In this document: positions 1-64,000 of the stretch, piece after piece | Layout of the letters: the number at the start of each line of letters is the position of its first letter | Numbering within the stretch: the stretch's first letter is position 1 | Sequence record: NC_047885.1 | From: Escherichia phage chee24 | DNA: 64,000 bases | Reading direction: 5' to 3' (one strand) | The notes under the pieces: generated by a model | What the model was told of the DNA's origin: nothing | Databases searched by the model: none | What the model saw: only the letters and a program-made list of their open reading frames with translations | Translations under genes and position numbers: made by a program

Positions 1-132
1 AAAGATTTGCTACTAAAAATGCTTCGAACAGAAATTCACAAAATCCCGCTAAAAACATACCTATTGTAAAATCGGCAGAAAATACATAGGAATCTTTTAT
101 TTTCTGCTTCATTAAGTAAAACCAGATAGTCA

Positions 133-450
133 TTAAAATCTCTCCATTCTAAAGCCAATGAAGTAAGGTGCATTACACGGAACATGCTTAAGATCTTTAA
201 GAGTAATTTTACGTCCTAAGCGTCGTTCCATACAAGTGAAACATAGAACAATATCTTTGGGCTGCTCTTTTCTTATCTGATCCCAGACCCAATCTTCAAC
301 CATACACATTTCATGGTATTGTTCACAGTCTCGACAATAATGACACTGATGTTCTGGTACTTTTTGATTTTTAATACACAGTTCAGTAAAGCGTTTTCCG
401 GCTCTGCCAGACATTTCTGATATTGTTTCTAGAACTTTGTTAATATTCAT
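133..450 (-). CDS. hypothetical Cys/His-rich small protein (105 aa), possible zinc-binding
   Basis: ORF with ATG at 450 preceded by AAGGA; clustered Cys/His (HQCHYCRDC, CFTC). Confidence 0.55.
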   Translation of the reverse strand: MNINKVLETISEMSGRAGKRFTELCIKNQKVPEHQCHYCRDCEQYHEMCMVEDWVWDQIRKEQPKDIVLCFTCMERRLGRKITLKDLKHVPCNAPYFIGFRMERF

Positions 451-467
451 AACAAATTCCTTTAAAT

Positions 468-546
468 TGGTAGATCGCCTGGGACTCGAACCCAGAACCT
501 TCCGATTAAAAGTCGGATGCTACTAAACCTATTGAGCTAGCGACCT
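468..546 (-). tRNA. tRNA-Lys (anticodon UUU), CCA encoded
   Basis: Hand-folded cloverleaf: 7-bp acceptor stem, T-arm CTGGG-TTCGAGT-CCCAG, anticodon stem TCCGA/TCGGA with loop CTTTTAA. Confidence 0.6.
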
Positions 547-547
547 A

Positions 548-715
548 TTAGTAGCCATTATATACTTCTTTAATAGAATAGACTTTTAGGTAAGAATGAT
601 TAATCCCAAACTCCGCCATTACTTCTTTTTCATTTTTTCCATAATGTGCAAGTAAGAATCTTGAGGTATTATTACCTAAACGTTTGTCACTTACTACTAA
701 TCGAAATACTTTCAT
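548..715 (-). CDS. small hypothetical protein (55 aa)
   Basis: Unlisted ORF below the 60-aa track cutoff; ATG at 715 preceded by AGAGGA; fills the gap between two tRNAs. Confidence 0.35.
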   Translation of the reverse strand: MKVFRLVVSDKRLGNNTSRFLLAHYGKNEKEVMAEFGINHSYLKVYSIKEVYNGY

Positions 716-739
716 TTCGAAATCCTCTATTAAAAGGGA

Positions 740-812
740 AGCGGGTGCAGGAATCGAACCTACCTCTTTCTAGCTTATGAGACTAGCGATCTCTACCAGA
801 GATCTAACCCGC
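740..812 (-). tRNA. tRNA-Met or Ile2 (anticodon CAU), no encoded CCA
   Basis: T-arm GTAGG-TTCGATT-CCTGC, anticodon stem CTAGT/GCTAG with loop CTCATAA; acceptor stem has one terminal mismatch. Confidence 0.55.
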
Positions 813-819
813 AATTGTT

Positions 820-895
820 TGGTCAGTGCGGCAGGACTCGAACCTGCGACCCGAAGCATCCAAGGCTCCCACGCTACCAACTGCGCTACGCACTG
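820..895 (-). tRNA. tRNA-Pro (anticodon UGG), CCA encoded
   Basis: Acceptor CAGTGCG/CGCACTG, T-arm GCAGG-TTCGAGT-CCTGC, anticodon loop CTTGGAT. Confidence 0.65.
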
Positions 896-925
896 TTAAT
901 TTTGTTAACTCACTTTATAAGATAT

Positions 926-954
926 ATTATACAGAGAATTAAGTAAAATAGCAA
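926..954 (-). promoter_or_regulatory. sigma70-like early promoter (minus sense TTGCTA-17-TATAAT) driving the tRNA-Pro/Met/Lys cluster
   Basis: Plus-strand ATTATA at 926-931 and TAGCAA at 949-954, 17-bp spacer, A/T-rich upstream element. Confidence 0.6.
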
Positions 955-970
955 ATGAATTTTTAATAAA

Positions 971-1092
971 TTTACTTATTATGTAGGCCGCCTGGAGGCT
1001 ACCAACCCCACGGCTGACAAAGAAGTTTGCGAGACTTCTCTTAAAAGCCAGAATAGACCCGCCGGTCTATCGGAACCTACATAATAAGTAAA
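971..1092. repeat. perfect 17-bp inverted repeat (TTTACTTATTATGTAGG / CCTACATAATAAGTAAA) flanking an 88-bp core
   Basis: Arms at 971-987 and 1076-1092 are exact reverse complements; core contains a further hairpin AGAAGT-TTGCGAG-ACTTCT. Confidence 0.8.
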
Positions 1093-1104
1093 CTTTATAG
1101 TGTC

Positions 1105-1226
1105 ATTCTAGGCAGGACTCGAACCTGCTATCACTTGTGCGGACTTACGAGAACCATTCTTTCACTCGAATCGAACGAGCTTCTGCCCTCGCCAAGCTGG
1201 TTTCCCCCATCAACCACGCTAGAATG
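1105..1226 (-). ncRNA. tRNA-like element, possible pseudo-tRNA or disrupted tRNA
   Basis: Canonical T-arm GCAGG-TTCGAGT-CCTGC at 1111-1128 and 7-bp acceptor-like pairing between 1105-1111 and 1219-1225, but span is too long and no clean anticodon arm was found. Confidence 0.25.
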
Positions 1227-1347
1227 TTAGATTGTTTTCAGTGCAAGAGTCCGAGTCTTGGACACGACCGCTTCGCAAGTACATAGGCAGCTTATCATGA
1301 GTCAGCACTTCCGAATTGCTAGCTCCGTGTTCTGCACTGAAATTTTA

Positions 1348-1695
1348 TTAGTTTAATCGTAAAGTATTATCTACTTCACCATTAATTGTTCGGCATTCCT
1401 CTGGAATTGCCGGGGTGGCCTTGTATTCCCACCATTCAGCACCGTCATATTCCCCACGTTCTAGCCAAGTTCCATCGGCAAACCATACATTACCATAAAG
1501 TAATTGTCCGCCGTATCCAGAATCATATTCAAAGTCTAGGTTATTAAGAAAATCCTCAATATCTTCTTCTGTATAGCCTAAAGGTAATACCCAGACTTTT
1601 TTGTCCCCATAATACCCAAATTCTATTTTAATACACTTAACTTCAGAATTAGTATTTTTTAAGGCAAGTAACAGCTCTTCTTTAGCATTACGCAT
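1348..1695 (-). CDS. hypothetical protein (115 aa)
   Basis: ORF in the minus-strand gene series; protein-like composition. Confidence 0.5.
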   Translation of the reverse strand: MRNAKEELLLALKNTNSEVKCIKIEFGYYGDKKVWVLPLGYTEEDIEDFLNNLDFEYDSGYGGQLLYGNVWFADGTWLERGEYDGAEWWEYKATPAIPEECRTINGEVDNTLRLN

Positions 1696-1720
1696 AATAT
1701 ATTCTCATACTGAATTAATT

Positions 1721-1797
1721 TGGCGCGACCGATGGGATTTGAACCCACATTCTCTCCCGTGACAGGGGAGTACCATTACCAAGCCAGCCCCGGTCGC
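1721..1797 (-). tRNA. tRNA-Asp (anticodon GUC), CCA encoded
   Basis: Acceptor GCGACCG/CGGTCGC, T-arm ATGGG-TTCAAAT-CCCAT, anticodon stem CTCCC/GGGAG with loop CTGTCAC. Confidence 0.65.
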
Positions 1798-1806
1798 ATA
1801 ATTTAT

Positions 1807-1992
1807 TTACTCAGCTTTGAGTTTTTCAATAGCTGCATTAAGTTCTTTAAGAAACTCTTTTCGTACATTAAGACGATTGAGACTTACTAGTATATCATGT
1901 TTAAGTTCTTCGATGTATTTCTTCTCAACTTCAATATTGTTGATAGTACTATCACGATGAACTTCTAGCTGCGCAATCACATTCTTGGACAT
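1807..1992 (-). CDS. small hypothetical protein (61 aa), predicted coiled coil
   Basis: ORF between tRNA genes; heptad-like charged/hydrophobic pattern. Confidence 0.4.
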   Translation of the reverse strand: MSKNVIAQLEVHRDSTINNIEVEKKYIEELKHDILVSLNRLNVRKEFLKELNAAIEKLKAE

Positions 1993-2094
1993 GCTTGTTT
2001 CCTCAGTTATTAATGAAAATGGTATCTGTGGCTGAATTCGATGTCAGCAATGATAGCTGGTTGGCTACCGGTTTACTTAACTCTACACAGAATT

Positions 2095-2172
2095 TGGCGG
2101 TTCCTGCTGGATTCGAACCAGCAACCCTCAACTTAACAAGATGCCGCTCTAACCAATTAGAGCTAAGGAACC
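2095..2172 (-). tRNA. tRNA, probably Asn (anticodon GUU), CCA encoded
   Basis: Acceptor GGTTCCT/AGGAACC, T-arm GCTGG-TTCGAAT-CCAGC, D-arm GCTC..GAGC; anticodon stem weak so anticodon is tentative. Confidence 0.5.
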
Positions 2173-2667
2173 ATATAAGTCAGAACTAGAGTTAATACGT
2201 CCTAGATATTTACTAAGATCCCTAGAATTTATACTAAACCACTCATGTTCTTTTAAATCTTTGAAATACTGGTGAATTAGTTTTTCACCTTTTCGTTTGT
2301 CAAACCAAAAAGACCAATGCTCTAACTTATAATCCCTATAGGGGGAATAAGTCTGATATTGAGCTAATCTCTCTTTTGGATTTTGACTCATACCTATTTT
2401 ATACTGATTTTTCCATGCAGGATTACTAATACAGTATACAAAACCTTCGGAAATAGGAAGTTTATTTTCCTGCTTAAACTTTATAAAGGAAAGTGCAGCA
2501 AGTTTTCTTGAATACATAGTATTCGTATTCTTTTTGGTATTACCATTGGTTCCTGAAAGATTTATATATTCTTCTATAAATCTCTGGATTAGTTCTGCGG
2601 TTATATAGAAGGGCTCATTAGTAACAACGCCTTTCTTTACCAAACTATCAAAAACTTTTGTATGCAC
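2149..2667 (-). CDS. T5orf172-domain protein (GIY-YIG-like nuclease fold, 172 aa)
   Basis: Motif GFVYCISNPAWKNQYKIGMS...YSPYRDYKLEHW typical of the T5orf172 family; 3' end overlaps the tRNA at 2095-2172. Confidence 0.65.
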   Translation of the reverse strand: MHTKVFDSLVKKGVVTNEPFYITAELIQRFIEEYINLSGTNGNTKKNTNTMYSRKLAALSFIKFKQENKLPISEGFVYCISNPAWKNQYKIGMSQNPKERLAQYQTYSPYRDYKLEHWSFWFDKRKGEKLIHQYFKDLKEHEWFSINSRDLSKYLGRINSSSDLYGSLALIG

Positions 2668-2688
2668 TACTTCTTTCCTTTAGTAATT

Positions 2689-2764
2689 TGGACGACCGCA
2701 TGAGATTTGAACTCACATAAAAAGGATTTGCAATCCTTCGCCTAAGCCATTCAGCCAACGGTCG
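2689..2764 (-). tRNA. tRNA-Cys (anticodon GCA), CCA encoded
   Basis: Acceptor CGACCGT/GCGGTCG, anticodon stem AAGGA/TCCTT with loop TTGCAAA, T-arm GTGAG-TTCAAAT-CTCAT. Confidence 0.65.
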
Positions 2765-2942
2765 ATTTATCTTGTTTTTCGAGATCTTCAAATTCTAAAT
2801 CATTGAAGTTCCCTAGAGTACGGGAGTAGAACCCGTCTCCTACGTCATAGCCTGATTTACCACAATCACACATTTTAAACTCTCTATAACGAGTGAAAAT
2901 ATGTTCAGAACCACAACACTTAAATTTAACTAACATTTTCAT
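2751..2942 (-). CDS. small Cys-rich protein (63 aa), possible zinc ribbon
   Basis: ORF with CC..H and CDC motifs. Confidence 0.45.
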   Translation of the reverse strand: MKMLVKFKCCGSEHIFTRYREFKMCDCGKSGYDVGDGFYSRTLGNFNDLEFEDLEKQDKSTVG

Positions 2943-3181
2943 TTAACACGCTCCGGTAAATCTTCGAGTTTATATTGGGTAGCCACATTAGCAGCATCTA
3001 GTAACAAACCCATATGTTTAAGAATCCTGGTGATAGCCTCGCCTTCTGCTTCTTCTACAAAGCAACGTAGATTAACGAAGTCAATACCACCATCCATACC
3101 AGAGAAAATGTTTAGTAAGCGAAACATTACCAGCTTACGTTCTTTCAATTCTTGTTCTGTCATGTTGCTTCTCCAGTTCAA
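2939..3181 (-). CDS. hypothetical protein (80 aa)
   Basis: ORF start overlaps the stop of the upstream ORF (coupled pair). Confidence 0.5.
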   Translation of the reverse strand: MNWRSNMTEQELKERKLVMFRLLNIFSGMDGGIDFVNLRCFVEEAEGEAITRILKHMGLLLDAANVATQYKLEDLPERVK

Positions 3182-3213
3182 TTTATGTAATTATTATATA
3201 GAACTTTTGGAAA

Positions 3214-3501
3214 CTAAGCAACTACATTTTTTAGGAATTTGATCCCTTTCTTTTTCTTCTTATATTTCCACGTTAATGGATTCTGTCGATTATGAACGCT
3301 TGAGATCTTTGTCTCGTCAAAGTTCTTCAATATCATGTAATCACAGGATAATTGTTCTAGTGGAATGTGATCACCGTCAAAAGCGTATACATAAGGCTGT
3401 TGACTAGCACGATAATGATAGACTTTGTTAATTCTACGTTTCAGCGACTTATCCGCGCAGTAAATAAAGAAGTTTTCAGGATGCATCAGCATCTCCTTCA
3501 A
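3214..3501 (-). CDS. hypothetical protein (95 aa)
   Basis: ORF in the minus-strand series. Confidence 0.5.
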   Translation of the reverse strand: MKEMLMHPENFFIYCADKSLKRRINKVYHYRASQQPYVYAFDGDHIPLEQLSCDYMILKNFDETKISSVHNRQNPLTWKYKKKKKGIKFLKNVVA

Positions 3502-3503
3502 TT

Positions 3504-3578
3504 TGGTGCACCCTGTTCGTATCGAACGAACCTCTCAAGCTCTTCAGGCAAGCGCTAATCCATCTCAGCTAAAGGTGC
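3504..3578 (-). tRNA. tRNA, probably Phe (anticodon GAA), CCA encoded
   Basis: Acceptor GCACCTT/AGGGTGC, D-arm GCTG..TAGC, perfect T-arm GTTCG-TTCGATA-CGAAC; anticodon stem has two U-U mismatches. Confidence 0.5.
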
Positions 3579-3584
3579 AAATTT

Positions 3585-3665
3585 TGGCAAACCCACTAGG
3601 ACTCGAACCTAGACCGTACGGTTTTGGAGACCGACATGCTGTCCAGTAACACTCTAGGAATGCAG
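3585..3665 (-). ncRNA. tRNA-like element with Trp-like anticodon loop (CTCCAAA) but no acceptor-stem pairing
   Basis: T-arm CTAGG-TTCGAGT-CCTAG and 3' CCA present; no complementary 5' strand found within tRNA distance. Confidence 0.3.
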
Positions 3666-3669
3666 AAAT

Positions 3670-3763
3670 TGGTACACCCACGGAGAATTGAACTCCGATT
3701 CTCAGATTGAACTCCGATTCTCAGATTGAAATCCTGATGTCCTAGCCATTAGACGATAGGTGT
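3670..3763 (-). tRNA. tRNA-Glu-like gene (anticodon UUC) with a 19-bp tandem duplication at the variable-loop position
   Basis: Removing one repeat copy gives a 75-nt cloverleaf (acceptor ACACCTA/TGGGTGT, D-arm GTCT-AATGGCTA-GGAC, anticodon stem TCAGG/TCTGA, T-arm CGGAG-TTCAATT-CTCCG); as encoded it is 94 nt. Confidence 0.45.
3687..3730. repeat. perfect 19-bp tandem duplication (ATTGAACTCCGATTCTCAG x2) plus a 6-bp partial third copy
   Basis: Exact copies at 3687-3705 and 3706-3724. Confidence 0.85.
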
Positions 3764-3771
3764 ATTAAATT

Positions 3772-3859
3772 TGGTGGGCGTTAATGGAGTCGAACCACTC
3801 GAGTCGCAATGACCAGGGATTTACAATCCCCTCCGCTACCACTTACGGAATAAACGCCC
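3772..3859 (-). tRNA. tRNA-Tyr (anticodon GUA), long variable arm, CCA encoded
   Basis: Acceptor GGGCGTT/AACGCCC, anticodon stem GGGGA/TCCCT with loop TTGTAAA, 88-nt length with extra arm. Confidence 0.6.
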
Positions 3860-3987
3860 ATATTTAGAAGCATTCAAATACTTGTTTAAACACTTTTAAA
3901 TATGTTTCCGAATTAGATAACTATTATACCAAGTTTTAAGGCACTGAGCAAGTCAAATTTTAAAGAACTTGCTCAGTGCTGTATTAG

Positions 3988-4263
3988 TTAGTCGAACTTA
4001 GGAGTGATAGTTAAGGAGAACGGAAGTTCGAAAACTTCTTCGCCCTCATTACTAACGGTAACTACACGACCTTTAAGTTCAGACATTAAAATATCAATAT
4101 CAGCTTTTGCATCTGGAGCCATGCCAGCTTCAATACATTTAGCTTTAACTTCCGGTAAAAGCTCTACGTTATAGAGATAGAGCCACTCAATCTCACCTTC
4201 CCAGTCTTCCCAGGATTTGCAGATTGCACTTTCAATACCAGTTGCTACAACACGATTTTGCAT
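3988..4263 (-). CDS. hypothetical protein (91 aa)
   Basis: ORF with promoter-like TTGCCT-18-TATAAT (minus sense) at about 4290-4345 upstream. Confidence 0.55.
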   Translation of the reverse strand: MQNRVVATGIESAICKSWEDWEGEIEWLYLYNVELLPEVKAKCIEAGMAPDAKADIDILMSELKGRVVTVSNEGEEVFELPFSLTITPKFD

Positions 4264-4353
4264 TAATTAACTCCTTCATCAATTTATATAACTATTATAC
4301 CAGAAATTTAAAGTAAAAGGCAAGTACATTTTTAAAAATTCTGTTTGGAGGAG

Positions 4354-4560
4354 CTAAACTCCAGATTTTTCGGCCAAGTCTAGACTAATAAGAGTTATAG
4401 CCATAATTGCTGCACCGTGTTCTTTTTCTCCGGTGTTTTTAGCAGAGTCTATAATATCCTTAATCTGTTCGTAATAACTTTTTACTTCTTGTTCAATGCC
4501 TGCCTCGGCTATCATGCCTTTAGCCATGAATCGTTGCATGGTAATTTCAGGATTAGCCAT
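4354..4560 (-). CDS. hypothetical protein (68 aa)
   Basis: ORF; start overlaps the stop of the 4553-4720 ORF. Confidence 0.5.
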   Translation of the reverse strand: MANPEITMQRFMAKGMIAEAGIEQEVKSYYEQIKDIIDSAKNTGEKEHGAAIMAITLISLDLAEKSGV

Positions 4561-4720
4561 GTTGTTTCTCCAGTTTCATTTTTAATAGTTTACAGATGAA
4601 ATCAACGTCTTCATCTGTGCCTAAGTCTCTATCCTCAAGGGTCGCCTTGAAGTTTTTCGTCAATTCCATGAGGATGACTTCCCTAGAACGACGTGTTGGC
4701 GGAGGTGGATGTCTATACAT
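4553..4720 (-). CDS. small hypothetical protein (55 aa)
   Basis: Unlisted ORF below the track cutoff, coupled to the downstream gene. Confidence 0.35.
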   Translation of the reverse strand: MYRHPPPPTRRSREVILMELTKNFKATLEDRDLGTDEDVDFICKLLKMKLEKQHG

Positions 4721-4735
4721 CTTATTTCCTTAATT

Positions 4736-4812
4736 TGGTAGGGGTGGTGGGATTCGAACCCACAAAACCTGAATTTTAAGTCCAGTACCTATGCCAATTC
4801 GATTACACCCCC
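4736..4812 (-). tRNA. tRNA with anticodon UAA (Leu-like, but short variable loop)
   Basis: Acceptor GGGGGTG/CACCCCT, T-arm GTGGG-TTCGAAT-CCCAC, anticodon stem CTGGA/TTCAG with loop CTTAAAA. Confidence 0.5.
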
Positions 4813-5107
4813 ATGTAATCAGTTTATTAGTTGATACATATTATAGCCTAAAGAAAACCCTACTACTAATCCTACGAACCAACCAATATAATAATCTTTT
4901 AATTTCACGGGTGTCAACCTCGTTCAATATCTAGAGAAATACCACAGGTAGGATTAATGCCTGTGCCTTTGCACGTCGGACAAACCCAGATATTACAGAA
5001 TGTATCCCCTGCTTCTGCATCAGAACTTTTCCAACTCCTAGACAGTTAGGACAGGCACATTCTTCTAGCTCTTGCTTGAGTTCTTGAAACTTAGACATAT
5101 AGTTTCC

Positions 5108-5296
5108 TTATTCAATTACTTTTGAGGCTTCAAGGGAGTCGATATAGTGTACGTTTTCTACCATGATCATATAATCTGCCACTTTATCCATAGCCTGAGC
5201 TTCAGAGGTAGCCCTGGCTAACCTATATCCTTTTTTATATTCATCCGGGTATTCCCTATCTGGAATAAACACAACACAAACTAGGTATAGTTCCAC
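5108..5296 (-). CDS. hypothetical protein (62 aa)
   Basis: ORF in the minus-strand series. Confidence 0.4.
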   Translation of the reverse strand: MELYLVCVVFIPDREYPDEYKKGYRLARATSEAQAMDKVADYMIMVENVHYIDSLEASKVIE

Positions 5297-5317
5297 TTGT
5301 AACCTCTCTAATCAAGA

Positions 5318-5395
5318 TGGTGGCTCCCCGAGGATTCGAACCTACGTACCTTCCGGTTATGAGCCGGATGCTCATACCATATGAGCTTGAGAACC
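5318..5395 (-). tRNA. tRNA-Met or Ile2 (anticodon CAU), CCA encoded
   Basis: Acceptor GGTTCTC/GGGAGCC, anticodon stem TCCGG/CCGGA with loop CTCATAA; T-stem imperfect. Confidence 0.55.
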
Positions 5396-5401
5396 AGAAT
5401 T

Positions 5402-5490
5402 TGGCGGAAGAAGTGGGAATCGAACCCACAAGGCTATATTTCAAACCGACAGATTAGCAATCTGCTGCAATACCGTTATGCTATTCTTCC
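5402..5490 (-). tRNA. tRNA-Ser (anticodon GCU), long variable arm, CCA encoded
   Basis: Acceptor GGAAGAA/TTCTTCC, anticodon stem GCAGA/TCTGT with loop TTGCTAA, T-arm GTGGG-TTCGATT-CCCAC, 89 nt. Confidence 0.6.
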
Positions 5491-5505
5491 GAATTTATAA
5501 GATAT

Positions 5506-5534
5506 ATTATATTAGAAATTTAGCTTCATAGCAA
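5506..5534 (-). promoter_or_regulatory. sigma70-like early promoter (minus sense TTGCTA-17-TATAAT) upstream of tRNA-Ser
   Basis: Plus-strand ATTATA 5506-5511 and TAGCAA 5529-5534; same conserved promoter family. Confidence 0.55.
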
Positions 5535-6030
5535 GAAAATTTTTCAAGTTTTCGGTAGACATCTCATCCACATCTACAGGAGAAACAAATCCATTTAATT
5601 GTCTAGCAAATTTTTCACCAGCAGGATCATTATCCCCAACAGCTACCAATTTAAAAGGTAGTAATTTCAATTGCTTTAACAACGCTTTTCCTGGAGAAGA
5701 ACCCAACATTGCCAGGGCTGGATAACCAGCGTTATGTAATGCTACGGCCTTAAATACAGATTCCGCAACCAATACTACTTTTTCATCCCCATTGAGAGTT
5801 TCCAGCCCCCATACACACTGTGTAGTAGAATAAGTAAAATACTTAGCTTCAAAAGGAGATTTACCATGACCTTTTGGAGCAGAAGGATTATAAGTCTGAT
5901 AGCCTCTCAACATCCCAGAGAAGTCATACAATGGGACTGTTAGCCATCCTTCCGGACTTAACCAGCAATGATATTTATCTGTATCAAACCCTCTAGATAA
6001 GAGATGTTCTGTTAGTTCATCAACAGTCAT
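5512..6030 (-). CDS. TOPRIM-domain protein, primase-like paralog lacking a zinc finger (172 aa)
   Basis: VVLVAESVFKAVAL and VAVGDNDPAG motifs (Glu plus DxD) align with the TOPRIM region of the primase at 37630-38520. Confidence 0.55.
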   Translation of the reverse strand: MTVDELTEHLLSRGFDTDKYHCWLSPEGWLTVPLYDFSGMLRGYQTYNPSAPKGHGKSPFEAKYFTYSTTQCVWGLETLNGDEKVVLVAESVFKAVALHNAGYPALAMLGSSPGKALLKQLKLLPFKLVAVGDNDPAGEKFARQLNGFVSPVDVDEMSTENLKNFLAMKLNF

Positions 6031-6058
6031 ATTAGATTCCTCTCAAATTTATAAATAT

Positions 6059-6087
6059 ATTATACAGAGGATTTAGCATTCAAGCAA
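6059..6087 (-). promoter_or_regulatory. sigma70-like early promoter (minus sense TTGCTT-17-TATAAT) for 5512-6030
   Basis: Plus-strand ATTATA 6059-6064 and AAGCAA 6082-6087. Confidence 0.55.
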
Positions 6088-6165
6088 TTGAATTTTTTAA
6101 CTTTTTAGAGGAAAATCACAGGATGCTTACGGGTAGCAGGTAAGTGGTCAGGACCGAAATTTGTG

Positions 6166-6195
6166 ACCCCACTAAAAATCTGGGGTCAATTTTTA
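6166..6195 (+). terminator. rho-independent terminator-like hairpin at the 5' edge of the plus-strand cassette
   Basis: Stem GACCCCA/TGGGGTC with 9-nt loop, followed by AATTTTTA. Confidence 0.5.
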
Positions 6196-6203
6196 AAGAC
6201 CCC

Positions 6204-6232
6204 TTGACATTTTTGCCGGGGTAGTGTAAAGT
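6204..6232 (+). promoter_or_regulatory. sigma70-like promoter (TTGACA-17-TAAAGT) for the plus-strand cassette
   Basis: Consensus -35 at 6204-6209, 17-bp spacer, -10 TAAAGT 6227-6232, AGGAGG RBS at 6280. Confidence 0.6.
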
Positions 6233-6295
6233 ATATGTTATGGATGAGTGATCAAAGAGACACACATTTTCTATATACTAGGAGGTGTCAAAAAA

Positions 6296-7275
6296 TGACA
6301 GAAGAAGTAGCTAAGAGTCCTGAAACCGTCGCTAGCGTAGCAGCAGAACTGCATCGTCACGAGGAATCAGATAAGAAAAAGTGGGAGAAAGTCAAAGCCT
6401 ACGAAGAAGAACATCGTGAACACGATGATAAAGATGAAGAAGATGACGATGATGAACATTGTCATAAATATGGAAAACATAAAATGCAAGAACCAGTAAA
6501 CGTATTTACTAATGGCTTCCCTGGCATGGGTGCATTCCCAGCTAACGCAAGTGCTTTCGGTGGAGAAGGTATGGGTCTATTCGGAGCTATCCTAATCGGT
6601 GCTCTATTAACAGGCGGATTTGGTGGTTTTGGTGGTTTTGGCCGTGGTGCTGGCGTTGCCGCTGAAGGGACTGCTGTGGACGCGATCCTTTCTAACCAAG
6701 ATACTGCAAGTATTCTAGCTGCAATCAATACTACTCGTACAGAAGCTAACCAGGGCACTGGGGCTGTTCTAAGCGCAGTAAACGGTGTGGGAGCTGCTCA
6801 AGCTGCTAGCACTCAGCAAGTTCTGACTACTATCTACGGTACAGGTGCTAATCTGTCAAACCAGATCTGTGCTGAAACTCGTAACGTTATTCAGGGTCAG
6901 TTCGATCTTTCTCGTCAGATGGATCAATCTTTCGCTGCTAACCAGATCGCACGTGCTCAAGATAAGTTTGACTCTGCTCAGATTGCTTTCCAGCAGTCTA
7001 TTCAGACCAATAACCAGTTTGCCGCTGTTCAGGCTCAGATGTGTGCTAACCAGAATGCTATAGAGCGTCAGCTTGCTGAATGTTGCTGTGAACTTCAGAC
7101 TGCGATCGCTGGTGTAACTACTGCGCGTATCCAGGACGAACTGAATGAATGCCGTCTGCGTGAAGCAATCGCTCAAGGTAGTGGTGCTAACGGTCAGGTA
7201 ATTAACCAAATCGCTGTAAGTCTTGGTGCTATCACTCAGACTCTGGCTGGTCTGCAGGCTAAACTGCCGGCTTAA
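6296..7275 (+). CDS. hypothetical protein (326 aa): acidic N-terminus, Gly-rich hydrophobic segment, Gln/Ala-rich C-terminal half
   Basis: Track ORF 6235-7275 trimmed to the ATG at 6296 behind AGGAGG; segment GMGLFGAILIGALLTGGFGGFGGFG looks like a glycine-zipper membrane helix; codons look more GC-rich than neighbours. Confidence 0.6.
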
Positions 7276-7296
7276 AATTAAGGGGAGGAGCCCATT

Positions 7297-7713
7297 ATGA
7301 GTAAATATGGTTTTGTAAACAACGGATTTAATCAACAAATGGGCTCCCAGCAGCCCGTTCCGGGTCTGGATAATCCTTACCTACAACAGTTGCAACAGCG
7401 TTTAGCAGAAGCGCAACAGATGCAGCAACAACTCCAGCAAAACCCTGGAAGTGTGAGTCCTATGCAAATGATGCAGCAAATGAGCGGGCAGTCGCAAATG
7501 CCTCAACAAATGCAGCAACAGGTGCCTCAGCAGCAAGTTCAGCAACAAACCCAACAACCGCAGGTTTCTGCGGAAGGACAGGCAGTACTAGCTCTTTTCG
7601 AAGATTTCGCAAAGACAGAGGATGGGAAACAGCTTGTATCACTTATGGGTAAGTTTAATAGCTTCTGCCAAAGCCAGGTTGCAAAAGCTCAAAATGGTGA
7701 TAATAACTCCTAA
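7297..7713 (+). CDS. Gln-rich low-complexity protein (138 aa)
   Basis: ATG behind GGGGAGGAG RBS; long QQ(M/L)QQ tracts. Confidence 0.55.
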   Translation: MSKYGFVNNGFNQQMGSQQPVPGLDNPYLQQLQQRLAEAQQMQQQLQQNPGSVSPMQMMQQMSGQSQMPQQMQQQVPQQQVQQQTQQPQVSAEGQAVLALFEDFAKTEDGKQLVSLMGKFNSFCQSQVAKAQNGDNNS

Positions 7714-7722
7714 GGAGGAATT

Positions 7723-7917
7723 ATGTGTTGCAGAAAATCTGTTTCGTGCTGCCCAATGCCTGTAGCACGTTGTTGCTCTCCAGCAATGTTTACACAAATA
7801 CCGGCGTTCAATCCCTTTGCCTTTAAGCCTACTCTTATCCTGCCCCCTAGAGTAGATTTTCAGTCAAGATTGGCCTCCCGTATGGGTGGTTGCTGTAACA
7901 AGAGTATATGGTTCTAA
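7723..7917 (+). CDS. small Cys-rich protein (64 aa) with four Cys-Cys doublets
   Basis: ATG behind AAGGAGG RBS; sequence MCCRKSVSCC..RCCS..GGCCNK. Confidence 0.5.
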   Translation: MCCRKSVSCCPMPVARCCSPAMFTQIPAFNPFAFKPTLILPPRVDFQSRLASRMGGCCNKSIWF

Positions 7918-7933
7918 AGAACCAATAATAAAA

Positions 7934-7966
7934 AGCCCCTAGTCGAAAGACTTAGGGGCTTTTCTC
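7934..7966 (+). terminator. rho-independent terminator ending the plus-strand cassette
   Basis: Stem AGCCCCTAGTC / GACTTAGGGGCT with GAAA loop, followed by TTTTCTC. Confidence 0.7.
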
Positions 7967-7975
7967 TTATCTTAA

Positions 7976-8014
7976 ATACAGAAAAGCCCTGCGCTCTCCA
8001 GGGAACGCAGGGCT
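7976..8014 (-). terminator. rho-independent terminator downstream of the SPFH gene
   Basis: Stem AGCCCTGCG/CGCAGGGCT; minus-sense T-tract from plus AGAAAA. Confidence 0.6.
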
Positions 8015-8038
8015 TACTTCGAATATTACGTGTGGGTA

Positions 8039-8986
8039 TTACTTGTTACGCATATCCATAATCATCTGGCCATCATAACCAGTGCCAACCACAGTCTGCG
8101 GTACACCACCTTGATACTTCTGAGCACGAATCATTTCAACTTCTAGTTGCTTCCAGCGAATCATCTCAGGAGTAATGGTACGTTGCAGAGCAGCGTTAGC
8201 TTCAGCTTCTTTCTTAGCTGCATACAGTTTAGCATCTGCATCACGTTCGTTTGCAATAGCTTGGTTGTTACGAGCTTCACGATCTGCTTCTGCTTGTTTA
8301 ACCTTCTGCTGTGCTTCTTGTTCAACGCGAGCTAATTCAGCTTTCGCAGCATTAACTTGTTCTTCGCGAACTTTGGTATTCTGTACCTGTTCCATAATTA
8401 CCGGTGGCAATGTAATATCCTGAAGGAACACTTGCTTAACTGTGTAACCATAGGGGCGTGCATACTCTTCAACTTCCTGTTGAATTGCAGTTTGCAATTG
8501 TGCTTGAATTTTAGCATCAAACAAATCTTGTGCTTTAGGTACAGACTTACCAAACTCACGAATAGTAGACAGTAATTTTTCAGTTACATACTTATCTAGA
8601 GCCTGATCTTGAGTACCCGCATTAATACGGTTGATCGGTGCCTTAGAACCATCAAACTGCAACATAACAGTCAGGTCAACAGTGGATTTAAACTTATCCT
8701 GGCTAGGAACCTGAAGTTTATCTAATTTTACAGCAATATCTTTTGTACTAAAAGTATCGAAAGATGCAAATGGGTTTACAAGATGGAAACCAGGTAATAC
8801 TGGGTTAGGATCTACTTTACCTAGAAATGTTTGGGTTTTAACCGTACCATCAGAAACAATAGTATATGAATTAAAAGCTAGGATTAAACCTGCTAAACCA
8901 ACTACAGCACCAATACTCCAACGTTTAATAGTGCGAATTACTTTTTGCTCAGAAGTCAGTTCTTTCATATTTTTAGTATTAGACAT
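8039..8986 (-). CDS. SPFH/band-7 (prohibitin/HflC-like) membrane protein (315 aa)
   Basis: N-terminal membrane anchor (WSIGAVVGLAGLILAF), SPFH-like core, long Ala/Glu/Gln-rich coiled-coil C-terminus. Confidence 0.65.
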   Translation of the reverse strand: MSNTKNMKELTSEQKVIRTIKRWSIGAVVGLAGLILAFNSYTIVSDGTVKTQTFLGKVDPNPVLPGFHLVNPFASFDTFSTKDIAVKLDKLQVPSQDKFKSTVDLTVMLQFDGSKAPINRINAGTQDQALDKYVTEKLLSTIREFGKSVPKAQDLFDAKIQAQLQTAIQQEVEEYARPYGYTVKQVFLQDITLPPVIMEQVQNTKVREEQVNAAKAELARVEQEAQQKVKQAEADREARNNQAIANERDADAKLYAAKKEAEANAALQRTITPEMIRWKQLEVEMIRAQKYQGGVPQTVVGTGYDGQMIMDMRNK

Positions 8987-9020
8987 ATATTTCCTTTGTT
9001 TTAGTTACAGTTAATAAAAT

Positions 9021-9095
9021 TGGCCGAGGTGACAGGATTCGAACCTGCATAAAGGAATTTAGAAGACTCCTGCCTCTCCCTTAGACTACACCCCG
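9021..9095 (-). tRNA. tRNA-Arg (anticodon UCU), CCA encoded
   Basis: Acceptor CGGGGTG/CACCTCG, anticodon stem GGAGT/ATTCC with loop CTTCTAA, T-arm GCAGG-TTCGAAT-CCTGT. Confidence 0.6.
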
Positions 9096-9597
9096 TTTAA
9101 GTATTTTTAAGAACTCTCGTAAAAACTCTTAAAAATACAGACGATACCGGGAGAGTCATAAGTCTCACTCATTAAGTATTTCAAGACAAAATACAGTAAC
9201 GTCTATTATTTTCCAGTTTAAGTCAAGGTGACTTAGTGGTTATGTCCTGCGGTATACTGAGGACTAGGTTAGGTTAGGGTCATGACTCCCCACCTTTTTG
9301 CTGCTACTCAACAGGAGTTATCGCGAATTACCTGTGCTATTGTGCACCATTAGTGGCATCTCTCATGCCAGCATTTCCCACTTTGTGGATAGTTTGAAAA
9401 ACTACTCCGATATGGAGAAAGAACTTCACTATCCTAGAATACCTTCTAAAGTTCTTCTTTAGCCTGGACATAGTTAAATCGTAATAAAACTATTCAGCAG
9501 ACTGGTTGGTTAGTCTGGAACCAACTACCGCGTGGTTTAGGCAGTGCGCAACTAACCTCGGAAGCTTTTACATTAAAAGCACCAGTTATCCAGTTCT

Positions 9598-9670
9598 TAC
9601 CGACCGTAGGATTCGAACCTACATCTTCCACCAGTTACGGCTTGATAATACCGTTTTATACTAGATCGGC
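9598..9670 (-). ncRNA. tRNA-like element (canonical acceptor stem and T-arm, irregular core)
   Basis: Acceptor GCCGATC/GGTCGGT and T-arm GTAGG-TTCGAAT-CCTAC; no standard anticodon arm identified. Confidence 0.3.
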
Positions 9671-9893
9671 AGTGTTACTACATAAGTGATTTCCACACCC
9701 CACTATCAGTAAATTAGAGAAGAGTTTAGGGGAGAGGTTTCAGACGCCCCATTTTACACGTTCTAGCCACTAACCGGGATTGCCGCCCCCTGTGTACTAG
9801 TTTTCCAACTAACCCACCGACTCTATTCAATGCGCTCCGGTTGGGATTCTGCACTCAGCGTAATCGGCTCGCTGTTCTCTAATTTATGAATAT

Positions 9894-9922
9894 ATTATAC
9901 AGAATTTATAAGCATTTAGCAA
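9894..9922 (-). promoter_or_regulatory. sigma70-like early promoter (minus sense TTGCTA-17-TATAAT)
   Basis: Plus-strand ATTATA 9894-9899 and TAGCAA 9917-9922; points into the 9100-9700 region, tRNA-Arg and the SPFH gene. Confidence 0.55.
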
Positions 9923-9930
9923 ATAAATTT

Positions 9931-10374
9931 TTAATTAAATTCGCCAGCAATCTGAGCAGCAGTACCACCATCATAACGCCCAGGAAATTCTTCCTTAATC
10001 GCTTTCATCAGCATACCTTTTGTAATTCCAGGGTTTAGCTTAACTAATTCTGCAAAGTATTTACGAATCTCAGTATCAGATAACTGAGGAGGCAGATACT
10101 CCTGCAACCACTTATTTAGAATGTATTCATACTGAGTGGACTGCAAGCTATAACTATCAAGATCTTGACCATGAAGTTTAGCTTTCATCTGGTTAATGCT
10201 TTTTAGTTGAGCTTTGAGATAAGACACAAATTGTTCAGAAGTGATGAAATCTTTATCAATACGCTGAAGATCCCCGATTATGGTCTGATAGCTTTTAGCG
10301 ACTTCTTTATCAGAACCATTAAACTTAGAATCCTGCAAAGCTCTACGCAAAACATCTAAAATATTCTCTTCCAT
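9931..10374 (-). CDS. GatB/YqeY-domain protein (147 aa)
   Basis: C-terminal YLPPQLSDTEI...GRYDGGTAAQIA resembles the YqeY family signature. Confidence 0.55.
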   Translation of the reverse strand: MEENILDVLRRALQDSKFNGSDKEVAKSYQTIIGDLQRIDKDFITSEQFVSYLKAQLKSINQMKAKLHGQDLDSYSLQSTQYEYILNKWLQEYLPPQLSDTEIRKYFAELVKLNPGITKGMLMKAIKEEFPGRYDGGTAAQIAGEFN

Positions 10375-10544
10375 TATTTCATTCCTAACGCTTGGTTAAA
10401 AGATTGTTCTGTCATAACTGCTGAGACTTTGGCGAAATCAAACTTTTTAGGGTTCGTAGTGATCTCAGCAACGTTGGAAGTTTTAACAGTTTTCGTAGTA
10501 CGAATACCGCGAGTATTAACACCAATAATTACAACTGATTTCAT
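10374..10544 (-). CDS. small hypothetical protein (56 aa)
   Basis: Unlisted ORF; stop overlaps the next ATG as TAATG. Confidence 0.3.
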   Translation of the reverse strand: MKSVVIIGVNTRGIRTTKTVKTSNVAEITTNPKKFDFAKVSAVMTEQSFNQALGMK

Positions 10545-10575
10545 ATTTCGCTTCCTCTCATTAATTTATGAAAGT

Positions 10576-10604
10576 ATTATACAGAAGTTTAAGTATTTAA
10601 GCAA
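10576..10604 (-). promoter_or_regulatory. sigma70-like early promoter (minus sense TTGCTT-17-TATAAT)
   Basis: Plus-strand ATTATA 10576-10581 and AAGCAA 10599-10604. Confidence 0.55.
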
Positions 10605-10612
10605 ATAAATTT

Positions 10613-11080
10613 TTAAGTTTTAGTGACAACAGGCTTATAAAATGTATGTCCCTTAATCTTAGTTGTTTTCTTAAACTTCTTTGTCCAGTATGGTTTATCT
10701 TTACCACTATGGAAGTATAAAGCTCCATGTGTAGGATCTTGTGGTAAATCAACGTAGTATATCACTCTAGCTAAATTCTTGGCGGTTTGCCAAGCCTCAT
10801 CAGTTTTATCAACTTTTGGTCTCTTAGATACCCAAGAGAACTGGTTAGACTGATATACTACTTTACAGTAGGAATCTGGGAATTTACCGGAGTTTACACG
10901 GTTTTTAGTAACATGTGCAATCGCCGTCATTCCCTTTATGCCCTCACCACGACTTTCGAAATAGATATTTTTAGCAATGCAATCTATTTCTTTTGCATCG
11001 TGCGATGCCTGACTACTAAAGCTGAAGGTAAGGGCAGCTACTAAAAGCAAAGCTGCCTTCATTCTTTTTACTCCTGCCAA
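10613..11080 (-). CDS. secreted cell-wall hydrolase, SleB/Hydrolase_2-like (155 aa)
   Basis: Signal-peptide-like MKAALLLVAALTFSFSSQA, then IYFESRGEGIKGMTAIAHVTKNRV motif. Confidence 0.6.
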   Translation of the reverse strand: MAGVKRMKAALLLVAALTFSFSSQASHDAKEIDCIAKNIYFESRGEGIKGMTAIAHVTKNRVNSGKFPDSYCKVVYQSNQFSWVSKRPKVDKTDEAWQTAKNLARVIYYVDLPQDPTHGALYFHSGKDKPYWTKKFKKTTKIKGHTFYKPVVTKT

Positions 11081-11385
11081 TCATATTCAACACGATTGGG
11101 ATTTTCTTTATACCCTAAGTCAAGCAAATCATTACGCATAGTTTGCTTAGCTACGGGATTCGAGGTTACTAGTACCACTTTCTTTGGTCTCTGCCCAAAT
11201 TCTAAGAGTAAACGAAGAATTTGATAACCTTCCATACCATCTACAGCCAAGTCATTATCCATATAAACAAAGTGGCCTGTGGTATCAGTTTTATTCAGAA
11301 ACTCGACAGCGGCTTCTGGGGTTCGAATGATAATGTCCATTCCATGAAGATTACGCACATCATCAATCAAAATATGAAAAGTCAT
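11068..11385 (-). CDS. hypothetical protein (105 aa), possibly receiver-like fold
   Basis: ORF; weak resemblance to phage cyclic-phosphate-processing receiver domains (HILIDDVR...). Confidence 0.45.
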   Translation of the reverse strand: MTFHILIDDVRNLHGMDIIIRTPEAAVEFLNKTDTTGHFVYMDNDLAVDGMEGYQILRLLLEFGQRPKKVVLVTSNPVAKQTMRNDLLDLGYKENPNRVEYDWQE

Positions 11386-11415
11386 AATAGCCTCGTTTCA
11401 TCAATTTAAAAATAT

Positions 11416-11444
11416 ATTATACAGAAAACTTAATAAATTAGCAA
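11416..11444 (-). promoter_or_regulatory. sigma70-like early promoter (minus sense TTGCTA-17-TATAAT)
   Basis: Plus-strand ATTATA 11416-11421 and TAGCAA 11439-11444. Confidence 0.55.
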
Positions 11445-11827
11445 ATACATTTTTAAATTGTGAAACTAGTAAACCGATAAACAGCCTAGAGGCGCCACAG
11501 GCCATATCTTACGAGCCATGTACCTTTGATCTAGGGTTTGAATCATCAACGAATACTTTGCATCTTTTAGCTTTAGAAGTTTAGAAGTTTGAGTTCTTTA
11601 AACTTTTCAGCTTTCATACTTAAATGTTGATCTTTGAAGTTGTGTCGGTAATATCAACGACGCTTTGTTTTTACGTGTCAGATTAAATGTCTGATGTAAT
11701 AAACATAATCTCCAATAGATTATACTTTATAGTATGGTCAGCGGTCTTATTTAACCTCGTATTTCAACCGCTGCTGCGAGGTAAGATGCTTGGGCTTTCG
11801 TCTACCGATTTACTAGCTTTTAAATTA

Positions 11828-12466
11828 TTACTCTACTTCAATGAAGGTAGAGGCGTTAGACTCGGACAGAACAAAGTCAACATTTGTTGCAAAGTCCTGA
11901 TATTCCTCGTCATGCTGCTTAATCAGCTTCTCCAGTTCCAGCGGATCAATCAAGAATGGAGTATTCTTGAGTTCCAGCAGGTTGAGCTGCATTTTAACTT
12001 CATCTTCGGAAGTTTTCTTATCGCGGGTAGCCATGCTATCCTGCAAACGCTCATATTTAGCATCAAACTGTGCTTTCTGCGTATTAAACTTAACCGTAGC
12101 GGCATGGAACTGCTTACGCATGTTAGCCAGCAGCTGAGCTTTAAGCTCCATAGAACGCTTAGCTTCAATTGCTTCCGCAACAGTCATCTTACGAGAACCA
12201 ATCTCAACTACTGTTTCCGCATTGCTCTTAATCAGAGCAGCTTTGATACGATCACGCTTGGACATCATATCCATGAGAGATTGGAAATCTGCCTTAATAC
12301 GTGCAGACAGATCGTCTACTTCGATTGCAGCGCCAACTACAACCTTATTTTTATCCTTACCTTCACCAACAGCGATCAGAAGCTGTTGTTCAGTAGCTTT
12401 ACGGATTTTAGCTTCCAGAGATTTGATAGTTGCCAGAGCGCGAGTTTTAGAGATACGAGTAGTCAT
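11828..12466 (-). CDS. hypothetical protein (212 aa)
   Basis: Minus-strand ORF with protein-like composition; preferred over the overlapping plus ORF. Confidence 0.55.
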   Translation of the reverse strand: MTTRISKTRALATIKSLEAKIRKATEQQLLIAVGEGKDKNKVVVGAAIEVDDLSARIKADFQSLMDMMSKRDRIKAALIKSNAETVVEIGSRKMTVAEAIEAKRSMELKAQLLANMRKQFHAATVKFNTQKAQFDAKYERLQDSMATRDKKTSEDEVKMQLNLLELKNTPFLIDPLELEKLIKQHDEEYQDFATNVDFVLSESNASTFIEVE

Positions 12467-12519
12467 TATTTGCTTCCTTATATGAAGTTTGAGATTTGAA
12501 TTTGTTTAAATTTGGTATA

Positions 12520-12702
12520 TTACAGACCAATTGCCAGCAGAGTGCGCAGAACAGTATCATTACTGTTATCAATTTTAGGATTAGCACGATTTAACAGATC
12601 AAAGATTTTCTGGATACCTGATTGACGTTCAGCCATACGACGTATACCAAGATTACGAGTAGCTTTCTTACCATTTTTACGAACATTTTTAGATACTGGC
12701 AT
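12520..12702 (-). CDS. small basic hypothetical protein (60 aa)
   Basis: ORF directly downstream of the promoter at 12743-12771. Confidence 0.4.
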   Translation of the reverse strand: MPVSKNVRKNGKKATRNLGIRRMAERQSGIQKIFDLLNRANPKIDNSNDTVLRTLLAIGL

Positions 12703-12742
12703 ATTTGTTTTCCTTTTATTGTTTTCTCAAATTTATGAATAT

Positions 12743-12771
12743 ATTATACAGAATTTTGGAGCCGGAAGCAA
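12743..12771 (-). promoter_or_regulatory. sigma70-like early promoter (minus sense TTGCTT-17-TATAAT)
   Basis: Plus-strand ATTATA 12743-12748 and AAGCAA 12766-12771. Confidence 0.55.
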
Positions 12772-12772
12772 A

Positions 12773-13474
12773 TCAAATTTTCATTTTTTCGATCATAGCT
12801 GCAACACAATAGCTTTCAACTAAGGCATCAAATGCAGGATCATGCTTAACCGGATATATCCCATAACGAATGGTGTCCATCTTCTCCATTTTAGCTATTG
12901 CCCAGCTAACACCTTCGGTCTCTAGAGCCTTATAACTGTATCCAGCTTGCATCCAGAGATTACGAAGAGATCGAACATTACCCAAATTCCAGAATTTCCA
13001 CGGAACTACCTCTTCATTGGTTCCAGCATGGAACGTGTTTGCAGAGTAGATAGTCATATCAAACTCTGGGCCATTGCCATAATACAAAGCATTTTCGCCT
13101 AGAGCCAACTCCATAATATTTTGGGCCATAGAGAAGGCAGCATAGTTTGAGCCTAATTTATTAGTGCAATGATGTTTACCATTTTGGAAGGCAATCAGTT
13201 TTGGATTACGTTCCTTCATAGCTTCCATAATATGTAGAGCTGATGGGCTATTCTTAGCTTGATCCATCCAGAATGCTAGAGTAGATGCCGTAACTTTAGC
13301 TCCAGAATTAAGCTGATCCTGCACATCCAAAGTAACAAATACTAAGTCAGGGTCTTTATCAATCCCATGCATAGCCACAAAAGCGAAAGAAGGCATTGCG
13401 ATATGAGTAGTACCACAATCTCCTGGAGTTCCTAGAGATTCAATATCTAGCATACCAAATGGTTTTACTTTCAT
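12773..13474 (-). CDS. DEDDh-type 3'-5' exonuclease-like protein (233 aa)
   Basis: N-terminal MLDIESLG (DxE) and C-terminal HDPAFDA (H-x4-D) motifs. Confidence 0.55.
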   Translation of the reverse strand: MKVKPFGMLDIESLGTPGDCGTTHIAMPSFAFVAMHGIDKDPDLVFVTLDVQDQLNSGAKVTASTLAFWMDQAKNSPSALHIMEAMKERNPKLIAFQNGKHHCTNKLGSNYAAFSMAQNIMELALGENALYYGNGPEFDMTIYSANTFHAGTNEEVVPWKFWNLGNVRSLRNLWMQAGYSYKALETEGVSWAIAKMEKMDTIRYGIYPVKHDPAFDALVESYCVAAMIEKMKI

Positions 13475-13502
13475 AACTTATCCTTTATTGTGTAGAAAAC
13501 TA

Positions 13503-13739
13503 TTAAAGAGCTGTCTCTTTAATAGACTCCCACTTCTTGGGGTCTTTAAAACCAGGAAGCATATCCTCACTGACATCCCAGTTCTCTTCCATAGAGAAGT
13601 CGGGCCATTCATTCCAGCTACCTTCCAGCTCTTCATAACAGGTATCCATTACCTCATGACTAGAAAGTCGTGTATAATCCCTAGCTGACTTATGGGTGCT
13701 AGCACGGTTAAAATCATTCTTTGCTACAAAATTACGCAT
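13503..13739 (-). CDS. hypothetical protein (78 aa)
   Basis: ORF in the minus-strand series. Confidence 0.45.
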   Translation of the reverse strand: MRNFVAKNDFNRASTHKSARDYTRLSSHEVMDTCYEELEGSWNEWPDFSMEENWDVSEDMLPGFKDPKKWESIKETAL

Positions 13740-13744
13740 AGTTT

Positions 13745-13772
13745 CTCCAAATAAGAGGGGCTTTCGCCCCCT
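13745..13772 (-). terminator. terminator-like GC hairpin after 13781-13996
   Basis: Hairpin AGGGGGC-TTTC-GCCCCCT; minus-sense T-rich run follows. Confidence 0.45.
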
Positions 13773-13780
13773 GATTTAAA

Positions 13781-13996
13781 TTACTTGCCCAGCAGTTTAA
13801 GGATATTTTCCATAATAGTTTGGGCAGATTTTTCACTCTTGTTGGTTTCAGCCAACTTTAAAGCGAGTTCTTCCTGCTGTTTCTGAATATCCGCAGCAAT
13901 TTTTTGATCAGCCTCAATACGAGCTTGAAGCTCATCAGTGATAGTGGTAAAGGAAGCAACGATTTCAGTAACGGAACGTGGTTTCTTAGAGAACAT
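13781..13996 (-). CDS. hypothetical protein (71 aa), predicted coiled coil
   Basis: ORF. Confidence 0.45.
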   Translation of the reverse strand: MFSKKPRSVTEIVASFTTITDELQARIEADQKIAADIQKQQEELALKLAETNKSEKSAQTIMENILKLLGK

Positions 13997-14060
13997 AAAA
14001 AATATCCTTGATTAGTTAGAGAATCAGTAGATTCTAGGGGCTCTCGCCCCTATTTATCTA

Positions 14061-14576
14061 TTACTTCGCTTTACGCTTGCGAGCTGGTTTAGCAGATTTA
14101 CGAGCAGAATCACCCGTGAACTTAATGCCTACACCGTAACACAGAGCACGAACATTATCTTTACTATACTCTACGCCAAAGATATTTGGCTTAACAGAAC
14201 CAAACTGTCCACGAGTATCACGCAATACATCTGCTGTTGGTTTACGCTTCTGGTTAACTGCCTTCTCATAGTCTTTCATAGACATACCATTACGAGAGAA
14301 CAATTCAGCCCCAGCGTTGAAGCTCAGGGAAACTGGGACAGATTTGTGGCCGTAATTTTCTACATACATAACCATTTTGTAGGATTTACGGGTAGCATTT
14401 TTAGCTTTAGGCTTCTGACGAATCGGAGCCGGATTATTCAGTGCTTGCGCAGCCTGAGCATCGGTAGGATGCTTACGCAGGTGACGTTCCAGGCGAGCTT
14501 TGCGATTAGCCTCAGTCTTCGGGAAAGTTTTAACTGCCGGAGCTGCTTGAGTTTTTGCGTTTTTCTGCTTAGCCAT
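14061..14576 (-). CDS. basic Lys/Arg-rich protein (171 aa), possible nucleic-acid binding
   Basis: ORF with highly basic termini. Confidence 0.5.
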   Translation of the reverse strand: MAKQKNAKTQAAPAVKTFPKTEANRKARLERHLRKHPTDAQAAQALNNPAPIRQKPKAKNATRKSYKMVMYVENYGHKSVPVSLSFNAGAELFSRNGMSMKDYEKAVNQKRKPTADVLRDTRGQFGSVKPNIFGVEYSKDNVRALCYGVGIKFTGDSARKSAKPARKRKAK

Positions 14577-14614
14577 TATTTATTTTCCTTTTTGTTTATC
14601 AATTTATGAAGTAT

Positions 14615-14643
14615 ATTATACGAGAATTTGAAGCGTTTAGCAA
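14615..14643 (-). promoter_or_regulatory. sigma70-like early promoter (minus sense TTGCTA-17-TATAAT)
   Basis: Plus-strand ATTATA 14615-14620 and TAGCAA 14638-14643. Confidence 0.55.
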
Positions 14644-14659
14644 CTGAATTTTTTAAAAA

Positions 14660-14938
14660 TTATCTACCAACCATCTTGGCTTGTTCTGCATCGGAAACAT
14701 ATTGATACGCTCCTTTATTATACGCTGGAGCAGTACACATTTTCTTACGCTCAATCTCTTCTTGAGCTTTTCTTTCGCGTTCAGCTAATTCTTCATCCAG
14801 ATAAACTAAACGTTGTTCTGGAGGAGGTGGAAGACGTGTTTCTGGCTCACCAATATTAGCCTTTCTTATTTGACGAGGTGATTGTGCACGTTTTCTCAAC
14901 GGTTTAAATCCTAATGAATTTGAGTTATAAATTCGCAT
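14660..14938 (-). CDS. hypothetical protein (92 aa)
   Basis: ORF. Confidence 0.45.
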   Translation of the reverse strand: MRIYNSNSLGFKPLRKRAQSPRQIRKANIGEPETRLPPPPEQRLVYLDEELAERERKAQEEIERKKMCTAPAYNKGAYQYVSDAEQAKMVGR

Positions 14939-14965
14939 AAAGCCCTCCTCACTTTCAATACGAAT

Positions 14966-14994
14966 ATTATACTAAATTAGAGGGCTTTAAGCAA
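14966..14994 (-). promoter_or_regulatory. sigma70-like early promoter (minus sense TTGCTT-17-TATAAT)
   Basis: Plus-strand ATTATA 14966-14971 and AAGCAA 14989-14994. Confidence 0.5.
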
Positions 14995-15014
14995 GAAGAT
15001 TTTTAATTTATTTA

Positions 15015-15491
15015 TCACATCTCGGCCATTTCAGCTTCAGTAATAACTGTGTTACACAGTGCATCTACAGCTTCATTACCACTAATACCAGAATGTCCTT
15101 TAACCTTAATAAAGGTAGGATTAGTATTATGAAAGTTGATATACTTCTGTGTTAATTTAAATGCTTCCTGCCAAAGTTCTAGATTAAGAGGAACTTCACC
15201 ATCTGCTTTCTTCCAGCCTTTCCTTTGCCAAGAAAACATCCAACTTTCCATACCATTTTTGCAATAAGCAGAGTCAGTATAGATAATAATTGGTCTATTA
15301 TCTTTTTTAACGGACCAACGTAGAGCTTCTACAATAGCTGTGAGTTCCATCTCATTATTTGTAGTTTTAGGACTATAACCAGATTTAGAGCCTAAACGAT
15401 CATCGTTATCATCATAGACAATAAAGCCCCAAGCACCCGGGCCAGGGTTGGACTTACAAGCACCATCTGTGTAAATGTGGAAAACCGACAT
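15015..15491 (-). CDS. rnh: ribonuclease H (RNase HI-like)
   Basis: TDGACKSNPGPGAWG motif; start moved to the ATG at 15491 behind GGAGG (TAATG overlap with the upstream stop). Confidence 0.8.
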   Translation of the reverse strand: MSVFHIYTDGACKSNPGPGAWGFIVYDDNDDRLGSKSGYSPKTTNNEMELTAIVEALRWSVKKDNRPIIIYTDSAYCKNGMESWMFSWQRKGWKKADGEVPLNLELWQEAFKLTQKYINFHNTNPTFIKVKGHSGISGNEAVDALCNTVITEAEMAEM

Positions 15492-15772
15492 TATACCTCC
15501 CAACTAATTTTAAGACCCATGTCTACAAAGGCGGCTTCTCGGTAGTATTGTGAGAGATGATACCCCTTATCCGATAAGGTTTTTAGTACCGATTTAGCGG
15601 CTCCTGGCATTTCTCTAGGATTATATAGCCACCTAGCGTAAGGATTATCTCGAATAATTACTTCTGTATTTCCAGACTTAGCAGCTTCTACAATCTTTTC
15701 TTCTATAAACTTTAGAAATGCGGGTACTTCTGTTAATCCTGCAAGTTCTTGGGCTTCTTTGGCTGAAATCAT
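15491..15772 (-). CDS. hypothetical protein (93 aa)
   Basis: ORF coupled to the RNase H gene. Confidence 0.5.
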   Translation of the reverse strand: MISAKEAQELAGLTEVPAFLKFIEEKIVEAAKSGNTEVIIRDNPYARWLYNPREMPGAAKSVLKTLSDKGYHLSQYYREAAFVDMGLKISWEV

Positions 15773-15797
15773 TGTATACCTCCAATTTATAAAATAT

Positions 15798-15826
15798 ATT
15801 ATATTTAAATTTCACTAAATAAGCAA
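15798..15826 (-). promoter_or_regulatory. sigma70-like early promoter (minus sense TTGCTT-17-TATAAT)
   Basis: Plus-strand ATTATA 15798-15803 and AAGCAA 15821-15826. Confidence 0.5.
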
Positions 15827-15842
15827 ATGAAATTTAAATATA

Positions 15843-15860
15843 ATAGCCCCGAAGGGCTAT
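15843..15860 (-). terminator. terminator-like GC hairpin after the thymidylate synthase gene
   Basis: Hairpin TAGCCC-CGAA-GGGCTA just downstream of the stop. Confidence 0.4.
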
Positions 15861-15865
15861 TTAAG

Positions 15866-16705
15866 TTAAGAGGACATTTTAGCTTTAAGAGCTGGATGAG
15901 GATCGTACCCCTCTAAATGGAATGACCATGCTGCCGTATTATTTTCTAGTAAGTCGTAAAGATCTACAAACTCTGGCATTACTAGAGTTGGCAGAGGGCG
16001 TGGCTTGCGTTTTACCTGTTCTTCTACCTGTTCCATGTGGTCATTATAGATATGAGTATCACCGCCACTAAAGATAAGATAACGAGGTTTTAATCCTGTC
16101 AGTTTTGCTAATATATGCGTTAATAAAGCATAACTAGCAATATTGAAAGGTAAACCGAGGAAACAATCCACAGAGCGTTGTGTCCATTTAAGATCTAGGT
16201 ATCCATCGTTACTTACATAGCACTGGAAGCCATAGTGACACGGTGGTAGTGCCATTTTATCAAGTTCAGCTACGTTCCACGCAGAAACTAGGTGTCTACG
16301 ACCATGTGGATTATTCTTGAGTCCCTCAATGAGTTCTAAAATCTGATCTCGTCCGCCAAAGTTGCGCCATTGTTTACCATATACTGGTCCTAGATTACCA
16401 TTGTCATAACCCATGCTTATAGCTTGGTCTTCATAATTTGGGGTCCAGATAGTCCACTGTCCTTCGTCACGCCCAAATGTGAATATACGCAGATCATGGA
16501 GATTTGTAGACCCAGATAGGAACCATAAGAGTTCTCCAACTACCGATTTCCAAGCTAGACGTTTAGTGGTTACGGCAGGGAATCCCTCACGTAGATCGAA
16601 CTTAGCATAGGAATCAAAAATTGAAACTGTGCCTGTTCCTGTACGGTCATTACGGGGTTCACCTAGTAAAATTACATCTGTCAAAATTTTTAAGTATTGT
16701 TGCAT
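15866..16705 (-). CDS. thyA: thymidylate synthase
   Basis: N-terminal NDRTGTGT and active-site PPCH motifs. Confidence 0.9.
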   Translation of the reverse strand: MQQYLKILTDVILLGEPRNDRTGTGTVSIFDSYAKFDLREGFPAVTTKRLAWKSVVGELLWFLSGSTNLHDLRIFTFGRDEGQWTIWTPNYEDQAISMGYDNGNLGPVYGKQWRNFGGRDQILELIEGLKNNPHGRRHLVSAWNVAELDKMALPPCHYGFQCYVSNDGYLDLKWTQRSVDCFLGLPFNIASYALLTHILAKLTGLKPRYLIFSGGDTHIYNDHMEQVEEQVKRKPRPLPTLVMPEFVDLYDLLENNTAAWSFHLEGYDPHPALKAKMSS

Positions 16706-17238
16706 TAATAAGTAACCAATTCCTGTACAAATCGCAGGCTGTTATCACTGTTTGCGCCAACTGCATAGACTAATCGAGTGGATTCATAGTTATAATCCAG
16801 TATCATACTATCTAGGTATGTATCTGCCTCTAGCTTCTGTTCGCTAAAGATTGTAGATACAAAAGCACTTTCAATATGCCCATGTTGGTACATTTCTAGA
16901 AGAAGATTAGCTCCACCTAGAACTACTGTTTGCTGATCTTTTAGAAAAGTAGGTAATGTATCACCTATCATTGATATGGGAGTGTAAATATCGTGTGTAA
17001 TATCATCTGGCAGTGGACGATCAGCACGAATAAATAGGTCAGAAGCTCCAATCATACGTTCCCTAACGGCGTATGGAAGAGCTAAATAAGTACCTGCCCC
17101 AATAATAATATTATCAGGATTTAGTACATCTAATTGTGAATAAAAAGCATCTAGTTCTTCTTTAAAAGAACCCCAGGGAAGCTTACCTCGGAGGCCGAAC
17201 TCCCCATTCGGCCCAACTGCATACATTGCTGTAATCAT
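16705..17238 (-). CDS. frd: dihydrofolate reductase
   Basis: DHFR-like N-terminus (IGAGTYLALP); coupled between thyA and nrdB. Confidence 0.75.
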   Translation of the reverse strand: MITAMYAVGPNGEFGLRGKLPWGSFKEELDAFYSQLDVLNPDNIIIGAGTYLALPYAVRERMIGASDLFIRADRPLPDDITHDIYTPISMIGDTLPTFLKDQQTVVLGGANLLLEMYQHGHIESAFVSTIFSEQKLEADTYLDSMILDYNYESTRLVYAVGANSDNSLRFVQELVTY

Positions 17239-18380
17239 AGGAAATCTCCAAATTCATTGCCCAGATCTTTCAGAGTATCAGTAGAGGTCTCAGTTACCTG
17301 ACCTACACGGTAAGCTGCACCAATCTGGATTTCTTGTGGAGCAGGCTGTAGAGAAGTAGTATCCAACCAGTTCATGATCCACGGAATAGGGTTTTTGGTG
17401 ATTACTGGTAAGTGACTAGGCCATTCTACACCAATGTGCATAAATGCGTTACGTCCCACAAAGTACAAGTATTCTTCTAGAAGTTCTGCATTCAAACCAA
17501 TCAGACTACGACCTTTGAAGATGAAATGACCCCATTCAATTTCAGTTTTCAGAGTTTTCAGGAGCTGTGCTGGTGCTTTAGCCACTGCTTCATCTACCAG
17601 ATCTTTGTCAAACTGCTGGAACATAATCTGGATGATTGTTTTAGACATCTGAGTATGTAGGGCTTCATCTTTAGCAATCAATTGCAGATTTTTAGCAATA
17701 CCTTGCAGAATATCGTTCTCTGCTAACGCAAAGGTACATGCAAAGGATGCGTAGAACTGCATTGCTTCCAGACCGTAGATTGCAAAATAAGCATCTAACA
17801 GTTTAGCCTGAGTTTCACGCTTAACTTCAGGGAACTCAGTTTCTGGATATGTATTGTCACCACGATGATCACGTACTGCAATGAAATACTGACCTAACTG
17901 GTACAGTTCATCAAACAGTTCAACAGAATCTGCGATACGTGCAAATGCTTCTTGGTTTTTAGTTACAGAATCAATAAATTCTGCCGGATCAGTCAGCACA
18001 TTACGGATAATGTTGCTATACGCACGGCTATGCAGGTCTTCGAAGTAGCTCCACTGTTTTAGCATTCCTTCCAGTTCAGGGCGGCTTACAAGCGGCATAA
18101 TAGCTGCTTCAGGCGCTCGACTGATAAAGGAATCAGTTTGAGTCTGCCATGCTAAGTTCAGGAGTGTAATTTCCTGAATTTCACGTGGGAGGTTAGGCCA
18201 TTGTTTCTTATCTGCTTCCAGACTGATTTCAGTTTCAGTCCAAAATTGAGAGCGTTGCAGAAGTGCCAGACGCTCTAATTCTGGATGTGCTACACGTACA
18301 TAATCTGCGATACCTAGAGAATCGCCCAGGAAAAGATCAGCGTTAGTATGATCCCAATTCAGGTTTAGTAAAGTAGTCAT
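17235..18380 (-). CDS. nrdB: ribonucleotide reductase class Ia small subunit
   Basis: NrdB-like length and composition; ATGA overlap with the DHFR gene. Confidence 0.8.
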   Translation of the reverse strand: MTTLLNLNWDHTNADLFLGDSLGIADYVRVAHPELERLALLQRSQFWTETEISLEADKKQWPNLPREIQEITLLNLAWQTQTDSFISRAPEAAIMPLVSRPELEGMLKQWSYFEDLHSRAYSNIIRNVLTDPAEFIDSVTKNQEAFARIADSVELFDELYQLGQYFIAVRDHRGDNTYPETEFPEVKRETQAKLLDAYFAIYGLEAMQFYASFACTFALAENDILQGIAKNLQLIAKDEALHTQMSKTIIQIMFQQFDKDLVDEAVAKAPAQLLKTLKTEIEWGHFIFKGRSLIGLNAELLEEYLYFVGRNAFMHIGVEWPSHLPVITKNPIPWIMNWLDTTSLQPAPQEIQIGAAYRVGQVTETSTDTLKDLGNEFGDFL

Positions 18381-18411
18381 TGATTTTCCTCTTTCTCACT
18401 ATTTCAGGAAT

Positions 18412-18440
18412 ATTATAGCAAATCAGGTAGCGATTAGCAA
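18412..18440 (-). promoter_or_regulatory. sigma70-like promoter (minus sense TTGCTA-17-TATAAT) between nrdA and nrdB
   Basis: Plus-strand ATTATA 18412-18417 and TAGCAA 18435-18440. Confidence 0.5.
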
Positions 18441-18450
18441 GTAAAATTTC

Positions 18451-18478
18451 AAAGAAAAAGGAGACCCGAAGATCTCCT
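18451..18478 (-). terminator. terminator-like hairpin directly after nrdA
   Basis: Hairpin AGGAGA-CCCGAAGA-TCTCCT with T-rich runs on both sides. Confidence 0.5.
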
Positions 18479-18487
18479 TGTTTTTTA

Positions 18488-20818
18488 TTATAACTGGCAA
18501 CCACCAGAAGCACAACCCGCTGCTTCTTCACCAGCTCCTCCACCATTCGCAGTGTTAAAGTTAGCATAATACCAAGTTTTTATACCGTACTTAACAGCAG
18601 TCATGAAATCACGAACTACTACTGGGCCAGGGATGATTTCATTCTCGAATTTAGAGTAATCATAATACATCTGGAAACTTGATGACTGATTCAAGAATTT
18701 TTGGTAAACGGCGTTCCACTTGATCCACTCAGTGCGATCAATATCATAGGCCAGTTTATAGCTCATGAGAGTATCCCAATCGGTTGCACCTGGAGCAATT
18801 GCAATTACTTTATTCACTGCACTACCCTTGATAGATACAATCTTACGAGGTGGCTCAATTGAGTTGGTAACACCCAATAGTACAGAAGAGCTTTCTCCCG
18901 GCATCTGCGCAGTCAGAACAGAGTTACGCATACCGTATTTCAGAATATCTGCACGCAGAGATTCCCAGTCCATTTCTAGACCTACGGATACCAGTTCATC
19001 AACAGTTTTCTTGTACGTGTCGATTACCAGAGTTCCTTTAGATGGTTTAGTACGATCGAACCATTCACATGCACCTTGCTCTTTGGCTAGACGTACAGAG
19101 GCTTTATGCAGGAAGTAAGACAGTTTTTCAGCCTCACGATGAATCCAGTTACGTGCTTCAACACCTTCGTAGGCCAAACCTTCCGCCGCCATTGCACCTG
19201 CTGCGTTCATCAGACCAATACCAACATTACGACGTTTCTTAGCCGTATATTCCATAGTTGGGAACGGATAATCCTGAATTTCAATGATGGTATCAACGAA
19301 TTTCAGAAGAATATAGCAAGTCTTTTCCCACTCAGCCAGAGATTCCATGCGTCCTAGTACAACACCACCTAAGTTACACAGAGATACTTCCCCAATATCC
19401 TCCGGCTTCATTTGATCAAGTTGTTCTTTTGTTTTATACAGCTCTGTAATGTGGTGGAATGGGCGTGTAGGCTGAGTAATTTCAACACAAAGGTTTGTCA
19501 TACGGATTGGATCAAGGAAGTTACCGTGACGATTAGATTCCCCGATGTGGTGCGCATACATACGTCCTGTTTCCATTCGGATACGTAGCCAGGTATCTAG
19601 GATTTCTTTTGCAGAGACTTTAGGAGCTGCTGGAACTGTTTTTCCTTCGTGGTCGATCTTTGTAAGAGATGCCACACGTTTCTCCGCTGCCACATAAATT
19701 TCTTCAAATTTAGCCTCGTCATCACTATAAAACGCTTCATGAACTTCTGGAGCATAGAAGTATGACATTAGCGTAATATCTTCATTTTTCAGATAACGTT
19801 TTAACAAAAGATTGTTGAAGCTCAGAGAATAATCCATCTTATCGATTTTATTCTCGTCTGTAGCACGTTGTTGCTTAACCTGCATCAACTGGATGATTTC
19901 AGGGTCAAAGTAAGGATAGGATACAGTAGCAGAACCACCACGAGTTTGCTGAGTATTAGCCTTTACTGATCGGTCAATGTGTCGATAATATGGCAGTTTT
20001 CCGGAATGCGGGAATGCCCCATTTCGCACCGGATCAGCAATTGATCGGCTTTCAAGATGATACCCGATTCCCGCTCTGGCTGCGACCATTTTAAAAACGA
20101 TGTGCTCGGCTGTGTCGATTGAATCCAATGTGTCAGTGGAATCAACGAGGCAACAACTAGCAAATCCACGATCACTAGAGCGCAAGCCAACCAATGGCGG
20201 CGTAGGAACGTTGATCTTGTGGAGCGACATTGCATTGTAGAGATCGATTGCATCTAGAATTGTCCAGTTAGGTTGAGATAACATCGCCATTGCCATACCC
20301 ATATAGGCGAATTGCGGAGTTTCGTAAATTTCTCCAGTTGCTATATTACGGCGAGAATACTTATCAAAGAATTGTTTCAGTCCTCCACTAGTGAAAAGAC
20401 GGTCACGATCATGGTCAATAACCTGATTCAAAGCCTCAAACTGCTCATCGGTAATCCATGCACTCATGTCTTCCCATGCACCTACACTAACCATATGATC
20501 ATGGAAGAAGCGTAGAGAAGGTGGTTCAAAGGAATCATAAAGGCGTTTACGCATCTGCGCAAGACGTAATTCCTTTGCTGGCACGTCGTATGCTGGATTA
20601 TCTTTGATAAGACTTTCAGCAGCCTTAATTAAAGCATCCATCAGAGTGTCGGAATCTACAACCCCTTTGGGCAGAGTTTTTTGAGCAGCCATAGTAATGG
20701 CTGACCAACTTACATCAACTGTTTTGCAACCATACTCCGCCCAACCATTGAGTTTTTCAGGAGCAAAGTCTTCTACAGTACCGTCACGTTTAATTACTTT
20801 TTCAATGCGATGGCTCAT
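18488..20818 (-). CDS. nrdA: ribonucleotide reductase class Ia large subunit
   Basis: ATP-cone N-terminus (MSHRIEKVIKRDGTVEDF), active-site region, C-terminal Cys pair; start placed at the internal ATG behind AAGGAAA rather than the track start at 20923. Confidence 0.9.
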   Translation of the reverse strand: MSHRIEKVIKRDGTVEDFAPEKLNGWAEYGCKTVDVSWSAITMAAQKTLPKGVVDSDTLMDALIKAAESLIKDNPAYDVPAKELRLAQMRKRLYDSFEPPSLRFFHDHMVSVGAWEDMSAWITDEQFEALNQVIDHDRDRLFTSGGLKQFFDKYSRRNIATGEIYETPQFAYMGMAMAMLSQPNWTILDAIDLYNAMSLHKINVPTPPLVGLRSSDRGFASCCLVDSTDTLDSIDTAEHIVFKMVAARAGIGYHLESRSIADPVRNGAFPHSGKLPYYRHIDRSVKANTQQTRGGSATVSYPYFDPEIIQLMQVKQQRATDENKIDKMDYSLSFNNLLLKRYLKNEDITLMSYFYAPEVHEAFYSDDEAKFEEIYVAAEKRVASLTKIDHEGKTVPAAPKVSAKEILDTWLRIRMETGRMYAHHIGESNRHGNFLDPIRMTNLCVEITQPTRPFHHITELYKTKEQLDQMKPEDIGEVSLCNLGGVVLGRMESLAEWEKTCYILLKFVDTIIEIQDYPFPTMEYTAKKRRNVGIGLMNAAGAMAAEGLAYEGVEARNWIHREAEKLSYFLHKASVRLAKEQGACEWFDRTKPSKGTLVIDTYKKTVDELVSVGLEMDWESLRADILKYGMRNSVLTAQMPGESSSVLLGVTNSIEPPRKIVSIKGSAVNKVIAIAPGATDWDTLMSYKLAYDIDRTEWIKWNAVYQKFLNQSSSFQMYYDYSKFENEIIPGPVVVRDFMTAVKYGIKTWYYANFNTANGGGAGEEAAGCASGGCQL

Positions 20819-20962
20819 TTGGCTTTCCTTTTTATGGTTATCAGGATTTAAGGAATATTCTACTTTATTATTGGTCATTAGGCAAATAAAATTTTCTGAT
20901 AGAAAAGGCCCGAGTATTTTCATACCCAGGCCTTCTGTGTTGTCAGTCTAGTTTTTGGCCAC

Positions 20963-21160
20963 TTAAGTTCTCAGCAGAATATCTATTGAGGTACTTAGTT
21001 CATTATAATTGAAGGGCCGATTTGGATTTGAGGTTACAATTTTCCACGCTAGGGTAGTCTTAGGACTTTCTTCCCCTTCCTTACGTGTAATCATATTAGC
21101 AGCACTCAGTGAAGTACGATGTATTTTAGTTTTACGGTGTAGATGTACAACGTCTCCCAT
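20963..21160 (-). CDS. small hypothetical protein (65 aa)
   Basis: Track ORF 20963-21229 trimmed to the ATG just after the phoH stop, behind GGGGAAGG. Confidence 0.35.
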   Translation of the reverse strand: MGDVVHLHRKTKIHRTSLSAANMITRKEGEESPKTTLAWKIVTSNPNRPFNYNELSTSIDILLRT

Positions 21161-21161
21161 A

Positions 21162-21914
21162 TTACACCTTCCCCATGTCTTTAAAAATATCGTAGAATGC
21201 TTTAGACTCAACAGAACGAACGTTATCAATCAATTCGATCATTGAGAATGGAGCATTTTCATATTTCTCATAAACTTCCATAAGAAGTGCTAGACCTGAG
21301 TCACCTTTAATGTCTTTCTGAGCTATATCCCCGCAGATAATTAAACGGCAGTCTTGTCCTACACGAGTTAGGAGACAAATCATTGCCTCAACGGAAATAT
21401 TCTGAGCTTCATCGACAATTACATAGGAGTTGTTGAAAGTTCTGCCACGAGCATGTTCTATAGCCAAAAATTTAATTTTCTGACGTTCGACATACCCCTT
21501 ATAGGCATGATCACCGATGGCCCATTTCATACCATCAGCTATTGGCTCTAACCAAGGCTCTAGCTTTTCTGCTAGATCACCAGGAAGCATACCAAGAGAC
21601 TTACCTAGAGGTTCATTAGGACGTACGAGGATCACTTGCTCAATATCTGAGTGAATGTCTACGAGTTCCTGAGCTGCAAGAACAGACGGGATAAAGGTTT
21701 TACCAGTACCTGGCTCACCAATACCCACAGTCACTGTGTTGTTCTTGATCATATTGATATATGATTTTTGCTCTCGGTTTTTACCTACTAGGGATTTAGC
21801 AACTGGGTTAGCGTAATCATTAGAAAAATCAGCCTGAATTACGTTATTCTCATATTTGTTGCCACGCTTTCTTGAACCATTGCGGTTCTCTCTTTTTTGA
21901 CGTGCTTTTCCCAT
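21162..21914 (-). CDS. phoH: PhoH-like ATPase
   Basis: Walker A GEPGTGKT; start moved to the ATG at 21914 behind GGAG. Confidence 0.85.
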   Translation of the reverse strand: MGKARQKRENRNGSRKRGNKYENNVIQADFSNDYANPVAKSLVGKNREQKSYINMIKNNTVTVGIGEPGTGKTFIPSVLAAQELVDIHSDIEQVILVRPNEPLGKSLGMLPGDLAEKLEPWLEPIADGMKWAIGDHAYKGYVERQKIKFLAIEHARGRTFNNSYVIVDEAQNISVEAMICLLTRVGQDCRLIICGDIAQKDIKGDSGLALLMEVYEKYENAPFSMIELIDNVRSVESKAFYDIFKDMGKV

Positions 21915-21987
21915 AAATAACACTCCTATAGTGTACTTCGCTAACAGAGGATCAACAAAAAGATCTTGTTTATCAACTTACAAATAT

Positions 21988-22016
21988 ATTATACCAGTAT
22001 ATGCAGTAAAAAGCAA
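21988..22016 (-). promoter_or_regulatory. sigma70-like promoter (minus sense TTGCTT-17-TATAAT) for phoH
   Basis: Plus-strand ATTATA 21988-21993 and AAGCAA 22011-22016. Confidence 0.55.
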
Positions 22017-22128
22017 CTACAATTTTAAATAAGCCTATGATATTGCATTTAAATAAAAAATTTGCTTGCTTTTAACGGGAAATGTATGGTATTAGATAAT
22101 CATTTTATACCGCGTACATAGGCGCGTG

Positions 22129-22157
22129 ATTATACTATTTTAAGTACAAAATAGCAA
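22129..22157 (-). promoter_or_regulatory. second upstream sigma70-like promoter (minus sense TTGCTA-17-TATAAT)
   Basis: Plus-strand ATTATA 22129-22134 and TAGCAA 22152-22157. Confidence 0.5.
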
Positions 22158-22226
22158 ATAAATTTTTTAACAATTTGCTAACCTTTTAGCACAGATCAAA
22201 ATACAATATCTAAGAGAAAAATTATA

Positions 22227-22255
22227 TTGACATTTGCCCTTGAATAAGCTATAAT
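22227..22255 (+). promoter_or_regulatory. sigma70 consensus promoter (TTGACA-17-TATAAT) for nrdD
   Basis: Exact consensus hexamers with 17-bp spacer; AGAAGGAGAG RBS follows. Confidence 0.7.
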
Positions 22256-22284
22256 AGTAGTCTTAGTTAGAGAAGGAGAGTATA

Positions 22285-24159
22285 ATGAATCGTAATGAAG
22301 AACTAAAGTATAAAGAAATGCAGGCGTTAATTAGAAACTGCAAAGAGATTATCGAAGGATCAGCAGATGAAGAGCTGCTGTTTAATAATGCCAATAAACC
22401 CTCAGAACGTTTCCCTACACAAAGGGATATGCTTGCAGGTGAATTGAGTAAGTATCTGATTCTAGAAGAAATGCCAATTCAGATTCGAAATGCTCATATG
22501 ATTGGGGATATTCATTTCCATGATGCTGATTATGCCGCGTTAGGCATGACTAACTGTTGTCTGGTAGCTCTGGAAGATATGTTGAAGAATGGTATGAAGG
22601 TTGGTAATGCTGAAATTAGCACTCCAAACTCTATCACTACTGCTGCTGCTATTACAGCTCAGATTATCACACAGGTTAGCTCCCATCAGTATGGTGGTAC
22701 TTCTGTAGACCGATTAGATGAAGTATTAGCCCCTTATGTTCGTAAGTCCTATGATAAAAATCATGCGTTTGCAAAACGTTGGACTAAGGATGAAGCCAAA
22801 GCATCCGTAATGGCTACGGAGATGACTGAAAAAGAAGTCTATGACGCTTGTCAGGGTTTAGAATATGAAATCAATACCATGTTCAACTCTAATGGTCAGA
22901 GTCCATTTATTACCTTTGGTTTTGGTCTAGGAACTTCTTGGGAAGCACGTCTAGTACAGAGGGCAATACTGAAAGTACGCATGGATGGTTTAGGTATCAA
23001 TAAACGTACAGCTATCTTTCCTAAACTGGTATTTGTACTTCGTGATGGCGTAAATATGAAACCAGGAGATGTTAATTATGACATCAAGAAGTTAGCTATG
23101 AAATGTACTGCTGAACGTATGTATCCAGATTATATCAGCTATGACAAAGTTGTAGAAGTTACTGGAGACTACAAAGTTTCTATGGGCTGCCGTTCATTCC
23201 TAGCTGCTGCAGAAGATGGTGAAACTGCTGGCCGTAATAACTTAGGTGTTGTTTCTGTAAACTTGCCTAGAATTGCTATCGAAGCTGAAGGAAATATTGA
23301 TCTATTCTTTGATTTGCTTGAGCTACGTGTGGATACAGCGTTAAAAGCATTGGAGTGGAGAGTTGATCGCTTAAAATACATCCAAGCTAAAGCTGCACCC
23401 ATCCTCTATATGTCAGGAGCCTTTGGGTTACGCTTGGAGCCTGATGAATATGTATTTGATCATTTTTATAACCGTGCTTCTGTATCTCTGGGGTATATTG
23501 GTTGCCATGAAATGCTACAGTTCATGTTTGGCAAAGATGTAGACACAATGTCCGAGACCTGCATCAAGTTTGTTCAGCGTGTATTGCAGTACATGCGGGA
23601 TAGAGTCGATCAGAAGAAGGAAGAAACTAAGTTAGGTTATAGCCTGTATGCTACACCATCAGAATCCCTATGTGACCGTTTTTGTCGTCTAGACCGTGAA
23701 TATTTCCCGGAGCATGAAGATATTCTGTCCAAAGGATACTACACTAACTCTCACCACCTTGATGTGGAACGTAAAGTTGCTCCTAACGTGAAATTTGATT
23801 ATGAATCTAATTTTACTCCAATTGCATCTGGTGGGTGTATTTCCTACGTGGAATTACCAGACATGAAACGATTCCCGGATGCACTGGAATGGGTTATTAA
23901 CTATGCTGCTAGTAAGGTTCATTACTTTGGTATTAATACTCCAGTGGATTCTTGTGGTAAATGTGGATTCTTGGGTGAGACAGTAGCATCCGAAGATGGA
24001 TTTAAGTGCCCTATCTGTGGTAATCATGACCCTGAAACTCTTGAAGTAACTCGTCGAGTTTGTGGGTATCTTGGAAATCCAGGCGCTCGTCCGTTTAACC
24101 CAGGCAAACAACATGAGGTTATGGGCAGGGTGAAACATCAGGATATTCGAGCTAAATAA
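22285..24159 (+). CDS. nrdD: anaerobic ribonucleoside-triphosphate reductase (class III)
   Basis: C-terminal zinc ribbon (CGKCG..CPICG) and glycyl-radical motif RVCGYLG. Confidence 0.9.
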   Translation: MNRNEELKYKEMQALIRNCKEIIEGSADEELLFNNANKPSERFPTQRDMLAGELSKYLILEEMPIQIRNAHMIGDIHFHDADYAALGMTNCCLVALEDMLKNGMKVGNAEISTPNSITTAAAITAQIITQVSSHQYGGTSVDRLDEVLAPYVRKSYDKNHAFAKRWTKDEAKASVMATEMTEKEVYDACQGLEYEINTMFNSNGQSPFITFGFGLGTSWEARLVQRAILKVRMDGLGINKRTAIFPKLVFVLRDGVNMKPGDVNYDIKKLAMKCTAERMYPDYISYDKVVEVTGDYKVSMGCRSFLAAAEDGETAGRNNLGVVSVNLPRIAIEAEGNIDLFFDLLELRVDTALKALEWRVDRLKYIQAKAAPILYMSGAFGLRLEPDEYVFDHFYNRASVSLGYIGCHEMLQFMFGKDVDTMSETCIKFVQRVLQYMRDRVDQKKEETKLGYSLYATPSESLCDRFCRLDREYFPEHEDILSKGYYTNSHHLDVERKVAPNVKFDYESNFTPIASGGCISYVELPDMKRFPDALEWVINYAASKVHYFGINTPVDSCGKCGFLGETVASEDGFKCPICGNHDPETLEVTRRVCGYLGNPGARPFNPGKQHEVMGRVKHQDIRAK

Positions 24160-24166
24160 GCTAATC

Positions 24167-24200
24167 AGCCGGGTTGCTAGTCGACCTGGCTTTTATTTTA
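24167..24200 (+). terminator. rho-independent terminator after nrdD
   Basis: Stem AGCCGGGT/ACCTGGCT followed by TTTTATTTTATTT. Confidence 0.65.
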
Positions 24201-24201
24201 T

Positions 24202-24230
24202 TTGCTTTCAGCTAAAAATATATGTATAAT
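24202..24230 (+). promoter_or_regulatory. sigma70-like early promoter (TTGCTT-17-TATAAT) with conserved leader
   Basis: -35 24202-24207, -10 24225-24230, leader AGATTTATAAATTTGAGAGGAGGG. Confidence 0.65.
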
Positions 24231-24257
24231 AGATTTATAAATTTGAGAGGAGGGTAT

Positions 24258-24617
24258 ATGGAACTAAAACCATTTATTGTTGTATCTAAGTTAGGACATT
24301 ATCACTTAGGAGTAGATACTATTCAGGAAGCTATTTTTGCTGCTACAGGTGATTACTCATTACTAGAAGGTATTGGATATCCTACATTACTAGGTGACTT
24401 TGTAGAGCAAGAATTAGATATTACTGTCTATAATCCTATATATGAAGAACCTGAAGACTTAAAAGAGACTCTAGAATTTGTATATTGGAACCACTTACAA
24501 GTATTTAATGTTACCACCAATGGCACAGAGGATTTCTCTTCTGCTATTAAATATCATATTAAGCAAGTTTACTACGATTACTTCTATGAGGATATTGGAG
24601 CGGAGCTAAAAGTATGA
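24258..24617 (+). CDS. hypothetical protein (119 aa)
   Basis: Track ORF 24222 starts inside the promoter -10; moved to the ATG behind GAGAGGAGGG. No Cys cluster, so not an NrdG activase. Confidence 0.5.
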   Translation: MELKPFIVVSKLGHYHLGVDTIQEAIFAATGDYSLLEGIGYPTLLGDFVEQELDITVYNPIYEEPEDLKETLEFVYWNHLQVFNVTTNGTEDFSSAIKYHIKQVYYDYFYEDIGAELKV

Positions 24618-24844
24618 AAAACGTAAAACATCTTAAATATCGCTTAATCTATAACGGACGTATGGAAACTGAAGAGCTAGCTCAATTAGCTATTAACTCT
24701 AATGAGGTTATGGTGCGTGCGCTGGCAATTGAAAAGTTGCGGGCTTCTTATGAAAGCCGTATTATGCGGCTGGAGGAAACCCTTTATGGACTTCTTGAAT
24801 CAGAAGCTAAAAGCAACCCAGAGGACAGGCCTACTAAGCAATAG
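24614..24844 (+). CDS. hypothetical protein (76 aa)
   Basis: ATGA coupling with the upstream gene. Confidence 0.5.
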   Translation: MKNVKHLKYRLIYNGRMETEELAQLAINSNEVMVRALAIEKLRASYESRIMRLEETLYGLLESEAKSNPEDRPTKQ

Positions 24845-24898
24845 AAGGTATGCATATAGGGAATAATTTTACTCCCAAAACATTATCGAAGGATTTAA

Positions 24899-25738
24899 GT
24901 GAGGAATTGTACAGTGCGTAGATTAATTATTATCAGTGGTGCAGGTTTGAGTGTTGAAAGTGGTGTACGAGCCTTCCGTACTGATACTGCTAGTGGTAAA
25001 GCATTGTGGGATGATTATGACTTAGAAGAGGTATGTAATATTCATGCCTTTCGTGGTAACTTTTATCATAAAACCCATATGTTTTACAACAAGCGACGTG
25101 AAGAGCTAGAAACTGTTGAACCTAACCTTGCGCATCTTCGTATTGGTGAGTGGTATAAGAAATATCCGGGTCAAGTAGTAAATTTGACTACTAACGTTGA
25201 TGACCTTATTGAGCGTGCTGGTGTTCCCCATAATGATATTCTCCACATTCATGGATACTTAAAGGAGGTTGTTGTAGCTGATAGCTATAATAGTAGCAAT
25301 AAACGAGTTATTGATGTTGGGTATAGCTCTATTGACCCAGATGATTATAAATGGGTTAAACCTAATGTAATCTTCTTTGGTGAGCATGCTCCAGCGTACG
25401 CAGAAATGTACAATATTTTTGATGGTATTACTAGTCAAGATATGATCGTTGTAGTTGGTTGCTCTAACCAAGTAATTAATTTCTACTGGGAATTATTTCC
25501 TATTCTTAACCGTACTGCTGCGAAACTTATGGTGGTTAACTACTACGATAGTGCCCTAGCGGCAGAACCAGGCTATCAAGGTATGACTCGTAGTGATATG
25601 TACCAGTTGGAAGATCGTGGTATTCCTTACTGGAGTAAAGGTGCGGTAGATGCTTTCAGTGATCCTGGTTTTATTGCTCGTGTAGAAGCTCATCTAGAGG
25701 GTAGACCTTATATGCCGGGAAAACAAATATGTCCATAG
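24899..25738 (+). CDS. Sir2-family (sirtuin-like NAD-dependent) protein
   Basis: SGAGLSVESGVRAFR (GAGIS-like), TTNVDDL and HIHG motifs; GTG start, second GTG at 24914 also possible. Confidence 0.65.
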   Translation: MRNCTVRRLIIISGAGLSVESGVRAFRTDTASGKALWDDYDLEEVCNIHAFRGNFYHKTHMFYNKRREELETVEPNLAHLRIGEWYKKYPGQVVNLTTNVDDLIERAGVPHNDILHIHGYLKEVVVADSYNSSNKRVIDVGYSSIDPDDYKWVKPNVIFFGEHAPAYAEMYNIFDGITSQDMIVVVGCSNQVINFYWELFPILNRTAAKLMVVNYYDSALAAEPGYQGMTRSDMYQLEDRGIPYWSKGAVDAFSDPGFIARVEAHLEGRPYMPGKQICP

Positions 25739-25911
25739 TTAAATCTGTATATACACATCCCGATGATATATTTGTATGGGCGGATGGTAGTTGGTGCTAT
25801 CGATGTGAGCTATGGGAAATGGACTATAAATCCGATGACTATGGTGTCATATATGTTGATACGGTTGAGTATGATACGTTCTTAGAAAGGGACAAAAATG
25901 GAAATAAGTAA
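25729..25911 (+). CDS. small hypothetical protein (60 aa)
   Basis: ORF overlapping both neighbours' ends. Confidence 0.4.
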   Translation: MSIVKSVYTHPDDIFVWADGSWCYRCELWEMDYKSDDYGVIYVDTVEYDTFLERDKNGNK

Positions 25912-26404
25912 TACTCCAATTATTTTTCTAGATATTGATGGGGTGCTCAACTCTAGCATCTCCCATCACCATGCACCTGATGATGAGAAGATTTTCTTCG
26001 GAAGTGACTGGGTTTTTAAGCCGCTTCTCAAGGCTTTTCAGGACTTTATTCGTCCTTCTCCAATAATGATTGTTGGGGTATCTTCATGGTTCTCTGTCAG
26101 GAATGAGATGGAGAACGTTCAGATTATGACCGGATTAGATCTTATCGATCGTTTTCTTGGTACAACGGATTTTACTGGTGGTGGGCTATCTAGGGGTAAT
26201 TCTGTTCTTCGCTTCGTTGAAAAGCATAAGCTCAAACATTGGTGTGTGCTGGATGACGCTGGTGCTATGATGTATCAGTATCCAACGGTTATAGTCAACG
26301 GTAGAACTGGAATAAATCTTCAAGATTTAAGAGCTGTTAGCTATATGTTAGAATTTAGTCCAGATCTTGAAATGTGTAAAGCCCTACAACAATTTAAGGT
26401 GTAA
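25898..26404 (+). CDS. HAD-superfamily phosphatase-like protein (168 aa)
   Basis: N-terminal IFLDIDGVLN (DxDG[TV]L motif I). Confidence 0.55.
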   Translation: MEISNTPIIFLDIDGVLNSSISHHHAPDDEKIFFGSDWVFKPLLKAFQDFIRPSPIMIVGVSSWFSVRNEMENVQIMTGLDLIDRFLGTTDFTGGGLSRGNSVLRFVEKHKLKHWCVLDDAGAMMYQYPTVIVNGRTGINLQDLRAVSYMLEFSPDLEMCKALQQFKV

Positions 26405-26406
26405 AT

Positions 26407-26835
26407 ATGTTCAATAATGTATTTTCTAAAGAAGCTAACCCAATATTGGTTAATTTTTGGCGTACTCTTCCAGCCAATCTGTACAATGAGGCTATTAACT
26501 CCTTGAAAATATGGTGTGAGAATAACGAAATCTCCTTTGCTTTTAAAGATGATATTGATGAGGCTCCCTGTATTGGTTTAATTGTTCAGGTAGAGGAGGG
26601 TCTTGAAGAAATTGTCGGTTGGAAAGAGTTAGATGAAATGGGCTTAGTTTTTGCGTTAAACTATAAGCTGTTTATGCCTGCTAAGCATCGCCTCGTTGTT
26701 AACTATAAAACTAGTGAATCTCCTGGTTTTCAGGTTAATGAACGTTATGGTTGGTCTTACTCACCGGAAGAAGTAAATGAGGGGATTCAGAAACTTCGAC
26801 ATTTCGGGTATATGATCCCAGGTTTAACTGCTTAA
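26407..26835 (+). CDS. hypothetical protein, paralog A of a tandem pair (142 aa)
   Basis: Shares CIG, W..L..MGL..ALN..LF.P and G(Y/I)..PGL motifs with 26845-27237. Confidence 0.55.
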   Translation: MFNNVFSKEANPILVNFWRTLPANLYNEAINSLKIWCENNEISFAFKDDIDEAPCIGLIVQVEEGLEEIVGWKELDEMGLVFALNYKLFMPAKHRLVVNYKTSESPGFQVNERYGWSYSPEEVNEGIQKLRHFGYMIPGLTA

Positions 26836-26844
26836 GGAGGCAGA

Positions 26845-27237
26845 ATGGAACAAGTATATTGGCGTCAGATTGACCCTAGTTTGGTGAAACGTGCGGAGAA
26901 GCTGCTACAACGTTGGTTGGGGGTAAGACAAGTCTCCTTCACTTTTCCGGAGCAGCAAACGGATGATCCATGCATTGGCGTTTTCCTGTCTGGATATGCC
27001 GGGGAATGGGAATTGGATTGGAATGAATTGTCTGCTATGGGCTTGATTGTTGCCCTAAACTTCTCTTTGTTCCATCCACGTGGTTTGGCCATATGTCGTG
27101 TGCCTGATGATGGTTGTTCGCCCCATCTTTTACAGGTGGAAGATGATATTTGGGAGTACACTCCAGATATTCTCACAGAAGCTAAAGAACAATTAAATCG
27201 TGTTGGGATTTATGTTCCGGGCTTAAATGATGAATGA
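26845..27237 (+). CDS. hypothetical protein, paralog B of a tandem pair (130 aa)
   Basis: GGAGG RBS; paralogous to 26407-26835. Confidence 0.55.
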   Translation: MEQVYWRQIDPSLVKRAEKLLQRWLGVRQVSFTFPEQQTDDPCIGVFLSGYAGEWELDWNELSAMGLIVALNFSLFHPRGLAICRVPDDGCSPHLLQVEDDIWEYTPDILTEAKEQLNRVGIYVPGLNDE

Positions 27238-27260
27238 TTTTTATTAGCTGAACTCTGATT

Positions 27261-27286
27261 ACCGAGTCATTTTGGCTCGGTTTTAT
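27261..27286 (+). terminator. weak terminator-like hairpin after the paralog pair
   Basis: Stem ACCGAG/CTCGGT followed by TTTTA. Confidence 0.4.
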
Positions 27287-27328
27287 CCGTACTCAAGACC
27301 AATGATAGCACCATCCGGAAAATTTTAC

Positions 27329-27357
27329 TTGCATGATGCCCAAAATCTTGATATAAT
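27329..27357 (+). promoter_or_regulatory. sigma70-like promoter (TTGCAT-17-TATAAT)
   Basis: -35 27329-27334, -10 27352-27357. Confidence 0.55.
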
Positions 27358-27856
27358 ATTTATATTGAATTGAGAGACATTAGTAAAAATTGATTTTGCT
27401 AATTTTTCTTGTTTACAATCCGCGATACGGAACAGTTAGGCTGCCCCATTAAGGGTTGTTTTAACTGTTACGTGTTAGTTTTTAAACAAATAGTTAATAG
27501 AATACTTAGCGATCTGCGTCCCGTAGGAACCCTGGTAAGGCCTCGAAGCAACCTAGATAGAGGTGGTTGTGAAGTGAGACGGGAGGAGTGAAAAACTCCG
27601 AGACGTGATTCTGTAAGTTATATTGCATCTAGTATGAGCTAGTATATGAAGCATTAGGTGAGCAAATCTGGCTTAGCGGCCATCCTCAAGGATTTGTGCG
27701 GTATAGCAAAGCAGCAGCGCAGCGTGAAAGTGGAAGTTGCCACCCCACTTCAGTATTTGCGATTAATTTGTTGAGAAATTGACAGTAACAGTTGTTCTAT
27801 TCTTTCTGAATAGTCCTAAAGAAAACTTATTTCATTTCCAACACAGGAGTATTGTT

Positions 27857-30646
27857 GTGTTTTCAATCCTACAAGGTCATGCAGGATTTCATCGCGATTT
27901 AGCCACAGGCAATTGGCGAGAAGTTAAAGCAGAAGATTATCTTTTTGCTAAAAGATTTTCCTCAAAGCATCCTGAAGGTAAACCAGCTTCAATGCCCTTC
28001 AAGTTTGATGTAATTGACGAAGTTGATCCTCAAACCCTAGTAGAAATGCTTCCTCTTATGAGACGTTTAACGTCTGACCCTCATATCGTTGCGGTACGAG
28101 GTCGATGTCTTGCACCTAAAAATAATGTGCGACGTAAGAAGGGCAACTTTAATGTATCTAATCCAAGTCATATAATCGCAATGGATGTGGATGGTATTGT
28201 AGATACAGGAGGTTGTAACAAGTTTGATCTTGTTGGCATGGCGCGTCATATTATTAGGATGTTGAATAGTATTAGTGAGGATATGTTTCCTCTTGATGCA
28301 GGGTTTATTGCTCATGCATCATCTTCGGCTGGACTAAAACCAGGTATCCGAATGCACTTAATACTAGAATCTAATGTTAAAGTTACACAGGGCCAGATCA
28401 AGTTCTTATTTACATCTATCAACGAAAGTAGTAGACAAAAGTATGGTTTTGATATTGCCGACTTAGCTTATTACTCTTCCGTACAGCTCCACTATTTTGC
28501 AGATCCTTTATTTACTGATGGTATAGTTGATCCGTTTAAAGCGGAGAGTGCTTCACGTCTGGTATTTGTTAAAGGCTCAAAAGTAAATTTACCTAATAAT
28601 CTAGTTGACTATGAAACAACTAGAGGAGAGTTTAAAGAGGAATTCTACTCTTTACTCGATCAAATTAAAGGTAAAAAAGCTGCCTCTGATAAAGTAGAGG
28701 AAACTATCAGTGAGCTAGAAGAGGCTGATGATGGGGTATACTTACGTATTATTCCAAAGCTATATCACCGAGCGTTAGAGGATGGGGTAGATTTTGGTTG
28801 GCTAGAGAAAGAAATCCGCCCAGCTTTATCAGAATATATTGCAACTAAAGATAATAGCCGTAATATTCAGGATTATTTCAATAACGGACGGAAGCAGGCA
28901 TTAAAAGCCTTTGTGAATAACTCTAAGCGTGAGATCCCTGAAGTATTAAAAGGTATCCCCCTTAAAAAGCTAGAAACTAACTCACTAGAGACCGACAACT
29001 TCTTGAAATTAAATACTGTACCACCAGAAGGCTATATGACTTTTGTAAAAGCAAGTCTAGGTACAGGTAAAACCACGGCTGTTGTTCGTTGGCTGGATTC
29101 AGGGGTTATTAAAGGTAATTTCTTAGCAATTACCAATACTAGGGCACTAGTGTCTTCAAATGCTAAGAAATTTAGCGCAGGTCAATATGATAAATCTGTA
29201 GATATGCTCAACTTTAAACGTGGGGCTATTGATCGTATGTCCACAACCATTCACTCTTTGCATAAGTTTAAGAGTTTTATTGGTCAAATTGATGCAATCT
29301 TTATAGATGAATGTGATGCAGTAATGAATGACCTATTATTCGCCCCGGTTGTTAAGCAACGTCGCGAGTGTATTCAGGTTCTTCGAGATATTCTTGCAAC
29401 TGCAAAAATAATTATATTATCTGATGGAGATATTAGTGCAGAAACAATTGAAGCATATGGTTCTTTGATTGAGTTTGATAAACCAGTTGCATTTTACAAT
29501 CACCACCGTAAAATGTTATCAAAGGCTCATGCTTATGAGTTTCCTGATGAATCCAGTATTTGGGTTGCACTTCAAACATCACTAGAGATGGGTGAGAAAT
29601 CTATTCTAGTATCTGATTGTGGCCCTGATGAGCTGAATGAGAAGGGTATGGCACTACGTCGTAATACTGGTGCGTTAGTTAAGGAAATCCATTCAAACTC
29701 TACCTCAGATGTGGATATTCGACGTATTCTGGATTATACAACTAATGAGCTAATTGATCAACAAATTGATTGCTTATTATGTAGTCCATCCGTAACGAGT
29801 GGTGTTGACTTCAACTATTTTGATAACGTATTCGTTATTACTAGAACCAGTAATCAAGCGCCAAACATGCGTTTTCAAGCAATCAGGCGCGACCGTGGTG
29901 CTCAGAACATCTATTATTTTATTGATAAATCCACTAGTGGATTCTCCGCAGGTTCTGAACAATATAATATTGATGAAGGTTGGCTGGAGTTAGCACAGCA
30001 ATTATACGCACGTCGCAGGGAGCTGGAATCTAGAAACTATACTAGTACCTTACGTTATTACTTGCTTGATCAGGGTGCAACTATTGATATTTTCAGCGAA
30101 AGCTGGGGAACTATTGAAGGTGCTGGTAAAGAGTACACAGAAGAGCGAATCAAAGCTATTCTACATTCAACCCCGGATTATTGTGCTCCACGTCATGCGG
30201 ATGCGTATGAAGCTAAACTACTTCTTGTTCGCTATTATCATCTTGAGTCTATTAAAGATGTAACAGTTGAGCATGTTGAACAATATATCAAAGATAAACC
30301 GAATGATCGAGCTGCATTCTTCCATAAGATGCACGAGATGTTCTGGGAAGATATTAAGAAGTGTTCAAATATAACCATTAAACCATTCATAGAAGCTCTA
30401 AAAGGTAAGAAAAAGGACTTCTTCCTTAAAACAGGTCAGAGTGCTAACCCAAAATATGCTAGAATGTATCTTGGTATGATGGGTATCGGTAAGGATATGA
30501 ACACTGAAAATATCGTAGACTGGTATAGAACCTACTGCAAAATCGAGTGTATGCCAATTCCTTATAAGTTCATGACTGATGAGGAAAAACATATGCACGA
30601 TGAAGCAATGTCAGAACTAGGTGCTAGAAATGACAGTGAAGAATAA
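27857..30646 (+). CDS. large P-loop NTPase, helicase-like (about 929 aa)
   Basis: Walker A SLGTGKTT and Walker B-like IFIDECD; start set at GTG 27857 behind ACAGGAG because the track start 27779 is a TTG inside a TTGACA-like motif. Confidence 0.65.
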   Translation: MFSILQGHAGFHRDLATGNWREVKAEDYLFAKRFSSKHPEGKPASMPFKFDVIDEVDPQTLVEMLPLMRRLTSDPHIVAVRGRCLAPKNNVRRKKGNFNVSNPSHIIAMDVDGIVDTGGCNKFDLVGMARHIIRMLNSISEDMFPLDAGFIAHASSSAGLKPGIRMHLILESNVKVTQGQIKFLFTSINESSRQKYGFDIADLAYYSSVQLHYFADPLFTDGIVDPFKAESASRLVFVKGSKVNLPNNLVDYETTRGEFKEEFYSLLDQIKGKKAASDKVEETISELEEADDGVYLRIIPKLYHRALEDGVDFGWLEKEIRPALSEYIATKDNSRNIQDYFNNGRKQALKAFVNNSKREIPEVLKGIPLKKLETNSLETDNFLKLNTVPPEGYMTFVKASLGTGKTTAVVRWLDSGVIKGNFLAITNTRALVSSNAKKFSAGQYDKSVDMLNFKRGAIDRMSTTIHSLHKFKSFIGQIDAIFIDECDAVMNDLLFAPVVKQRRECIQVLRDILATAKIIILSDGDISAETIEAYGSLIEFDKPVAFYNHHRKMLSKAHAYEFPDESSIWVALQTSLEMGEKSILVSDCGPDELNEKGMALRRNTGALVKEIHSNSTSDVDIRRILDYTTNELIDQQIDCLLCSPSVTSGVDFNYFDNVFVITRTSNQAPNMRFQAIRRDRGAQNIYYFIDKSTSGFSAGSEQYNIDEGWLELAQQLYARRRELESRNYTSTLRYYLLDQGATIDIFSESWGTIEGAGKEYTEERIKAILHSTPDYCAPRHADAYEAKLLLVRYYHLESIKDVTVEHVEQYIKDKPNDRAAFFHKMHEMFWEDIKKCSNITIKPFIEALKGKKKDFFLKTGQSANPKYARMYLGMMGIGKDMNTENIVDWYRTYCKIECMPIPYKFMTDEEKHMHDEAMSELGARNDSEE

Positions 30647-30863
30647 AAAATGGGAAACAAGGAAGTTTCCAGTGAAAGAGCGTAAAGTTCCTGTTTATGA
30701 TACTTCGGAAAAGCTATGTAGGGTGGTACCACATAGATTAGCTGGTATCCCTAACATATCCGAGTGGTTACTTAAACAACGGAGGACTAACGTATCTCTT
30801 CGCATAGGGTTTGAGTTAGATAAAGTATATGCTGAACTTTCTTCTTTGCTCAAGGAATCGTAA
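30630..30863 (+). CDS. small hypothetical protein (77 aa)
   Basis: ATG behind AGGTG; overlaps the end of the NTPase gene. Confidence 0.4.
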   Translation: MTVKNKKWETRKFPVKERKVPVYDTSEKLCRVVPHRLAGIPNISEWLLKQRRTNVSLRIGFELDKVYAELSSLLKES

Positions 30864-30871
30864 AAATTTAT

Positions 30872-30900
30872 TTGCTTTCAGGAAAATTTTTCTGTATAAT
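30872..30900 (+). promoter_or_regulatory. strong early promoter matching the classic T5 P_N25 sequence from memory
   Basis: AAAAATTTATTTGCTTTCAGGAAAATTTTTCTGTATAATAGATTCATAAATTTGAGAGAGGAG; -35 30872-30877, -10 30895-30900. Confidence 0.85.
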
Positions 30901-30931
30901 AGATTCATAAATTTGAGAGAGGAGTTTAAAT

Positions 30932-31636
30932 ATGGCTGGTTCTCGCAGAAAGAAACATATCCATGAAATCCCTGATGAAGTCTTTAAAAAAGTTATAGAG
31001 CATCTGGAGAACGGTGGTACCAAGAAAGCAGCTTGTGAAATGCTCGGCGTATCATCCAATCCAACTATGGAAAGGATGATTGAAGAATGGCAAGATCGCC
31101 AAATTCAAGTTGCCGAGATGAAGAAAAAGAAACGTGGTACACTCATTGAAGGTATTGAGTTGGCCAACGTTATTGAACAGTATCTATCTGGCGATTCTTT
31201 TGAAGAGATTGCCGATCGTAATTACCGCTCTGTAGCAATGGTTAAATCTGTTCTGGAACGATATGGTGCTCTACTTCGTTTGAACGATATTGTAGACCCA
31301 TTGAATCCTCCAATTATCCCTGACGATGCTGTAGCAGAAGAATTTGAAGTTGGAGAACTAGTTTGGGTTCCTGGATACCAGTGTATCGGTGAAATCAAAA
31401 AAGCAATGGATAATCCTGTTGGTTGTTATCGAGTCTGGTTACTATCGGAAGGAAAACAACAGAACGTTCATTATATGAATTACGAGCTGGCTTCTGTTAA
31501 ACATCTGGAAAAGTTAGGGGTTGACGTAAAATCTCTGGGGTACAAGTGGACTCGTGAAGAAGTTATTACGTTGATTAATGAAGCTGTTAAGGCTGCCTTG
31601 AAACTTGATAAAGAAAAAGGAAAACGCCGTGAGTAG
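30932..31636 (+). CDS. helix-turn-helix domain protein (234 aa), putative regulator
   Basis: HTH-like GGTKKAACEMLGVS near the N-terminus; first gene behind the P_N25-like promoter. Confidence 0.6.
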   Translation: MAGSRRKKHIHEIPDEVFKKVIEHLENGGTKKAACEMLGVSSNPTMERMIEEWQDRQIQVAEMKKKKRGTLIEGIELANVIEQYLSGDSFEEIADRNYRSVAMVKSVLERYGALLRLNDIVDPLNPPIIPDDAVAEEFEVGELVWVPGYQCIGEIKKAMDNPVGCYRVWLLSEGKQQNVHYMNYELASVKHLEKLGVDVKSLGYKWTREEVITLINEAVKAALKLDKEKGKRRE

Positions 31637-31880
31637 ACTAACTGATTTACTTAAAGATGGAGAAGTAAAAACTCTGTATCGTAGAAGCTGGGATAATGAT
31701 AATAATGGCTTAGTGTTACTAACTTTAGATGCTGACTCGGATGTAGCTACTCAGCATACCTGGGTAGCCGGTAACTATCCATATAGCGAGGTTGTTTCAT
31801 TAACAGTATGCGAAGCTATTGCAGACGATTGGGAGGTTGCCAGCATCGAGGATATGCTCGCTGTTGGCCTGGTGGAGTAA
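31629..31880 (+). CDS. hypothetical protein (about 83 aa)
   Basis: Start at GTG 31629 behind AAGGAAAA; track start 31605 is a TTG. Confidence 0.4.
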   Translation: MSRLTDLLKDGEVKTLYRRSWDNDNNGLVLLTLDADSDVATQHTWVAGNYPYSEVVSLTVCEAIADDWEVASIEDMLAVGLVE

Positions 31881-31897
31881 CTACTTAAAAATTTCAG

Positions 31898-31926
31898 TTG
31901 CTTAATCCTATAATTCTTGATATAAT
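31898..31926 (+). promoter_or_regulatory. sigma70-like early promoter (TTGCTT-17-TATAAT)
   Basis: -35 31898-31903, -10 31921-31926. Confidence 0.6.
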
Positions 31927-31983
31927 ATTCTCATAGTTTGAAAGAACTATTCTGTTTAATTCTTAATTAAGGAAATATAAAAT

Positions 31984-32394
31984 ATGACTACTCCAACTCA
32001 GTGGACTGATGAACTGTTCGAAAAAATGTCTTCCGAATACGTTGCTCGTATGGAGCAATTCCCAGAGGATGAACGTCCGGGTGTTAGCATGGAAATTGTT
32101 AGCGAAATTGCCCAGGAAAACGGTGTAACTCCGAACGGTTTTCGTATGAAGCTAACTAAAGCAGGTATGTATATCAAGAAAGCTGCTGGCTCCGCTTCTA
32201 AATCTAGCGCATCTGCTGGAGAAAAAGCTTCTGGTGGTTCTCGTACTTCCAAAGCCCAAGCTCATGCCGATCTTCGTTCAGCATTCTCTGATGCTGGCCT
32301 AGCACCAGATTTTCTGGATGATGCAATTATCGACAAACTGACCGGTAAAGCGGCTGCCCATCTTGCAGAAGCAATCCGAGCTATCACTAAGTAA
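31984..32394 (+). CDS. hypothetical protein (136 aa) with Ser/Ala-rich linker
   Basis: ORF behind AAGGAAA. Confidence 0.5.
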   Translation: MTTPTQWTDELFEKMSSEYVARMEQFPEDERPGVSMEIVSEIAQENGVTPNGFRMKLTKAGMYIKKAAGSASKSSASAGEKASGGSRTSKAQAHADLRSAFSDAGLAPDFLDDAIIDKLTGKAAAHLAEAIRAITK

Positions 32395-32430
32395 TTTTTA
32401 GATAAATCCACCAACAAAAGGAACACAGTT

Positions 32431-32727
32431 ATGACCAAAGCTGAAATTATCGCACAATGTGAAAAATTTGGTGAGTTTTATCTTCATTACGAGAAACTTC
32501 GTCAGAAAGGAACCACGTACCTTCAGGGTACGATGGAATTTGATCCAGCCCAAGATAAATATCTGGCTGAGCGTATTAAACGTGAACGTATTCGTAAAGC
32601 GAAAGATGATGAAATCCTTGTCTTCTCTCGTACTAATGATAGTTTCCGTTTTATTCCTGTCGAGAAAGTCCGTCGTGTGACTAGCCTCCAATCAGAGTTA
32701 GATCGTGCTTCTCCAGTAGGCCGATAA
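32431..32727 (+). CDS. hypothetical protein (98 aa)
   Basis: ORF behind AAAGGAA. Confidence 0.5.
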   Translation: MTKAEIIAQCEKFGEFYLHYEKLRQKGTTYLQGTMEFDPAQDKYLAERIKRERIRKAKDDEILVFSRTNDSFRFIPVEKVRRVTSLQSELDRASPVGR

Positions 32728-32777
32728 GAAACCAATTAGCCCCTATATGGGGCTTTTTGTGTATTTGGGATATGTAA

Positions 32778-33086
32778 ATGAGCGAACAGGTAAATCAAAA
32801 CTATGAAGGACACGTTGATGACCAGTCCATCATACTTTGGGAGAAGGAGGGAGAACAAGTAAGATTAACAGTATCTGAATTTCGTGGGAATCTATACATG
32901 GGTATTCGTTACTGGCTTCTTGATATTAATGATGAATGGTTTCCAACGAAATCTGGCTTCTCTTTTCCTTACACCCTAGAAACAACATCACAGCTTTTCT
33001 ATGCGTTTACACAGATTCTTAGCGAATCTGAGGTTTTACATGAAGTACAGAAACGAGCTGAAGAACTCAAAGCCAAGAATGCCTAG
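32778..33086 (+). CDS. hypothetical protein (102 aa), possibly PC4-like ssDNA-binding fold
   Basis: ORF; product call rests on weak resemblance only. Confidence 0.45.
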   Translation: MSEQVNQNYEGHVDDQSIILWEKEGEQVRLTVSEFRGNLYMGIRYWLLDINDEWFPTKSGFSFPYTLETTSQLFYAFTQILSESEVLHEVQKRAEELKAKNA

Positions 33087-33104
33087 TTCTTGGCTTTTTC
33101 TTTA
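33071..33104 (+). terminator. rho-independent terminator overlapping the stop of 32778-33086
   Basis: Stem AGCCAAGAA/TTCTTGGCT followed by TTTTTCTTT. Confidence 0.6.
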
Positions 33105-33113
33105 TAAATGTAT

Positions 33114-33142
33114 TTGCTTTCAACTCAGTTTTGTTATATAAT
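33114..33142 (+). promoter_or_regulatory. sigma70-like early promoter (TTGCTT-17-TATAAT)
   Basis: -35 33114-33119, -10 33137-33142. Confidence 0.6.
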
Positions 33143-33171
33143 ATTTATATAAATTAATGAGAGGATCAATC

Positions 33172-33372
33172 ATGGCAATGACAATAACACTTCCCAAGAT
33201 TCAAGCAAAACTTAATCTACTTTCCACAGCACGCATTAATTATCAAGATAGCATAGGCACAGTAAATCAAAAGGTGTACAAAGATGCGTTCCTGAAAGAA
33301 TCTGCTGATTTGATGGATATGGTTACACAATATAATAAAGAACTCAAGATGGAAATCGCCGATGATGAATAA
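33172..33372 (+). CDS. small hypothetical protein (66 aa)
   Basis: ATG behind GAGAGGA; track start 33157 lies in the leader. Confidence 0.4.
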   Translation: MAMTITLPKIQAKLNLLSTARINYQDSIGTVNQKVYKDAFLKESADLMDMVTQYNKELKMEIADDE

Positions 33373-34336
33373 TGTAAAAGGCTTTATTAAGCGTTGTCAA
33401 GAAGCATATTATCAGGGTATGTCTTTAATCTCTGATGAGGAGTATGATTGCCTGGTAAAACGCTTCCCGTTAGAAGAAGAGATCGGGCCTAAGGGTGATA
33501 TTCCACATCTGTATCGTATGTATTCTTTACAGAAAGTTTATTATAATCGTGGAGATAAACCCCCGTTTAACCCGTTAGGTCAAGTAGAAACTGATAAGTT
33601 AGATGGTTGTGCAATTTCTCTGCTATATATTAATGGCGAATTTGTTCAAGCACTAACTCGTGGTAACGGTATTCTGGGAAATGATGTCACAAGCAACGTA
33701 AGATTGCTGAACATCCCTAAAAAGATTTCCCAAAAAGTACCTACTCAAATCACTGGTGAAGTTCTAATTACAAAAGAAGTAGAAAATAAACGTAATTTTG
33801 CCTCTGGCGCTATTAACCTCAAAGATAGTGATGATTTCGTACAACGCATTGGAGAAGGCGGTTTAATCTTTGTTGCTTACGGTATCCAATGTTCTGCTGA
33901 ATCTGTAGGTATTACAGAAGCATATTTAAAAGATATGCTTTGGCTAGAGAATGAGAACTTCTTAACAGTTGTTAATGTGCGTTCCTTTTTTAAATGGATT
34001 CCGACGGACGGTAAAGTTGTTCGTATTAATGACAACAACAAATTCTTCCGTGAAGGCTGGACTAATAAATTCCCTCGTGGAGCATTCGCCATTAAAGAGG
34101 ATGAAGAAGGCGAGATTACAACTCTTACTAAAGTTGAATGGCAGGTAGGGGCTTCTGGTAAAGTAACTCCAGTCGGTTATTTTGAACCAGTAATTATTGA
34201 TGATGCTACAATTGTTAAAGCGACTCTTAATAACGTTGATTATATTAACTCTCTTGATCTAGAGATCGGTTGCCAGATTCGAGTGATTCGTGCTGGTGGT
34301 GTAATCCCGTGCATAGTAGAGCGAGTATACGATTAA
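33362..34336 (+). CDS. NAD-dependent DNA ligase, N-terminal part (adenylation domain with KxDG)
   Basis: Active-site KLDG motif; ORF ends before any zinc-finger/HhH/BRCT region. Confidence 0.75.
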   Translation: MMNNVKGFIKRCQEAYYQGMSLISDEEYDCLVKRFPLEEEIGPKGDIPHLYRMYSLQKVYYNRGDKPPFNPLGQVETDKLDGCAISLLYINGEFVQALTRGNGILGNDVTSNVRLLNIPKKISQKVPTQITGEVLITKEVENKRNFASGAINLKDSDDFVQRIGEGGLIFVAYGIQCSAESVGITEAYLKDMLWLENENFLTVVNVRSFFKWIPTDGKVVRINDNNKFFREGWTNKFPRGAFAIKEDEEGEITTLTKVEWQVGASGKVTPVGYFEPVIIDDATIVKATLNNVDYINSLDLEIGCQIRVIRAGGVIPCIVERVYD

Positions 34337-34479
34337 TACATAACCCTTTGCTACCCATCTACCATATCGGAATTATAAAGTGGTTATTGACATTTCCGCC
34401 GCTTAGGTATATACTATTATCATTCAGTTGAGGGATAGAAAGTTATGGCGAGGGTAAGCAAAGTTAGTTAAAATTGTAG

Positions 34480-34508
34480 TTGCTAAATGCTTAAATACTT
34501 GCTATAAT
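34480..34508 (+). promoter_or_regulatory. sigma70-like promoter (TTGCTA-17-TATAAT) between the two ligase ORFs
   Basis: -35 34480-34485, -10 34503-34508. Confidence 0.6.
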
Positions 34509-34538
34509 ATTTATATAAATTGATAAGGAAGAAATTTG

Positions 34539-35318
34539 ATGAAAATCGAAATTCCAACACAATGTCCCTCTTGTGGTTCTAAGCTAGATCTTGTCAACGG
34601 ACAATTATTCTGTCGTAATAAGTCCAACTGTCCAGCGCAATCAAGTAAGTTAATTGAGAACTTCTGTACAAAAATGAAGTTAAAGGGCTTTGGCCCAAAA
34701 ACTATTGAGAAGCTGGAGCTGACGAAGATTTCAGAACTATTTTACCTAACCGAAGAAGATTTGGTTAGAGCCGTGGGTAGCAAGGTTGCCGCTAAGTTAA
34801 TTAGCGAATTAAATAATAAAGTTCGCGGAGACATTGACTTTGGTTCAGTTCTCGGTTCTTTAGGAATCCCTCTAATCGGAGAGGTTGCAGCAAAGAAATT
34901 GTCCCAAAATTGCACCAGTTTTCAAGATGTGAGAGCTGATGGCAGAGCTGGAGAAAATTATAAAGCCTGGCTAAATTCCCCACAAGGCAAGGATGTTATC
35001 GAATTACCGTGGAAATTCACAACTGGTATTAAAGGTGCTAAAGCTGAGGTCATCATCACTGATGGTCTAGTAGCCCAACCAAACGGAATAACGGTATGTA
35101 TTACCGGATCTTTGCAAGATTTTGCAAATAGAACGGATGCAACAAACTATTTAGAAGGTCTAGGATATACGGTTAAGAAATCCGTTACCAAAGACGTCAA
35201 ATACCTAATCTGTGAGGATGAATCGAAGCGTTCTTCCTCATCTTATAAGAAAGCCGAAACGAATGGGATAGAAATCCTGTCGATTAAAGAACTATTGGAG
35301 AAAAATAATAATGTCTAA
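34539..35318 (+). CDS. NAD-dependent DNA ligase, C-terminal part (zinc finger, HhH, BRCT-like)
   Basis: CPSCGS...CRNKSNCPAQ zinc-finger motif; ATG at 34539 behind AAGGAAGAAA. Confidence 0.7.
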   Translation: MKIEIPTQCPSCGSKLDLVNGQLFCRNKSNCPAQSSKLIENFCTKMKLKGFGPKTIEKLELTKISELFYLTEEDLVRAVGSKVAAKLISELNNKVRGDIDFGSVLGSLGIPLIGEVAAKKLSQNCTSFQDVRADGRAGENYKAWLNSPQGKDVIELPWKFTTGIKGAKAEVIITDGLVAQPNGITVCITGSLQDFANRTDATNYLEGLGYTVKKSVTKDVKYLICEDESKRSSSSYKKAETNGIEILSIKELLEKNNNV

Positions 35319-36078
35319 ACTGAACTGGAACGTAGAAGGTGTAACCGAGTCTCTGAAAGCAAAAGCCACTGCTCTGGGTGTTGCTGTAATCTCTCAAGAA
35401 CAAGTAGCTGCTATCGCTGCTGAACTGGCTGCTGAAACTGGCAAAGACGTTACCGCTCGCTCTGTTGGCTCTAAGCTGCGTAAAGAAGGTTTCGAAGTAC
35501 AGAAAGCTAACGAAGTACAGAAATCCCCATGGACTCCTGAGCAGGAAGCTGAACTGGTTGATTTCCTGAACGCTCATGCTGGTCAGTATACTTATGCTGA
35601 AATCGCTGCTGCTGTAGCTGGTGGTCAGTTCGGTGCTAAGCAGGTACAGGGTAAAATCTTGAGTCTGGAAATGACCGCATCTGTTAAGCCGACCGAAAAA
35701 GCTGCTGCTGTTCGTTCCTTCACTCCGGATGAAGAAACTGACTTTGTTAATCAGGTTGTTGCTGGAGCTACTATTGAAGCTATCGCTGCTCACTTCGGTC
35801 GTAATATCAAGCAGATCCGTGGTAAAGCTCTGAGTCTGCTTCGTGAAGGTCGTATCGCTGCTATGCCGGTACAGGAAACTTCAAGTGCTAAAACTCGTGA
35901 AGATCTGTTAGAAGGTCTGGATCTGGCTAACATGACTGTTGCTGAGATCGCTGAGAAAACTGGTAAGTCTGAGCGCGGTGTTAAATCTATGCTGTCTCGT
36001 CGTGGTCTGGTTGCTAAGGACTATGATGGTGCCGCTAAGCGTGCTAAACTGGATGCAAAAGCTGCGGCTGCTGAATAA
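35311..36078 (+). CDS. abundant-type protein with three internal HTH-like repeats (255 aa), putative DNA-binding
   Basis: Three repeats (TYAEIAAA...GKILSL, IEAIAAHFG...GKALSLL, TVAEIAEKTG...KSML); codon choice looks strongly host-optimal. Confidence 0.55.
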   Translation: MSKLNWNVEGVTESLKAKATALGVAVISQEQVAAIAAELAAETGKDVTARSVGSKLRKEGFEVQKANEVQKSPWTPEQEAELVDFLNAHAGQYTYAEIAAAVAGGQFGAKQVQGKILSLEMTASVKPTEKAAAVRSFTPDEETDFVNQVVAGATIEAIAAHFGRNIKQIRGKALSLLREGRIAAMPVQETSSAKTREDLLEGLDLANMTVAEIAEKTGKSERGVKSMLSRRGLVAKDYDGAAKRAKLDAKAAAAE

Positions 36079-36095
36079 TCTGGTAAATTAAACCT

Positions 36096-36130
36096 AAGGG
36101 GAGGGGGCTATGCTCCTTCCCCTTTTTGCA
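36096..36130 (+). terminator. rho-independent terminator after 35311-36078
   Basis: Stem AAGGGGAGG/CCTTCCCCTT followed by TTTTG. Confidence 0.6.
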
Positions 36131-36160
36131 TTTAGAAGGCACGAAAGCGTGCAAAGGAGA

Positions 36161-37633
36161 ATGACCTTGTTTAACGTGCAAGCTGTAGTGTTGAAGATGC
36201 TTCTAGCTTCCGAACAGAAGCAAATAGCATTGGAAACATTCTCAAAACTGCATAAAGATCATTTTAATGACGCTTTCTCCTCAATTTACCAAGCCGTCCA
36301 GAATTATTATAAAAAATATAACACAATGCCGTCCATTGACGCACTGATGCTTGAGGCTAATAGGAACGCCCGCCTTTCTCAAGCTCTAGTCGTTTTAGCT
36401 AACACTCAAATTCCAGAAGTTAGCATGGAACAGGCACTTGAAGTCCTAGAAGCCGAGTATACACAGGATTTATTCCTGAAGCTTCTAGAAACAGACGTGC
36501 TTCAAGATTTAACAATGCTGGATCAGGGAGAAATTCTTAACCGAGTTGCCTCCCTTCACTTAAAATTAGAAGAGAAAGTAACGAATACTGGAAAAGTATT
36601 CAACGCAGATAACATGCGTATTTTCCAGAGAGAAGAAGATACCAAACTGAACTTAATCGCTCTTGGTATTTGTAATGAGTTCGACGCTCAAATTGGTTTA
36701 GCTCGCACAGAAACGTTACTGCTTGGTGGTTGGCGTGGTACTGGTAAATCCATTATCTGTTCAAACATACAGGTTCAGCAATATTTGAATGGAGATATTG
36801 CTCCATACTTCTCAATTGAGATGAAAGAACATGAAGTATTTAGACGTAATCTAGCTATGTTAGCTGGTGTATCAGCACTAGCAATGCGTAATAATACTCT
36901 AGAAGGTGCAGCTCTGTTGAGATTAGCCAGAACTAGAGCTAGGATGTTTAACGGTGGTGAAGAGCTTTTCGATAACTTCGTTAAACAGTACACAATGGCT
37001 AAGATGAGTGATTTCTACGATATGGAAAGTAAGCTAATAGAAGGGTATGAATTACATACTCCTATGATTATTGTTTATGATCCTGAGCTGTCTATTACAA
37101 CAGTTGACGTAGAATTAAATAAATTAGTTGCTAGATATGGGGATAAAGTTACAGTAGCTTTACTGGACTATATTAACCAAACCCGACTTCCAGATTCTAA
37201 AACCATTGATATGTATGACTGGAAAGAACAGATGGTTGTTAGCTCGTCTTTCAAATCTATCTGCCAGAAACATAACGTGGCTGGTGTAGCTCCTTACCAG
37301 ATTGATCAAGATGGTAGAACACGTATGTCAAAGGGGATTCTTGATTCCGCAGACATGGCTGCTAATCTTAATGCTGCAAAAGCGGATAATGGTCAAGGTG
37401 CTATTATGTTTGACTTCGTTAAGACTCGTTCTTCTGATAGCGTGAAGTTTATGCCTAAAATGAACTGGGAAACCCTGCGGATGGATAACACTACCAACCT
37501 AGCAATGGAAGATATATCTCAAATGGAAGCTGAGTTCGTTATCCCTATTGAGAAGGATAAGCCGGCTCAATCTAAACGTGCTAAGAAAGACAAAGCTGAA
37601 AATTCAACAGGTGAACAGGCCAGCGATATATGA
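36161..37633 (+). CDS. DnaB-family replicative helicase-like protein
   Basis: Walker A GWRGTGKS and SIEM (DnaB SLEM-like) motif; start moved to the ATG behind AAAGGAGA, past the terminator. Confidence 0.65.
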   Translation: MTLFNVQAVVLKMLLASEQKQIALETFSKLHKDHFNDAFSSIYQAVQNYYKKYNTMPSIDALMLEANRNARLSQALVVLANTQIPEVSMEQALEVLEAEYTQDLFLKLLETDVLQDLTMLDQGEILNRVASLHLKLEEKVTNTGKVFNADNMRIFQREEDTKLNLIALGICNEFDAQIGLARTETLLLGGWRGTGKSIICSNIQVQQYLNGDIAPYFSIEMKEHEVFRRNLAMLAGVSALAMRNNTLEGAALLRLARTRARMFNGGEELFDNFVKQYTMAKMSDFYDMESKLIEGYELHTPMIIVYDPELSITTVDVELNKLVARYGDKVTVALLDYINQTRLPDSKTIDMYDWKEQMVVSSSFKSICQKHNVAGVAPYQIDQDGRTRMSKGILDSADMAANLNAAKADNGQGAIMFDFVKTRSSDSVKFMPKMNWETLRMDNTTNLAMEDISQMEAEFVIPIEKDKPAQSKRAKKDKAENSTGEQASDI

Positions 37634-38520
37634 GTAGAATAACAGAACTACTTGATCTGAAAGGCATTGAATATAAAGACACAGGTGGGGACATCCTCAT
37701 CTGTTGTCTCAATCCAGATCATGATGATAAACACCCAAGTTTGCGTATTGACCCTGAAACAGGTATTATGCACTGCTTGAGTTGTGGCTTCGGTAAAGGT
37801 ATACCGAGCATTTACCATTATTTTAATGAGACTCAGTACCGACAGTCCCCAAGGCTATCGCAAGTACGTAAAAAGATTTCAGAGATTAGGAATGGATCAA
37901 CGAATCTTGCAATTCCTGAATCTGCTTGCCTTTTCGAAGGTGATTTCCGAGGTATAAGTTCTAAGACCTTGAAGAAATATTTTGCTTTCCAACACCAAGC
38001 AGACTGGGAAGGCAGAATTGTATTCCCAATCACAGATGCTGTTGGACGCAATATCCTATTTTTGGGTCGTTCTATAAACAGTTCTGCCCCTCCTAAATAC
38101 TTAGTAAAACCAAAACAAGTTTCACCACCAATTTTTCCTGTACGATATAATACTCCAGTTCTTATTCTAGTTGAAGGCATCTTTGATATGCTGAACCTAG
38201 AGGATAATGGTATAGACTATACTTCTTGCTGCTTTGGTACACATCAGTTTACTTCGGATAACATTGCAGATAAGTTCAGTCCTTATATTATTGCCGGTGT
38301 AAAAGTTGTTGTTATCTTACTAGATAATGATGCTTCTGGTAGTAAAGCTGCACAAGCATTGGCCAAGCTAATTCGTACAAAAACGCGTTTAACACCTGTA
38401 GTTGCTAACTTTCTTCTGCCTGAAGGTAAAGACCCTGGTGACTTAAATAAAGAAGAGATTGATATGTTAGCAAAACGTATTGAAATTTTAGTTGCTGAAT
38501 CGCTTAAAGATTTGGTATAA
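37630..38520 (+). CDS. DNA primase (zinc-binding domain plus TOPRIM)
   Basis: CLNPDHDDKHPS...HCLSCG zinc motif; TOPRIM LVEGIFDML...LLDNDASG; ATGA coupling. Confidence 0.75.
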   Translation: MSRITELLDLKGIEYKDTGGDILICCLNPDHDDKHPSLRIDPETGIMHCLSCGFGKGIPSIYHYFNETQYRQSPRLSQVRKKISEIRNGSTNLAIPESACLFEGDFRGISSKTLKKYFAFQHQADWEGRIVFPITDAVGRNILFLGRSINSSAPPKYLVKPKQVSPPIFPVRYNTPVLILVEGIFDMLNLEDNGIDYTSCCFGTHQFTSDNIADKFSPYIIAGVKVVVILLDNDASGSKAAQALAKLIRTKTRLTPVVANFLLPEGKDPGDLNKEEIDMLAKRIEILVAESLKDLV

Positions 38521-38582
38521 TATATTGGTAAGTTAGAGAAGAAACACTGAAGTTATACTTGCTTACCAAGAGGAGATTAAAT

Positions 38583-41150
38583 TTGAAAATCGCAGTAGTT
38601 GATAAAGCTCTAAATAATACTCGTTATGATAAACATTTCCAGCTATACGGCGAGGAAGTTGATGTATTCCATATGTGTAACGAGAAGTTATCCGGTCGTT
38701 TGCTCAAAAAGCATATTACTATCGGGACTCCGGAAAACCCATTTGACCCGAATGATTATGATTTTGTTATACTGGTAGGTGCCGAACCTTTTCTGTACTT
38801 TGCAGGTAAGAAAGGTATTGGTGATTATACCGGTAAACGTGTAGAGTATAATGGATATGCTAACTGGATTGCGAGTATCAGCCCAGCCCAGCTACACTTT
38901 AAACCTGAAATGAAACCAGTTTTTGATGCAACAGTAGAGAATATCCACGATATTATTAATGGTCGTGAGAAGATTGCAAAAGCTGGTGATTACCGTCCTA
39001 TTACTGACCCTGATGAGGCAGAAGAATATATCAAGATGGTGTATAATATGGTTATCGGACCTGTCGCATTCGACTCCGAAACCTCAGCACTATACTGTCG
39101 AGATGGTTATCTGCTTGGTGTTTCTATTTCTCACCAAGAGTATCAGGGTGTATATATCGATTCTGATTGTCTCACAGAGGTTGCAGTATACTATCTCCAG
39201 AAAATTCTGGATAGTGAAAACCATACTATTGTTTTTCACAACTTGAAGTTTGATATGCACTTTTATAAGTACCATCTGGGACTTACTTTTGATAAAGCGC
39301 ATAAAGAACGCAGGCTCCATGATACCATGTTGCAGCACTATGTTCTAGATGAACGTCGGGGTACTCATGGCTTGAAATCTCTAGCAATGAAGTATACCGA
39401 TATGGGTGACTATGACTTCGAACTAGATAAGTTCAAAGATGATTACTGCAAAGCACATAAAATCAAGAAAGAAGATTTCACCTATGATTTAATTCCGTTT
39501 GATATTATGTGGCCTTATGCTGCGAAAGATACAGATGCTACCATACGTTTGCACAACTTCTTCTTACCAAAAATTGAGAAGAATGAAAAACTTTGCAGTC
39601 TGTACTACGATGTTTTGATGCCTGGTTGCGTATTCTTGCAACGTGTTGAGGATCGTGGAGTACCTATCTCTATTGATCGTTTGAAAGAAGCTCAGTATCA
39701 ACTGACTCATAATTTGAATAAAGCCCGTGAGAAACTGTACACTTATCCAGAAGTTAAACAGCTAGAACAAGATCAGAATGAAGCATTTAACCCGAACTCT
39801 GTTAAACAACTTCGTGTTCTTCTGTTCGATTATGTTGGTTTGACTCCAACTGGTAAGTTAACAGATACTGGTGCAGATTCTACAAACGCAGAAGCTCTGA
39901 ATGAACTGGCTACGCAGCATCCAATTGCTAAAACTCTACTAGAGATTCGTAAGCTTACTAAGCTAATCTCTACTTATGTTGAGAAGATTCTTCTGAGTAT
40001 TGATGCAGATGGTTGCATTCGTACTGGTTTCCATGAACATATGACTACTTCTGGTCGTCTGAGTTCTTCTGGTAAGCTGAACTTACAACAGCTACCCCGT
40101 GATGAATCTATCATTAAGGGTTGTGTAGTTGCACCACCTGGATACCGTGTAATCGCATGGGACTTAACAACTGCGGAAGTTTATTATGCTGCTGTTCTAT
40201 CTGGTGATAGAAATATGCAACAAGTATTTATCAACATGAGAAATGAACCTGATAAATACCCTGACTTCCACTCTAACATCGCCCACATGGTATTTAAATT
40301 GCAATGTGAACCTCGTGATGTTAAGAAGCTGTTCCCAGCTCTACGTCAGGCAGCTAAGGCAATTACCTTTGGTATTTTGTACGGTTCTGGCCCGGCTAAA
40401 GTAGCACATTCTGTTAACGAAGCATTGCTAGAACAAGCAGCCAAAACTGGTGAACCGTTTGTTGAATGTACTGTTGCAGATGCTAAAGAGTACATTGAGA
40501 CTTACTTTAGTCAATTCCCACAGCTTAAGCGTTGGATTGATAAGTGCCACGATCAGATCAAGAATCATGGGTTTATCTATAGTCACTTTGGTCGTAAACG
40601 TCGTCTGCATAATATCCATTCCGAAGACCGTGGCGTTCAGGGTGAAGAAATTCGTTCTGGATTTAACGCAATCATTCAGTCTGCTTCTTCTGATAGTCTC
40701 CTTTTAGGTGCTGTAGATGCAGATAATGAAATCATTTCTCTTGGTTTAGCACAAGAGATGAAGATTGTTATGCTGGTTCATGACTCCGTAGTTGCTATTG
40801 TTCGTGAGGATTTGATCGACCAATACAATGAAATTCTGATTCGTAATATTCAGAAAGACCGGGGTATCAGTATTCCTGGCTGTCCGATTGGTATTGATTC
40901 AGATTCTGAAGCTGGAGGTTCTCGTGACTATTCTTGTGGTAAGATGAAGAAACAGCACCCATCAATCGCTTGTATTGATGATGATGAATATACTCGTTAC
41001 GTTAAAGAAATGCTTCTTGATTCTGAATTCGAGTATAAGAAGTTAGCAGCAATGGATAAAGAGCATCCAGACCACAGCAAGTACAAGGATGATAAGTTTA
41101 TTGCTGTATGCAAAGATCTGGATAACGTGAAAAGGATTCTCGGTGCTTAA
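38583..41150 (+). CDS. DNA polymerase, family A, with 3'-5' exonuclease domain; TTG start
   Basis: N-terminus (M)KIAVVDKALNN matches remembered T5 polymerase; TTG at 38583 lies 7 nt after AAGAGGAG; 855 aa. Confidence 0.9.
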   Translation: MKIAVVDKALNNTRYDKHFQLYGEEVDVFHMCNEKLSGRLLKKHITIGTPENPFDPNDYDFVILVGAEPFLYFAGKKGIGDYTGKRVEYNGYANWIASISPAQLHFKPEMKPVFDATVENIHDIINGREKIAKAGDYRPITDPDEAEEYIKMVYNMVIGPVAFDSETSALYCRDGYLLGVSISHQEYQGVYIDSDCLTEVAVYYLQKILDSENHTIVFHNLKFDMHFYKYHLGLTFDKAHKERRLHDTMLQHYVLDERRGTHGLKSLAMKYTDMGDYDFELDKFKDDYCKAHKIKKEDFTYDLIPFDIMWPYAAKDTDATIRLHNFFLPKIEKNEKLCSLYYDVLMPGCVFLQRVEDRGVPISIDRLKEAQYQLTHNLNKAREKLYTYPEVKQLEQDQNEAFNPNSVKQLRVLLFDYVGLTPTGKLTDTGADSTNAEALNELATQHPIAKTLLEIRKLTKLISTYVEKILLSIDADGCIRTGFHEHMTTSGRLSSSGKLNLQQLPRDESIIKGCVVAPPGYRVIAWDLTTAEVYYAAVLSGDRNMQQVFINMRNEPDKYPDFHSNIAHMVFKLQCEPRDVKKLFPALRQAAKAITFGILYGSGPAKVAHSVNEALLEQAAKTGEPFVECTVADAKEYIETYFSQFPQLKRWIDKCHDQIKNHGFIYSHFGRKRRLHNIHSEDRGVQGEEIRSGFNAIIQSASSDSLLLGAVDADNEIISLGLAQEMKIVMLVHDSVVAIVREDLIDQYNEILIRNIQKDRGISIPGCPIGIDSDSEAGGSRDYSCGKMKKQHPSIACIDDDEYTRYVKEMLLDSEFEYKKLAAMDKEHPDHSKYKDDKFIAVCKDLDNVKRILGA

Positions 41151-41640
41151 TTTCAAATTGCCCGTCTATGCGTTACGGGCGTTTGTATCAATTGAGCAAG
41201 AAGGTGATTATTCCGTAATTACAACAAGATATAATAAATATGTGCTAGATAACAGGAAGTTGCCTGGCACGTTTTCTCAGCGTAGGCTTATTCTATTTGA
41301 GAAACGGAAAGAATTACCATACAAGCTCTATCCTATTAGGGGTAGAATATCAATGTTGTCTCAATTAGTTGGGTCAAAGCGTAACCAATTTATAGATTCT
41401 GATGGAAATCTTATTAATTGGAAGAAAACTACGTTCTATGATGTTGTCACCTCTAAAGTTTTGCATTCAGCTAGAATTTATAATGGAAAATACCAATGCT
41501 ATGTGGCTAAAGTTCCTTATCCATTTGTATTATCCTATGTTCCAGCTTATATAAGCTATATTCTGGTAAATAATAGCCCTGTTATTTATCAAGTCCATCA
41601 AGAGGAGCCTGAAATTCCTAGACTTAGAATAAAATTATGA
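41143..41640 (+). CDS. hypothetical protein (165 aa)
   Basis: ORF with GTG start overlapping the polymerase stop; start uncertain. Confidence 0.45.
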   Translation: MLNFKLPVYALRAFVSIEQEGDYSVITTRYNKYVLDNRKLPGTFSQRRLILFEKRKELPYKLYPIRGRISMLSQLVGSKRNQFIDSDGNLINWKKTTFYDVVTSKVLHSARIYNGKYQCYVAKVPYPFVLSYVPAYISYILVNNSPVIYQVHQEEPEIPRLRIKL

Positions 41641-42989
41641 AGGTTGTTATATCTAATAAAGCCTATTTCAAGCCCGATGATGAACTTTGGGATTATTGTA
41701 GTAAGCAAACCACTTATCACATAGAGACAATGACTAGTAAATACCCTATTATGTATAAGAATAGTGGTGTTGTTGCCAAAGAGATTAAGTGGATTCCTAT
41801 TACGCGTCTGGACTTACTAGATGCTAAAGGAGTAAAATACGAATTAGTCGATAAACGCACATTAGCTCCGGTAGATATACCAAAACCTAAGTTCAAGCTG
41901 CGTGAAGAAGATCAGCTTCCAATATATGAAGAATGCGATGATACCTGTATTATTAATGGTAAGCCTGGGTTTGGTAAAACTATCCTAGCTCTTGCACTTG
42001 CATATAAATTTGGCCAGAAAACTTTGGTAATCTGTACGAATACATCCATTCGTGAAATGTGGGCGGCAGAAGTTCGTAAATGGTTTGGGTTTGAACCAGG
42101 CATCATAGGTTCTGGGAAATACAATATTGATCCACCAATTGTAGTCAGTAATATTCAAACAGTGAATAAACATGCGAATAATCTTTCTAAAGTATTCGGT
42201 ACTGTTATAGTTGATGAAGTTCACCATTGTGTGGCTACAACTTTCACTAATTTCCTAGAAATATCATGTGCTCGCTATAAAATTGGACTATCCGGTACAC
42301 TAAAACGAAAAGATGGTTTACAAGTTATGTTCAAAGATTTCTTTGGATATAAGATATTTAGCCCGCCGGTTAATAATACTGTTGCACCTACAATCCATAG
42401 GTACTCAGTGCCTGTTGAACTATCGGGAAACCAAAACGTACCGTGGGCATTACGTGCTAACGATGTGTATAATCATCCTGAATATCGAGAGACTATTGTA
42501 AACCTAGCACATTTATATGTGAATATGGGACATAAAGTACTCATTGTAAGTGATAGAACAGAGTTAATCCAAACAGTACTAGAAGCACTATCTCAGCGAG
42601 GCGTCACAACCTATGAGATTATTGGCGCAACCCCACTTGATGATCGATTAAAAATTCAGGAAGATATAGCAAAAGGTGGGCCTTGCGTACTTGCAGCCGC
42701 TCAAAGTATCTTCTCTGAAGGTATTTCCCTTAATGAGCTGTCTTGTTTAATAATGGGAAGTCTTATTAATAATGAATCTCTCATTGAACAGCTTGCAGGT
42801 CGTGTTCAACGTATTGTCGATGGTAAACTCGACCCTATTGTTGTAGATCTAATTATGAAAGGTGGTACTGGGCTAAGACAGGCTTCTGGACGTATGGCAG
42901 TATATCGTAACAACGGGTGGAAAACTATTACTATGACTCCGGAAAAAGCAGTTCAGTTAGCTAAAATTGCATTTGGCAACAGCTCATAA
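41637..42989 (+). CDS. SF2 DNA helicase (T5 D10-like)
   Basis: Walker A GKPGFGKT, DEVH box (IVDEVHH), helicase C-terminal motifs. Confidence 0.8.
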   Translation: MKVVISNKAYFKPDDELWDYCSKQTTYHIETMTSKYPIMYKNSGVVAKEIKWIPITRLDLLDAKGVKYELVDKRTLAPVDIPKPKFKLREEDQLPIYEECDDTCIINGKPGFGKTILALALAYKFGQKTLVICTNTSIREMWAAEVRKWFGFEPGIIGSGKYNIDPPIVVSNIQTVNKHANNLSKVFGTVIVDEVHHCVATTFTNFLEISCARYKIGLSGTLKRKDGLQVMFKDFFGYKIFSPPVNNTVAPTIHRYSVPVELSGNQNVPWALRANDVYNHPEYRETIVNLAHLYVNMGHKVLIVSDRTELIQTVLEALSQRGVTTYEIIGATPLDDRLKIQEDIAKGGPCVLAAAQSIFSEGISLNELSCLIMGSLINNESLIEQLAGRVQRIVDGKLDPIVVDLIMKGGTGLRQASGRMAVYRNNGWKTITMTPEKAVQLAKIAFGNSS

Positions 42990-43001
42990 ATGATGTATAA
43001 T
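42973..43001 (+). promoter_or_regulatory. sigma70-like promoter (TTGGCA-17-TATAAT), first of a tandem pair
   Basis: -35 42973-42978, -10 42996-43001, conserved leader ATATATACATAAATTTGAGAG. Confidence 0.55.
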
Positions 43002-43063
43002 ATATACATAAATTTGAGAGAGAAAGTTTAGGATTGATAAGAAAGTCCGAAGCAGAAAAATAA

Positions 43064-43093
43064 AAATTTTAGTTGCTAAATTCTCTCGAAATC
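43064..43093 (+). promoter_or_regulatory. sigma70-like promoter (TTGCTA-18-TATAAT), second of the pair
   Basis: -35 43064-43069, -10 43088-43093, same conserved leader. Confidence 0.55.
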
Positions 43094-43209
43094 TAGTATA
43101 ATATATACATAAATTCGAGGAGAAAACAAAAATTAAATTCTTCGATTATGAAAAGCTATACTTACTAGCTAGAGGAAATTCCGACTTAATTATTAAGCTA
43201 TTCAAAAGA

Positions 43210-43494
43210 ATGCTTACAGAGCCTGATGCTCACCAATTACTGGTCGGTTCCTCATTCATTTTGAATGAATCAACAATAGTTGATAATCCAAATAAATTGT
43301 CTAATAGACAACTGGCAGAATATCTAGGAATTTTAAGTCTACGAAATTATGCCGAATACAAGTTTACAAACGATCCTAGTTTGGACATACAATATGTTCC
43401 AGTATGGATACCACGTTTAGTAATCGACACTAACCCACTAATCGCAATTAACAAATCGAAATTAATCTTTAAAGAGGAAATAAAATATGGCTAA
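43210..43494 (+). CDS. hypothetical protein (94 aa)
   Basis: ORF with weak RBS. Confidence 0.4.
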   Translation: MLTEPDAHQLLVGSSFILNESTIVDNPNKLSNRQLAEYLGILSLRNYAEYKFTNDPSLDIQYVPVWIPRLVIDTNPLIAINKSKLIFKEEIKYG

Positions 43495-44260
43495 GTCTTG
43501 GGGCGAAACTACTGGCGGTTCTAACGATAAAATCGAATTCCTGAAGTTCAACAACGGTATCACTCGTGTTCGTATCGTTTCTGGTGTTCTTCCACGTTAT
43601 GTCTACTGGCTGACTAATAAAGAGGGTAGCGTAGCTCCTTTCGAATGTCTCCGTTTTAACCGCGACAAAGAGAGCTTTGTTCGTGGTAAAGCTGATCCGG
43701 TTCATGAGATGGGCTTCTTTGAGAAAGAGCTGGATAAAGATGGTAATCGCGTTCCGCTGAAACCGAAGAAAAACTATATCGCTTTTGTTATCGACCGTTC
43801 TGATAACAAACTGAAAGTAATGGAAGTCAAAGCTACTATTCTGAAAGGCATCCAGTCTATCATGAAGCAGTTGAATCTGGCAACTCCGTTTGATATTGAT
43901 ATTTCTATTGAGAAAAAAGGCAAAGGTTTCGATACTGAGTATGATGTACAGCAGATTGCTGCTATGCAGTTCCAGATTAAGCTGCAAGATCCTAACAGTG
44001 CAGAATCTAAGCAATATGCTGCGGATGTAGATCTGATTGGTGAAGCTATGTGTGACGAAGATGGCGACATCATTAAGTTCGAAAAAGTTCCTTCTCTGGA
44101 ACAAACCTATCCGGTTCCTACCTATGAAGAGCAGAAAGAAGCAATTCAAGCCTTCATGGAAGGTCGTGAGAATAAAGATGATGATGCCAAATCTGGTAAC
44201 AGCAATGCTGGTTCCCAGAAAGGTATTGACCAAGAAGCTGCAAGCGATCTGGACGATTAA
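43487..44260 (+). CDS. acidic-tailed protein (257 aa), possible ssDNA-binding protein
   Basis: AAGAGGA RBS; host-optimal codons; acidic C-terminal tail (..EAASDLDD); function is inferred. Confidence 0.5.
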   Translation: MAKSWGETTGGSNDKIEFLKFNNGITRVRIVSGVLPRYVYWLTNKEGSVAPFECLRFNRDKESFVRGKADPVHEMGFFEKELDKDGNRVPLKPKKNYIAFVIDRSDNKLKVMEVKATILKGIQSIMKQLNLATPFDIDISIEKKGKGFDTEYDVQQIAAMQFQIKLQDPNSAESKQYAADVDLIGEAMCDEDGDIIKFEKVPSLEQTYPVPTYEEQKEAIQAFMEGRENKDDDAKSGNSNAGSQKGIDQEAASDLDD

Positions 44261-44266
44261 TAAATA

Positions 44267-44292
44267 GAGGGGCCGAAGCCCCTTTCTTTTTA
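44267..44292 (+). terminator. rho-independent terminator
   Basis: Hairpin AGGGGC-CGAA-GCCCCT followed by TTCTTTTT. Confidence 0.65.
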
Positions 44293-44296
44293 ACCA

Positions 44297-45274
44297 ATGA
44301 GAATATTATTTAGTGCTGATCATCATATCAAACTAGGACAAGATAAAGTTCCAAAGGAATGGCAGAAGCGTCGCTTCCTGATGCTAGGAGAACGGTTAAA
44401 TGATATATTCCATAATCATAACTGTGATCTTCATATTGCTGGTGGTGATATACTTGATGTTGCCGACCCGTCGTCAGAAGAAATAGAACTGCTTGAACAG
44501 TTCATGTCAAGACTTGACCATCCAGGCAAAATCTTTACTGGAAATCATGAAATGTTAACTAAAACCATTTCATGTCTGTACCATTATGCGGGAGTTATTA
44601 ATAAAGTAACTAGTGGGAAGTGGGAAGTAATTACCAAACCATATCGTTCCCCTGAATTTGATATTGTTCCGTATGATGAGATTCATAAACCCAAGTGGAA
44701 ACCTGCTGAATCAAAACTATGTTTCACGCATGTTCGTGGTGAAATCCCTCCACATGTAAAACCAGAAATTGATCTAACTAAGTACAACTGTTATGATACT
44801 GTAATTGCTGGTGATTTACATTCTTATACTAATAGCCAGACTATCGGGTCTACTAGACTCCTCTACCCAGGGTCTCCATTAACTACATCGTTCCATAGAG
44901 AACGTACAAAAGGTACAAATGGTTGTTTCATTGTTGATACCGATACATTAAAAGTAGAATGGATTGAACTTGGCGATCTACCTCAGTTGATTCGTAAGAC
45001 AATCGAGGTTGGAGAAGAAATGGAACCGAGTGATTATGATCGTGTAGTCTACGAAGTTACTGGTGACGTTGTTCAATTAAAGTCTATCAAAGACTCTGAT
45101 TTATTAGACAAGAAGATTAACCATCGAGTTACTAAAGATGCTAAGTTAAATCTTGTTGATCTTGATATGTTGGGCGAACTTGAACTTTACTTCCATGAAG
45201 TCGAGAAGCTATCTCAAGGCGACATTGATAGAATCTTGGCTAGAGCTGCGAAATATGTCAAAGATTATAATTAA
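44297..45274 (+). CDS. Mre11/SbcD-like nuclease (calcineurin-like phosphoesterase)
   Basis: Phosphoesterase motifs DHH, GGDILD, GNHE. Confidence 0.75.
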   Translation: MRILFSADHHIKLGQDKVPKEWQKRRFLMLGERLNDIFHNHNCDLHIAGGDILDVADPSSEEIELLEQFMSRLDHPGKIFTGNHEMLTKTISCLYHYAGVINKVTSGKWEVITKPYRSPEFDIVPYDEIHKPKWKPAESKLCFTHVRGEIPPHVKPEIDLTKYNCYDTVIAGDLHSYTNSQTIGSTRLLYPGSPLTTSFHRERTKGTNGCFIVDTDTLKVEWIELGDLPQLIRKTIEVGEEMEPSDYDRVVYEVTGDVVQLKSIKDSDLLDKKINHRVTKDAKLNLVDLDMLGELELYFHEVEKLSQGDIDRILARAAKYVKDYN

Positions 45275-47093
45275 GACACTAAAATTTAGTAACGTTATGT
45301 CTTACGGTAAGGACATCGTAATTCATTTCGATAAGAATCCAGTTACTCAACTAATTGGGGGCAATGGGCTAGGGAAATCCACCATCGCTACGGTTATCGA
45401 GGAATTGTTTTATAACAAGAACTCTCGAGGTATCAAGAAGGATGCATTATTCTCTTGGAATGCCCCTAAGAAAGAATACGATATGCACGCTTACTTTTCA
45501 AAAGATGATGATGAGTATGAGCTGCATAAAGTTGTCAAGTCAACTGCTAAAGTAACGTTGATTAAGAACGGGGAAGATATTAGCGGGCATACTGCAACCC
45601 AAACATACAAGATGATTGAAGAGATTATGGGTGGTGACTTTCAAACATTCACCAAACTGATTTATCAATCAGTGGGTTCCAACCTAGACTTTCTAAAAGC
45701 AACGGATGCAACACGTAAAGCGTTTCTTGTTAACCTGTTTAACCAGGAACAGTACAAAGAAATGTCTGAGACTATCAAAGCTGATCGTAAAGAAGTGGCA
45801 GCCACATTAAGTAATCTGCAGGGCCAAATGGCTGTAATTACGAAAATCCTTAATGGAAAGAATAATCTGGGAACTTTGCAGGAACCTGTAGAAGTACCGG
45901 AGTTTGATGAAGAGCCATTAGCACAAGAACTTACTGAATCGAAAATTAAGGCGGCATTAGCCAAGTCTCAAGAGGCTAATATTACTAAATTGCGTAATTT
46001 GGACAAAGCTGTACAAGTTGCCGAACAATCTTTCGAGCCTTTCAAAAATTTGCCCGCGCCCACTGACCAAAACGAAGAGATCTCAAGTGTTACGCGTGAC
46101 CTAACGATTGTGACCTCACGTGCGGGCGAAGTTAAGAAACGTTATCAGAAGTTCAAGCAAGAGGCTTCAAATACTGAATGCCCTACTTGTGGTACTCATC
46201 TGGATACAACTGCTGCTCAAAAAGCAATGGATATGGCTAGAATAGAATATGATCCTCTGTTCAAAGAGAAGCAATCTCTTGAAGCTAAGCTAGAACAGTT
46301 GAAGAAAGAACAACTTGAGTACGTTGCGTATACTAGAGCAAAGGATGCTTTGGATAAAGCGGTGGTAGCTAGAGACGAGTTCAAAAATTCAATGAGTGAT
46401 GCTTCTTTTGAAGAACTCAATGTGCAAATCCTACAGGTGCAAATCCGACAATTAGAACAGGCAATCGCTGATGGACGTTCTAAGGTTGCAATTGCCAAAG
46501 AGCATAATGCAAATGTCGAATTAGCTAATGCAAAATATAAAGCGAAACTAGAACAGATTGAGAAAGCTGAAGCAGAAATGTCTGAGATTACTTCCAAACT
46601 GAATGGAGTATCAGAAGCTGTAGCTGATCTTGATATTCTAATTGCTGCTTTGAAAAATCTGGTGGGATATAAATTAGAGCATAGTGTGAAAGTATTTGAA
46701 GAACTAATTAATAAATACCTTTCCATTATGACTGGAGGTAAATTCGCACTTGGATTTGAACTTGATGAAACAAAATTACAAGTAGTAATCTTCAATGATG
46801 GAAACCGTACCAGTATGGAGAACTGCTCTACTGGTCAGCAAAGTCGAATTAATTTAGCAACATTGTTAGCGATTCGTATGCTGTTAACATCTATTAGTAA
46901 AGTTAATATTAATCTTCTATTCCTTGATGAAGTAATTAGCTTTATTGATACGAAAGGACTTGATACTCTCGTTGAACTATTAAATGAGGAAGAAAGTCTA
47001 AATTCTATCATTGTTTCTCATGGGCATACGCATCCATTAGCTCATAAGATTACTGTCAAAAAAGATGCAGAAGGATTTTCCTACTTAGAATAA
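45255..47093 (+). CDS. SbcC/Rad50-like ATPase
   Basis: Walker A GGNGLGKST, central zinc-hook-like CPTCG in a coiled coil; start moved to ATG 45255 (track 45153). Confidence 0.75.
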   Translation: MSKIIIKTLKFSNVMSYGKDIVIHFDKNPVTQLIGGNGLGKSTIATVIEELFYNKNSRGIKKDALFSWNAPKKEYDMHAYFSKDDDEYELHKVVKSTAKVTLIKNGEDISGHTATQTYKMIEEIMGGDFQTFTKLIYQSVGSNLDFLKATDATRKAFLVNLFNQEQYKEMSETIKADRKEVAATLSNLQGQMAVITKILNGKNNLGTLQEPVEVPEFDEEPLAQELTESKIKAALAKSQEANITKLRNLDKAVQVAEQSFEPFKNLPAPTDQNEEISSVTRDLTIVTSRAGEVKKRYQKFKQEASNTECPTCGTHLDTTAAQKAMDMARIEYDPLFKEKQSLEAKLEQLKKEQLEYVAYTRAKDALDKAVVARDEFKNSMSDASFEELNVQILQVQIRQLEQAIADGRSKVAIAKEHNANVELANAKYKAKLEQIEKAEAEMSEITSKLNGVSEAVADLDILIAALKNLVGYKLEHSVKVFEELINKYLSIMTGGKFALGFELDETKLQVVIFNDGNRTSMENCSTGQQSRINLATLLAIRMLLTSISKVNINLLFLDEVISFIDTKGLDTLVELLNEEESLNSIIVSHGHTHPLAHKITVKKDAEGFSYLE

Positions 47094-47096
47094 AAC

Positions 47097-47579
47097 ATGG
47101 CTGTAGATAGTAGAGAGAAAGGTAAACGTGGTGAATATCAGGTAAGAGATATTCTACGTGAGCGTACAGGTCTTGAGTGGGAACGTGTTCCTGGCTCTGG
47201 TGCTTTTGGCCAGAGCCACGGACTGAAGGGTGACATCTACCTTCCACCACAAAGCGGACACATTAGTAAATACTGCTTCGAGGTTAAGTGGTATAAAGAT
47301 GATAATATATCAAGTAATTTATTTAATGTTGGTGAATCCACTCTAGAGAAGTGGTGGCAGCAGTGCTCACGTGAAGGCGAGCAGATGAACTCCAAGCCTG
47401 CATTAATATTCAAAAAAGACAGAGGACAGTGGTTAATAGCTTTAGATAGCTCAGACCCGATGGTTGACAACTTAATGAGTCGTACCCATATGGTGTTAAA
47501 TAAGAAAGGCATGGAAATCGTAATCGGTTTATTTGAGCCGTGGCTACATAATGCATCTGTTGAGGACTTAATTAAATAA
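47097..47579 (+). CDS. hypothetical protein (160 aa), possible PD-(D/E)xK nuclease or resolvase
   Basis: GKRGE...D...EVK pattern; weak. Confidence 0.45.
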   Translation: MAVDSREKGKRGEYQVRDILRERTGLEWERVPGSGAFGQSHGLKGDIYLPPQSGHISKYCFEVKWYKDDNISSNLFNVGESTLEKWWQQCSREGEQMNSKPALIFKKDRGQWLIALDSSDPMVDNLMSRTHMVLNKKGMEIVIGLFEPWLHNASVEDLIK

Positions 47580-48454
47580 TGAGCAAATCCTGGGGAAAAT
47601 TTATTGAAGAAGAGGAAGCTGAAATGGCTTCCCGTCGTAACCTAATGATTGTCGATGGAACTAACTTAGGCTTTCGCTTCAAACATAACAACAGTAAAAA
47701 ACCATTTGCCTCAAGTTATGTTTCAACTATTCAATCTTTAGCAAAATCCTACTCCGCAAGAACTACGATTGTTCTAGGTGATAAGGGGAAATCTGTATTT
47801 CGTCTAGAACATCTACCAGAGTATAAAGGTAATCGTGATGAAAAGTATGCACAACGTACAGAAGAAGAGAAAGCACTGGACGAACAGTTCTTTGAGTATT
47901 TGAAAGATGCTTTCGAGTTGTGTGAAACTACATTCCCAACTTTTACCATTCGTGGTGTAGAAGCAGATGATATGGCAGCTTATATTGTTAAGCTCATCGG
48001 GCATCTTTATGATCACGTTTGGTTGATTTCTACCGATGGTGACTGGGATACGTTATTAACGGATAAAGTTTCTCGTTTTTCTTTCACAACACGTCGTGAA
48101 TACCATCTTCGTGATATGTATGAGCATCATAATGTGGATGATGTTGAGCAGTTTATCTCTCTGAAAGCAATTATGGGAGATCTAGGGGATAATATTCGTG
48201 GCGTTGAAGGTATTGGGGCAAAACGCGGATATAATATTATTCGTGAGTTTGGTAACGTACTAGATATTATTGATCAGCTTCCCCTGCCTGGAAAACAGAA
48301 ATATATACAGAATCTGAATGCATCGGAAGAACTACTTTTCCGAAACTTGATTCTGGTTGATTTACCGACGTATTGTGTAGATGCTATTGCTGCCGCAGGG
48401 CAAGATGTATTAGATAAATTTACAAAAGATATTTTGGAGATTGCAGGACAATGA
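47579..48454 (+). CDS. D15: flap endonuclease / 5'-3' exonuclease (T5 D15)
   Basis: Sequence MSKSWGKFIEEEEAEMASRRNLMIVDGTNLGFRF... matches the remembered T5 D15 protein; 291 aa. Confidence 0.9.
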   Translation: MSKSWGKFIEEEEAEMASRRNLMIVDGTNLGFRFKHNNSKKPFASSYVSTIQSLAKSYSARTTIVLGDKGKSVFRLEHLPEYKGNRDEKYAQRTEEEKALDEQFFEYLKDAFELCETTFPTFTIRGVEADDMAAYIVKLIGHLYDHVWLISTDGDWDTLLTDKVSRFSFTTRREYHLRDMYEHHNVDDVEQFISLKAIMGDLGDNIRGVEGIGAKRGYNIIREFGNVLDIIDQLPLPGKQKYIQNLNASEELLFRNLILVDLPTYCVDAIAAAGQDVLDKFTKDILEIAGQ

Positions 48455-48897
48455 TTAAAATTAAATTAACTCACCCAGATTGTATGCCTAAGATTGGCTC
48501 TGAAGATGCCGCAGGTATGGATCTGCGAGCATTCTTTGGTACTAACCCTGCCGCAGATTTACGTGCTATTGCACCAGGCAAATCCTTAATGATTGACACC
48601 GGTGTCGCGGTGGAAATTCCGCGAGGTTGGTTCGGTTTGGTAGTTCCGCGTAGTTCTTTAGGAAAGCGCCATTTGATGATTGCAAACACCGCAGGTGTGA
48701 TCGACTCAGATTATCGTGGGACTATTAAGATGAACCTGTTTAACTACGGTTCTGAAATTCAAACATTAGAAAATTTCGAGAGACTTTGTCAGCTAGTGGT
48801 ACTACCACACTATTCAACTCATCATTTTGAAATCGTTGACGAACTAGAGGAGACTGTACGTGGAGAAGGTGGATTTGGAAGCTCAGGAAGTAAATAA
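48451..48897 (+). CDS. dut: dUTP pyrophosphatase
   Basis: dUTPase motifs AAGMDLRA and IDSDYRGTI; ATGA coupling. Confidence 0.85.
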   Translation: MIKIKLTHPDCMPKIGSEDAAGMDLRAFFGTNPAADLRAIAPGKSLMIDTGVAVEIPRGWFGLVVPRSSLGKRHLMIANTAGVIDSDYRGTIKMNLFNYGSEIQTLENFERLCQLVVLPHYSTHHFEIVDELEETVRGEGGFGSSGSK

Positions 48898-48919
48898 GCA
48901 TGATTATTCAGATCCTAAA

Positions 48920-49129
48920 ATGATAGGTAACTTTGAACATTCAAAAAACTACCACATTGCGGTTGCTGAACCTAACCTAAATAATGTAGTTCTGAAAGTA
49001 GATAATGAAGGCAATGTAATCCATTGGAATGAAGAAGCTTTTGTTGAGCTATGTAGCAAGTCTCAAGATCCTACGCTTAGAGCTATGTTAGCAGTATTTA
49101 ACTTAGGTATTATTGCTGGAAACAGATAA
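48920..49129 (+). CDS. hypothetical protein (about 69 aa)
   Basis: ORF trimmed to the first ATG after the dut stop; weak RBS. Confidence 0.3.
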   Translation: MIGNFEHSKNYHIAVAEPNLNNVVLKVDNEGNVIHWNEEAFVELCSKSQDPTLRAMLAVFNLGIIAGNR

Positions 49130-49136
49130 TAGTAAA

Positions 49137-49168
49137 CCCCAGTGGATTGCCCACTGGGGTTTTCTTTT
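49137..49168. terminator. bidirectional rho-independent terminator at the early/late boundary
   Basis: Perfect 9-bp stem CCCCAGTGG/CCACTGGGG with T-runs on both strands; the minus-strand fibre stop codon lies in the T-tract. Confidence 0.7.
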
Positions 49169-51254
49169 ATTTATCAAGTAACTGTTTTACCAGTTTCTTA
49201 AGCTCATCAATCTCTTGTTGCTGCTTTTCAACAACTTCATTAAGCTCGTTAAAAGCATTAACTAGAAGAGCATTGACACCTGCATGGGAGACACCAAGCA
49301 TACTGTCTTCTTTTTGTGGCTCAATCTTGTACACTGCTTCTGGGAGGACAGATTGCACATCTTGAGCGATAACACCAGCCTCAGTACTGTAAACAGTATC
49401 TTTTTCCTCTTTAAGAGTATTTCTCTTATAATATGTATAGCCTACTAGAGATTTAACCTTATCACGAGCATTCTCAATTTCCTTAAGATCGGCTTTCATG
49501 CGAATATCAGAACTGCTTACCCAGTTACCACCAACAGCATTACCAGCGCTATCAAAACGAAACTCAGCCCCCCTGCAATACATGTTTAACTGTGCACCGC
49601 CGGCACTCCAGCCTACTACATCCATACCGGCTAACCAGTCTACACCCCACATTACGCTTTTAAATACAGAAGATGCAGCATCCAATCCAGTATGTTCTAC
49701 TAGCATTCCTGTAGGTCTTGATCTCCAATCAGTAAATGAACCACCACTAATAGCACCGCTTATTAGTGACCCAGATTCCCCACTTGCAGCCCCCTGTACT
49801 CTAATGGCACCTCGATTAGATATTGCATTAACTAATTGCCCCAAAGCTCCATGAGCTTGCTGCCATACACCCCAAGTACCACCCTCCATAATGCGTACGC
49901 TTACTGAACCTTTCCAAGTTCCTGTAAACATGGTGGCTCTTTGCATTCTATAGTTAGGATCTGGGTGTACTAGAGTCTCTAGGAAAAACCAAGCGTCTTC
50001 CAACCCGTTTATTTGTTGGTATGGTCGGGTACCAACAATATTTCCTCCAGTAGGTGGAACAGTAAACCTACAAGTTACAGCAAGAGTATCAAAGTTAAAT
50101 CCATTTGGGTACTTACCATCCATAGAGGACAAGAGGTCCCACTCTGTTAATTCTAGATTTTTTCTAGCTTGGCCAGCAGAATTAGCCCCCGTACCCCCAG
50201 CTGCAATAGCCAAAGGAACCCAAGTATCAGTATCCTCTTTCCAGCTACCCCATTCCCCATTAGGCCTAGCAGTGATTCTGAATCCAGACCCTGGAGCATA
50301 CATCATAGTCTCAGTAGCACTTTGTTTGAATCTGTCAATATCTAGGTTAGTTCTGGCACCATCCTTAGAATTTGCCCCCGTACCACCGTTAGAGAATTGA
50401 ACAGTAGTTTGATCATTGAACTGCTCCTGCCAGCCCCTCCAGTTGCCTGTACCGTCAAGAACGTTAACCCAAGAACTACCAGACGAGCCAACCGCATGTA
50501 GTACCCCGTATTGGGCAGCACCATTTATATCTATACCGTGGCAGTGAAAATTATATGTCCACCAACCTTCTTGCTTAGAAGGCCCGTTAACTATTAATCC
50601 ACCAGATGAATAATACCCGCTTTGACCTGCAACTGCAACATGGTTTAGAACATCTTCTCCATCAGCTATTTTTTCAGCTAAGGCACCAACCGGAACATTA
50701 AGATTTTTTCTTGCTACTTTTGGAGTAGTTCCTCCAGTACCACCAAATGCAACTTTTAGTGATTGTACTACTGTCGTAGAACTGTCAATTAGACCAAAAT
50801 CCCCATTATCATATATAAATAAAGAATACTTACCATTTGGAGAAGTAACAAAAGTTCCACTATCTTGCTGCCGTAGGCGTTCAACTTGTAAGGCTTTCTT
50901 AGCACCCTCTAACGTAGTAGCACCAGTACCACCCTGAGCAATAGTAATAGCTTTAGTCAGTGCATTTAATTCTGTAATATCGTTATTAGCACCTTTAGCA
51001 GCTTTAGTACCTAAAGTAGTATTAATACCACCTAATGCAGTATTAATATTACCAATTGATTCATTAATACTATTAATAGATGCATCAGTAGCAGCTTTAT
51101 CAGTAGTATATTTAGAAATTTGTAGATATTTGGAAGTTAGTACAACAGCACCAGCCTCTCCATCGACAGAGAAAACACCAGCAACTGCAGCGTCTCTGTT
51201 AACTACTACGTAAGGCGCCATTGCGCCAGATTTAGGCATTAAATTACGTGACAT
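49167..51254 (-). CDS. tail fibre protein with C-terminal intramolecular chaperone domain (LtfB-like, 695 aa)
   Basis: C-terminus SSSDIRMKADLKEIENARDKVKSLVGYTYYKR...GVIAQDV resembles the S74-type auto-cleaving chaperone domain. Confidence 0.7.
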   Translation of the reverse strand: MSRNLMPKSGAMAPYVVVNRDAAVAGVFSVDGEAGAVVLTSKYLQISKYTTDKAATDASINSINESIGNINTALGGINTTLGTKAAKGANNDITELNALTKAITIAQGGTGATTLEGAKKALQVERLRQQDSGTFVTSPNGKYSLFIYDNGDFGLIDSSTTVVQSLKVAFGGTGGTTPKVARKNLNVPVGALAEKIADGEDVLNHVAVAGQSGYYSSGGLIVNGPSKQEGWWTYNFHCHGIDINGAAQYGVLHAVGSSGSSWVNVLDGTGNWRGWQEQFNDQTTVQFSNGGTGANSKDGARTNLDIDRFKQSATETMMYAPGSGFRITARPNGEWGSWKEDTDTWVPLAIAAGGTGANSAGQARKNLELTEWDLLSSMDGKYPNGFNFDTLAVTCRFTVPPTGGNIVGTRPYQQINGLEDAWFFLETLVHPDPNYRMQRATMFTGTWKGSVSVRIMEGGTWGVWQQAHGALGQLVNAISNRGAIRVQGAASGESGSLISGAISGGSFTDWRSRPTGMLVEHTGLDAASSVFKSVMWGVDWLAGMDVVGWSAGGAQLNMYCRGAEFRFDSAGNAVGGNWVSSSDIRMKADLKEIENARDKVKSLVGYTYYKRNTLKEEKDTVYSTEAGVIAQDVQSVLPEAVYKIEPQKEDSMLGVSHAGVNALLVNAFNELNEVVEKQQQEIDELKKLVKQLLDK

Positions 51255-51297
51255 AGTATTTCCTTAGTAAATAGGGGAGAATTACTCCCCTATACTC

Positions 51298-54200
51298 TTA
51301 CTTATTTACCAGAGTAGCCACTAGAGCTTTTAACTCTGCCAGCTCTGCCTTAACGGATTTCAGTTCTTCCTGGGACTCTTCGAACTTTAGAGATAAGTAA
51401 CGAACTGCTAAAGCTGTATCAATAGCAATTGGGTTGATATCTAAGGCTAGAGTATCATCATTGTAATCAATGATCTTACCTTCTACGTTCTCAGTTTCTT
51501 CGTCACAGCAATGATGTTCTGAAGTTTCTATGATAGGAGAACCAGGAACCAGTTTTACGTACTCAGGGTCAATTTTATAAAGATCTTGAGCAATAACACC
51601 ACGGCGTACACGATTATACTTATCTAGTTTATAGATAAATGTGGTAGGTTTAAATTGCTTTATATTCTCATAGGAGGCTAACCCATCATCATAATTAATA
51701 TCTCTTTTGATATCTCTATCTGAAGAAGGGTTCATAGCAATGTCATAGTTACCTCCCCAAGGATCATTACCCCAAGTATATATGCTACCATTTGTTCTAA
51801 AGGTGAATGAACGGTGGAACTGGCCATCCCCATTTAACTTAAGAGCAGCATCAGGCCATGCAGCGTTACCATTAGAAATACATCCAAGCCCAACACGTAG
51901 TGAGTAGCCTCCTGTAGATACAGTACCACCAGAAACAAATGGAGACCAACCACCATCATTATTTATTACAGACTCTGCATGAAATGGGGCACCCATGTAA
52001 TTCCACTCTAAGCCCCAAGATCCTTGGATACACTGACCACGAAAACCTCTTTGAGCAGTTATGTGCCCACCGAAAGAGTTATAGAAGTTAAACTCTTTCC
52101 AATCTGTACCACTATTATTAACTCCAATACGGAGGCAGTCTAAGTCCGGTCCACTACCACGGATACCACCTACTTGCCAGTAACCGTTATACCAGTTACC
52201 CTGTAGTAAGTTAACCCAAGAACCAGCACCAGGGTCATTATTAGGAGTAGGTACAACCATACTAATTTCCCTGTTGCCCCCACCTGTTTGCTGTATATAG
52301 ATTTTTTCCCCGCCTTTGATCCATCCCTGGGCTGTAACATAACCACTTGCAAGGTAGTTAACTGCATGTACATTCTGTAGCCCAGTTAAATCACCATTTT
52401 CTACAAACTGTATATAACGGTTTGCACCATTTAAAGTATTGTTAATATGAAGGGTAATTTTAGCCAAGCCTGATTGCATCTCATGATAGATTCTACCCTG
52501 AGTAATAACATTTTGATCAGATTCCTTTAGCCTATTTAGGTTAAGGATACCACTATAGGGTATACTTTCGGGGTTAGATAGATCTACCCCAGTAAATCTA
52601 GTAGTATTATGATACCCCAATCCAAAGTTATCACGTGCAGCAACTTTATCAGTAGCTCCCGTACCTCCAGAGCCTATAGGCAACGCAGCTACCGTTTCTT
52701 CACCCCTCTTCCAGACACCCCATGTTCCATCATTAGTTATTCTAAACTCATGAATACCAGCAGGGCTCTGGAGGGAATTGAAAGCAGCATCAGCGGGACT
52801 ATCATTACAGAAAACTCCACCAACTTCTAAAGCTTTCTTAGCGGCACCAACTGTGGTAGCTCCAGTACCGCCTTTAGCTAGACTTAAGACACCTTGAGTA
52901 TCCCCATTTAAATCCGGCTTATTAACAGTACCATAAAGAATATTAGTATGAACAGTAGGGTTTTCACCATCTAAACCACCATCATTGATTGCGGCTACAA
53001 ATACTGAGGCACTACCATACGCTGGACAGATAAATGAGTTAGTATCTGCTACTCTGGAATAGAAACCTGCAGCATATGCAGGCAAGCCGTCAAATCCAGT
53101 GTCATTGCGATAATACCCAGAACCAAAGGCTCTCATAGCCTTGAAAAATGATACTATATCAGGTTCATTTAATGCAATACCAGTACCACCTAAACCAAAA
53201 GCACCTCTTAATAAAACCTCGCCATCAGTACCATTCCAAACGTTTTTAGTTACTACATTACCTAGTGCAAGATTTCCATTCTCATCAGGTATAATAGCAC
53301 CATTAACCATCGCTACGTAAGGAAGTTTAATAGCACCAGTATCATCAGCAGGACCAACCCCATTCACAGTAGTAATATAAGGGATTTGTTCTTTGATAGC
53401 ACCAGCATCTTCTTCACCTTTAGTTGGTGCACGGAATGCCTGTCCTTGCATCATATCTGGTAGACGGAAGGTTGTGGAACCATCACCGGTGGAGAAGTAG
53501 AGTGTTGCACCAGCCTGCCATTGTTCTTCCGTAACAGAGGGGATTAAGCCAGCCTCAATAGCTTCCCAAGTATCTGGATAGTCTACACGAAGAACTTCAC
53601 GGCCATCAGCAGGTAGAACACCAGGGTAACCAACACCTGAATCCTTGTTATAAGGGAACCAAGTAACTTCACCTAGCCATAGAGATGGGTTACCACCAGG
53701 AAGGGTGATCTGTACGTTACCTGCATCGTCTGCATGAACGTTGTTAATAGAAACTAGCTTTTGCTCTATTTCTACTAACTCTAGAACAGGAGCTTCAGCA
53801 GTACCAGCAACTTTATACCAACCGTACTTTGAATCAGTTTGATTCCAGACTAGAACCTTTTCGTCTAGCACACGGTTTACAACATCAGCATCAGCTTCTG
53901 CTTTAGTCTTATAAACTTTGATAAAACCAGAAATATCTACTTTATCAAGTTTACTATCAACAATCTGAGTTGCACGATCTGCCTCAGCTTTAGCACGATC
54001 TGCCTCAGTAGTAGCATCGATAGCTTTATCACCGGCTTCAGTAGCAGAACCAGCAGCATTAGTTTCAGAAATCTTAGCGTTTAGTTCTGATTGCTTTGCA
54101 GCAGCAGCATGTTCGCCAGCAGTGGTAGCAGCAGCATCAGCTCCATCTTTAGCTGTTTCAGCACCAGTCTTAGCAGCTTCTGCAGCTGTTTGAGCTTGTT

Positions 54201-54648
54201 GCGCAGCTGTTTTAGCTTGTTCTGCAAGTCTACGACTAGTTTCAGCATTTTGAGCCGCTAATTCAGCAGAATCTCTAAATCCTTTAGACTCTTCCGCCGA
54301 TGTAGCAGATGCTTCAGCACTCTTTTGAGATAAACCAGCTTGTTTTTTAGCTTCGGCCGCAGATGCCGCTGATTGGGTTGCAGATGTTTCAGAAGAAGTA
54401 GCATAGATACTAGCCATGTTTTCTGAATCTTTTGCCTTATTCTCAGAATCTTTAGCAGCAATTTCAGAACCTTTTGCTGCTGCCGCAGAAGCAGCGGTGG
54501 CTTCTACAGCAGCAGTTAATTCACCAGCAGTAATAGAACTAATAGAACTTCCTAAAACTACTGTATATTTAGGATACTTACTAGCAGTAGTTGTAGTGTC
54601 ATCTATGTTCAGGATCTGCTGTACAATAATTTTAGTTTTAAGTGCCAT
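51298..54648 (-). CDS. L-shaped tail fibre protein (pb1/LtfA-like, 1116 aa) with C-terminal chaperone domain
   Basis: Ala-rich coiled-coil N-terminus, Gly/Thr-rich shaft, C-terminal SDRDIKRDI...RGVIAQDLYKIDPEYV. Confidence 0.75.
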   Translation of the reverse strand: MALKTKIIVQQILNIDDTTTTASKYPKYTVVLGSSISSITAGELTAAVEATAASAAAAKGSEIAAKDSENKAKDSENMASIYATSSETSATQSAASAAEAKKQAGLSQKSAEASATSAEESKGFRDSAELAAQNAETSRRLAEQAKTAAQQAQTAAEAAKTGAETAKDGADAAATTAGEHAAAAKQSELNAKISETNAAGSATEAGDKAIDATTEADRAKAEADRATQIVDSKLDKVDISGFIKVYKTKAEADADVVNRVLDEKVLVWNQTDSKYGWYKVAGTAEAPVLELVEIEQKLVSINNVHADDAGNVQITLPGGNPSLWLGEVTWFPYNKDSGVGYPGVLPADGREVLRVDYPDTWEAIEAGLIPSVTEEQWQAGATLYFSTGDGSTTFRLPDMMQGQAFRAPTKGEEDAGAIKEQIPYITTVNGVGPADDTGAIKLPYVAMVNGAIIPDENGNLALGNVVTKNVWNGTDGEVLLRGAFGLGGTGIALNEPDIVSFFKAMRAFGSGYYRNDTGFDGLPAYAAGFYSRVADTNSFICPAYGSASVFVAAINDGGLDGENPTVHTNILYGTVNKPDLNGDTQGVLSLAKGGTGATTVGAAKKALEVGGVFCNDSPADAAFNSLQSPAGIHEFRITNDGTWGVWKRGEETVAALPIGSGGTGATDKVAARDNFGLGYHNTTRFTGVDLSNPESIPYSGILNLNRLKESDQNVITQGRIYHEMQSGLAKITLHINNTLNGANRYIQFVENGDLTGLQNVHAVNYLASGYVTAQGWIKGGEKIYIQQTGGGNREISMVVPTPNNDPGAGSWVNLLQGNWYNGYWQVGGIRGSGPDLDCLRIGVNNSGTDWKEFNFYNSFGGHITAQRGFRGQCIQGSWGLEWNYMGAPFHAESVINNDGGWSPFVSGGTVSTGGYSLRVGLGCISNGNAAWPDAALKLNGDGQFHRSFTFRTNGSIYTWGNDPWGGNYDIAMNPSSDRDIKRDINYDDGLASYENIKQFKPTTFIYKLDKYNRVRRGVIAQDLYKIDPEYVKLVPGSPIIETSEHHCCDEETENVEGKIIDYNDDTLALDINPIAIDTALAVRYLSLKFEESQEELKSVKAELAELKALVATLVNK

Positions 54649-55070
54649 TATTGAGTTACCCCGTCACTTACATAAACCTTTCCTTCCATAATACGGAAAG
54701 AACTGACTTCTGAACCAATAACATCGCGAGTCATTAGAATATCGTAATAACCTGCGAAACGTTGTCTTGGGTTATATTTATCACGCTCTTTGGATGCCTT
54801 AATACCGATATTATTAACATCTCCAACACTAAGGCTAATAGCAGCAGCTCCTTGAGCCGCATCGATTATACGAGTTTTAAAAGTAGCTAAAGTTTCCGCA
54901 TCCTCGTCAAGACTTGCTTTAATCGTTCCACGGAGTGAATAACCTGTTAGATTAACAGGTATTTCAGAGGGAGGGTATACACTATCATCAACATCCATAA
55001 ACTGCATGATAAGACCATAAGGCACTTTCTCATCAACAACAATATCAATTACTCTATTTTCTGTACTCAT
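54648..55070 (-). CDS. p132: tail collar protein (T5 p132-like, 140 aa)
   Basis: Length and position match remembered T5 p132; TAATG coupling. Confidence 0.55.
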
Positions 55071-55076
55071 TATTTA

Positions 55077-57134
55077 TTACCTTATATGGATATACCCACT
55101 ATTTAGGTCTATCTTCATCTTGTAGTATGCCTCAGGATTCCCGGATAGCGCAGCATTTCTATCATAAATGATATTAACACCAATTTGAGACAAGAAAGCA
55201 TTTCCGGCTACAATTTTATCCGCCGTCACCGTCCCATTAACAATCATGTTCCCATGAAGAACCATTGCAGGGTTAACCCACCCAGATCCATTCCATTGTC
55301 TGGTAAATGCTGATTGTGGAGAATTACTATTAAATTCGGTTAATACATCATATCTAACAGGAGGACTACCAAAGTTATTCTGGAAGAAGGCATTAGCCTG
55401 CCCATCATCCCAGCCTCCAAGACCAGGAATACCTAAGGAGTACATTCCAGGACCACGTTGTCCATCATGTCCTATAGTACCTTCAGTACCACTCCACTGA
55501 ACTACATCAGACCAGCTAGTACCTTCAAGAAGTTTGTTAGTAACGGGATCAAGTGTACCCGTAGTCGCATAGATATTTTGAGTCATATCTGTACGATTAG
55601 GTGGAGTTTTCGACCAACCAGGAGGCGGATAATCTTGCTCTAGTGGTTTTGCTGGAAGTGAGGTTGCTAACTTATAAACAAATACTGTCTGTTTACCTTG
55701 TAATCCAGTTCCAATATCTACGTCACCATTTGGTGTTCCAATGACTACACCACTAGAGATACGCAAAGTAGTACCATCATAACGTATCCATTGTGTAGCG
55801 TTACCAATGTCTAATTTAGCTTTGGCAGAGGTATTATCCATACCCATCCAAATACCAGAGTTATTATCCCCCCAAGATTTACCTTGAGTATAAATTGCTG
55901 GATTATCCTTACCAGATAAATTAGTCATGATAAAGTTCGCAGCATTAATATCTCTAGTAATTACTTTACCGTCAACGTTAACAACACGGTTTATAGGGTC
56001 AAAAGAAATAGGTGCTTTTCCTTCTTCATCTAGCAGACCAATGTTAATAGCACCAGTAGCTGCGTCGATTAAGAATGTCTGTCTCCAGATTTCTCCATCT
56101 TTCATACTGCCCTTAATAAAGGCGTAATTAACATCAATACCCGTCTCATTGACAAAGCTGTTGTCTAGAGGAGTATCTTCATTCAATATAAATGTTACAG
56201 GAGCTGATTCTGTTATATCTTGCTTATTTGGTCCCCAGGCAATTGATGATACCTTAAAAGTATGCTCAACTTTCCATGGGAATGATATAATTGTTGCAGC
56301 TCTAGCCGCCCCAACGTTTATCTTTTGAGCTTTAGCCCAACCAGTCTTAGCGTATTCTTCAGAGTTTATATAAGTAACCAGAAATTCACGGACATTAGCA
56401 CCAGCACCACGTTCCCAGTCCCATTCTATTCTAACATCATATCGTTCCTTACCGTCTGCGATTCGTGCAGCTTTAAAGGCAATGTTAGTAGGTGCAGTAG
56501 GCGGTACGAAATTATAAGCTACAGTGAAAACGCTAGGATATTCATAATATCCAGATGAGTCAACTGTAACACCATCTGGCATCGTAACTTGACCAGATAT
56601 TCTGATCTTATAGTCTCCAACAGGAACACCACCAAATTTGATAGTAGGTCCCAGCGCACCTATATAATACTTAACCCATTCACTTTCTTCTGATGCAGTA
56701 CTTTTTAATTCAATAGTGCAGTAACTAGCTTCACCAGCAGTCTCTACAACAACTATTGGAGCACCAACACCAACATCAACGGGTTCTGATTCAGATCTTG
56801 CTGCAGTAATTATTGGCTTTTCCTTTGTTCTAAAATTAGTTTCATTAGAGAGGTTGATACCAATTTTTGCATTTAAAAGCTCTGAGTCAATAATTGAGTC
56901 ATAGAAAGCCCCCTGAATCTCATAGGAGGTAGAGGGGGTTAGATTATTAATCATTACGAAGAAAGTATCTATACCGGTGTAATCACGTCTATCTATACTT
57001 TCTCCTATTTTTAACCAAAAAGATCTACCAATAACATCATAATCAGTATAAATGGAGTGCTGGACATAAGCCAAAGTATATCCAGTCATTATACTATTTA
57101 AGACCATTTTGGCTGGTGCATTATTTGAAATCAT
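55077..57134 (-). CDS. pb4: baseplate tube / tail tip protein (T5 pb4-like)
   Basis: Position and size match remembered pb4; start set at the ATG overlapping the pb3 stop (track 57149 is a GTG). Confidence 0.6.
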   Translation of the reverse strand: MISNNAPAKMVLNSIMTGYTLAYVQHSIYTDYDVIGRSFWLKIGESIDRRDYTGIDTFFVMINNLTPSTSYEIQGAFYDSIIDSELLNAKIGINLSNETNFRTKEKPIITAARSESEPVDVGVGAPIVVVETAGEASYCTIELKSTASEESEWVKYYIGALGPTIKFGGVPVGDYKIRISGQVTMPDGVTVDSSGYYEYPSVFTVAYNFVPPTAPTNIAFKAARIADGKERYDVRIEWDWERGAGANVREFLVTYINSEEYAKTGWAKAQKINVGAARAATIISFPWKVEHTFKVSSIAWGPNKQDITESAPVTFILNEDTPLDNSFVNETGIDVNYAFIKGSMKDGEIWRQTFLIDAATGAINIGLLDEEGKAPISFDPINRVVNVDGKVITRDINAANFIMTNLSGKDNPAIYTQGKSWGDNNSGIWMGMDNTSAKAKLDIGNATQWIRYDGTTLRISSGVVIGTPNGDVDIGTGLQGKQTVFVYKLATSLPAKPLEQDYPPPGWSKTPPNRTDMTQNIYATTGTLDPVTNKLLEGTSWSDVVQWSGTEGTIGHDGQRGPGMYSLGIPGLGGWDDGQANAFFQNNFGSPPVRYDVLTEFNSNSPQSAFTRQWNGSGWVNPAMVLHGNMIVNGTVTADKIVAGNAFLSQIGVNIIYDRNAALSGNPEAYYKMKIDLNSGYIHIR

Positions 57135-59983
57135 TAAATGGATGCCCACTCCACAGACTGTTCTCCATCATCTCCTTCAGCCCTAATACGAAAATACAAT
57201 TTTCTATTTATACCTAGAGCACCACTGTTGTGGAGAGCAAAATCTGCCTTATTATATGTTAGTAAATAGTCATAAGTATACTGATTTTCAATACGTACAC
57301 TTCTTAACATCCTATTTTGTGAATCGTGTATTTCAAGGGTATAAAATATACTCTCTATTATATCTTCTTCCGGTATCCTATCCCAAGCTAGTTTTACATC
57401 TGGGCCGACAAACTCAGTTACATCCCCAGAGGCCGTATTAGTTACTCTAAAATTAGATACTACGCTTAGGTTTTTAGCAGAGTTAAGCTCTATAGATAAT
57501 GTTACTGGAGAACTTCTTCTACCATTAATATCTACTGCCCTTATCTCAAATATAGCCAGACCTGCTGGTTCCCCAATTATTTCTTGGATCATACGTTCGT
57601 TAGGATTGGTCTCTAACTGTTGTATTATGTAAGGTTCGGCATGGCCTGAGTGCACAATAGAGTAGTAAACTACATTATTGGTTAGACTCGGAAGCCAGGA
57701 TAACTCACCATTTTTACCTATAGAACCAACTAAGCCGCCGGGTGTAGGAGTATACTTAAAATCTCTAGGAGGAAGAACATTGTTACTAATATCTGGTATA
57801 TCATTACCGCTATTATCAACCTGCTCAGAGTTGATGAATACATCTTCTCCATACTCCTGTAGAGTAACATTAATCTTACCCTCTCTAGAGTTTTCAACCT
57901 CATCAACTAGGAAATACTTTTTGTCCCATCCATAACGATCATATGTGAATGCAATAGCATCATTAGGCTCAATACCAATGAATTGATATGGCAATGAGAA
58001 AGAAAGTGTTCTTGAGTATCTGGATTTCTTAAGTTCTCTATCCGCAAAACTTCTTGCAGTATAGTAATTAGTAATATTAGCAAAAGATAGTTGTAATTTT
58101 TTATCCAGGTTCTTGTCCTGTTCCTTATACCTGGAGTTATAGAATGTAATGGAATTAGTTTTCCAGCTAAGGGCTGGATCTACGATAGATGCTTGAACTG
58201 AGTTGAATTTATTTCTACCAGTAGTATCAGATAGCTCCAAATCACCGTAAGTATCTAGAAAATTAATCTCTAATGGAGTATTAGAGTATTTTTCTACAGT
58301 AACCCTGTACTGGCCAGATAAGTTGTTAATAGCCCCACCGTAGGACTCTAATAAACCTTGCACATTTTTAAATACTGATTCAGATGTATCCAGAATAGTA
58401 TTCATTTGTACTATTTGTCTATTTTCTGCTAGTGGATCAGTCCACCCAACGTATCTCCAATATGGCTGCCAAGATACCTGATAGGATTCATCTATAATAT
58501 CTAAAATAGCTGCTTCCTGTATTAATTGCTGAAGGGGGAACTGATCAATGGTAATACTAGCGCCATATCTATCAGAGGTTAAGTAATCAAGTGTTTGCCA
58601 AATACCATTTAAACTAGTACTATTAGCAGTTACTCTACCATCAGAATGATAGACTTTTACTTTTTTACCTTGAATTTCAGCACTAACTTCAGGAATCTCA
58701 GTCCTATTTTCATTAATAGTGAAGCGCACCACTGCGTATGCAGTATCTAGTAGTTTATACCTAGCATCCCAGTACTCCGGTCCATTGCCATTCATATTCT
58801 GAAGGTAGAACCCACGTTCTTTAGCTATATCTACTAGTACTTCAGAAGCCGTTTGGTCAGGTTTTCCATGATACGTCCAAATTCTTATATCACCATTACC
58901 ATCATTATATTTATATTCCTGGCCATGCACAGAAGGACTACTAGAAGATATTCCTGATGCTATTCTTTGCATGGTGTCTCCGGCTACTTTTTTAACACCG
59001 AAACAGGTTCTAGCAGAGCTATCATTAGAGTCCATACAAATCATAGGGTTATCCCCAAAGGAAAAGTCAAGAAAACCGTCTATCTCTCCTTCAGCAAAAG
59101 CATATACTACGTAAACTATATTAGGATTGTGTAATTCCGTATCCGCAAAAATAGGTATTCCCGGTACTTTCTGTACACCATAAACTACTGGTAGATACTT
59201 AGCAGCAAGGTTAAAATCTATATCTACTTCTTTAGTAACAGTCTCATAATACTTTTTAAGACTATAACTTCTAGATAGTCCAAATAGCTTTTTCTTAGAC
59301 TTTAGCTTGTATCTTTCTTCCTGTACCTGATACTTTGCTAGAATAGAGATACTTTTATTGGCATGAAAGAAACCGTAGTCTTCTTGGTACTCAAGTCTTT
59401 TAGCCCCGTTAGATGGAAGTAATTGTCCTGCTACAACTTCAAGCCCTCTATGAGAAGCATCATCAGTAAATCTACCATTAACCCTATCAAAATCATAGAA
59501 TTGGTTAGAACAATTCCAAGTAATTGTGGAGGTTCCAACTCCCGAAGTGCTAATATTATCCTTAATACCTCCACCAGTAATTCTACCTCTAAAGTATAAT
59601 AAAGGCCCATTTGTGTCTGGGTCTACAGGTAAAATAGAACCATCTTCTGTAATAATTGCTTGGTGAATTGATACTAATCTATCTAAAAAAGACACACCAT
59701 TCTGCACTAATTTCAGTACTTCATCCTGCGCTGTACCTGTAATAGTAAAAGATAGGCTGCCAATAGATAAATCTCTATTTTGTTTATGTGTGCTAATAGA
59801 CTTAACTTTACCGGCCTGGTACAAAATACCATTATATAGTACATCTCTAAAATAGTCAGTTAAGTAAATAAAAGCAGTACTAGTACCAGTAGAGCCGGGT
59901 AATTCTAGAGAAATTAGACTAGCAGTTTTTATTCTGCTATTATTTTTTAAGTAGTTTCTAGCACTATCTAATATTTTTTTCAT
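57134..59983 (-). CDS. pb3: baseplate hub protein (T5 pb3-like, 949 aa)
   Basis: Length equals remembered pb3; ATGA coupling with the distal tail protein gene. Confidence 0.65.
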   Translation of the reverse strand: MKKILDSARNYLKNNSRIKTASLISLELPGSTGTSTAFIYLTDYFRDVLYNGILYQAGKVKSISTHKQNRDLSIGSLSFTITGTAQDEVLKLVQNGVSFLDRLVSIHQAIITEDGSILPVDPDTNGPLLYFRGRITGGGIKDNISTSGVGTSTITWNCSNQFYDFDRVNGRFTDDASHRGLEVVAGQLLPSNGAKRLEYQEDYGFFHANKSISILAKYQVQEERYKLKSKKKLFGLSRSYSLKKYYETVTKEVDIDFNLAAKYLPVVYGVQKVPGIPIFADTELHNPNIVYVVYAFAEGEIDGFLDFSFGDNPMICMDSNDSSARTCFGVKKVAGDTMQRIASGISSSSPSVHGQEYKYNDGNGDIRIWTYHGKPDQTASEVLVDIAKERGFYLQNMNGNGPEYWDARYKLLDTAYAVVRFTINENRTEIPEVSAEIQGKKVKVYHSDGRVTANSTSLNGIWQTLDYLTSDRYGASITIDQFPLQQLIQEAAILDIIDESYQVSWQPYWRYVGWTDPLAENRQIVQMNTILDTSESVFKNVQGLLESYGGAINNLSGQYRVTVEKYSNTPLEINFLDTYGDLELSDTTGRNKFNSVQASIVDPALSWKTNSITFYNSRYKEQDKNLDKKLQLSFANITNYYTARSFADRELKKSRYSRTLSFSLPYQFIGIEPNDAIAFTYDRYGWDKKYFLVDEVENSREGKINVTLQEYGEDVFINSEQVDNSGNDIPDISNNVLPPRDFKYTPTPGGLVGSIGKNGELSWLPSLTNNVVYYSIVHSGHAEPYIIQQLETNPNERMIQEIIGEPAGLAIFEIRAVDINGRRSSPVTLSIELNSAKNLSVVSNFRVTNTASGDVTEFVGPDVKLAWDRIPEEDIIESIFYTLEIHDSQNRMLRSVRIENQYTYDYLLTYNKADFALHNSGALGINRKLYFRIRAEGDDGEQSVEWASI

Positions 59984-60594
59984 AGACTTTCCCGTAAATT
60001 TAATGAGATGTTGGAATATGTTCCGTTATTATTTAGTGTAGATCCAAAAGCATCACCATTCATGAGTTTTGTTCTAAATAGTATTCCATTAAATACTGGC
60101 TTCTCCGCTCCAGTAGTAGTTATAAATAAATCAGGATATAAGTTTATAGACCATGTATTACCTGATTTGTTAAATGATGTTATTTTATATACTTTTGGGT
60201 GGTTAGACAGCTTAAATAGATCCCCCGGTTTTGGAGTACCTGTAAGAAGTCCTTTTGTATCCATAGTTATATTAGAACCCTTCTGTCCAGCAGGTATATT
60301 TACTAGACTAGTATTACCTCTAACTCTAAAAGCTTCGTATTGGGGTAATATAACATCTATATAACCACCAGTCCTTTTGTATTCTAGAATAAAAGCATCT
60401 AGAACACTATATTCATCTGGAAATAATTCTGGATAAGAAATATTTATACCCCAGTATTGAGCAGATACCTTAACTTCGTTAACTTTACCATTTGGTAACT
60501 CATCACGAATTACTGGGTCATTATCAATCAGGTTAACACTTTCGAATCCTAAGCCTGAAAGTTCTGGATTCGTGTATGGGTCTGGTAATCTCAT
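59980..60594 (-). CDS. pb9: distal tail protein (T5 pb9-like, 204 aa)
   Basis: Length and position; RBS AAAGAGGAGAAATTAACT-ATG. Confidence 0.6.
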   Translation of the reverse strand: MRLPDPYTNPELSGLGFESVNLIDNDPVIRDELPNGKVNEVKVSAQYWGINISYPELFPDEYSVLDAFILEYKRTGGYIDVILPQYEAFRVRGNTSLVNIPAGQKGSNITMDTKGLLTGTPKPGDLFKLSNHPKVYKITSFNKSGNTWSINLYPDLFITTTGAEKPVFNGILFRTKLMNGDAFGSTLNNNGTYSNISLNLRESL

Positions 60595-60622
60595 AGTTAA
60601 TTTCTCCTCTTTAATAACAATA

Positions 60623-60650
60623 TTATAATAGTATTAGAAAATTTTATCAA
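60623..60650 (-). promoter_or_regulatory. sigma70-like promoter (minus sense TTGATA-16-TATAAT) ahead of the pb9-like gene
   Basis: Plus-strand ATTATA 60623-60628 and TATCAA 60645-60650. Confidence 0.45.
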
Positions 60651-60660
60651 GAAATTTTTA

Positions 60661-60697
60661 TTTTTCCATAAAGAAAAGGAGGACTCAAAGTCCTCCT
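60661..60697 (-). terminator. rho-independent terminator after the tape measure gene
   Basis: Stem AGGAGGACT/AGTCCTCCT with CAA loop; minus-sense TTTCTTTATGG follows. Confidence 0.6.
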
Positions 60698-60703
60698 CCA
60701 GTT

Positions 60704-63700
60704 TTAAGAATTTCCTAATGTTTTCAGACTAGCACCGTTCTCATTCAGAGCTAATTCTACTGCGTCTCTTAGAGCACCACTATTACTAGAAGCAAACTCT
60801 CTAAAACTTGCAGCATCCATAGCACTAATATTCAAGATGATAGGTCTTCCTGAAGTTGAGTTAGATGAGGTTTTTAGCTCATCATTAGGTGTAGCTTTCA
60901 TAGGAACCATAGGGGTAACTACTTCTGTACCATGCTCACCCATTTGATAGCTAACCCCAGGGTACATATTACCACCCTCAGCACGAGGAACGAAAGAGTT
61001 AGCACCGCCTATGCCTTTATCACCACGGATATAAGATAATTCACCAGCATTAGCAGACATAGACACATCTATATTCTTCTGACGCTCTCCTAAGGTTAGG
61101 TAACTAGTTGTATCCGCTCCAGAATCAGCAATACTTGACATACCAGATGCAGAAGATGCTTGTGCTAATGCCAATGCACCCGCTAAACCTGCCGCAACCA
61201 TTAGTGGAATAGAGAACGGATATGGAACAGCGGTGGCTGCCTGCATTACAGCTACTGCAGTTTGGATGATAATCTGCTTCTTAGCTGCGTCTTGTTGAAT
61301 CTTCAGCTTTTCAGCTTCCAACTTCTTCAACTTAGCTTTAGATGCTTCTGATTTACCATCACGCTTCTGTTCAGCTGCAATAGCCTGATCAATTGCACTA
61401 ACCTGCTGACTAGCACTATACTGAATCACAGAAGATACAGCTTGCATACCTGCTGCGATCGTGGAAGTAGTATCTAGTGATTTCATTGAGAACTGAATCA
61501 TAGCATTAGTTAAATTACCCATGCTTTGAGCCACAGCAGTTGCTTCGGAGTTTAGCTCAGATAACTTAGAGATTGCCTGATCATAAGAAGCCATTCTATT
61601 TCCCATATCAGCAAAATCTTTATCTTCTCCAGATAGTCCAGTTGTAGGAGTGTACACAGCACCTAAAGAAGATCCAACAGAAGCTTGCATCTCCGCATTT
61701 CTCTGTGCCCTTAAACCTGCTAGTTGTGCCCTAGTTTCAGCTATCTTTTTATTATATTCTGCTTGTGCCGCAGCATTACCTAATGTTTTCTGCTTTAAGT
61801 CTTCATATAATTTTAGCTGTTCCTGTAAGCGCTCCGCATTTCCCATTAATGGTTTAGTAGTAAATTGTCTTTGCTGTTCTTCCTCTCTACCAGCAGCCAT
61901 TGAAGCAATCTGATCTTGGCGGAATTTCCAGATTTCACGTTCAATTTGGGCTTGAGCACGTCTAGACTGTTCCGCCTCCTTCTGTTTATCAGCTTGTTTT
62001 GTATACCATTCGTACTTCTCTTTTTCAATGGTCAATTCAAGATTTAACTGTGCTAGACGATACTGAGTATCTGTCATAGTACGGTTATTTAAGAGAGCTA
62101 TCTCACGATCTACACCCAGGATTTTATCTGTATAATCCTTAACCTTCTTCTGGGCCTCCATACCCTGATTGGTAAGTTTAAGTTTCTCCAGCTGAATTTT
62201 TTCAATTTCTTTCTCAACAGCTTTATTTCCCTGGTTTGTTTGAAGAACACGGCGTAAAGCAGCTTCTTGCTCTTCTAACTGTTGGAGTTCTAAACGCCTA
62301 CCGGCTTCCTGTGCTTTTTCTTTATCCTTAGTTTGGTTATATACATCAGCTATCTTCTGTTGAACTGCTAACTGGTTCTTAGTCTCATTACCGGTTAGTT
62401 TAACGTACTCAGATAAGGCCTGAGACGCAGTTTTCATTTCGGACAGAGTATTGTAGCCTAGGTTAAGATTTTTAACGTATTCATCAGCACTCTTACCAGT
62501 ACCTAGAGATAGAGATTCTATATTTTTTATAGCATCTGCTAAAGTAGCACTAGTTTTAGCAGCAGTATCTGTATTCTGAGCAACGTTCTGTATGTCATTA
62601 GCTAAGTCACTAGCCGTTTTCTTAGTCTGATTGTACGCTTTCTGCTGCTCAGTTAGTCCTTTTAATACAGTAGAGTTAAAATCGTATACAGCATCAGGAT
62701 CAGTAGTATCTCTCTGTAGATTAATTTGCTTCTGAAACTCTGGACTAGCCTTTGCAGCAGCGGCACCAGCAGCTTGATACGCTGATTTCCAAGCATTGAG
62801 ATTCTCTGTAGAATCCTCTACTTCCTTACCAAGTCTAGTTACTTGTAGACCCATAGCTGCAGTTTCTGCTACAAATTGCTTATTGGCCTCCGAAGCACCT
62901 GCTGCTGCAAGACCAACAGGAATACCTTCACCAACTTGACGTATAGCTAATTTTGTATAGAAATCTGCTTGTTCCATTCGTTTATCAAACTCAGATTTTA
63001 GCTTATTACGCTTATCAAGAGATTCCTTATACATATCTAGAGCTTTATTATAGCCTTCTTCAGAAGCAGCTAAACTTAAAGCAACAGCACCAACGTTGGT
63101 AGGGTCTATCTGTCTATTAGTTTTTTCTTGAGCTCTAGCTGCTTCGGCAGATATAGAAGCCTGAGATGTATAAAATACTGTGTTGATAGCGTCAATTACT
63201 GGCCCTAAATACTTAGCAGCAGCTTGTTGTATTTTTCTTAGTGCAGCATCTGCATTAGCAGCAAATTGCTCCCATGGAGTTGCACGTAGTACTTCGTCTA
63301 GGTAGCCAAACCGCTTAGTAGATTCAGCAATTACCGCGTTAGCGTATGCTTGTTGTTTCTGGAAAGTGGTAAGACTATTAACATTATATGTTATACCTGT
63401 GTTTGCAGCATTTAACTGTTTAACATAATCAGCGTATGCGTCATTAAGACGGATGGTGACACCAAGTTCATCCAGAAGTTCGATTTCTTGTTTAGATACA
63501 CCCTTAATTACACGGTTAAGTGCATCAGTCATATCAACGCCAAGAACAGCAGCAGCACGACGAGCTACTAAACCAAATTTATTAAGTTGTTCGGCATCAA
63601 ATCCATAAGCAGATGCTGAAGATGCCTGTCTCATTGCTTCCTCAAAAGAAATAGCATATCCAGCAGCTTCTTGTAGTGATCTAGCAAGGGTCTGAACAGG

Positions 63701-64000
63701 AGTACCTGTCTGAGTACCTACTATAACACCAAATTTTTCTAGACGATTTAGCTGATCACCTAGTTTAAGTTGTTCAAATGCTGATTGCAAAACGAAGATG
63801 TTGGAAGCAAGAGCTGCGTACATAATAGGTAGACTACCACCGATCTTAGCCATTGCCGCAAAATCACGAGTTGCACCACGTGCTGAACCAGAAGTATTAC
63901 CAATAGCTCTAGAAGCTCTACCAGCGGCACCAGCAGTATCATTAAAACCTCTAGCTGTACCGCCTAAAACTCTATTGGTGTCATACAATCTATCTTGAAC
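60704..64000 (-). CDS. pb2: tail tape measure protein (T5 pb2-like), partial: N-terminus beyond window end
   Basis: Over 1090 aa of coiled-coil-rich sequence with a Gly/Ala hydrophobic segment; reading frame still open at the window edge. Confidence 0.75.
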   Translation of the reverse strand, partial: VQDRLYDTNRVLGGTARGFNDTAGAAGRASRAIGNTSGSARGATRDFAAMAKIGGSLPIMYAALASNIFVLQSAFEQLKLGDQLNRLEKFGVIVGTQTGTPVQTLARSLQEAAGYAISFEEAMRQASSASAYGFDAEQLNKFGLVARRAAAVLGVDMTDALNRVIKGVSKQEIELLDELGVTIRLNDAYADYVKQLNAANTGITYNVNSLTTFQKQQAYANAVIAESTKRFGYLDEVLRATPWEQFAANADAALRKIQQAAAKYLGPVIDAINTVFYTSQASISAEAARAQEKTNRQIDPTNVGAVALSLAASEEGYNKALDMYKESLDKRNKLKSEFDKRMEQADFYTKLAIRQVGEGIPVGLAAAGASEANKQFVAETAAMGLQVTRLGKEVEDSTENLNAWKSAYQAAGAAAAKASPEFQKQINLQRDTTDPDAVYDFNSTVLKGLTEQQKAYNQTKKTASDLANDIQNVAQNTDTAAKTSATLADAIKNIESLSLGTGKSADEYVKNLNLGYNTLSEMKTASQALSEYVKLTGNETKNQLAVQQKIADVYNQTKDKEKAQEAGRRLELQQLEEQEAALRRVLQTNQGNKAVEKEIEKIQLEKLKLTNQGMEAQKKVKDYTDKILGVDREIALLNNRTMTDTQYRLAQLNLELTIEKEKYEWYTKQADKQKEAEQSRRAQAQIEREIWKFRQDQIASMAAGREEEQQRQFTTKPLMGNAERLQEQLKLYEDLKQKTLGNAAAQAEYNKKIAETRAQLAGLRAQRNAEMQASVGSSLGAVYTPTTGLSGEDKDFADMGNRMASYDQAISKLSELNSEATAVAQSMGNLTNAMIQFSMKSLDTTSTIAAGMQAVSSVIQYSASQQVSAIDQAIAAEQKRDGKSEASKAKLKKLEAEKLKIQQDAAKKQIIIQTAVAVMQAATAVPYPFSIPLMVAAGLAGALALAQASSASGMSSIADSGADTTSYLTLGERQKNIDVSMSANAGELSYIRGDKGIGGANSFVPRAEGGNMYPGVSYQMGEHGTEVVTPMVPMKATPNDELKTSSNSTSGRPIILNISAMDAASFREFASSNSGALRDAVELALNENGASLKTLGNS

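What the first reader, a model, noticed from the sequence alone, without database searches (positions are those of the whole stretch)
5512..6030. TOPRIM-only paralog of the phage primase in the tRNA region
The 172-aa protein aligns by eye with the TOPRIM half of the primase at 37630-38520 (VVLVAESVFKAVAL versus VLILVEGIFDMLNL; VAVGDNDPAG versus ILLDNDASG) but has no zinc-binding domain. A stand-alone TOPRIM could be a nuclease, a primase regulator or a decoy.
Basis: seen in the sequence. Interest (0 to 1): 0.5.

Follow-up and report, generated by a model that had tools for sequence, protein, structure and literature searches.

The report
Known anti-retron protein Rad (primase-derived)
The 172-residue protein is the T5-family protein Rad, a zinc-finger-less copy of a whole primase catalytic core that phages use to disarm bacterial retron defences rather than to replicate DNA; the gene is already described, but its chemistry is still unsolved.

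Summary
The ORF at 5512-6030 (-) is real and does carry a TOPRIM domain. It is 98% identical to T5 ORF071 and 97% identical to SP15 ORF75. That gene was first annotated as a DNA primase and later reported as Rad (retron anti-defense), which neutralises several retrons and lowers their msr-msd RNA and msDNA.

"TOPRIM-only" is wrong. A confident AlphaFold model superposes over its whole length on the T7 gp4 and DnaG RNA-polymerase domains, meaning the N-terminal subdomain plus TOPRIM. Only the zinc-binding and helicase-binding parts are missing.

It is not a recent paralog of the phage's primase. It is as close to E. coli DnaG as to that primase. It belongs to a separate family of at least 445 clusters found in unrelated phages and phage-plasmids, and the phages examined have their own primase. 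About 270 records carry a close copy, against about 440 with the replicative primase.

The catalytic Glu, DxD and Asp are conserved, so an enzyme is likely. Direct cleavage of retron ncRNA is the leading mechanism but is unproven.

Verdict: already known, with modest interest.

The parts
5512..6030 (-). Rad (retron anti-defense) coding sequence, 172 aa plus stop. It is the ortholog of T5 ORF071 (AAX12008.1) and SP15 ORF75 (HWA82_gp147).
   Evidence: ORF list. 98% identity to the T5 protein and 97% to the SP15 protein. PHROG 849 E 1.1e-61.
5791..6030 (-). Residues 1-80: N-terminal subdomain of a DnaG/T7-type RNA-polymerase domain. It comprises helix 3-12 and strands 30-35, 41-47 and 64-68. Family-specific conserved residues are R13, G43, Y44, Q45, Y47, K53, R/K63, Y64, T66, W74, G75 and E77.
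   Evidence: hhalign to the window primase and to E. coli DnaG covers residues 27-80. AlphaFold pLDDT is above 90 throughout. Conservation table.
5515..5790 (-). Residues 81-172: TOPRIM domain plus C-terminal helix.
   Evidence: Pfam Toprim_2, residues 88-149. Profile hits to DnaG structures. RNase M5 TOPRIM matches only this part of the model.
5749..5763 (-). Motif IV codons E90-S-V-F-K94, corresponding to EGxxD in primases. The Glu is kept, and the Asp is replaced by Lys in this clade.
   Evidence: Sequence read. Alignment with T5 and T7 primases. E90 is present in 123 of 124 family members.
5626..5634 (-). Motif V codons D133-N-D135 (DxD).
   Evidence: D135H weakens anti-retron activity in the preprint.
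5563..5574 (-). Motif VI codons D153-V-D155-E156. D153 aligns with DnaG D345 and T7 D237. D155 co-varies with K94.
   Evidence: E156H weakens anti-retron activity in the preprint.
6039..6044 (-). Shine-Dalgarno-like GAGAGG, 8 nt upstream of the ATG.
   Evidence: Read directly from the sequence.
6054..6083 (-). Weak sigma-70-like promoter match (TTGAAT-18-TATATT, 9 of 12) upstream of the gene. It is a candidate only.
   Evidence: Consensus scan. The number of hits in the region is no higher than in shuffles.

Best explanation
**Identity and role (shown in the literature, orthology shown here).** The gene is Rad, the retron anti-defense protein of T5-like phages. It is an accessory early gene in the dispensable tRNA-rich anti-defence island. 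Its expression lets the phage escape several retrons (Eco2/Ec67, Eco7/Ec78, Ec83, Ec48, Se72). It lowers the retron's msr-msd non-coding RNA and the msDNA made from it, but not the RT or effector transcripts.

**Anatomy (shown here).** Rad is a complete minimal DnaG/T7-type primase catalytic core, made of the N-terminal subdomain plus TOPRIM. It has no zinc-binding domain and no helicase-binding domain. It has a conserved but remodelled active site.

**Mechanism (inferred).**
- The primase-type nucleic-acid cleft binds a feature shared by all retrons. This is either the structured msr-msd RNA or its RNA-DNA junction.
- The metal-binding TOPRIM centre (E90, D133, D135, D153, D155) then cuts the ncRNA.
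- No msDNA is made, so the retron sensor cannot assemble.

The confidence of 0.6 is a compromise for the whole statement. Identity as Rad is near certain. Direct catalytic cleavage of the ncRNA is about 0.4.
For: **Identity**
- 97% identity to SP15 ORF75 and 98% to T5 AAX12008.1, with the same position directly upstream of tRNA-Ser and tRNA-Met.
- The mutated residues in the preprint (R13, P33, I88, D135, E156) fall on R13, P33, V88, D135 and E156 of this ORF.
- PMC11555353 shows that ORF75 is the determinant for evading retrons Eco2 and Eco7.
- PMC12673091 uses SP15m, which lacks Rad and tRNA-Tyr.

**Anatomy**
- The AlphaFold model has pLDDT 95.6 and pTM 0.91.
- All Foldseek matches with E below 1e-3 are DnaG-type primase domains (bacterial DnaG, T7 gp4, T4 primosome, human Twinkle). 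T7 gp4 1nui gives TMq 0.69 and rmsd 3.4 Å over the full length. RNase M5 covers only the TOPRIM half, TMq 0.44.
- A profile search of the PDB hits DnaG RNA-polymerase domains at E 2e-6.

**Likely an enzyme**
- E90, D135 and D153 are each at least 90% conserved, and D133 is present in 110 of 124.
- All four acidic residues are present together in 96 of 124 divergent members.
- All 45 members with K/R94 have an acidic residue at 155, while 68 of 74 with D/E94 do not. The count of acidic ligands is therefore preserved.

**Accessory, not replicative**
- About 270 phage records carry a copy at 80% identity or more, against about 440 with the replicative primase.
- Viable phages that lack the tRNA-rich region exist (T5n, SP15m), and BF23 has lost the gene through a separate 4-kb deletion.
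- Every other phage examined has its own primase.
Against: - The evidence for RNA degradation is in vivo only: qPCR and gel levels in a preprint. The peer-reviewed version dropped it and says the mechanism could not be determined.
- No nuclease activity has been shown for any DnaG-type catalytic core.
- In the preprint, single mutants, including the DxD mutant D135H, only reduced activity. Loss of activity needed double mutants. That is unexpected for a strictly catalytic mechanism.
- The whole primase cleft, not just the TOPRIM, is conserved. The basic cluster at K53-55 aligns with the DnaG K229 region. This fits nucleotide or template binding as well as it fits nuclease activity.
Confidence: 0.6

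Rival explanations
1. Rad works without catalysis. The primase cleft binds the retron ncRNA, the msDNA or the RT-ncRNA complex. It either blocks 2'-OH-primed reverse transcription or exposes the RNA to host RNases. The drop in RNA would then be indirect.
For: - In the preprint, single substitutions, including D135H in the DxD motif, only reduced activity. Double mutants were needed to abolish it "regardless of the location".
- The most invariant residues (G43, Y64, G75) lie in the N-terminal nucleic-acid-binding subdomain and not in the metal site.
Against: - The four metal-binding acidic residues are kept together in 96 of 124 members that are only 30-47% identical to each other.
- The K94/D155 swap preserves the acidic count. 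This pattern is hard to explain without catalysis.
- The mutants were tested under arabinose-induced overexpression, which can mask partial loss of function.
Confidence: 0.2
2. Rad is still a nucleotidyl transferase. As a primase core without a zinc finger and without sequence specificity, it would synthesise or extend RNA on retron nucleic acid. One example is extension from the msr 3' end paired to the msDNA 3' end, which resembles a primer-template. Another is priming on single-stranded msDNA. Either would convert the sensor into a form that is degraded or no longer functional.
For: - The full polymerase-domain fold is retained, with best whole-length matches to active primases.
- Counterparts of the primase motifs from the GFGGR region through the TOPRIM motifs are aligned, including a basic cluster at the DnaG K229 position.
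- Some relatives are fused or adjacent to other RNA nucleotidyl transferases. P0086 is Rad plus the CCA-enzyme head domain. Vibrio phages F94, F91 and F97 have a Rad-like gene next to a tRNA nucleotidyltransferase.
Against: - The DnaG Arg221 position is Tyr in 121 of 124 members.
- The metal ligand D269 is Lys in the active T5, SP15 and Privateer-genus proteins.
- From my own knowledge of the T7 literature, not checked here: T7 and DnaG cores without the zinc-binding domain are nearly inactive in templated primer synthesis.
- Extension does not by itself explain the lower msr-msd RNA.
Confidence: 0.15
3. Rad is a second or back-up replicative primase, or a regulator or decoy of the T5 primase-helicase.
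For: - Many genome records annotate it as DNA primase.
- In Jersey-like phages it sits just downstream of, and overlaps, a helicase gene.
Against: - There is no zinc-binding domain and no helicase-interaction domain.
- That neighbouring helicase is SNF2-type, not a replicative DnaB.
- The gene is missing from roughly 40% of T5-like genomes that keep the primase, and it lies in a deletable region.
- It occurs in phages whose replicative primase is of a different type.
- It is only 19% identical to the resident primase.
Confidence: 0.04

Closest known systems
Rad (retron anti-defense): SP15 ORF75 and T5 ORF071. Sources: Azam et al., bioRxiv 10.1101/2023.03.15.532788; Nat Commun 2024, PMC11555353.
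   Same: It is the same gene. Identity is 97-98% over the full length. The genomic position upstream of tRNA-Ser and tRNA-Met is the same. The functionally tested residues are the same.
   Different: Nothing substantive. SP15's record annotates a 17-residue N-terminal extension, giving 189 aa. That extension is closed by a stop codon in this window. Position 88 is Val here and Ile in SP15.
RNA-polymerase domain of T7 gp4 primase (PDB 1NUI) and of bacterial DnaG (1DDE, 1EQN, 3B39, 2AU3, 4E2K).
   Same: The two-subdomain fold is the same over the whole protein. The motif IV Glu, the motif V DxD and the motif VI Asp are the same. The size matches the minimal T7 core.
   Different: - No CHC2 zinc-binding domain, no helicase-binding or helicase domain, and no DnaG C-terminal helical subdomain.
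- DnaG R221 is replaced by Tyr, and D269 by Lys in this clade, with a compensating Asp at 155.
- The gene is dispensable and has a patchy distribution.
RNase M5, a TOPRIM endoribonuclease that matures 5S rRNA (PDB 6Z2B, 6TPQ).
   Same: It has a TOPRIM metal centre that cleaves a structured RNA. It is therefore the best precedent for the proposed chemistry. It is a structural match to Rad's C-terminal half (TMq 0.43-0.46).
   Different: The match covers only about 100 residues. RNase M5 lacks the primase N-terminal subdomain and has its own C-terminal domain. Every primase ranks above it in the fold search.
OLD-family TOPRIM nucleases of defence systems: AriB of PARIS, GajA, P2 Old, and the retron Eco2 effector.
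   Same: They are TOPRIM nucleases acting on RNA or tRNA in phage-host conflict (PMC11464382, PMC12445682, seen).
   Different: They are host-side effectors coupled to ABC ATPases or reverse transcriptases, and they belong to a different TOPRIM branch. None appears among Rad's sequence or fold matches.
Mycoplasma MG010-type truncated DnaG-like proteins (NCBIfam TIGR00646).
   Same: They are DnaG-like proteins lacking the zinc finger. There is a weak hit, E 4.4e-4, over residues 23-148.
   Different: The score of 19.8 bits is far below the 260-bit family cutoff, so Rad is not a member.

Membership tests
Rad (retron anti-defense protein of T5-like phages) | Full-length orthology to SP15 ORF75 and T5 ORF071 | tested here: met
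   BLASTP gives 167/172 identities to SP15 (E 2e-130) and 168/172 to T5 (E 4e-131).
Rad (retron anti-defense protein of T5-like phages) | Location in the tRNA-rich accessory region, directly upstream of tRNA-Ser and tRNA-Met | tested here: met
   tRNA-Ser lies at 5402-5490 and tRNA-Met at 5318-5395, 21 nt after the stop codon. The order is the same in SP15 and T5.
Rad (retron anti-defense protein of T5-like phages) | Presence of the residues whose mutation weakens anti-retron activity (R13, P33, I88, D135, E156) | tested here: met
   R13, P33, D135 and E156 are identical, and position 88 is Val instead of Ile.
Rad (retron anti-defense protein of T5-like phages) | Neutralises retrons and lowers msr-msd RNA and msDNA | not testable with these tools
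   This is an experimental property. It was reported for the SP15, T5 and Proteus Privateer proteins.
DnaG/T7-type DNA primase (functional replicative primase) | TOPRIM domain with Glu, DxD and a third acidic motif | tested here: met
   E90, D133, D135 and D153 are invariant in the alignment with the T5 and T7 primases. Pfam Toprim_2 also hits.
DnaG/T7-type DNA primase (functional replicative primase) | N-terminal subdomain of the RNA-polymerase domain with the basic residues of motifs II and III | tested here: inconclusive
   The fold and motif positions are present. However, DnaG R221 is Tyr in 121 of 124 members, and K229 aligns only to a loose basic cluster at 53-55.
DnaG/T7-type DNA primase (functional replicative primase) | CHC2 zinc-binding domain for template recognition | tested here: not met
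   There is no Zn_ribbon_DnaG hit and there are only two Cys in the protein. The homology to the primase starts at primase residue 127, after its zinc ribbon at residues 4-58.
DnaG/T7-type DNA primase (functional replicative primase) | Helicase-binding domain, or fusion or coupling to a replicative helicase | tested here: not met
   The protein ends at residue 172, right after the TOPRIM domain. The window's DnaB-like helicase (36110-37633) is coupled to the other primase. The helicase next to the Jersey-like homolog is SNF2-type.
DnaG/T7-type DNA primase (functional replicative primase) | Universally kept within the phage lineage (essential) | tested here: not met
   About 270 records have the gene at 80% identity or more, against about 440 for the primase. 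It is absent from BF23, T5n and SP15m.
RNase M5 / stand-alone TOPRIM ribonucleases | Architecture of TOPRIM plus the RNase M5 C-terminal domain, with no primase N-subdomain | tested here: not met
   Foldseek aligns only about 95-105 residues (TMq 0.43-0.46), and these hits rank below 37 primase chains.
OLD-family / AriB TOPRIM nucleases | OLD-type TOPRIM linked to an ABC ATPase partner or domain | tested here: not met
   There is no such Pfam, PHROG or PDB hit. Neither adjacent ORF in the window (6235-7275 and 7297-7713) has a Pfam or NCBIfam family hit, so no ATPase partner was identified.
MG010 DnaG-like protein (TIGR00646) | Score above the NCBIfam cutoff | tested here: not met
   19.8 bits against a cutoff of 260.65.

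The most novel reading that the evidence does not exclude
Rad may not be a simple RNase. It may be a working primase core without a zinc finger, whose substrate is a structured RNA or an RNA-DNA junction.

The family as a whole, at least 445 clusters, would then be a general phage RNA-end processing enzyme. It would act on retron msr-msDNA in enterobacterial phages. Elsewhere it would cooperate with CCA-adding enzymes, RtcB ligase or HAD phosphatases in tRNA or RNA repair. This would be a new biochemical activity for the DnaG fold.

The conserved D94/G155 to K94/D155 swap would mark two catalytic subtypes.
Probability: 0.15. Interest if true: 0.7.

Novelty: already known. Interest (0 to 1): 0.3.

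Why it matters
**For annotation.** Many GenBank and RefSeq records of T5-like, Jersey-like and Proteus phages and of phage-plasmids (several shown) label this gene "DNA primase" or "toprim domain-containing protein". It should be labelled Rad / anti-retron. It should not be counted as part of the replication machinery.

**For biology.** Rad is the only reported broad-spectrum retron inhibitor, and its mechanism is still open. Three results narrow the experiments needed to solve it:
- It is a whole primase catalytic core and not a bare TOPRIM.
- Its metal site is conserved but remodelled.
- It is unrelated in descent to the phage's own primase.

A solved mechanism would also matter for retron-based genome editing, where a specific off-switch would be useful.

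Tried and rejected
- **Single-sequence phmmer against the PDB** gave only chance hits. The family profile was needed.
- **The word-indexed homolog search** found only 7 relatives. The exhaustive HMMER search found 445.
No large-scale neighbourhood statistics could be made, and the contexts are a sample of about 12 loci.
- **"The family is tied to tRNA genes."** Rejected. Of ten non-T5 loci, only one has a tRNA within the flanks.
- **"The family is part of RNA-repair operons."** Not established. These links are only anecdotal:
  - RtcB lies downstream in Erwinia phage Deimos-Minion.
  - A CCA enzyme is adjacent in Vibrio phages and fused in P0086.
  - There is a HAD fusion in P0085.
  - Other loci show unrelated neighbours, such as terminase and portal, DNA methylase, or RecA and a flap nuclease.
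  - Other fusions are to Mom, GNAT, Arr-like, ParB_N and a zinc-finger DUF3268. This looks like shuffling within an accessory or anti-defence island.
- **hhalign against T7 gp4** was weak (probability 37%) and covered only the TOPRIM half. T7 equivalences for the N-subdomain rest on the fold match only.
- **Equivalence of R13 to DnaG R146 (motif I).** I suspected this, but no alignment covered it.
- **The Burroughs and Aravind 2016 RNA-repair survey** is not held in the library, so it could not be checked for a mention of this family.
- **Promoter scan.** Hits are no more frequent than in shuffled sequence.

Full report
**What is in the sequence**

The window is a T5-like phage. Positions 4500-7500 are 100% identical to Bacteriophage T5-like pork27, MF431731. 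The ORF at 5512-6030 on the minus strand encodes 172 aa. It has a GAGAGG ribosome-binding site 8 nt before the ATG, and an in-frame TGA just upstream. The ORF ends 21 nt before tRNA-Ser (5402-5490), which is followed by tRNA-Met (5318-5395). These lie within a run of 15 tRNA genes on the same strand.

**Is it related to the phage primase?**

BLASTP between the ORF and the primase at 37630-38520 is not significant. The best piece is 22 residues at the DxD motif, E 0.081. Family-level evidence is clear, however:
- Pfam Toprim_2 passes its cutoff: E 3.1e-5, residues 88-149.
- PHROG 849, named "DNA primase", matches residues 3-167 at E 1.1e-61.
- An exhaustive HMMER search found 445 cluster representatives at E ≤ 1e-3. 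Most of the 150 best hits listed are stand-alone proteins of 165-190 aa.
- A profile of 124 of them (alignment A1) aligns with the window's primase at probability 96.8% and E 2.9e-10. The alignment covers residues 27-169 of the ORF and 127-284 of the primase, at 19% identity.
- The same profile matches E. coli DnaG slightly better (97.1%, E 5.9e-11). It also hits the DnaG RNA-polymerase-domain structures in the PDB at E about 2e-6.

The homology is therefore real but ancient. This is not a recent duplicate of the resident primase.

**It is not TOPRIM-only**

The alignments begin well before the TOPRIM domain. They cover the primase N-terminal subdomain, namely DnaG F206-P207, the GFGG-R221 motif and the K229-Y-L-N-S-P motif.

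An AlphaFold model built on A1 is highly confident, with mean pLDDT 95.6 and pTM 0.91. In a Foldseek search of the PDB, every match with E below 1e-3 is a DnaG-type primase domain (bacterial DnaG, T7 gp4, the T4 primosome or human Twinkle). T7 gp4 (1nui, 6n9v) superposes over essentially the whole model, with TMq 0.69 and rmsd 3.3-3.4 Å. The TOPRIM-only enzyme RNase M5 covers only about 100 residues, TMq 0.43-0.46.

The protein is therefore a complete minimal primase catalytic core. What it lacks:
- The CHC2 zinc-binding domain. There are only two Cys and no Zn_ribbon_DnaG hit, while the true primase has one at residues 4-58.
- Any helicase-binding part.

**Identity**

The literature search found a preprint (bioRxiv 10.1101/2023.03.15.532788). 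It describes Rad (retron anti-defense) as ORF75 of the T5-like phage SP15. According to the preprint:
- Rad is a small protein in the tRNA-rich region with "primase/helicase and TOPRIM/RNase" domains.
- It neutralises retrons Ec67, Ec78, Ec83, Ec48 and Se72.
- It lowers msr-msd RNA and msDNA, but not the RT or effector transcripts.
- R13E, P33T, I88T, D135H and E156H each weaken its activity.

The window's protein is 97% identical to the SP15 protein and 98% identical to T5 AAX12008.1, which is annotated "DNA primase". Its neighbours are the same. The mutated positions fall exactly on R13, P33, V88, D135 and E156.

Other papers agree:
- The peer-reviewed paper (PMC11555353) confirms that ORF75 is the determinant for escape from retrons Eco2 and Eco7. 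It says its mechanism could not be determined.
- Rad is now scored routinely in anti-defence surveys, for example of phage-plasmids. I confirmed homologs at 41-48% identity on 81 non-mobilizable plasmids of 44-112 kb from Escherichia, Shigella and Acinetobacter.

**Accessory, not replicative**

- Copies at 80% identity or more occur in about 270 phage records, while the replicative primase occurs at that level in about 440.
- BF23, T5n and SP15m lack the gene and are viable.
- Outside T5-like phages, the family appears in genomes that have their own primase. A Jersey-like 42-kb phage has a 766-aa AAA_25 "helicase-primase". The Proteus phage 3H10_20 has a primase/helicase.
- The helicase next to the Jersey-like copy is SNF2-type, not DnaB-type.

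This argues against a back-up primase, a primase subunit or a decoy.

**Active site**

Across 124 members that share 30-47% identity with the query:
- G43, Y64 and G75 are invariant.
- L10, R13, Y47, E90, F93, D135, G138 and D153 are at least 90% conserved.
- E90, D133, D135 and D153 are all present together in 96 of 124. They align with E265, D309, D311 and D345 of DnaG, and with E157, D207, D209 and D237 of T7 gp4.

Two departures from primases stand out:
- DnaG R221 is Tyr in 121 of 124 members.
- The motif IV Asp (DnaG D269) is Lys or Arg in 45 members, including the T5, SP15, Privateer-genus (3H10_20) and Jersey-like proteins, which read AESVFKA or AESIFKA.

Every one of those 45 has an acidic residue at position 155. 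By contrast, 68 of the 74 members with D/E94 do not (Fisher p about 1e-26). This p-value is not corrected for shared ancestry. The two classes are only slightly more similar within themselves (35%) than between (31%). An acidic ligand appears to have moved rather than been lost, which argues for a working metal centre.

**Mechanism**

*Shown by others.* Rad blocks many retrons that have unrelated effectors, and it lowers the ncRNA and msDNA. This points to the shared RT-ncRNA-msDNA module as the target.

*Inferred here.* The primase cleft would bind the structured msr-msd RNA or its RNA-DNA junction, and the TOPRIM centre would cleave it. RNase M5 is the precedent for TOPRIM cleavage of a structured RNA. 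I put this at about 0.4. The reasons for caution:
- The evidence is in vivo only.
- The published paper withdrew the claim.
- The single DxD mutant kept part of the activity.

*Rivals.*
- Non-catalytic binding: about 0.2.
- A retained nucleotidyl-transfer activity on the retron's primer-template-like junction: about 0.15.
- A replicative or regulatory primase role: below 0.05.

**Contexts and fusions**

The tRNA neighbourhood is specific to T5-like phages. Some relatives sit beside or are fused to RNA-end enzymes:
- RtcB lies downstream in Erwinia phage Deimos-Minion.
- A tRNA nucleotidyltransferase is adjacent in Vibrio phages F94, F91 and F97.
- P0086 is a true fusion to a CCA-enzyme head domain, with the HD and tRNA_NucTran2_2 part encoded by the next gene.
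- P0085 is a fusion to a HAD phosphatase.

Other fusions are to Mom, GNAT, Arr-like, ParB_N, a cytidylyltransferase and a DUF3268 zinc finger. Other loci have unrelated neighbours. I read this as shuffling within accessory islands, with a possible but unproven link to RNA processing.

**Verdict**

The feature is already known as Rad. What this analysis adds:
- It is a whole primase core and not a bare TOPRIM.
- It is no closer to the phage's own primase than to E. coli DnaG.
- It has a conserved but remodelled metal site.
- Its "DNA primase" annotation is misleading.

Interest is modest, at 0.3. It rests on the unsolved chemistry.

Noticed in passing
L002 about 3983-4511 (Erwinia phage Deimos-Minion) and L005 about 3992-4500 (Dickeya phage JA33): The Rad-like gene of these jumbo phages is interrupted by a +1 frameshift at the same place in both. 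The site is the loop between VWGLE and the TOPRIM strand VFLTESVF. Both halves stay conserved with intact Glu, DxD and Asp motifs. A TTC/TTT difference between the two phages is synonymous only in the +1 frame. All Erwinia and Dickeya jumbo hits listed were in two pieces. This could be a programmed frameshift or a shared pseudogene.
   Followed up: partly
window 8039-8986 (-), with tRNA-Arg at 9021-9095 (-) just upstream: This 315-aa protein has an SPFH/Band-7 domain (Pfam E 2e-17). It is annotated as hypothetical protein or lipoprotein in relatives. It sits directly after a tRNA gene, two genes from Rad. From memory only, not checked here: SPFH/Band-7 proteins paired with tRNA-like RNAs were proposed as RNA-repair scaffolds by Burroughs and Aravind in 2016.
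   Followed up: partly
window 6235-7275 (+) and 7297-7713 (+): These two genes are transcribed divergently from Rad. One encodes a 346-aa protein with an acidic, His-rich N-terminal part and a Gly-rich stretch. The other encodes a 138-aa protein rich in Gln. Some records annotate them as "cAMP-dependent protein kinase catalytic subunit" or "antitermination protein Q". Pfam gives nothing for the 346-aa protein (the 138-aa one was not run against Pfam). NCBIfam gives nothing for either. Those names look unfounded.
   Followed up: partly
window 3772-3859 (-): This tRNA-Tyr is at the same position in the tRNA order as the SP15 tRNA-Tyr that neutralises retron Eco7 (PMC11555353). ARAGORN calls it, but it is the one tRNA of the region that does not reach the Rfam tRNA gathering score. 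The neighbouring tRNA-Glu call is unusually long, at 94 nt.
   Followed up: no
window 9597-9671 (-): ARAGORN reads this tRNA as tRNA-Ser with anticodon ACT, which is an unusual anticodon. Its Rfam score is low: 34.5 bits against a cutoff of 29.
   Followed up: no
L006 2593-3993 (Stenotrophomonas phage DLP_6): About 1 kb upstream of the Rad-like gene, two genes away, is a 466-aa DUF2828 plus DUF7788 protein. From memory, not verified here, this is a Ro/TROVE-like RNA-binding family. The same locus also has genes annotated as a kinase, a metallophosphoesterase, NAD-salvage enzymes and a tRNA-Arg. It may be an RNA-repair or NAD island.
   Followed up: no
window 4931-5098 (-): This 55-aa ORF has a single CxxCxGxG (DnaJ-type) zinc-finger-like motif, CPNCLGVG. 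It lies about 400 nt downstream of Rad, beyond tRNA-Ser, tRNA-Met and another small ORF. It is not a CHC2 primase zinc ribbon, and SP15 ORF75 alone is sufficient for anti-retron activity. It is unlikely to be a partner of Rad.
   Followed up: no
L008 7931-8500 (SP15 record NC_048627): The SP15 annotation gives Rad 189 aa by starting 17 codons upstream. The preprint quotes 189 aa, but its mutant numbering fits the 172-aa form. In this window the extension is closed by a TGA. The 172-aa start is probably the real one.
   Followed up: yes

What the first reader, a model, noticed from the sequence alone, without database searches (positions are those of the whole stretch)
6166..7966. Self-contained plus-strand cassette (terminator, promoter, three genes, terminator) among minus-strand early genes
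A hairpin terminator (6166-6195) directly precedes a consensus-like promoter (6204-6232), followed by three tightly spaced genes with strong RBSs and a terminator (7934-7966). All flanking genes are on the opposite strand and the cassette looks more GC-rich and host-codon-like than its neighbours. Its products are unusual: a protein with an acidic N-terminus, a glycine-zipper-like membrane segment and a Gln/Ala-rich tail; a Gln-rich low-complexity protein; and a 64-aa protein with four Cys-Cys doublets. This is the layout of a moron-type accessory module, and no homolog of known function was recognised for any of the three.
Basis: partly seen in the sequence, partly recalled or inferred. Interest (0 to 1): 0.75.

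Follow-up and report, generated by a model that had tools for sequence, protein, structure and literature searches.

The report
Dispensable three-gene membrane cassette of phage T5
This is a real, self-contained early operon of a T5-like phage (T5 genes T5.077-079) that the phage can lose without harm in the laboratory; it encodes a membrane-anchored helical protein and two small partners of unknown function, and the same trio also occurs in unrelated phages.

Summary
The window is a T5-like phage. The cassette is the already annotated T5 unit: promoter P12, genes T5.077/078/079, terminator ter1. Promoter, three genes with strong ribosome-binding sites, downstream terminator and opposite-strand flanks are confirmed. 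The upstream "terminator" is a hairpin peculiar to this strain. "Host-like codons" is not supported: GC is high because the proteins are Ala/Gly/Gln-rich.

It is an accessory module. Viable deletion mutants lack it (T5 st0, apparently also T5n and SP15m). About half of T5-like genomes lack it. In one pair of collinear genomes it is a clean 2.2-kb insertion/deletion.

It is not host-derived or recently acquired. Distant T5-like contigs (45% protein identity) keep the same promoter hexamers and layout. The trio also occurs in an N4-like contig and in Pseudomonas phage KPP23, where gene 3 is unannotated.

Protein 1 belongs to a large, unnamed, apparently phage-only family whose only invariant feature is a Cys-Cys-Cys triplet.

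Best reading: an inner-membrane-anchored, cytoplasm-facing coiled-coil complex with a niche-specific role (counter-defence or phage competition). It borders the anti-retron gene Rad. Genes 1+2 alone were already negative against three retrons. Function remains unknown.

The parts
6164..6188 (.). Inverted repeat (8-bp stem, 9-nt loop). It marks the left edge of the block that is near-invariant among T5-like phages. It is probably not a functional terminator.
   Evidence: Fold -12.8 kcal/mol, z -2.9 here. In T5 and relatives -7.3 to -9.2, z -0.4 to -1.0, and none in L034/L035. The conserved block starts here, while L030's sequence to the left is unrelated.
6189..6232 (+). Promoter (T5 'P12'): A/T tract AATTTTTAAAG, -35 TTGACA (6204-6209), 17-nt spacer, -10 TAAAGT (6227-6232).
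   Evidence: Scan. Annotated as P12 in NC_005859 and AY734508. Invariant in 9 T5-like loci. Same hexamers and A/T tract in L034/L035, whose protein 1 is 45% identical.
6233..6294 (+). 5' untranslated leader with the Shine-Dalgarno AGGAGG at 6280-6285.
   Evidence: Essentially 100% conserved among T5-like loci although gene 1 has dS 0.4-0.58 in the same pairs.
6295..7275 (+). Gene 1 (T5.077 homolog, 326 aa). It has an N-terminal helix with the L+xHExxDKK motif, an acidic/His-rich linker, one hydrophobic Gly-rich TM segment (residues 94-112 = nt 6574-6630), and about 200 aa of long helices with the invariant CCC (residues 263-265 = nt 7081-7089).
   Evidence: ORF. PHROG 8119, function unknown. 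Family of 34 close clusters, 281+ clusters with the A3 profile, and 646 representatives. CCC is the only invariant in 120 sequences. KD19 1.72 for the TM segment, and the C-flank is more positive in 99/120 members. AF2 pLDDT 69 with an all-helical core. dN/dS about 0.15.
7297..7713 (+). Gene 2 (T5.078 homolog, 138 aa). It has a conserved N-terminal helix (NPYLQQLQQRLxEAQ), a variable Gln/Pro-rich linker, and a conserved C-terminal box (EGQAVLALFEEFAKTEDGKQLVSxMGKFNSFCQS) with one invariant Cys.
   Evidence: Alignment A10. PHROG 7894, function unknown. No kinase or other Pfam domain. Its divergent homologs lie on the same contigs as protein-1 homologs. dN/dS 0.10-0.22.
7723..7917 (+). Gene 3 (T5.079 homolog, 64 aa). 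A basic (+7) micro-protein with Cys-Cys at residues 2-3, 9-10, 17-18 and 57-58, and a Pro/aromatic-rich middle containing FNPF. No TM segment or signal peptide.
   Evidence: Present with all 8 Cys in the 18 viral-contig T5-like loci plus the T5 and SP15 loci and in 220 phage records, mostly unannotated. Positional counterparts start with MCC or MCGCGC in KPP23, the N4-like L006, L034 and L035. Hydropathy and charge.
7931..7963 (+). Rho-independent terminator of the cassette (T5 'ter1', annotated as bidirectional).
   Evidence: -21.3 kcal/mol, z -5.9, followed by a T-run. T5 annotation. An equivalent plus-strand terminator follows gene 3 in L034 and in KPP23. It lies at the right breakpoint of the indel.
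7984..8015 (-). Convergent terminator of the neighbouring minus-strand band-7 (SPFH) gene. It is the right boundary of the unit, not part of it. It contains the GCGC of T5's annotated major nick site.
   Evidence: Scan. Fold -25 kcal/mol, z -4.5. T5 misc_feature 'major DNA single-chain interruption' lies between the two terminators.

Best explanation
The cassette is a dispensable, self-contained early transcription unit of T5-like phages: sigma-70-type promoter P12, three genes, terminator ter1.

Proposed model (inferred). The three products form one complex on the cytoplasmic face of the host inner membrane.
- Protein 1 is a single-pass anchor. Its acidic N-terminal tail faces outward (N-out). 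Its long (about 200 aa) helical domain, carrying an invariant Cys-Cys-Cys triplet, lies in the cytoplasm. It is probably abundant.
- Protein 2 is a soluble adaptor: two short conserved helical modules joined by a Gln-rich spacer.
- Protein 3 is a basic micro-protein with an N-terminal cysteine cluster.
- The conserved cysteines of all three proteins probably join the complex through a shared metal site or other thiol chemistry.

Proposed role (inferred). The module is not needed for growth on laboratory E. coli. It probably gives a niche-specific advantage at the membrane, most likely counter-defence or competition with other phages. This fits its position at the edge of the phage's tRNA/anti-defence island, next to the anti-retron gene Rad.

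Shown here: the unit's anatomy, its dispensability, presence/absence at a fixed site, purifying selection, co-inheritance of the three genes across unrelated phage lineages, phage-restricted distribution, and the invariant CCC.

Inferred only: membrane topology, complex formation, the role of the cysteines, abundance, timing of expression, and the biological role.
For: Unit anatomy and conservation.

Dispensable: the T5 st0 deletion fuses T5p066 to T5p079, removing T5p067-078. The published ~8-kb deleted region ('TRR') of T5n and SP15m was tested as nine fragments. Fragment F9 is exactly SP15 ORF076+077, that is genes 1+2 (PMC11555353).

Indel: L030 positions 3492-5724 are replaced by 111 bp in bobsandoy.

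Frequency: 221 records with gene 1 against about 436 T5-like records with the neighbouring band-7 gene.

Trio co-inherited: KPP23, an N4-like contig with vRNAP, and distant T5-like contigs. Protein-2 homologs sit on the same contigs as protein-1 homologs.

Selection: dN/dS 0.1-0.2 for genes 1 and 2.

Membrane and topology: one segment with KD19 1.72. The C-flank is more positive than the N-flank in 99/120 family members. Proteins 2 and 3 have no hydrophobic segment.

Helical core: AF2 pLDDT 69 with a 120-sequence alignment, including a 107-residue helix.

CCC is the only invariant column in 120 sequences, and one Cys is invariant in protein 2.

Likely high expression: Fop 0.70, rank 3 of 54, 11 of 11 Arg codons CGT.

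Neighbour is the Rad homolog: SP15 ORF75 is the published anti-retron determinant (preprint 10.1101/2023.03.15.532788; map).

Phage-only: one hit on a 2-kb MAG contig in 185,579 genomes.
Against: - No experiment or homology assigns any function. Pfam, NCBIfam, PADLOC, PDB sequence profiles and Foldseek (PDB, BFVD) are all empty.
- Genes 1+2 expressed from pBAD did not rescue deletion phages from retrons Eco2 or Eco7, nor Ec83 in the preprint. The only counter-defence test so far is therefore negative, although it lacked gene 3 and covered three retrons only.
- Topology rests on the positive-inside rule alone. A 90-residue N-tail would have to cross the membrane.
- The Gly-rich segment might not span the membrane at all.
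- AF2 inter-helix packing is unreliable (pTM 0.31).
- The number of CC doublets in protein 3 varies from about 1-2 to 4 between lineages. The short-form subfamily has a different partner protein, so the 'thiol-linked trio' may not be general.
- High Fop is only a proxy for expression.
Confidence: 0.45

Rival explanations
1. Classical moron. The cassette would be a recently acquired, host-derived or foreign gene block with host-like codon usage, inserted between older phage genes.
For: Own promoter and terminator. Opposite strand to its neighbours. GC about 2 SD above the window mean. Present in some relatives and absent in others at one site. Found in unrelated phage lineages.
Against: Gene 1's GC3 is ordinary, and its E. 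coli-versus-phage codon likelihood ranks 29 of 54. The GC excess is explained by Ala/Gly/Gln content. The same unit with the same promoter hexamers occurs in T5-like contigs at 45% protein identity, so it is an ancient resident. There are essentially no homologs in 185,579 bacterial genomes. T5 is virulent, so there is no lysogen to benefit (established knowledge).
Confidence: 0.08
2. Lysis or lysis-timing accessory. Protein 1 would act like a spanin or fusion protein (hydrophobic Gly-rich peptide plus long coiled coil with cysteines). Protein 3 would act like a Pro-rich Rz1-type partner. Alternatively the trio would modulate holin timing, as T4 rI/rIII do.
For: TM or fusion-peptide-like segment followed by long helices with conserved Cys. 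Protein 3 is 64 aa and Pro-rich. Weak PDB profile hits to the influenza HA2 fusion peptide plus helix A (E about 0.01). In two short-form contexts (L007, L014) the family gene follows tail or tail-fibre genes, where lysis genes often lie. Spanin and rI/rIII mutants are also viable in the laboratory (established knowledge).
Against: The HA2 hit is not reproduced by an independent family profile. Protein 3 has no signal peptide or lipobox. Charge bias predicts a cytoplasmic, not periplasmic, helical domain. The promoter is a sigma-70 consensus type inside the early region, not the lysis cluster. No endolysin is adjacent in any context.
Confidence: 0.1
3. Membrane scaffold for phage DNA replication or assembly, analogous to phi29 p16.7. 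That protein is an abundant early membrane-anchored coiled-coil protein that organises a phage process at the membrane and is helpful but not essential.
For: Early-type promoter. Optimal-codon bias suggests abundance. TM anchor plus long helical domain predicted to be cytoplasmic. Dispensable in the laboratory. Basic protein 3 (+7) could bind nucleic acid. In L015 and L006 the gene sits among replication genes.
Against: Protein 1 is strongly acidic (-17) with no DNA-binding domain. A core-process helper would be expected in all T5-like phages, not about half. There is no sequence or fold similarity to p16.7 or any scaffold.
Confidence: 0.12
4. Metal handling. The Cys clusters (CCC, CC doublets) and the His/Asp/Glu-rich N-terminal linker would bind or sequester Cu, Zn or an Fe-S cluster. 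The module would act like a membrane-tethered metallothionein or metallochaperone.
For: Invariant CCC. Eight Cys in the 64-aa protein 3. His/acidic runs in T5-type protein 1, for example HHYHHHHHHHEH in L030. No signal peptides, so the thiols would be reduced in the cytoplasm.
Against: The His-rich linker is confined to the T5 subgroup. Protein 3 contains many aromatic residues, unlike typical metallothioneins, and its Cys count varies between lineages. No match to any metal-binding family. There is no obvious reason for a virulent phage to need this.
Confidence: 0.1
5. Gene 3 is not a gene. The 64-codon ORF would be a conserved 3' untranslated or terminator-proximal region that happens to be open.
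For: It is unannotated in most records. There are too few substitutions for a meaningful dN/dS. Silent-site divergence is unusually low (dS 0.02-0.17 against 0.4-0.58 for gene 1), as expected for nucleotide-level constraint.
Against: A strong Shine-Dalgarno (AAGGAGGA) sits at the right spacing. An ORF starting MCC or MCGCGC occupies the same position directly after gene 2 in five lineages whose DNA is unrelated. These share a second CC and often an NPF motif.
Confidence: 0.07

Closest known systems
Phage T5 genes T5.077, T5.078, T5.079 with promoter P12 and terminator ter1 (NC_005859 37954-39720; T5p075-077 in AY734508)
   Same: It is the same locus: 96% DNA identity, same order, same annotated promoter and terminator, same flanks.
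   Different: None in kind. The window's own strain and most T5-like records leave gene 3 unannotated. Some call gene 2 a 'cAMP-dependent protein kinase catalytic subunit', which no domain search supports.
Morons of lambdoid/HK97-type temperate phages (autonomous promoter-gene-terminator insertions)
   Same: Autonomous transcription unit. Present or absent at a fixed site between collinear genomes. Not required for lytic growth. Spread across phage lineages.
   Different: The host phage is virulent. Codon usage is phage-like. No host homologs were found. The unit is old within the lineage and keeps its promoter at 45% protein identity.
tRNA-rich region / anti-defence island of T5-like phages (Azam et al., Nat Commun 2024, PMC11555353; preprint 10.1101/2023.03.15.532788): tRNA-Tyr, ORF75 'Rad', ORF71/72
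   Same: The cassette is SP15 ORF076/077 (fragment F9 of that study), directly adjacent and divergent to ORF75/Rad. It lies in the region tested as lost in the viable T5n and SP15m deletions.
   Different: F9 gave no rescue from the retrons tested. It has no similarity to any known anti-defence protein. It is the only plus-strand unit in the island, and it also travels outside T5-like phages without the tRNAs, as in KPP23.
Phage phi29 p16.7 (early membrane-anchored coiled-coil organiser of DNA replication)
   Same: N-terminal membrane anchor followed by a cytoplasmic coiled coil. Early, probably abundant, and dispensable in the laboratory. This is an analogy from established knowledge.
   Different: No sequence or fold similarity. 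Protein 1 is acidic and lacks a DNA-binding domain. It has the CCC triplet and two dedicated partners.
Two-component spanins (lambda Rz/Rz1)
   Same: A TM protein with long helices and conserved Cys, plus a small Pro-rich Cys-containing partner. Viable when deleted.
   Different: No lipobox or signal peptide on the small protein. Predicted cytoplasmic orientation. Early-region location. There are three genes, not two.

Membership tests
Moron (autonomous accessory insertion, Hendrix/Juhala sense) | Own promoter and own terminator flanking the gene(s) | tested here: met
   TTGACA-17-TAAAGT, conserved and annotated as P12. Terminator -21.3 kcal/mol, z -5.9.
Moron (autonomous accessory insertion, Hendrix/Juhala sense) | Present in some genomes and absent from close, otherwise collinear relatives at the same site | tested here: met
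   2,233 bp in L030 against 111 bp in bobsandoy, with flanks 89-91% identical. 221 against about 436 records.
Moron (autonomous accessory insertion, Hendrix/Juhala sense) | Nucleotide composition or codon usage distinct from the phage, indicating foreign origin | tested here: not met
   GC is raised, but gene 1's GC3 is 0.33 against a mean of 0.31. E. coli-versus-phage codon likelihood ranks 29 of 54.
Moron (autonomous accessory insertion, Hendrix/Juhala sense) | Expressed from a prophage to the benefit of the lysogen | not testable with these tools
   T5-like phages are virulent (established knowledge), so the criterion cannot apply as defined.
Anti-defence island gene of T5-like phages (TRR/ADI) | Lies within the region lost in viable spontaneous deletions | tested here: met
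   The st0 deletion removes T5p067-078. The F9 primers map to genes 1+2.
Anti-defence island gene of T5-like phages (TRR/ADI) | Neutralises a defined defence system when expressed in trans | tested here: inconclusive
   Published fragment screen: only F6, F7 and F8 rescued, and F9 (genes 1+2, without gene 3) did not, against Eco2, Eco7 and Ec83. Other systems were not tested. No PADLOC or anti-defence homology.
Two-component spanin (Rz/Rz1) | Outer-membrane lipoprotein partner with signal peptide and lipobox Cys | tested here: not met
   Protein 3 starts MCCRKS, has no hydrophobic h-region (max KD19 0.85) and no lipobox.
Two-component spanin (Rz/Rz1) | Inner-membrane partner with N-in/C-out topology and a periplasmic coiled coil | tested here: inconclusive
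   Charge bias predicts the opposite orientation, with the C-flank more positive in 99/120 members. This is a prediction only.
Two-component spanin (Rz/Rz1) | Located in the lysis cassette next to holin and endolysin | tested here: not met
   Neighbours are the Rad-like Toprim gene, tRNAs and a band-7 gene.
Class I viral fusion protein (influenza HA2-like) | Detectable sequence homology of fusion peptide plus heptad region | tested here: not met
   The A2 profile hits HA2 at E about 0.01 only. The independent family profile A3 gives no HA2 hit. Foldseek is empty.
cAMP-dependent protein kinase catalytic subunit (database name of gene 2 in some records) | Protein kinase domain | tested here: not met
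   No kinase domain in Pfam or NCBIfam. The protein is 138 aa and 28% Gln.
Protein-1 family (unnamed; PHROG 8119 and relatives) | Gly-rich hydrophobic segment, long helical region, invariant CCC followed by a conserved turn and helix | tested here: met
   PHROG 8119 E 1.6e-197. CCC invariant in 120 sequences. Profile search finds 646 representatives.

The most novel reading that the evidence does not exclude
The trio would be a previously unrecognised kind of phage-encoded, thiol- or metal-linked complex anchored to the host inner membrane. It would be shared by T5-like, N4-like and Pseudomonas siphophages. It would carry out a new counter-defence or inter-phage exclusion mechanism. The unannotated Cys-cluster micro-protein (gene 3) would be an essential component, which would explain why the published genes-1+2 fragment was inactive.
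Probability: 0.2. Interest if true: 0.75.

Novelty: new member of a known kind. Interest (0 to 1): 0.45.

Why it matters
T5 is a model phage, and its deletable tRNA region is now known to hold counter-defence genes. This cassette is the one autonomous protein-coding operon in that region that still has no function.

Three results here make it a well-defined, testable candidate for new phage-host membrane biology:
- The three genes travel together through unrelated virulent phages.
- Protein 1 belongs to a family of hundreds of unnamed phage proteins built around an invariant Cys-Cys-Cys.
- The third gene is a micro-protein missing from most annotations, and from the only published functional test.

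If it turns out to be ordinary, the practical gains are corrected annotations and a clean example of an old, mobile accessory unit in a virulent phage.

Tried and rejected
1. Homology to influenza HA2. Protein 1 contains GLFGAI, and the T5-group profile hit HA2 residues 6-85 at E about 0.01. Rejected, because an independent profile of distant family members gave only insignificant coiled-coil hits and Foldseek found nothing.
2. Host-like codon usage. Rejected.
3. Upstream hairpin as a terminator. Rejected as a conserved element.
4. First AF2 model with 26 sequences. pLDDT 48, unusable. The second model with 120 sequences reached pLDDT 69 but pTM 0.31. Only the secondary structure is trusted.
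6. Pfam, NCBIfam, PADLOC and PHROGs give no function for any of the three proteins, nor for the partners of the short-form subfamily.
7. Literature searches for T5.077-079, T5p075-077 and the protein accessions found nothing relevant.
8. Genome-collection scans with broad alignments failed for lack of a conserved stretch. A narrower alignment worked.
9. tRNA adjacency as a general feature. It holds for T5-like phages and the N4-like contig but not for KPP23 or the short-form loci.
10. dN/dS for gene 3. Too few substitutions to interpret.
Full report
IDENTITY OF THE LOCUS

The window is a T5-like phage. It is 100% identical over 3.1 kb to 'T5-like pork27' and its sister isolates, and 96.4% identical to T5. 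It carries 15 tRNA genes.

The finding corresponds to T5 genes T5.077, T5.078 and T5.079. The T5 records already annotate promoter 'P12' in front of them and the 'efficient bidirectional rho-independent terminator' ter1 behind them. A major DNA nick site lies just beyond. So the feature is real and already annotated as a unit, but with no function assigned.

CHECK OF THE OBSERVATION

The three ORFs are as described:
- Gene 1 is 6295-7275 (326 aa).
- Gene 2 is 7297-7713 (138 aa).
- Gene 3 is 7723-7917 (64 aa).
- Each follows a strong Shine-Dalgarno sequence.

The promoter is TTGACA-17-TAAAGT at 6204-6232, a 10/12 match. By itself this proves nothing, because the scan finds 17 such sites in 8 kb against 18.6 expected in shuffles. 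However, the stretch from about 6160 to the start codon is essentially invariant in nine T5-like loci. The same hexamers, and the A/T tract before them, recur in two T5-like contigs whose protein 1 is only 45% identical.

The downstream terminator (7931-7963) folds at -21.3 kcal/mol, z -5.9. It faces the terminator of the convergent band-7 gene (7984-8015).

The upstream 'terminator' does not hold up. It is a good hairpin only in this strain (-12.8 kcal/mol, z -2.9). It is no better than shuffled sequence in T5 and other relatives (z -0.4 to -1.0) and absent in the distant ones. No plus-strand gene lies upstream for it to terminate.

COMPOSITION

The cassette's GC (0.46-0.47) is about 2 SD above the mean of 55 ORFs in the window (0.397 +/- 0.035). 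Gene 1's third-position GC is ordinary (0.33 against 0.31). Its codon choice is no closer to E. coli's genome-wide usage than that of the average phage gene (rank 29 of 54; the E. coli table was taken from memory). The extra GC comes from Ala, Gly and Gln codons.

What stands out is gene 1's enrichment in translationally optimal codons (Fop 0.70, rank 3 of 54; all 11 Arg codons are CGT). This suggests high expression rather than foreign origin (inference).

ACCESSORY STATUS

- The viable mutant T5 st0 has a deletion that fuses T5p066 to T5p079. It removes the cassette, the Toprim gene on its left and the band-7 gene on its right.
- Azam et al. (PMC11555353) describe spontaneous ~8-kb deletions in T5n and SP15m. 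They tested the region as nine fragments. The primers of fragment F9 map exactly to the start of SP15 ORF076 and the end of ORF077, that is genes 1 and 2 without gene 3.
- By tblastn, gene 1 is in 221 phage records and gene 3 in 220. The neighbouring band-7 gene is in about 436 T5-like records at 80% identity or more.
- In Epseptimavirus 'bobsandoy' the band-7 gene abuts NadR/PnuC with no cassette. In L030 the cassette sits between the same genes. BLAST shows that 2,233 bp are replaced by 111 bp, with collinear flanks. Those 2,233 bp comprise an 81-aa minus-strand ORF, the promoter region, the three genes and the terminator.

NOT A RECENT OR HOST-DERIVED ACQUISITION

- Two T5-like contigs with 45% protein-1 identity show the same plus-strand trio among minus-strand genes (310/107/63 aa and 312/106/65 aa). 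L034 has the same promoter hexamers and convergent terminators, and the promoter core is conserved in L035 too.
- The trio also occurs outside the family. In Pseudomonas phage KPP23, ORF074 and ORF073 are homologs of proteins 1 and 2. An unannotated 60-aa ORF with four CC doublets follows, and the annotated ORF072 is in the wrong frame.
- In a 71-kb contig encoding an N4-type virion RNA polymerase, homologs of proteins 1 and 2 are followed by a 49-aa 'MCC...CC...FNPF' ORF.
- A pattern scan of 185,579 bacterial and archaeal genomes with a short-form family alignment found a single 2-kb MAG contig. Within the reach of that scan, the family belongs to phages.

THE PROTEINS

Protein 1 has four parts:
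- a confidently predicted N-terminal helix with a conserved L+xHExxDKK motif;
- an acidic, His-rich linker (T5 group only);
- one hydrophobic Gly-rich segment (residues 94-112, KD19 1.72);
- about 200 residues predicted as long helices.

With a 120-sequence alignment, AF2 reaches pLDDT 69, including one 107-residue helix. pTM is 0.31, so the packing is unknown.

The family is large and entirely unnamed. It comprises 34 clusters close to the query, 281+ clusters with a profile of distant members, and 646 cluster representatives in an exhaustive profile search. The only invariant columns across 120 sequences are three consecutive cysteines.

In 99 of 120 members the C-terminal flank of the hydrophobic segment is more positive than the N-terminal flank. 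By the positive-inside rule, this places the helical CCC domain in the cytoplasm (inference).

Protein 2 has a conserved N-terminal helix, a variable Gln/Pro spacer and a conserved C-terminal box with one invariant Cys. Its divergent homologs lie on the same contigs as protein-1 homologs.

Protein 3 is basic (+7) and has no hydrophobic segment. It keeps all eight Cys in the 18 viral-contig T5-like loci examined, plus the T5 and SP15 loci. Across lineages, the features that are shared are:
- the position of the gene;
- an N-terminal Cys cluster (MCC or MCGCGC);
- a second CC;
- a Pro/aromatic-rich tail, often with NPF.

Genes 1 and 2 are under purifying selection (dN/dS 0.1-0.2). Gene 3 has too few changes to judge.

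A 'short-form' subfamily lacks the N-terminal extension. It is followed by a different conserved partner, a 97-99-aa beta-rich protein.

WHAT IT IS NOT

- There are no hits of known function in Pfam, NCBIfam, PADLOC or PHROGs.
- A weak but repeated PDB profile match to the influenza HA2 fusion peptide (GLFGAI...) was not reproduced with an independent profile.
- Foldseek against PDB and BFVD found nothing.
- The 'cAMP-dependent protein kinase' label on gene 2 in some records has no support.
- Protein 3 has no lipobox, and the unit is not in a lysis cluster. This, together with the predicted orientation, argues against a spanin pair.

CONTEXT AND LIKELY ROLE

The minus-strand gene immediately to the left (5512-6030) is the homolog of SP15 ORF75. 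This is a small Toprim protein published as the determinant of escape from retrons Eco2 and Eco7, and named Rad in the preprint. The cassette therefore sits at the edge of the phage's tRNA/anti-defence island.

In that study only fragments F6, F7 and F8 rescued the deletion phages. F9 (genes 1+2) did not. That test lacked gene 3 and covered three retrons.

My best reading is that the three products form a cytoplasm-facing complex anchored in the inner membrane and held together through their conserved cysteines. The complex would serve a niche-specific function such as counter-defence or inter-phage competition (confidence 0.45 for the architecture-plus-accessory statement, and much less for any specific role).

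The rivals remain open at low probability each:
- a lysis-timing or spanin-like role;
- a phi29 p16.7-like membrane scaffold;
- metal handling;
- gene 3 being non-coding.

VERDICT

The unit is an already annotated, dispensable T5 operon of unknown function.

New here:
- The trio is co-inherited across unrelated virulent phages.
- Protein 1 belongs to a large phage-only family built around an invariant CCC.
- The third gene is a widely unannotated Cys-cluster micro-protein that was left out of the only functional test.

Interest is moderate. This is a good experimental candidate, not a demonstrated novelty.

Noticed in passing
window 5512-6030 (-): The 172-aa Toprim protein divergent from the cassette is the homolog of SP15 ORF75 ('Rad'). 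That gene is the published determinant of escape from retrons Eco2/Eco7. Records annotate it as 'DNA primase'. It also gives a weak PADLOC hit to a DnaG-like domain of DRT systems (E 2.8e-6).
   Followed up: partly
window 7984-8015 (-), GCGC at about 7991-7994: The terminator hairpin of the band-7 gene contains the GCGC that T5 records mark as a major single-strand nick site ('nick 3, 32.6%'). The nick therefore lies between the two convergent terminators at the right edge of the cassette.
   Followed up: no
window 7723-7917; L004 5969-6151: Gene 3 is unannotated in most T5-like records, where the table shows 'none' under the tblastn match. In KPP23 the annotated ORF072 is in the wrong frame, and the real counterpart is a 60-aa ORF with four CC doublets.
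   Followed up: yes
window 7297-7713: Several public records call gene 2 'cAMP-dependent protein kinase catalytic subunit' (kapc). The 138-aa Gln-rich protein has no kinase domain. The name appears to be a propagated annotation error.
   Followed up: yes
window 6295-7917 against L021, L024, L026, L030, L032: Silent-site divergence drops along the cassette in the same genome pairs: gene 1 dS 0.40-0.58, gene 2 0.13-0.62, gene 3 0.02-0.17. The gene 3 C-terminal variants CCNKSIWF and CCTPRVWF look like a compensated frameshift. The cause could be a recombination boundary or nucleotide-level constraint.
   Followed up: no
window 6233-6294: The 62-nt leader between the -10 box and the start codon is 100% conserved among T5-like phages, even though gene 1 is well diverged at silent sites. 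This suggests a regulatory role for the leader, as RNA structure or a binding site.
   Followed up: no
L007 6855-7148; L012 8812-9105; L015 8847-9146: Short-form relatives of protein 1 are followed by a conserved 97-99-aa beta-rich protein (MxSPIT...N+RR...LQN...IYL+K) with no family match. It is a different partner from the Gln-rich and Cys-cluster proteins of the T5-type trio.
   Followed up: partly
L030 3495-3740 (-): An 81-aa ORF with two CxxCxGxG-like motifs lies inside the 2.2-kb segment that is present or absent together with the cassette. It has no Pfam match.
   Followed up: no
window 9597-9671 (-): ARAGORN calls a tRNA-Ser with the unusual anticodon ACT, in the region T5 records annotate as stable 'RNAX' or a pseudo-tRNA.
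   Followed up: no
window 35311-36078 (+): This gene has the highest optimal-codon fraction in the window (Fop 0.84). It encodes a 255-aa protein with a sigma-70 region-4-like helix-turn-helix.
   Followed up: no
window 6568-6591 (protein 1 residues 92-99): Protein 1 contains GLFGAI, identical to the start of the influenza HA2 fusion peptide. It was judged a coincidence of a Gly-rich hydrophobic segment, because an independent family profile does not hit HA2.
   Followed up: yes

What the first reader, a model, noticed from the sequence alone, without database searches (positions are those of the whole stretch)
7723..7917. 64-aa protein with four Cys-Cys doublets behind a near-perfect RBS
The sequence MCCRKSVSCC...ARCCS...GGCCNK has four vicinal cysteine pairs in a Pro-rich background. 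Vicinal Cys pairs are uncommon in cytoplasmic phage proteins and suggest metal binding, palmitoylation-like anchoring or a redox-active peptide.
Basis: seen in the sequence. Interest (0 to 1): 0.5.

Follow-up and report, generated by a model that had tools for sequence, protein, structure and literature searches.

The report
Conserved cysteine-doublet small phage protein
The 64-residue reading frame is a real, conserved small protein (T5.079 of phage T5), the third gene of a dispensable three-gene set in which every protein keeps a fixed cysteine motif; the set occurs in several unrelated phage groups, and its function is unknown.

Summary
Window 7723-7917 (+) encodes a 64-aa protein with 8 Cys, all in four CC doublets, behind AAGGAGG. 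The window is a T5-like phage and the ORF is identical to T5.079 (hypothetical protein); most relatives leave it unannotated.

It is under purifying selection. Among T5-like phages dN/dS is 0.38 in frame and about 1 out of frame, and all Cys are invariant. In deep pairs synonymous sites are near saturation (pS 0.62-1.0) while pN is 0.29-0.43.

It is the last gene of the early operon T5.077-T5.078-T5.079, which ends at a terminator. About half of T5-like phages have lost this cassette as a block, and the viable T5 st0 mutant lacks it.

Following distant T5.077 relatives found the same three-gene order in divergent T5-like, N4-like, lambdoid and Pseudomonas KPP23/RSP phages. There the third gene is always a 49-91 aa basic, Pro/aromatic-rich protein starting MCC, MCGC or MSCNC, with further CC doublets. 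T5.077 relatives keep an invariant CCC, and T5.078 relatives keep one invariant Cys.

No Pfam, NCBIfam, PADLOC or PDB family matches, and no paper mentions these genes. The best reading is a cysteine-dependent partner of a membrane-associated complex. The chemistry (metal-thiolate or disulfide) and the biological role are inferred, not shown.

The parts
6204..6232 (+). Sigma-70-like promoter of the cassette (TTGACA-17-TAAAGT). It corresponds to early promoter P12 in the phage T5 annotation.
   Evidence: Consensus scan. T5 RefSeq annotates promoter P12 just upstream of T5.077.
6295..7275 (+). Gene A, the T5.077 homologue (326 aa, phrog_8119). It has a charged Asp/Glu/His-rich N-terminal part and a Gly-rich hydrophobic segment at residues 94-112 (GLFGAILIGALLTGGFGGF). 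A long predicted helix follows, carrying the invariant CCC (residues 263-265, nt 7081-7089).
7297..7713 (+). Gene B, the T5.078 homologue (138 aa, phrog_7894). It has a Gln-rich N-terminal part and a conserved C-terminal domain with the invariant Cys124 (KFNSFCQ, nt 7666-7668).
7712..7718 (+). Shine-Dalgarno AAGGAGG for the small gene. It overlaps the stop codon of gene B.
   Evidence: Equivalent SD sequences stand before every positional relative.
7723..7917 (+). Gene C, the finding: T5.079, a 64-aa basic (pI 9.3) protein rich in Pro and aromatic residues, with four CC doublets.
7931..7972 (+). Rho-independent terminator ending the operon: hairpin at 7931-7963, followed by a T-rich tail.
   Evidence: Fold -21.3 kcal/mol, z -4.6. 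T5 annotates it as an 'efficient bidirectional terminator'.
7984..8015 (-). Second hairpin, the terminator of the convergent SPFH gene T5.080 (8039..8986, - strand). It contains the GCGC site where T5 annotates a major single-strand nick. It marks the boundary of the cassette and is not part of it.

Best explanation
The ORF is a translated small protein, T5.079. It is the third component of an accessory, early-expressed three-gene cassette: promoter P12, then T5.077, T5.078, T5.079, then a terminator.

Gene A (T5.077) is a rod-like, mostly helical protein with a Gly-rich hydrophobic segment that probably attaches it to the inner membrane. It has an invariant CCC triplet in the middle of its long helix. 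Gene B (T5.078) is a Gln-rich protein with one invariant Cys. Gene C is a basic, Pro/aromatic-rich protein that is predicted to be disordered on its own. Its only deeply conserved features are an N-terminal Cys cluster (MCC, MCGC or MSCNC) and further CC doublets.

The mechanism I commit to is inferred, not shown. The thiols of C bridge to the CCC of A and the Cys of B. They do so most likely through shared soft-metal/thiolate sites on the cytoplasmic face of the membrane, or otherwise through disulfides. This locks a membrane-associated complex that changes the infected cell's envelope in a way that helps the phage only under some conditions, for example exclusion of other phages or evasion of a host defence.

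Sub-claims: C is a real protein-coding gene, about 0.9. C works together with A and B, about 0.75. The cysteines are the functional residues, about 0.8. The chemistry is metal-thiolate rather than disulfide, about 0.35 against 0.25. The biological role is unknown.
For: Identity: the window is 100% identical to T5-like phage pork27 and 96.8% to T5. The ORF equals T5.079 / YP_006907.1.

Coding among T5-likes: the intact frame is present in 219 phage records at 86-100% amino-acid identity. Across 15 distinct T5-like alleles dN/dS is 0.38 in frame, against 0.96 and 1.04 in the other two frames. All 8 Cys are invariant, and three Cys codons show synonymous TGC/TGT changes.

Coding in deep relatives: nine further positional relatives were found only by following distant T5.077 homologues (35-45% identity). 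All have an SD upstream and start between -46 and +9 nt from the stop of gene B. All begin with Met-Cys (or Met-Ser-Cys), have pI 8.9-9.8, carry 0-1 acidic residues, and are 49-91 aa long. T5 and L051 share CCPMPV[AP]RCC and a C-terminal GGCC. In deep pairs pS is 0.62-1.0 and pN is 0.29-0.43.

Linkage: A is found in 221 phage records and C in 220. The cassette is lost as a block in phiR2-01, chee130_1 and AKFV33, leaving a scar. In SESL, loss of A and B leaves C out of frame.

Cysteine theme: CCC is invariant across 21 A homologues down to 25% identity. One Cys is invariant in B.

Fusion hint: in 9 of the 12 distinct more distant A relatives examined, mostly phrog_16490 proteins from phages and MAGs assigned mostly to gut Clostridia, a Pro/aromatic plus Cys/Gly-rich tail (GCGC, CC) is fused to the A protein itself. 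Some C proteins start MCGCGC.

Localisation: neither B nor C has a signal peptide. Short-tailed A homologues have acidic N-tails with almost no K/R, which weakly favours a cytoplasmic C-terminal domain.

Accessory status: the region is absent around the deletion junction of the viable T5 st0 mutant. In lambdoid contigs the cassette sits on the opposite strand beside the lysis genes; in L050 it lies between the antiterminator Q and the lysis genes. In KPP23 it sits at the head of the early arm.
Against: There is no direct evidence of translation; no proteomics or ribosome-profiling data were found.

The codon-usage score of the ORF is intermediate: -0.09, against 0.39 +/- 0.16 for true frames and -0.77 +/- 0.31 for wrong frames. 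One reverse frame scores slightly higher.

AlphaFold2 gives no confident structure for C (pLDDT 47) or A (pLDDT 49), so no binding site can be seen.

The hydrophobic segment of A is only marginally hydrophobic in some homologues (mean Kyte-Doolittle hydropathy (KD) 0.9-1.3), and its topology is unresolved. If the rod is periplasmic, A's CCC and the cytoplasmic C could not meet.

The resemblance between C and the tails of the distant A relatives is compositional, not an alignment.

The Cys content (12.5%) is well below that of classical metallothioneins.

Nothing links the cassette to any phenotype.
Confidence: 0.45

Rival explanations
1. A disulfide-hardened structural assembly. A is a coiled-coil rod with Gly-rich loops. 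C is a small CC-rich cross-linker and B is a Gln-rich filler, analogous to keratin plus high-sulfur keratin-associated proteins, or to Cys-rich spore-coat layers. Cross-linking would occur in an oxidising compartment (the periplasm) or after lysis.
For: CC followed by P or S/T (CCPMP, CCSPA, CCRKS, CCNKS) resembles keratin-associated-protein pentads; this comparison is from memory and is an analogy only. A is predicted as one long helix, residues 173-322, after a Gly/Phe-rich segment. The best, non-significant, PDB profile hits are coiled-coil rods, with vimentin's Cys aligned to the CCC. The relatives from gut Clostridia carry GCGC-type tails and sit next to BclA_C-like proteins.
Against: B and C have no signal peptide, so they should stay in the reducing cytoplasm. 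The cassette is transcribed from an early promoter, not with the structural genes. Flanking charges weakly favour a cytoplasmic rod. KPP23 labels a nearby gene 'virion protein' but not these three.
Confidence: 0.2
2. A free-standing metallothionein-like or redox-buffer peptide. It would bind Cu, Zn, Cd or As, or scavenge oxidants, independently of T5.077 and T5.078.
For: Vicinal Cys pairs bind soft metals and metalloids in ArsD, MerT and Cox17 (established knowledge). T5-like A proteins carry His/Asp/Glu-rich stretches such as HHYHHHHHEHY, which suggests a metal theme in the locus.
Against: C is never found without A and B: 220 against 221 records, and the same order in all 10 diverse loci. 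C decays when A and B are deleted. Its Cys content is 12.5% and it has 7 aromatic residues, unlike metallothioneins. There is no hit to any metallothionein model.
Confidence: 0.1
3. A precursor of a modified peptide (thiazole-, thioether- or lanthionine-type RiPP), or a lipid-anchored peptide using the N-terminal Cys.
For: N-terminal Cys and Cys-Gly clusters (MCC, MCGCGC) resemble the cores of some RiPP precursors (memory). The N-terminal Cys is conserved in all but one member.
Against: No YcaO, radical-SAM, LanB/C/M or other enzyme domain occurs in or next to the cassette in any of the phage backgrounds. A and B are low-complexity helical proteins with no Pfam or NCBIfam hit. There is no signal peptide or lipobox, so the Lgt/Lsp/Lnt pathway cannot act.
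Confidence: 0.05
4. The frame is not translated. It survives because the DNA serves as the 3' untranslated region and terminator region of the operon.
For: Codon usage is not gene-like. Most GenBank records do not call the ORF. One T5 record (AY587007) and pork27 omit it.
Against: dN/dS is 0.38 only in this frame. Synonymous sites are near saturation or saturated (pS 0.62-1.0) while protein motifs persist in deep pairs. An SD plus ATG-TGY start recurs right after gene B in phages whose DNA is no longer alignable. No Rfam family lies in the region.
Confidence: 0.05

Closest known systems
T5.079 (YP_006907.1), hypothetical protein of Escherichia phage T5. Its neighbours are T5.077 (phrog_8119) and T5.078 (phrog_7894).
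   Same: T5.079 is 100% identical at the amino-acid level. The operon, promoter P12 and bidirectional terminator are the same. A and B match their PHROGs at E 1.6e-197 and 1.8e-80.
   Different: Nothing differs; it is the same gene. No function, family or paper is attached to it, and PHROGs has no family for it.
Vicinal-cysteine metal(loid) binders: ArsD metallochaperone, MerT and the MerA C-terminus, Cox17, metallothioneins
   Same: They use several CC doublets as the functional element, and they are small proteins (established knowledge).
   Different: There is no sequence similarity. The Cys content is lower, and the protein is rich in Pro and aromatic residues and strongly basic. It is always encoded with two partner proteins that carry their own Cys motifs.
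Two-component spanins (lambda Rz/Rz1)
   Same: Both pair a phage membrane protein that has a helical rod and conserved Cys with a very small Pro-rich, Cys-containing protein encoded alongside it.
   Different: Rz1 is an outer-membrane lipoprotein with a lipobox, whereas C has no signal peptide. Rz has its transmembrane helix at the extreme N-terminus, whereas A has 93 charged residues first. The lambdoid contigs carrying the cassette already encode an Rz-family protein (PF03245), and KPP23 has its own listed spanins (PMC6139136). The cassette is early or divergent, not part of the lysis cassette.
Granulin/epithelin module
   Same: It has four CC doublets a few residues apart, and it is the only Pfam model that registers at all.
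   Different: The score is 10.3 bits (E 0.83) against a cut-off of 20.9 bits. The 12-Cys pattern is absent, and granulins are secreted eukaryotic domains.
phrog_16490 proteins of phages and MAGs assigned mostly to gut Clostridia
   Same: These distant relatives of gene A have a Gly-rich hydrophobic segment and the QLA[ED]CCC motif. They carry a Pro/aromatic plus Cys-rich tail that resembles C in composition.
   Different: The Cys-rich part is fused to A rather than encoded separately. Their neighbours differ (BclA_C-like phrog_20016, phrog_28802, DUF7841), and all are of unknown function.

Membership tests
T5.079 orthologue group (T5-like phages) | Full-length similarity to YP_006907.1 at the same genomic position | tested here: met
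   100% amino-acid identity to T5 (AY543070), BF23 and others. The ORF lies between T5.078 and the bidirectional terminator.
Cys-motif three-gene cassette (defined here) | Order A (Gly-rich hydrophobic segment plus invariant CCC), B (Gln-rich, invariant KF..CQ Cys), C (small basic protein starting with a Cys cluster, with at least one further CC). All three lie on one strand and are closely spaced. | tested here: met
   This holds in the window and in L022, L029, L030, L031, L049, L050, L051, L068 and L069.
Metallothionein-like proteins | Very high Cys content in CxC/CC/CxxC clusters, few aromatic residues, and a match to a metallothionein model | tested here: not met
   It has 8 of 64 residues Cys (12.5%) and 7 aromatic residues. 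No metallothionein family appears in the Pfam or NCBIfam scans.
Metallothionein-like proteins | Stoichiometric metal binding | not testable with these tools
   This needs ICP-MS or a titration on purified peptide or complex.
Granulin (PF00396) | Score above the gathering threshold and the 12-Cys pattern | tested here: not met
   The score is 10.3 bits against a cut-off of 20.9, with E 0.83 (best 0.45 among 9 members).
o-spanin (Rz1-like) or bacterial lipoprotein | N-terminal signal peptide ending in a lipobox Cys | tested here: not met
   The sequence starts MCCRKSVSCC, with no hydrophobic signal region and no [LVI][ASTVI][GAS]C box.
i-spanin (Rz-like), for gene A | N-terminal transmembrane helix, a match to an Rz family model, and location in the lysis cassette | tested here: not met
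   The hydrophobic segment starts at residue 94 and there is no Pfam hit. The carrier phages have separate PF03245 genes.
RiPP precursor peptide | An adjacent modifying enzyme (YcaO, radical SAM, Lan, etc.) | tested here: not met
   No enzyme domain occurs in the cassette or is conserved next to it across the different phage backgrounds.
Known anti-phage defence or anti-defence proteins (PADLOC models) | A match to a PADLOC model | tested here: not met
   There are no hits for A, B, C or three C relatives at E up to 1.
Class I viral fusion protein (HA2-like), for gene A | Significant profile or fold similarity | tested here: inconclusive
   A shares the GLFGAI hexapeptide and a coiled-coil composition, but the profile E-value against HA2 is 0.19. 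The AF2 model is too poor for a fold search.

The most novel reading that the evidence does not exclude
The cassette is a previously unrecognised kind of phage accessory system. It would be a membrane-tethered coiled-coil rod (CCC), zipped through cysteine clusters to a tiny basic CC-doublet protein and a Gln-rich partner. It would be shared by phages of Gram-negative hosts (T5-like, N4-like, lambdoid, Pseudomonas) and, in fused form, by phages of gut Clostridia. It would carry out a thiol- or metal-dependent remodelling of the infected cell envelope, for example exclusion of competing phages or neutralisation of a membrane-based defence.
Probability: 0.25. Interest if true: 0.75.

Novelty: categorically new. 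Interest (0 to 1): 0.55.

Why it matters
Small phage proteins are systematically missed by gene callers. In most of the 60 T5-like records sampled from the 220 hits, this ORF has no annotation.

The ORF belongs to a three-protein set held together by an unusual common theme: CCC in one protein, a single Cys in the second, and CC doublets in the third. The set has moved between at least four unrelated groups of phages of Gram-negative hosts and has a fused cousin in phages from gut Clostridia.

The cassette is dispensable in the laboratory and is often lost in nature. That profile fits genes that matter only in particular hosts or in competition, the class that includes anti-defence and exclusion genes.

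If the cysteines bind metal or form regulated disulfides, this would be a rare case of thiol chemistry at the centre of a phage-host interaction. T5 and BF23 are tractable models, and the viable T5 st0 mutant already lacks the region.

Tried and rejected
Sequence searches for C found almost nothing.
- The 5.8-billion-protein word-index search found only its own 90% cluster.
- The exhaustive HMMER search of 1.84 billion representatives found that cluster plus two repeat-protein artefacts.
- A profile of nine diverse members added only two members already known from synteny.

Library scans gave no usable hit. This covers Pfam, PHROGs, NCBIfam, PADLOC and PDB sequence searches for C, and all of these except PHROGs for A and B.

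AlphaFold2 on A (21-sequence alignment) and on C (4 sequences) gave pLDDT 49 and 47. Fold searches were therefore not run, because they would be meaningless.

Other searches added little.
- Megablast of the lambdoid version against complete E. coli genomes, and tblastn of its C protein against phages, found no match.
- The genome and metagenome scans added only distant relatives of the type seen in gut Clostridia and more T5-likes.
- Rfam found nothing in the ORF, only tRNAs downstream.
- Seven literature searches by locus tags, accessions and themes found nothing on these genes.

Ideas rejected:
- Lipoprotein or palmitoylation-like anchoring, because there is no signal peptide or lipobox.
- Spanin, because the features are wrong and separate spanins are present.
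- RiPP, because there is no modifying enzyme.
- Granulin, because the score is below threshold.
- An artefact of a DNA repeat. The four CC sites share only short TGYTGY-type strings, although those strings did mediate deletions in relatives.

Full report
**1. The observation**

Window 7723-7917 (+) is an ATG-initiated ORF of 64 codons encoding MCCRKSVSCCPMPVARCCSPAMFTQIPAFNPFAFKPTLILPPRVDFQSRLASRMGGCCNKSIWF.
- All eight Cys are in four doublets (residues 2-3, 9-10, 17-18, 57-58), and there are eight Pro.
- AAGGAGG lies at 7712-7718. It overlaps the stop codon of the upstream gene and ends 4 nt before the ATG.
- With this composition, the probability that all eight Cys pair up is 1.2e-4.
- No other ORF of at least 40 aa in any frame of the window has more than two CC doublets. 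The long ORFs of the window contain about 1% Cys.

The description is accurate and the pattern is not chance.

**2. What the locus is**

The window is a T5-like phage. The 2.1 kb around the ORF is 100% identical to 'T5-like pork27' and four sister isolates, and 96.8% identical to phage T5.

In the T5 RefSeq record the ORF is T5.079 (YP_006907.1, 'hypothetical protein'). It is the last gene of an early operon:
- promoter P12
- T5.077 (window 6295-7275)
- T5.078 (window 7297-7713)
- T5.079
- an 'efficient bidirectional rho-independent terminator'

The hairpin at 7931-7963 folds at -21.3 kcal/mol, z = -4.6. A second hairpin at 7984-8015 terminates the convergent SPFH-domain gene T5.080 (8039-8986, - strand; Band_7, E 2e-17) and carries the annotated T5 nick site.

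Another T5 record (AY587007) and pork27 itself do not annotate the small ORF. In a spread sample of 60 of the 220 phage records that contain it, most have no feature under the match.

**3. Is it a gene?**

A tblastn search finds the intact frame in 219 phage genomes at 86-100% identity. Across 15 distinct nucleotide alleles:
- 30 sites vary.
- dN/dS is 0.38 in the ORF frame, against 0.96 and 1.04 in the two shifted frames.
- All eight Cys are invariant, and three Cys codons show synonymous TGC/TGT changes.

Codon usage is not convincing. The per-codon score is -0.09, between true-frame chunks (0.39 +/- 0.16) and wrong-frame chunks (-0.77 +/- 0.31). This fits the odd composition and probably explains why gene callers skip the ORF.

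The stronger evidence comes from distant relatives. The small protein is a sequence orphan:
- Only its own cluster appears among 5.8 billion proteins.
- An exhaustive HMMER pass over 1.84 billion representatives adds only two repeat-protein artefacts.

T5.077, however, has homologues down to 25% identity. I looked at what lies downstream of them. Nine further loci show the same three-gene order:
- divergent T5-like contigs (L029, L030, L068, L069) and UTK0010 (L022)
- an N4-like contig with a virion RNA polymerase gene nearby (L031)
- two lambdoid contigs, where the cassette lies beside the holin/lysozyme/Rz genes on the opposite strand (L050, L051). In L050, antiterminator Q and NinG lie on its other side.
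- the Pseudomonas aeruginosa phages KPP23/RSP (L049)

In each locus the third ORF:
- has its own SD (AAGGAG, GGAGG, GGGGG)
- starts between -46 and +9 nt from the stop of the second gene
- is 49-91 aa long
- begins MCC, MCGCC, MCGCGC or MSCNCGC
- contains at least one more CC doublet (up to four)
- has pI 8.9-9.8, with zero or one acidic residue
- is rich in Pro and aromatic residues

T5 and L051 share CCPMPV[AP]RCC and a C-terminal GGCC. M1 and the central CC are invariant in the alignment. In deep pairs pS is 0.62-1.0, near or at saturation, while pN is 0.29-0.43. This is protein-level purifying selection over long divergence. I put the probability that the ORF is a real gene at about 0.9. 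Direct expression data were not found.

**4. The cassette**

The three genes travel and disappear together.
- T5.077 is found in 221 phage records and T5.079 in 220.
- Roughly half of the about 426 T5-like records with a match to this region lack the cassette.
- phiR2-01 and chee130_1 keep only a scar in which the third CC codon pair is joined to the fourth, followed by the terminator. AKFV33 keeps even less, only the second, convergent-gene hairpin and the adjacent start of T5.080's region.
- In SESL, a deletion between a shared GTGTTGCAG in codon ~14 of T5.077 and the start of T5.079 leaves the small frame out of phase. MSP1 keeps only the last 33 codons.
- The viable laboratory mutant T5 st0 lacks the region. 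Its annotated deletion junction joins sequence left of the cassette to window position ~10371.

So the cassette is accessory. Its positions fit that: an own-promoter early unit in T5, the head of the early arm in KPP23, and an opposite-strand insert beside the lysis genes in lambdoid contigs.

**5. The partners**

*T5.077 (326 aa, phrog_8119):*
- It has a charged, Asp/Glu/His-rich N-terminal 93 residues. Some relatives carry HHYHHHHHEHY there.
- The conserved EPVNVFTNG motif follows.
- A Gly-rich hydrophobic segment, GLFGAILIGALLTGGFGGF, has mean hydropathy 1.72. In some relatives this value is only 0.9-1.3.
- About 200 residues rich in Gln, Asn, Ala, Thr and Ser follow, which AlphaFold2 draws as one long helix (173-322) at low confidence (pLDDT 49).
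- In the middle of that helix a CCC triplet is invariant in all 21 aligned homologues.

*T5.078 (138 aa, phrog_7894):* it has a Gln-rich N-terminal half and a conserved C-terminal domain with one invariant Cys, in KF[NS]x[FY]CQ.

None of the three proteins hits Pfam, NCBIfam, PADLOC or any PDB sequence significantly.

More distant relatives of T5.077 were examined in 12 distinct forms. Most belong to phrog_16490. They come from 36-47 kb viral contigs and from MAGs assigned mostly to gut Clostridia/Oscillospiraceae.
- Most keep the hydrophobic Gly-rich segment, and all keep the QLA[ED]CCC motif.
- In 9 of the 12 forms the protein ends in a Pro/aromatic plus Cys/Gly-rich tail, for example ...PNPNCCYNYGNFGFNNGCGCNNGCC or ...GGCGCNCGSGYGVA.
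- That tail resembles the separate C protein in composition, and some C proteins begin MCGCGC. I read this as a hint that C works on or with A. It is a compositional resemblance, not an alignment.

**6. How it probably works**

*Shown:*
- The gene is conserved.
- It is tightly linked to A and B.
- Fixed Cys motifs are the most conserved feature of all three proteins.
- The cassette is dispensable.
- C is predicted to be disordered alone (pLDDT 47).

*Inferred:* C is a cysteine-dependent partner of A and B in a membrane-associated complex.

Two chemistries are possible:
- **Metal-thiolate.** B and C lack signal peptides. The short-tailed A homologues have acidic N-tails almost free of K/R, followed by an Arg after the hydrophobic segment. 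The simplest arrangement therefore puts all conserved Cys on the cytoplasmic side, where they would be thiolates. Shared metal-thiolate sites are then the more likely chemistry. From established knowledge, vicinal Cys pairs bind soft metals and metalloids in ArsD, MerT and Cox17.
- **Disulfide.** If the rod is periplasmic, disulfide cross-linking is more likely. This would be a keratin plus keratin-associated-protein style of assembly. A direct A-C contact would then be hard to explain.

The biological role is unknown. The accessory, early or moron-like, membrane-linked profile is that of exclusion or defence-related genes. No PADLOC model matches and no phenotype is known.

**7. Comparison with known things**

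The ORF is T5.079, so its existence is already on record. Its family, its cassette and its spread are not; no paper in the library mentions T5.077-079. The comparisons below were all considered:
- **Metallothionein:** not a member. Cys is 12.5%, aromatic residues are present, and no model hit was found.
- **Granulin:** not a member (10.3 bits against 20.9).
- **Lipoprotein or o-spanin:** not a member, because there is no lipobox.
- **RiPP precursor:** not a member, because no enzyme is present.
- **Spanins:** the resemblance (a membrane rod with Cys plus a tiny Pro-rich Cys protein) is architectural only. The carrier phages have their own Rz genes (PMC6139136).
- **HA2:** the hydrophobic segment of A starts with the influenza HA2 fusion-peptide hexamer GLFGAI. 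HA2 is the top PDB profile hit, but E = 0.19 is not significant.

**8. Verdict**

The ORF is very probably a real gene.

It cannot be assigned to any known family. It belongs to a conserved, mobile three-gene cassette defined by cysteine motifs. The function is unknown. The most likely mechanism is cysteine-mediated bridging within a membrane-associated complex.

Interest is moderate at 0.55. The cassette is an unexpected and testable piece of phage dark matter in a classic model phage, but there is no phenotype or chemistry yet.

Noticed in passing
window 6574-6630 (T5.077 residues 94-112): The Gly-rich hydrophobic segment GLFGAILIGALLTGGFGGF begins with the same hexapeptide as the influenza HA2 fusion peptide (GLFGAI). 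HA2 and vimentin coil 2B are the top PDB profile hits, but neither is significant (E 0.19 and 0.49).
   Followed up: partly
L023 (SESL) 2900-3310; L026 (phiR2-01) and L027 (chee130_1) ~2990-3150: Deletion scars of the cassette arose through short repeats. SESL joins codon ~14 of T5.077 to the start of T5.079 out of frame, via GTGTTGCAG. phiR2-01 and chee130_1 keep GCACGTTGTTGCTGCAAT, which is the third CC codon pair joined to the fourth, followed by the terminator.
   Followed up: yes
L061 (Pseudomonas phage KPP23) 6001-6197: KPP23_072 is annotated in a different frame (6003..6197, GTG start, translating to VLQSAGSAML...) from the conserved MCC... ORF. The RSP record annotates the conserved frame but names it 'alpha/beta hydrolase like protein', which the 60-aa sequence does not support.
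   Followed up: yes
window 7984-8015: The second hairpin, which terminates the convergent SPFH gene, contains the GCGC site where the T5 record marks a major single-strand interruption.
   Followed up: no
window 8039-8986 (-), 9024-9095 (-), 9598-9670 (-): The SPFH/Band-7 membrane protein T5.080 (Pfam E 2e-17) lies convergent to the cassette and is followed by tRNA genes. It lies in the same stretch (window 3001-10370) that has no match around the T5 st0 deletion junction.
   Followed up: partly
L043-L048, L054-L058, L060 (viral contigs and MAGs assigned mostly to gut Clostridia): These loci share a conserved block of unknown function: phrog_21718, then in several loci a small Gln-rich protein, then the phrog_16490 CCC protein with a Cys/Gly tail. 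Next come a BclA_C-like protein (phrog_20016), usually with one CC doublet, and then phrog_28802 or DUF7841.
   Followed up: partly
L042 1982-3751 (472 kb IMG/VR contig): Two tandem paralogues carry the AECCCELK motif but no Gly-rich hydrophobic segment. The second ends in CPPPCPPPCPPPCP.
   Followed up: no
window 37630-38520 (+): A 296-aa ORF with two CC doublets is the only other ORF in the window with more than one.
   Followed up: no
PMC13250531 (Bas33, a Tequintavirus): [quoted passage not shown] Whether it removes the cassette was not checked.
   Followed up: no
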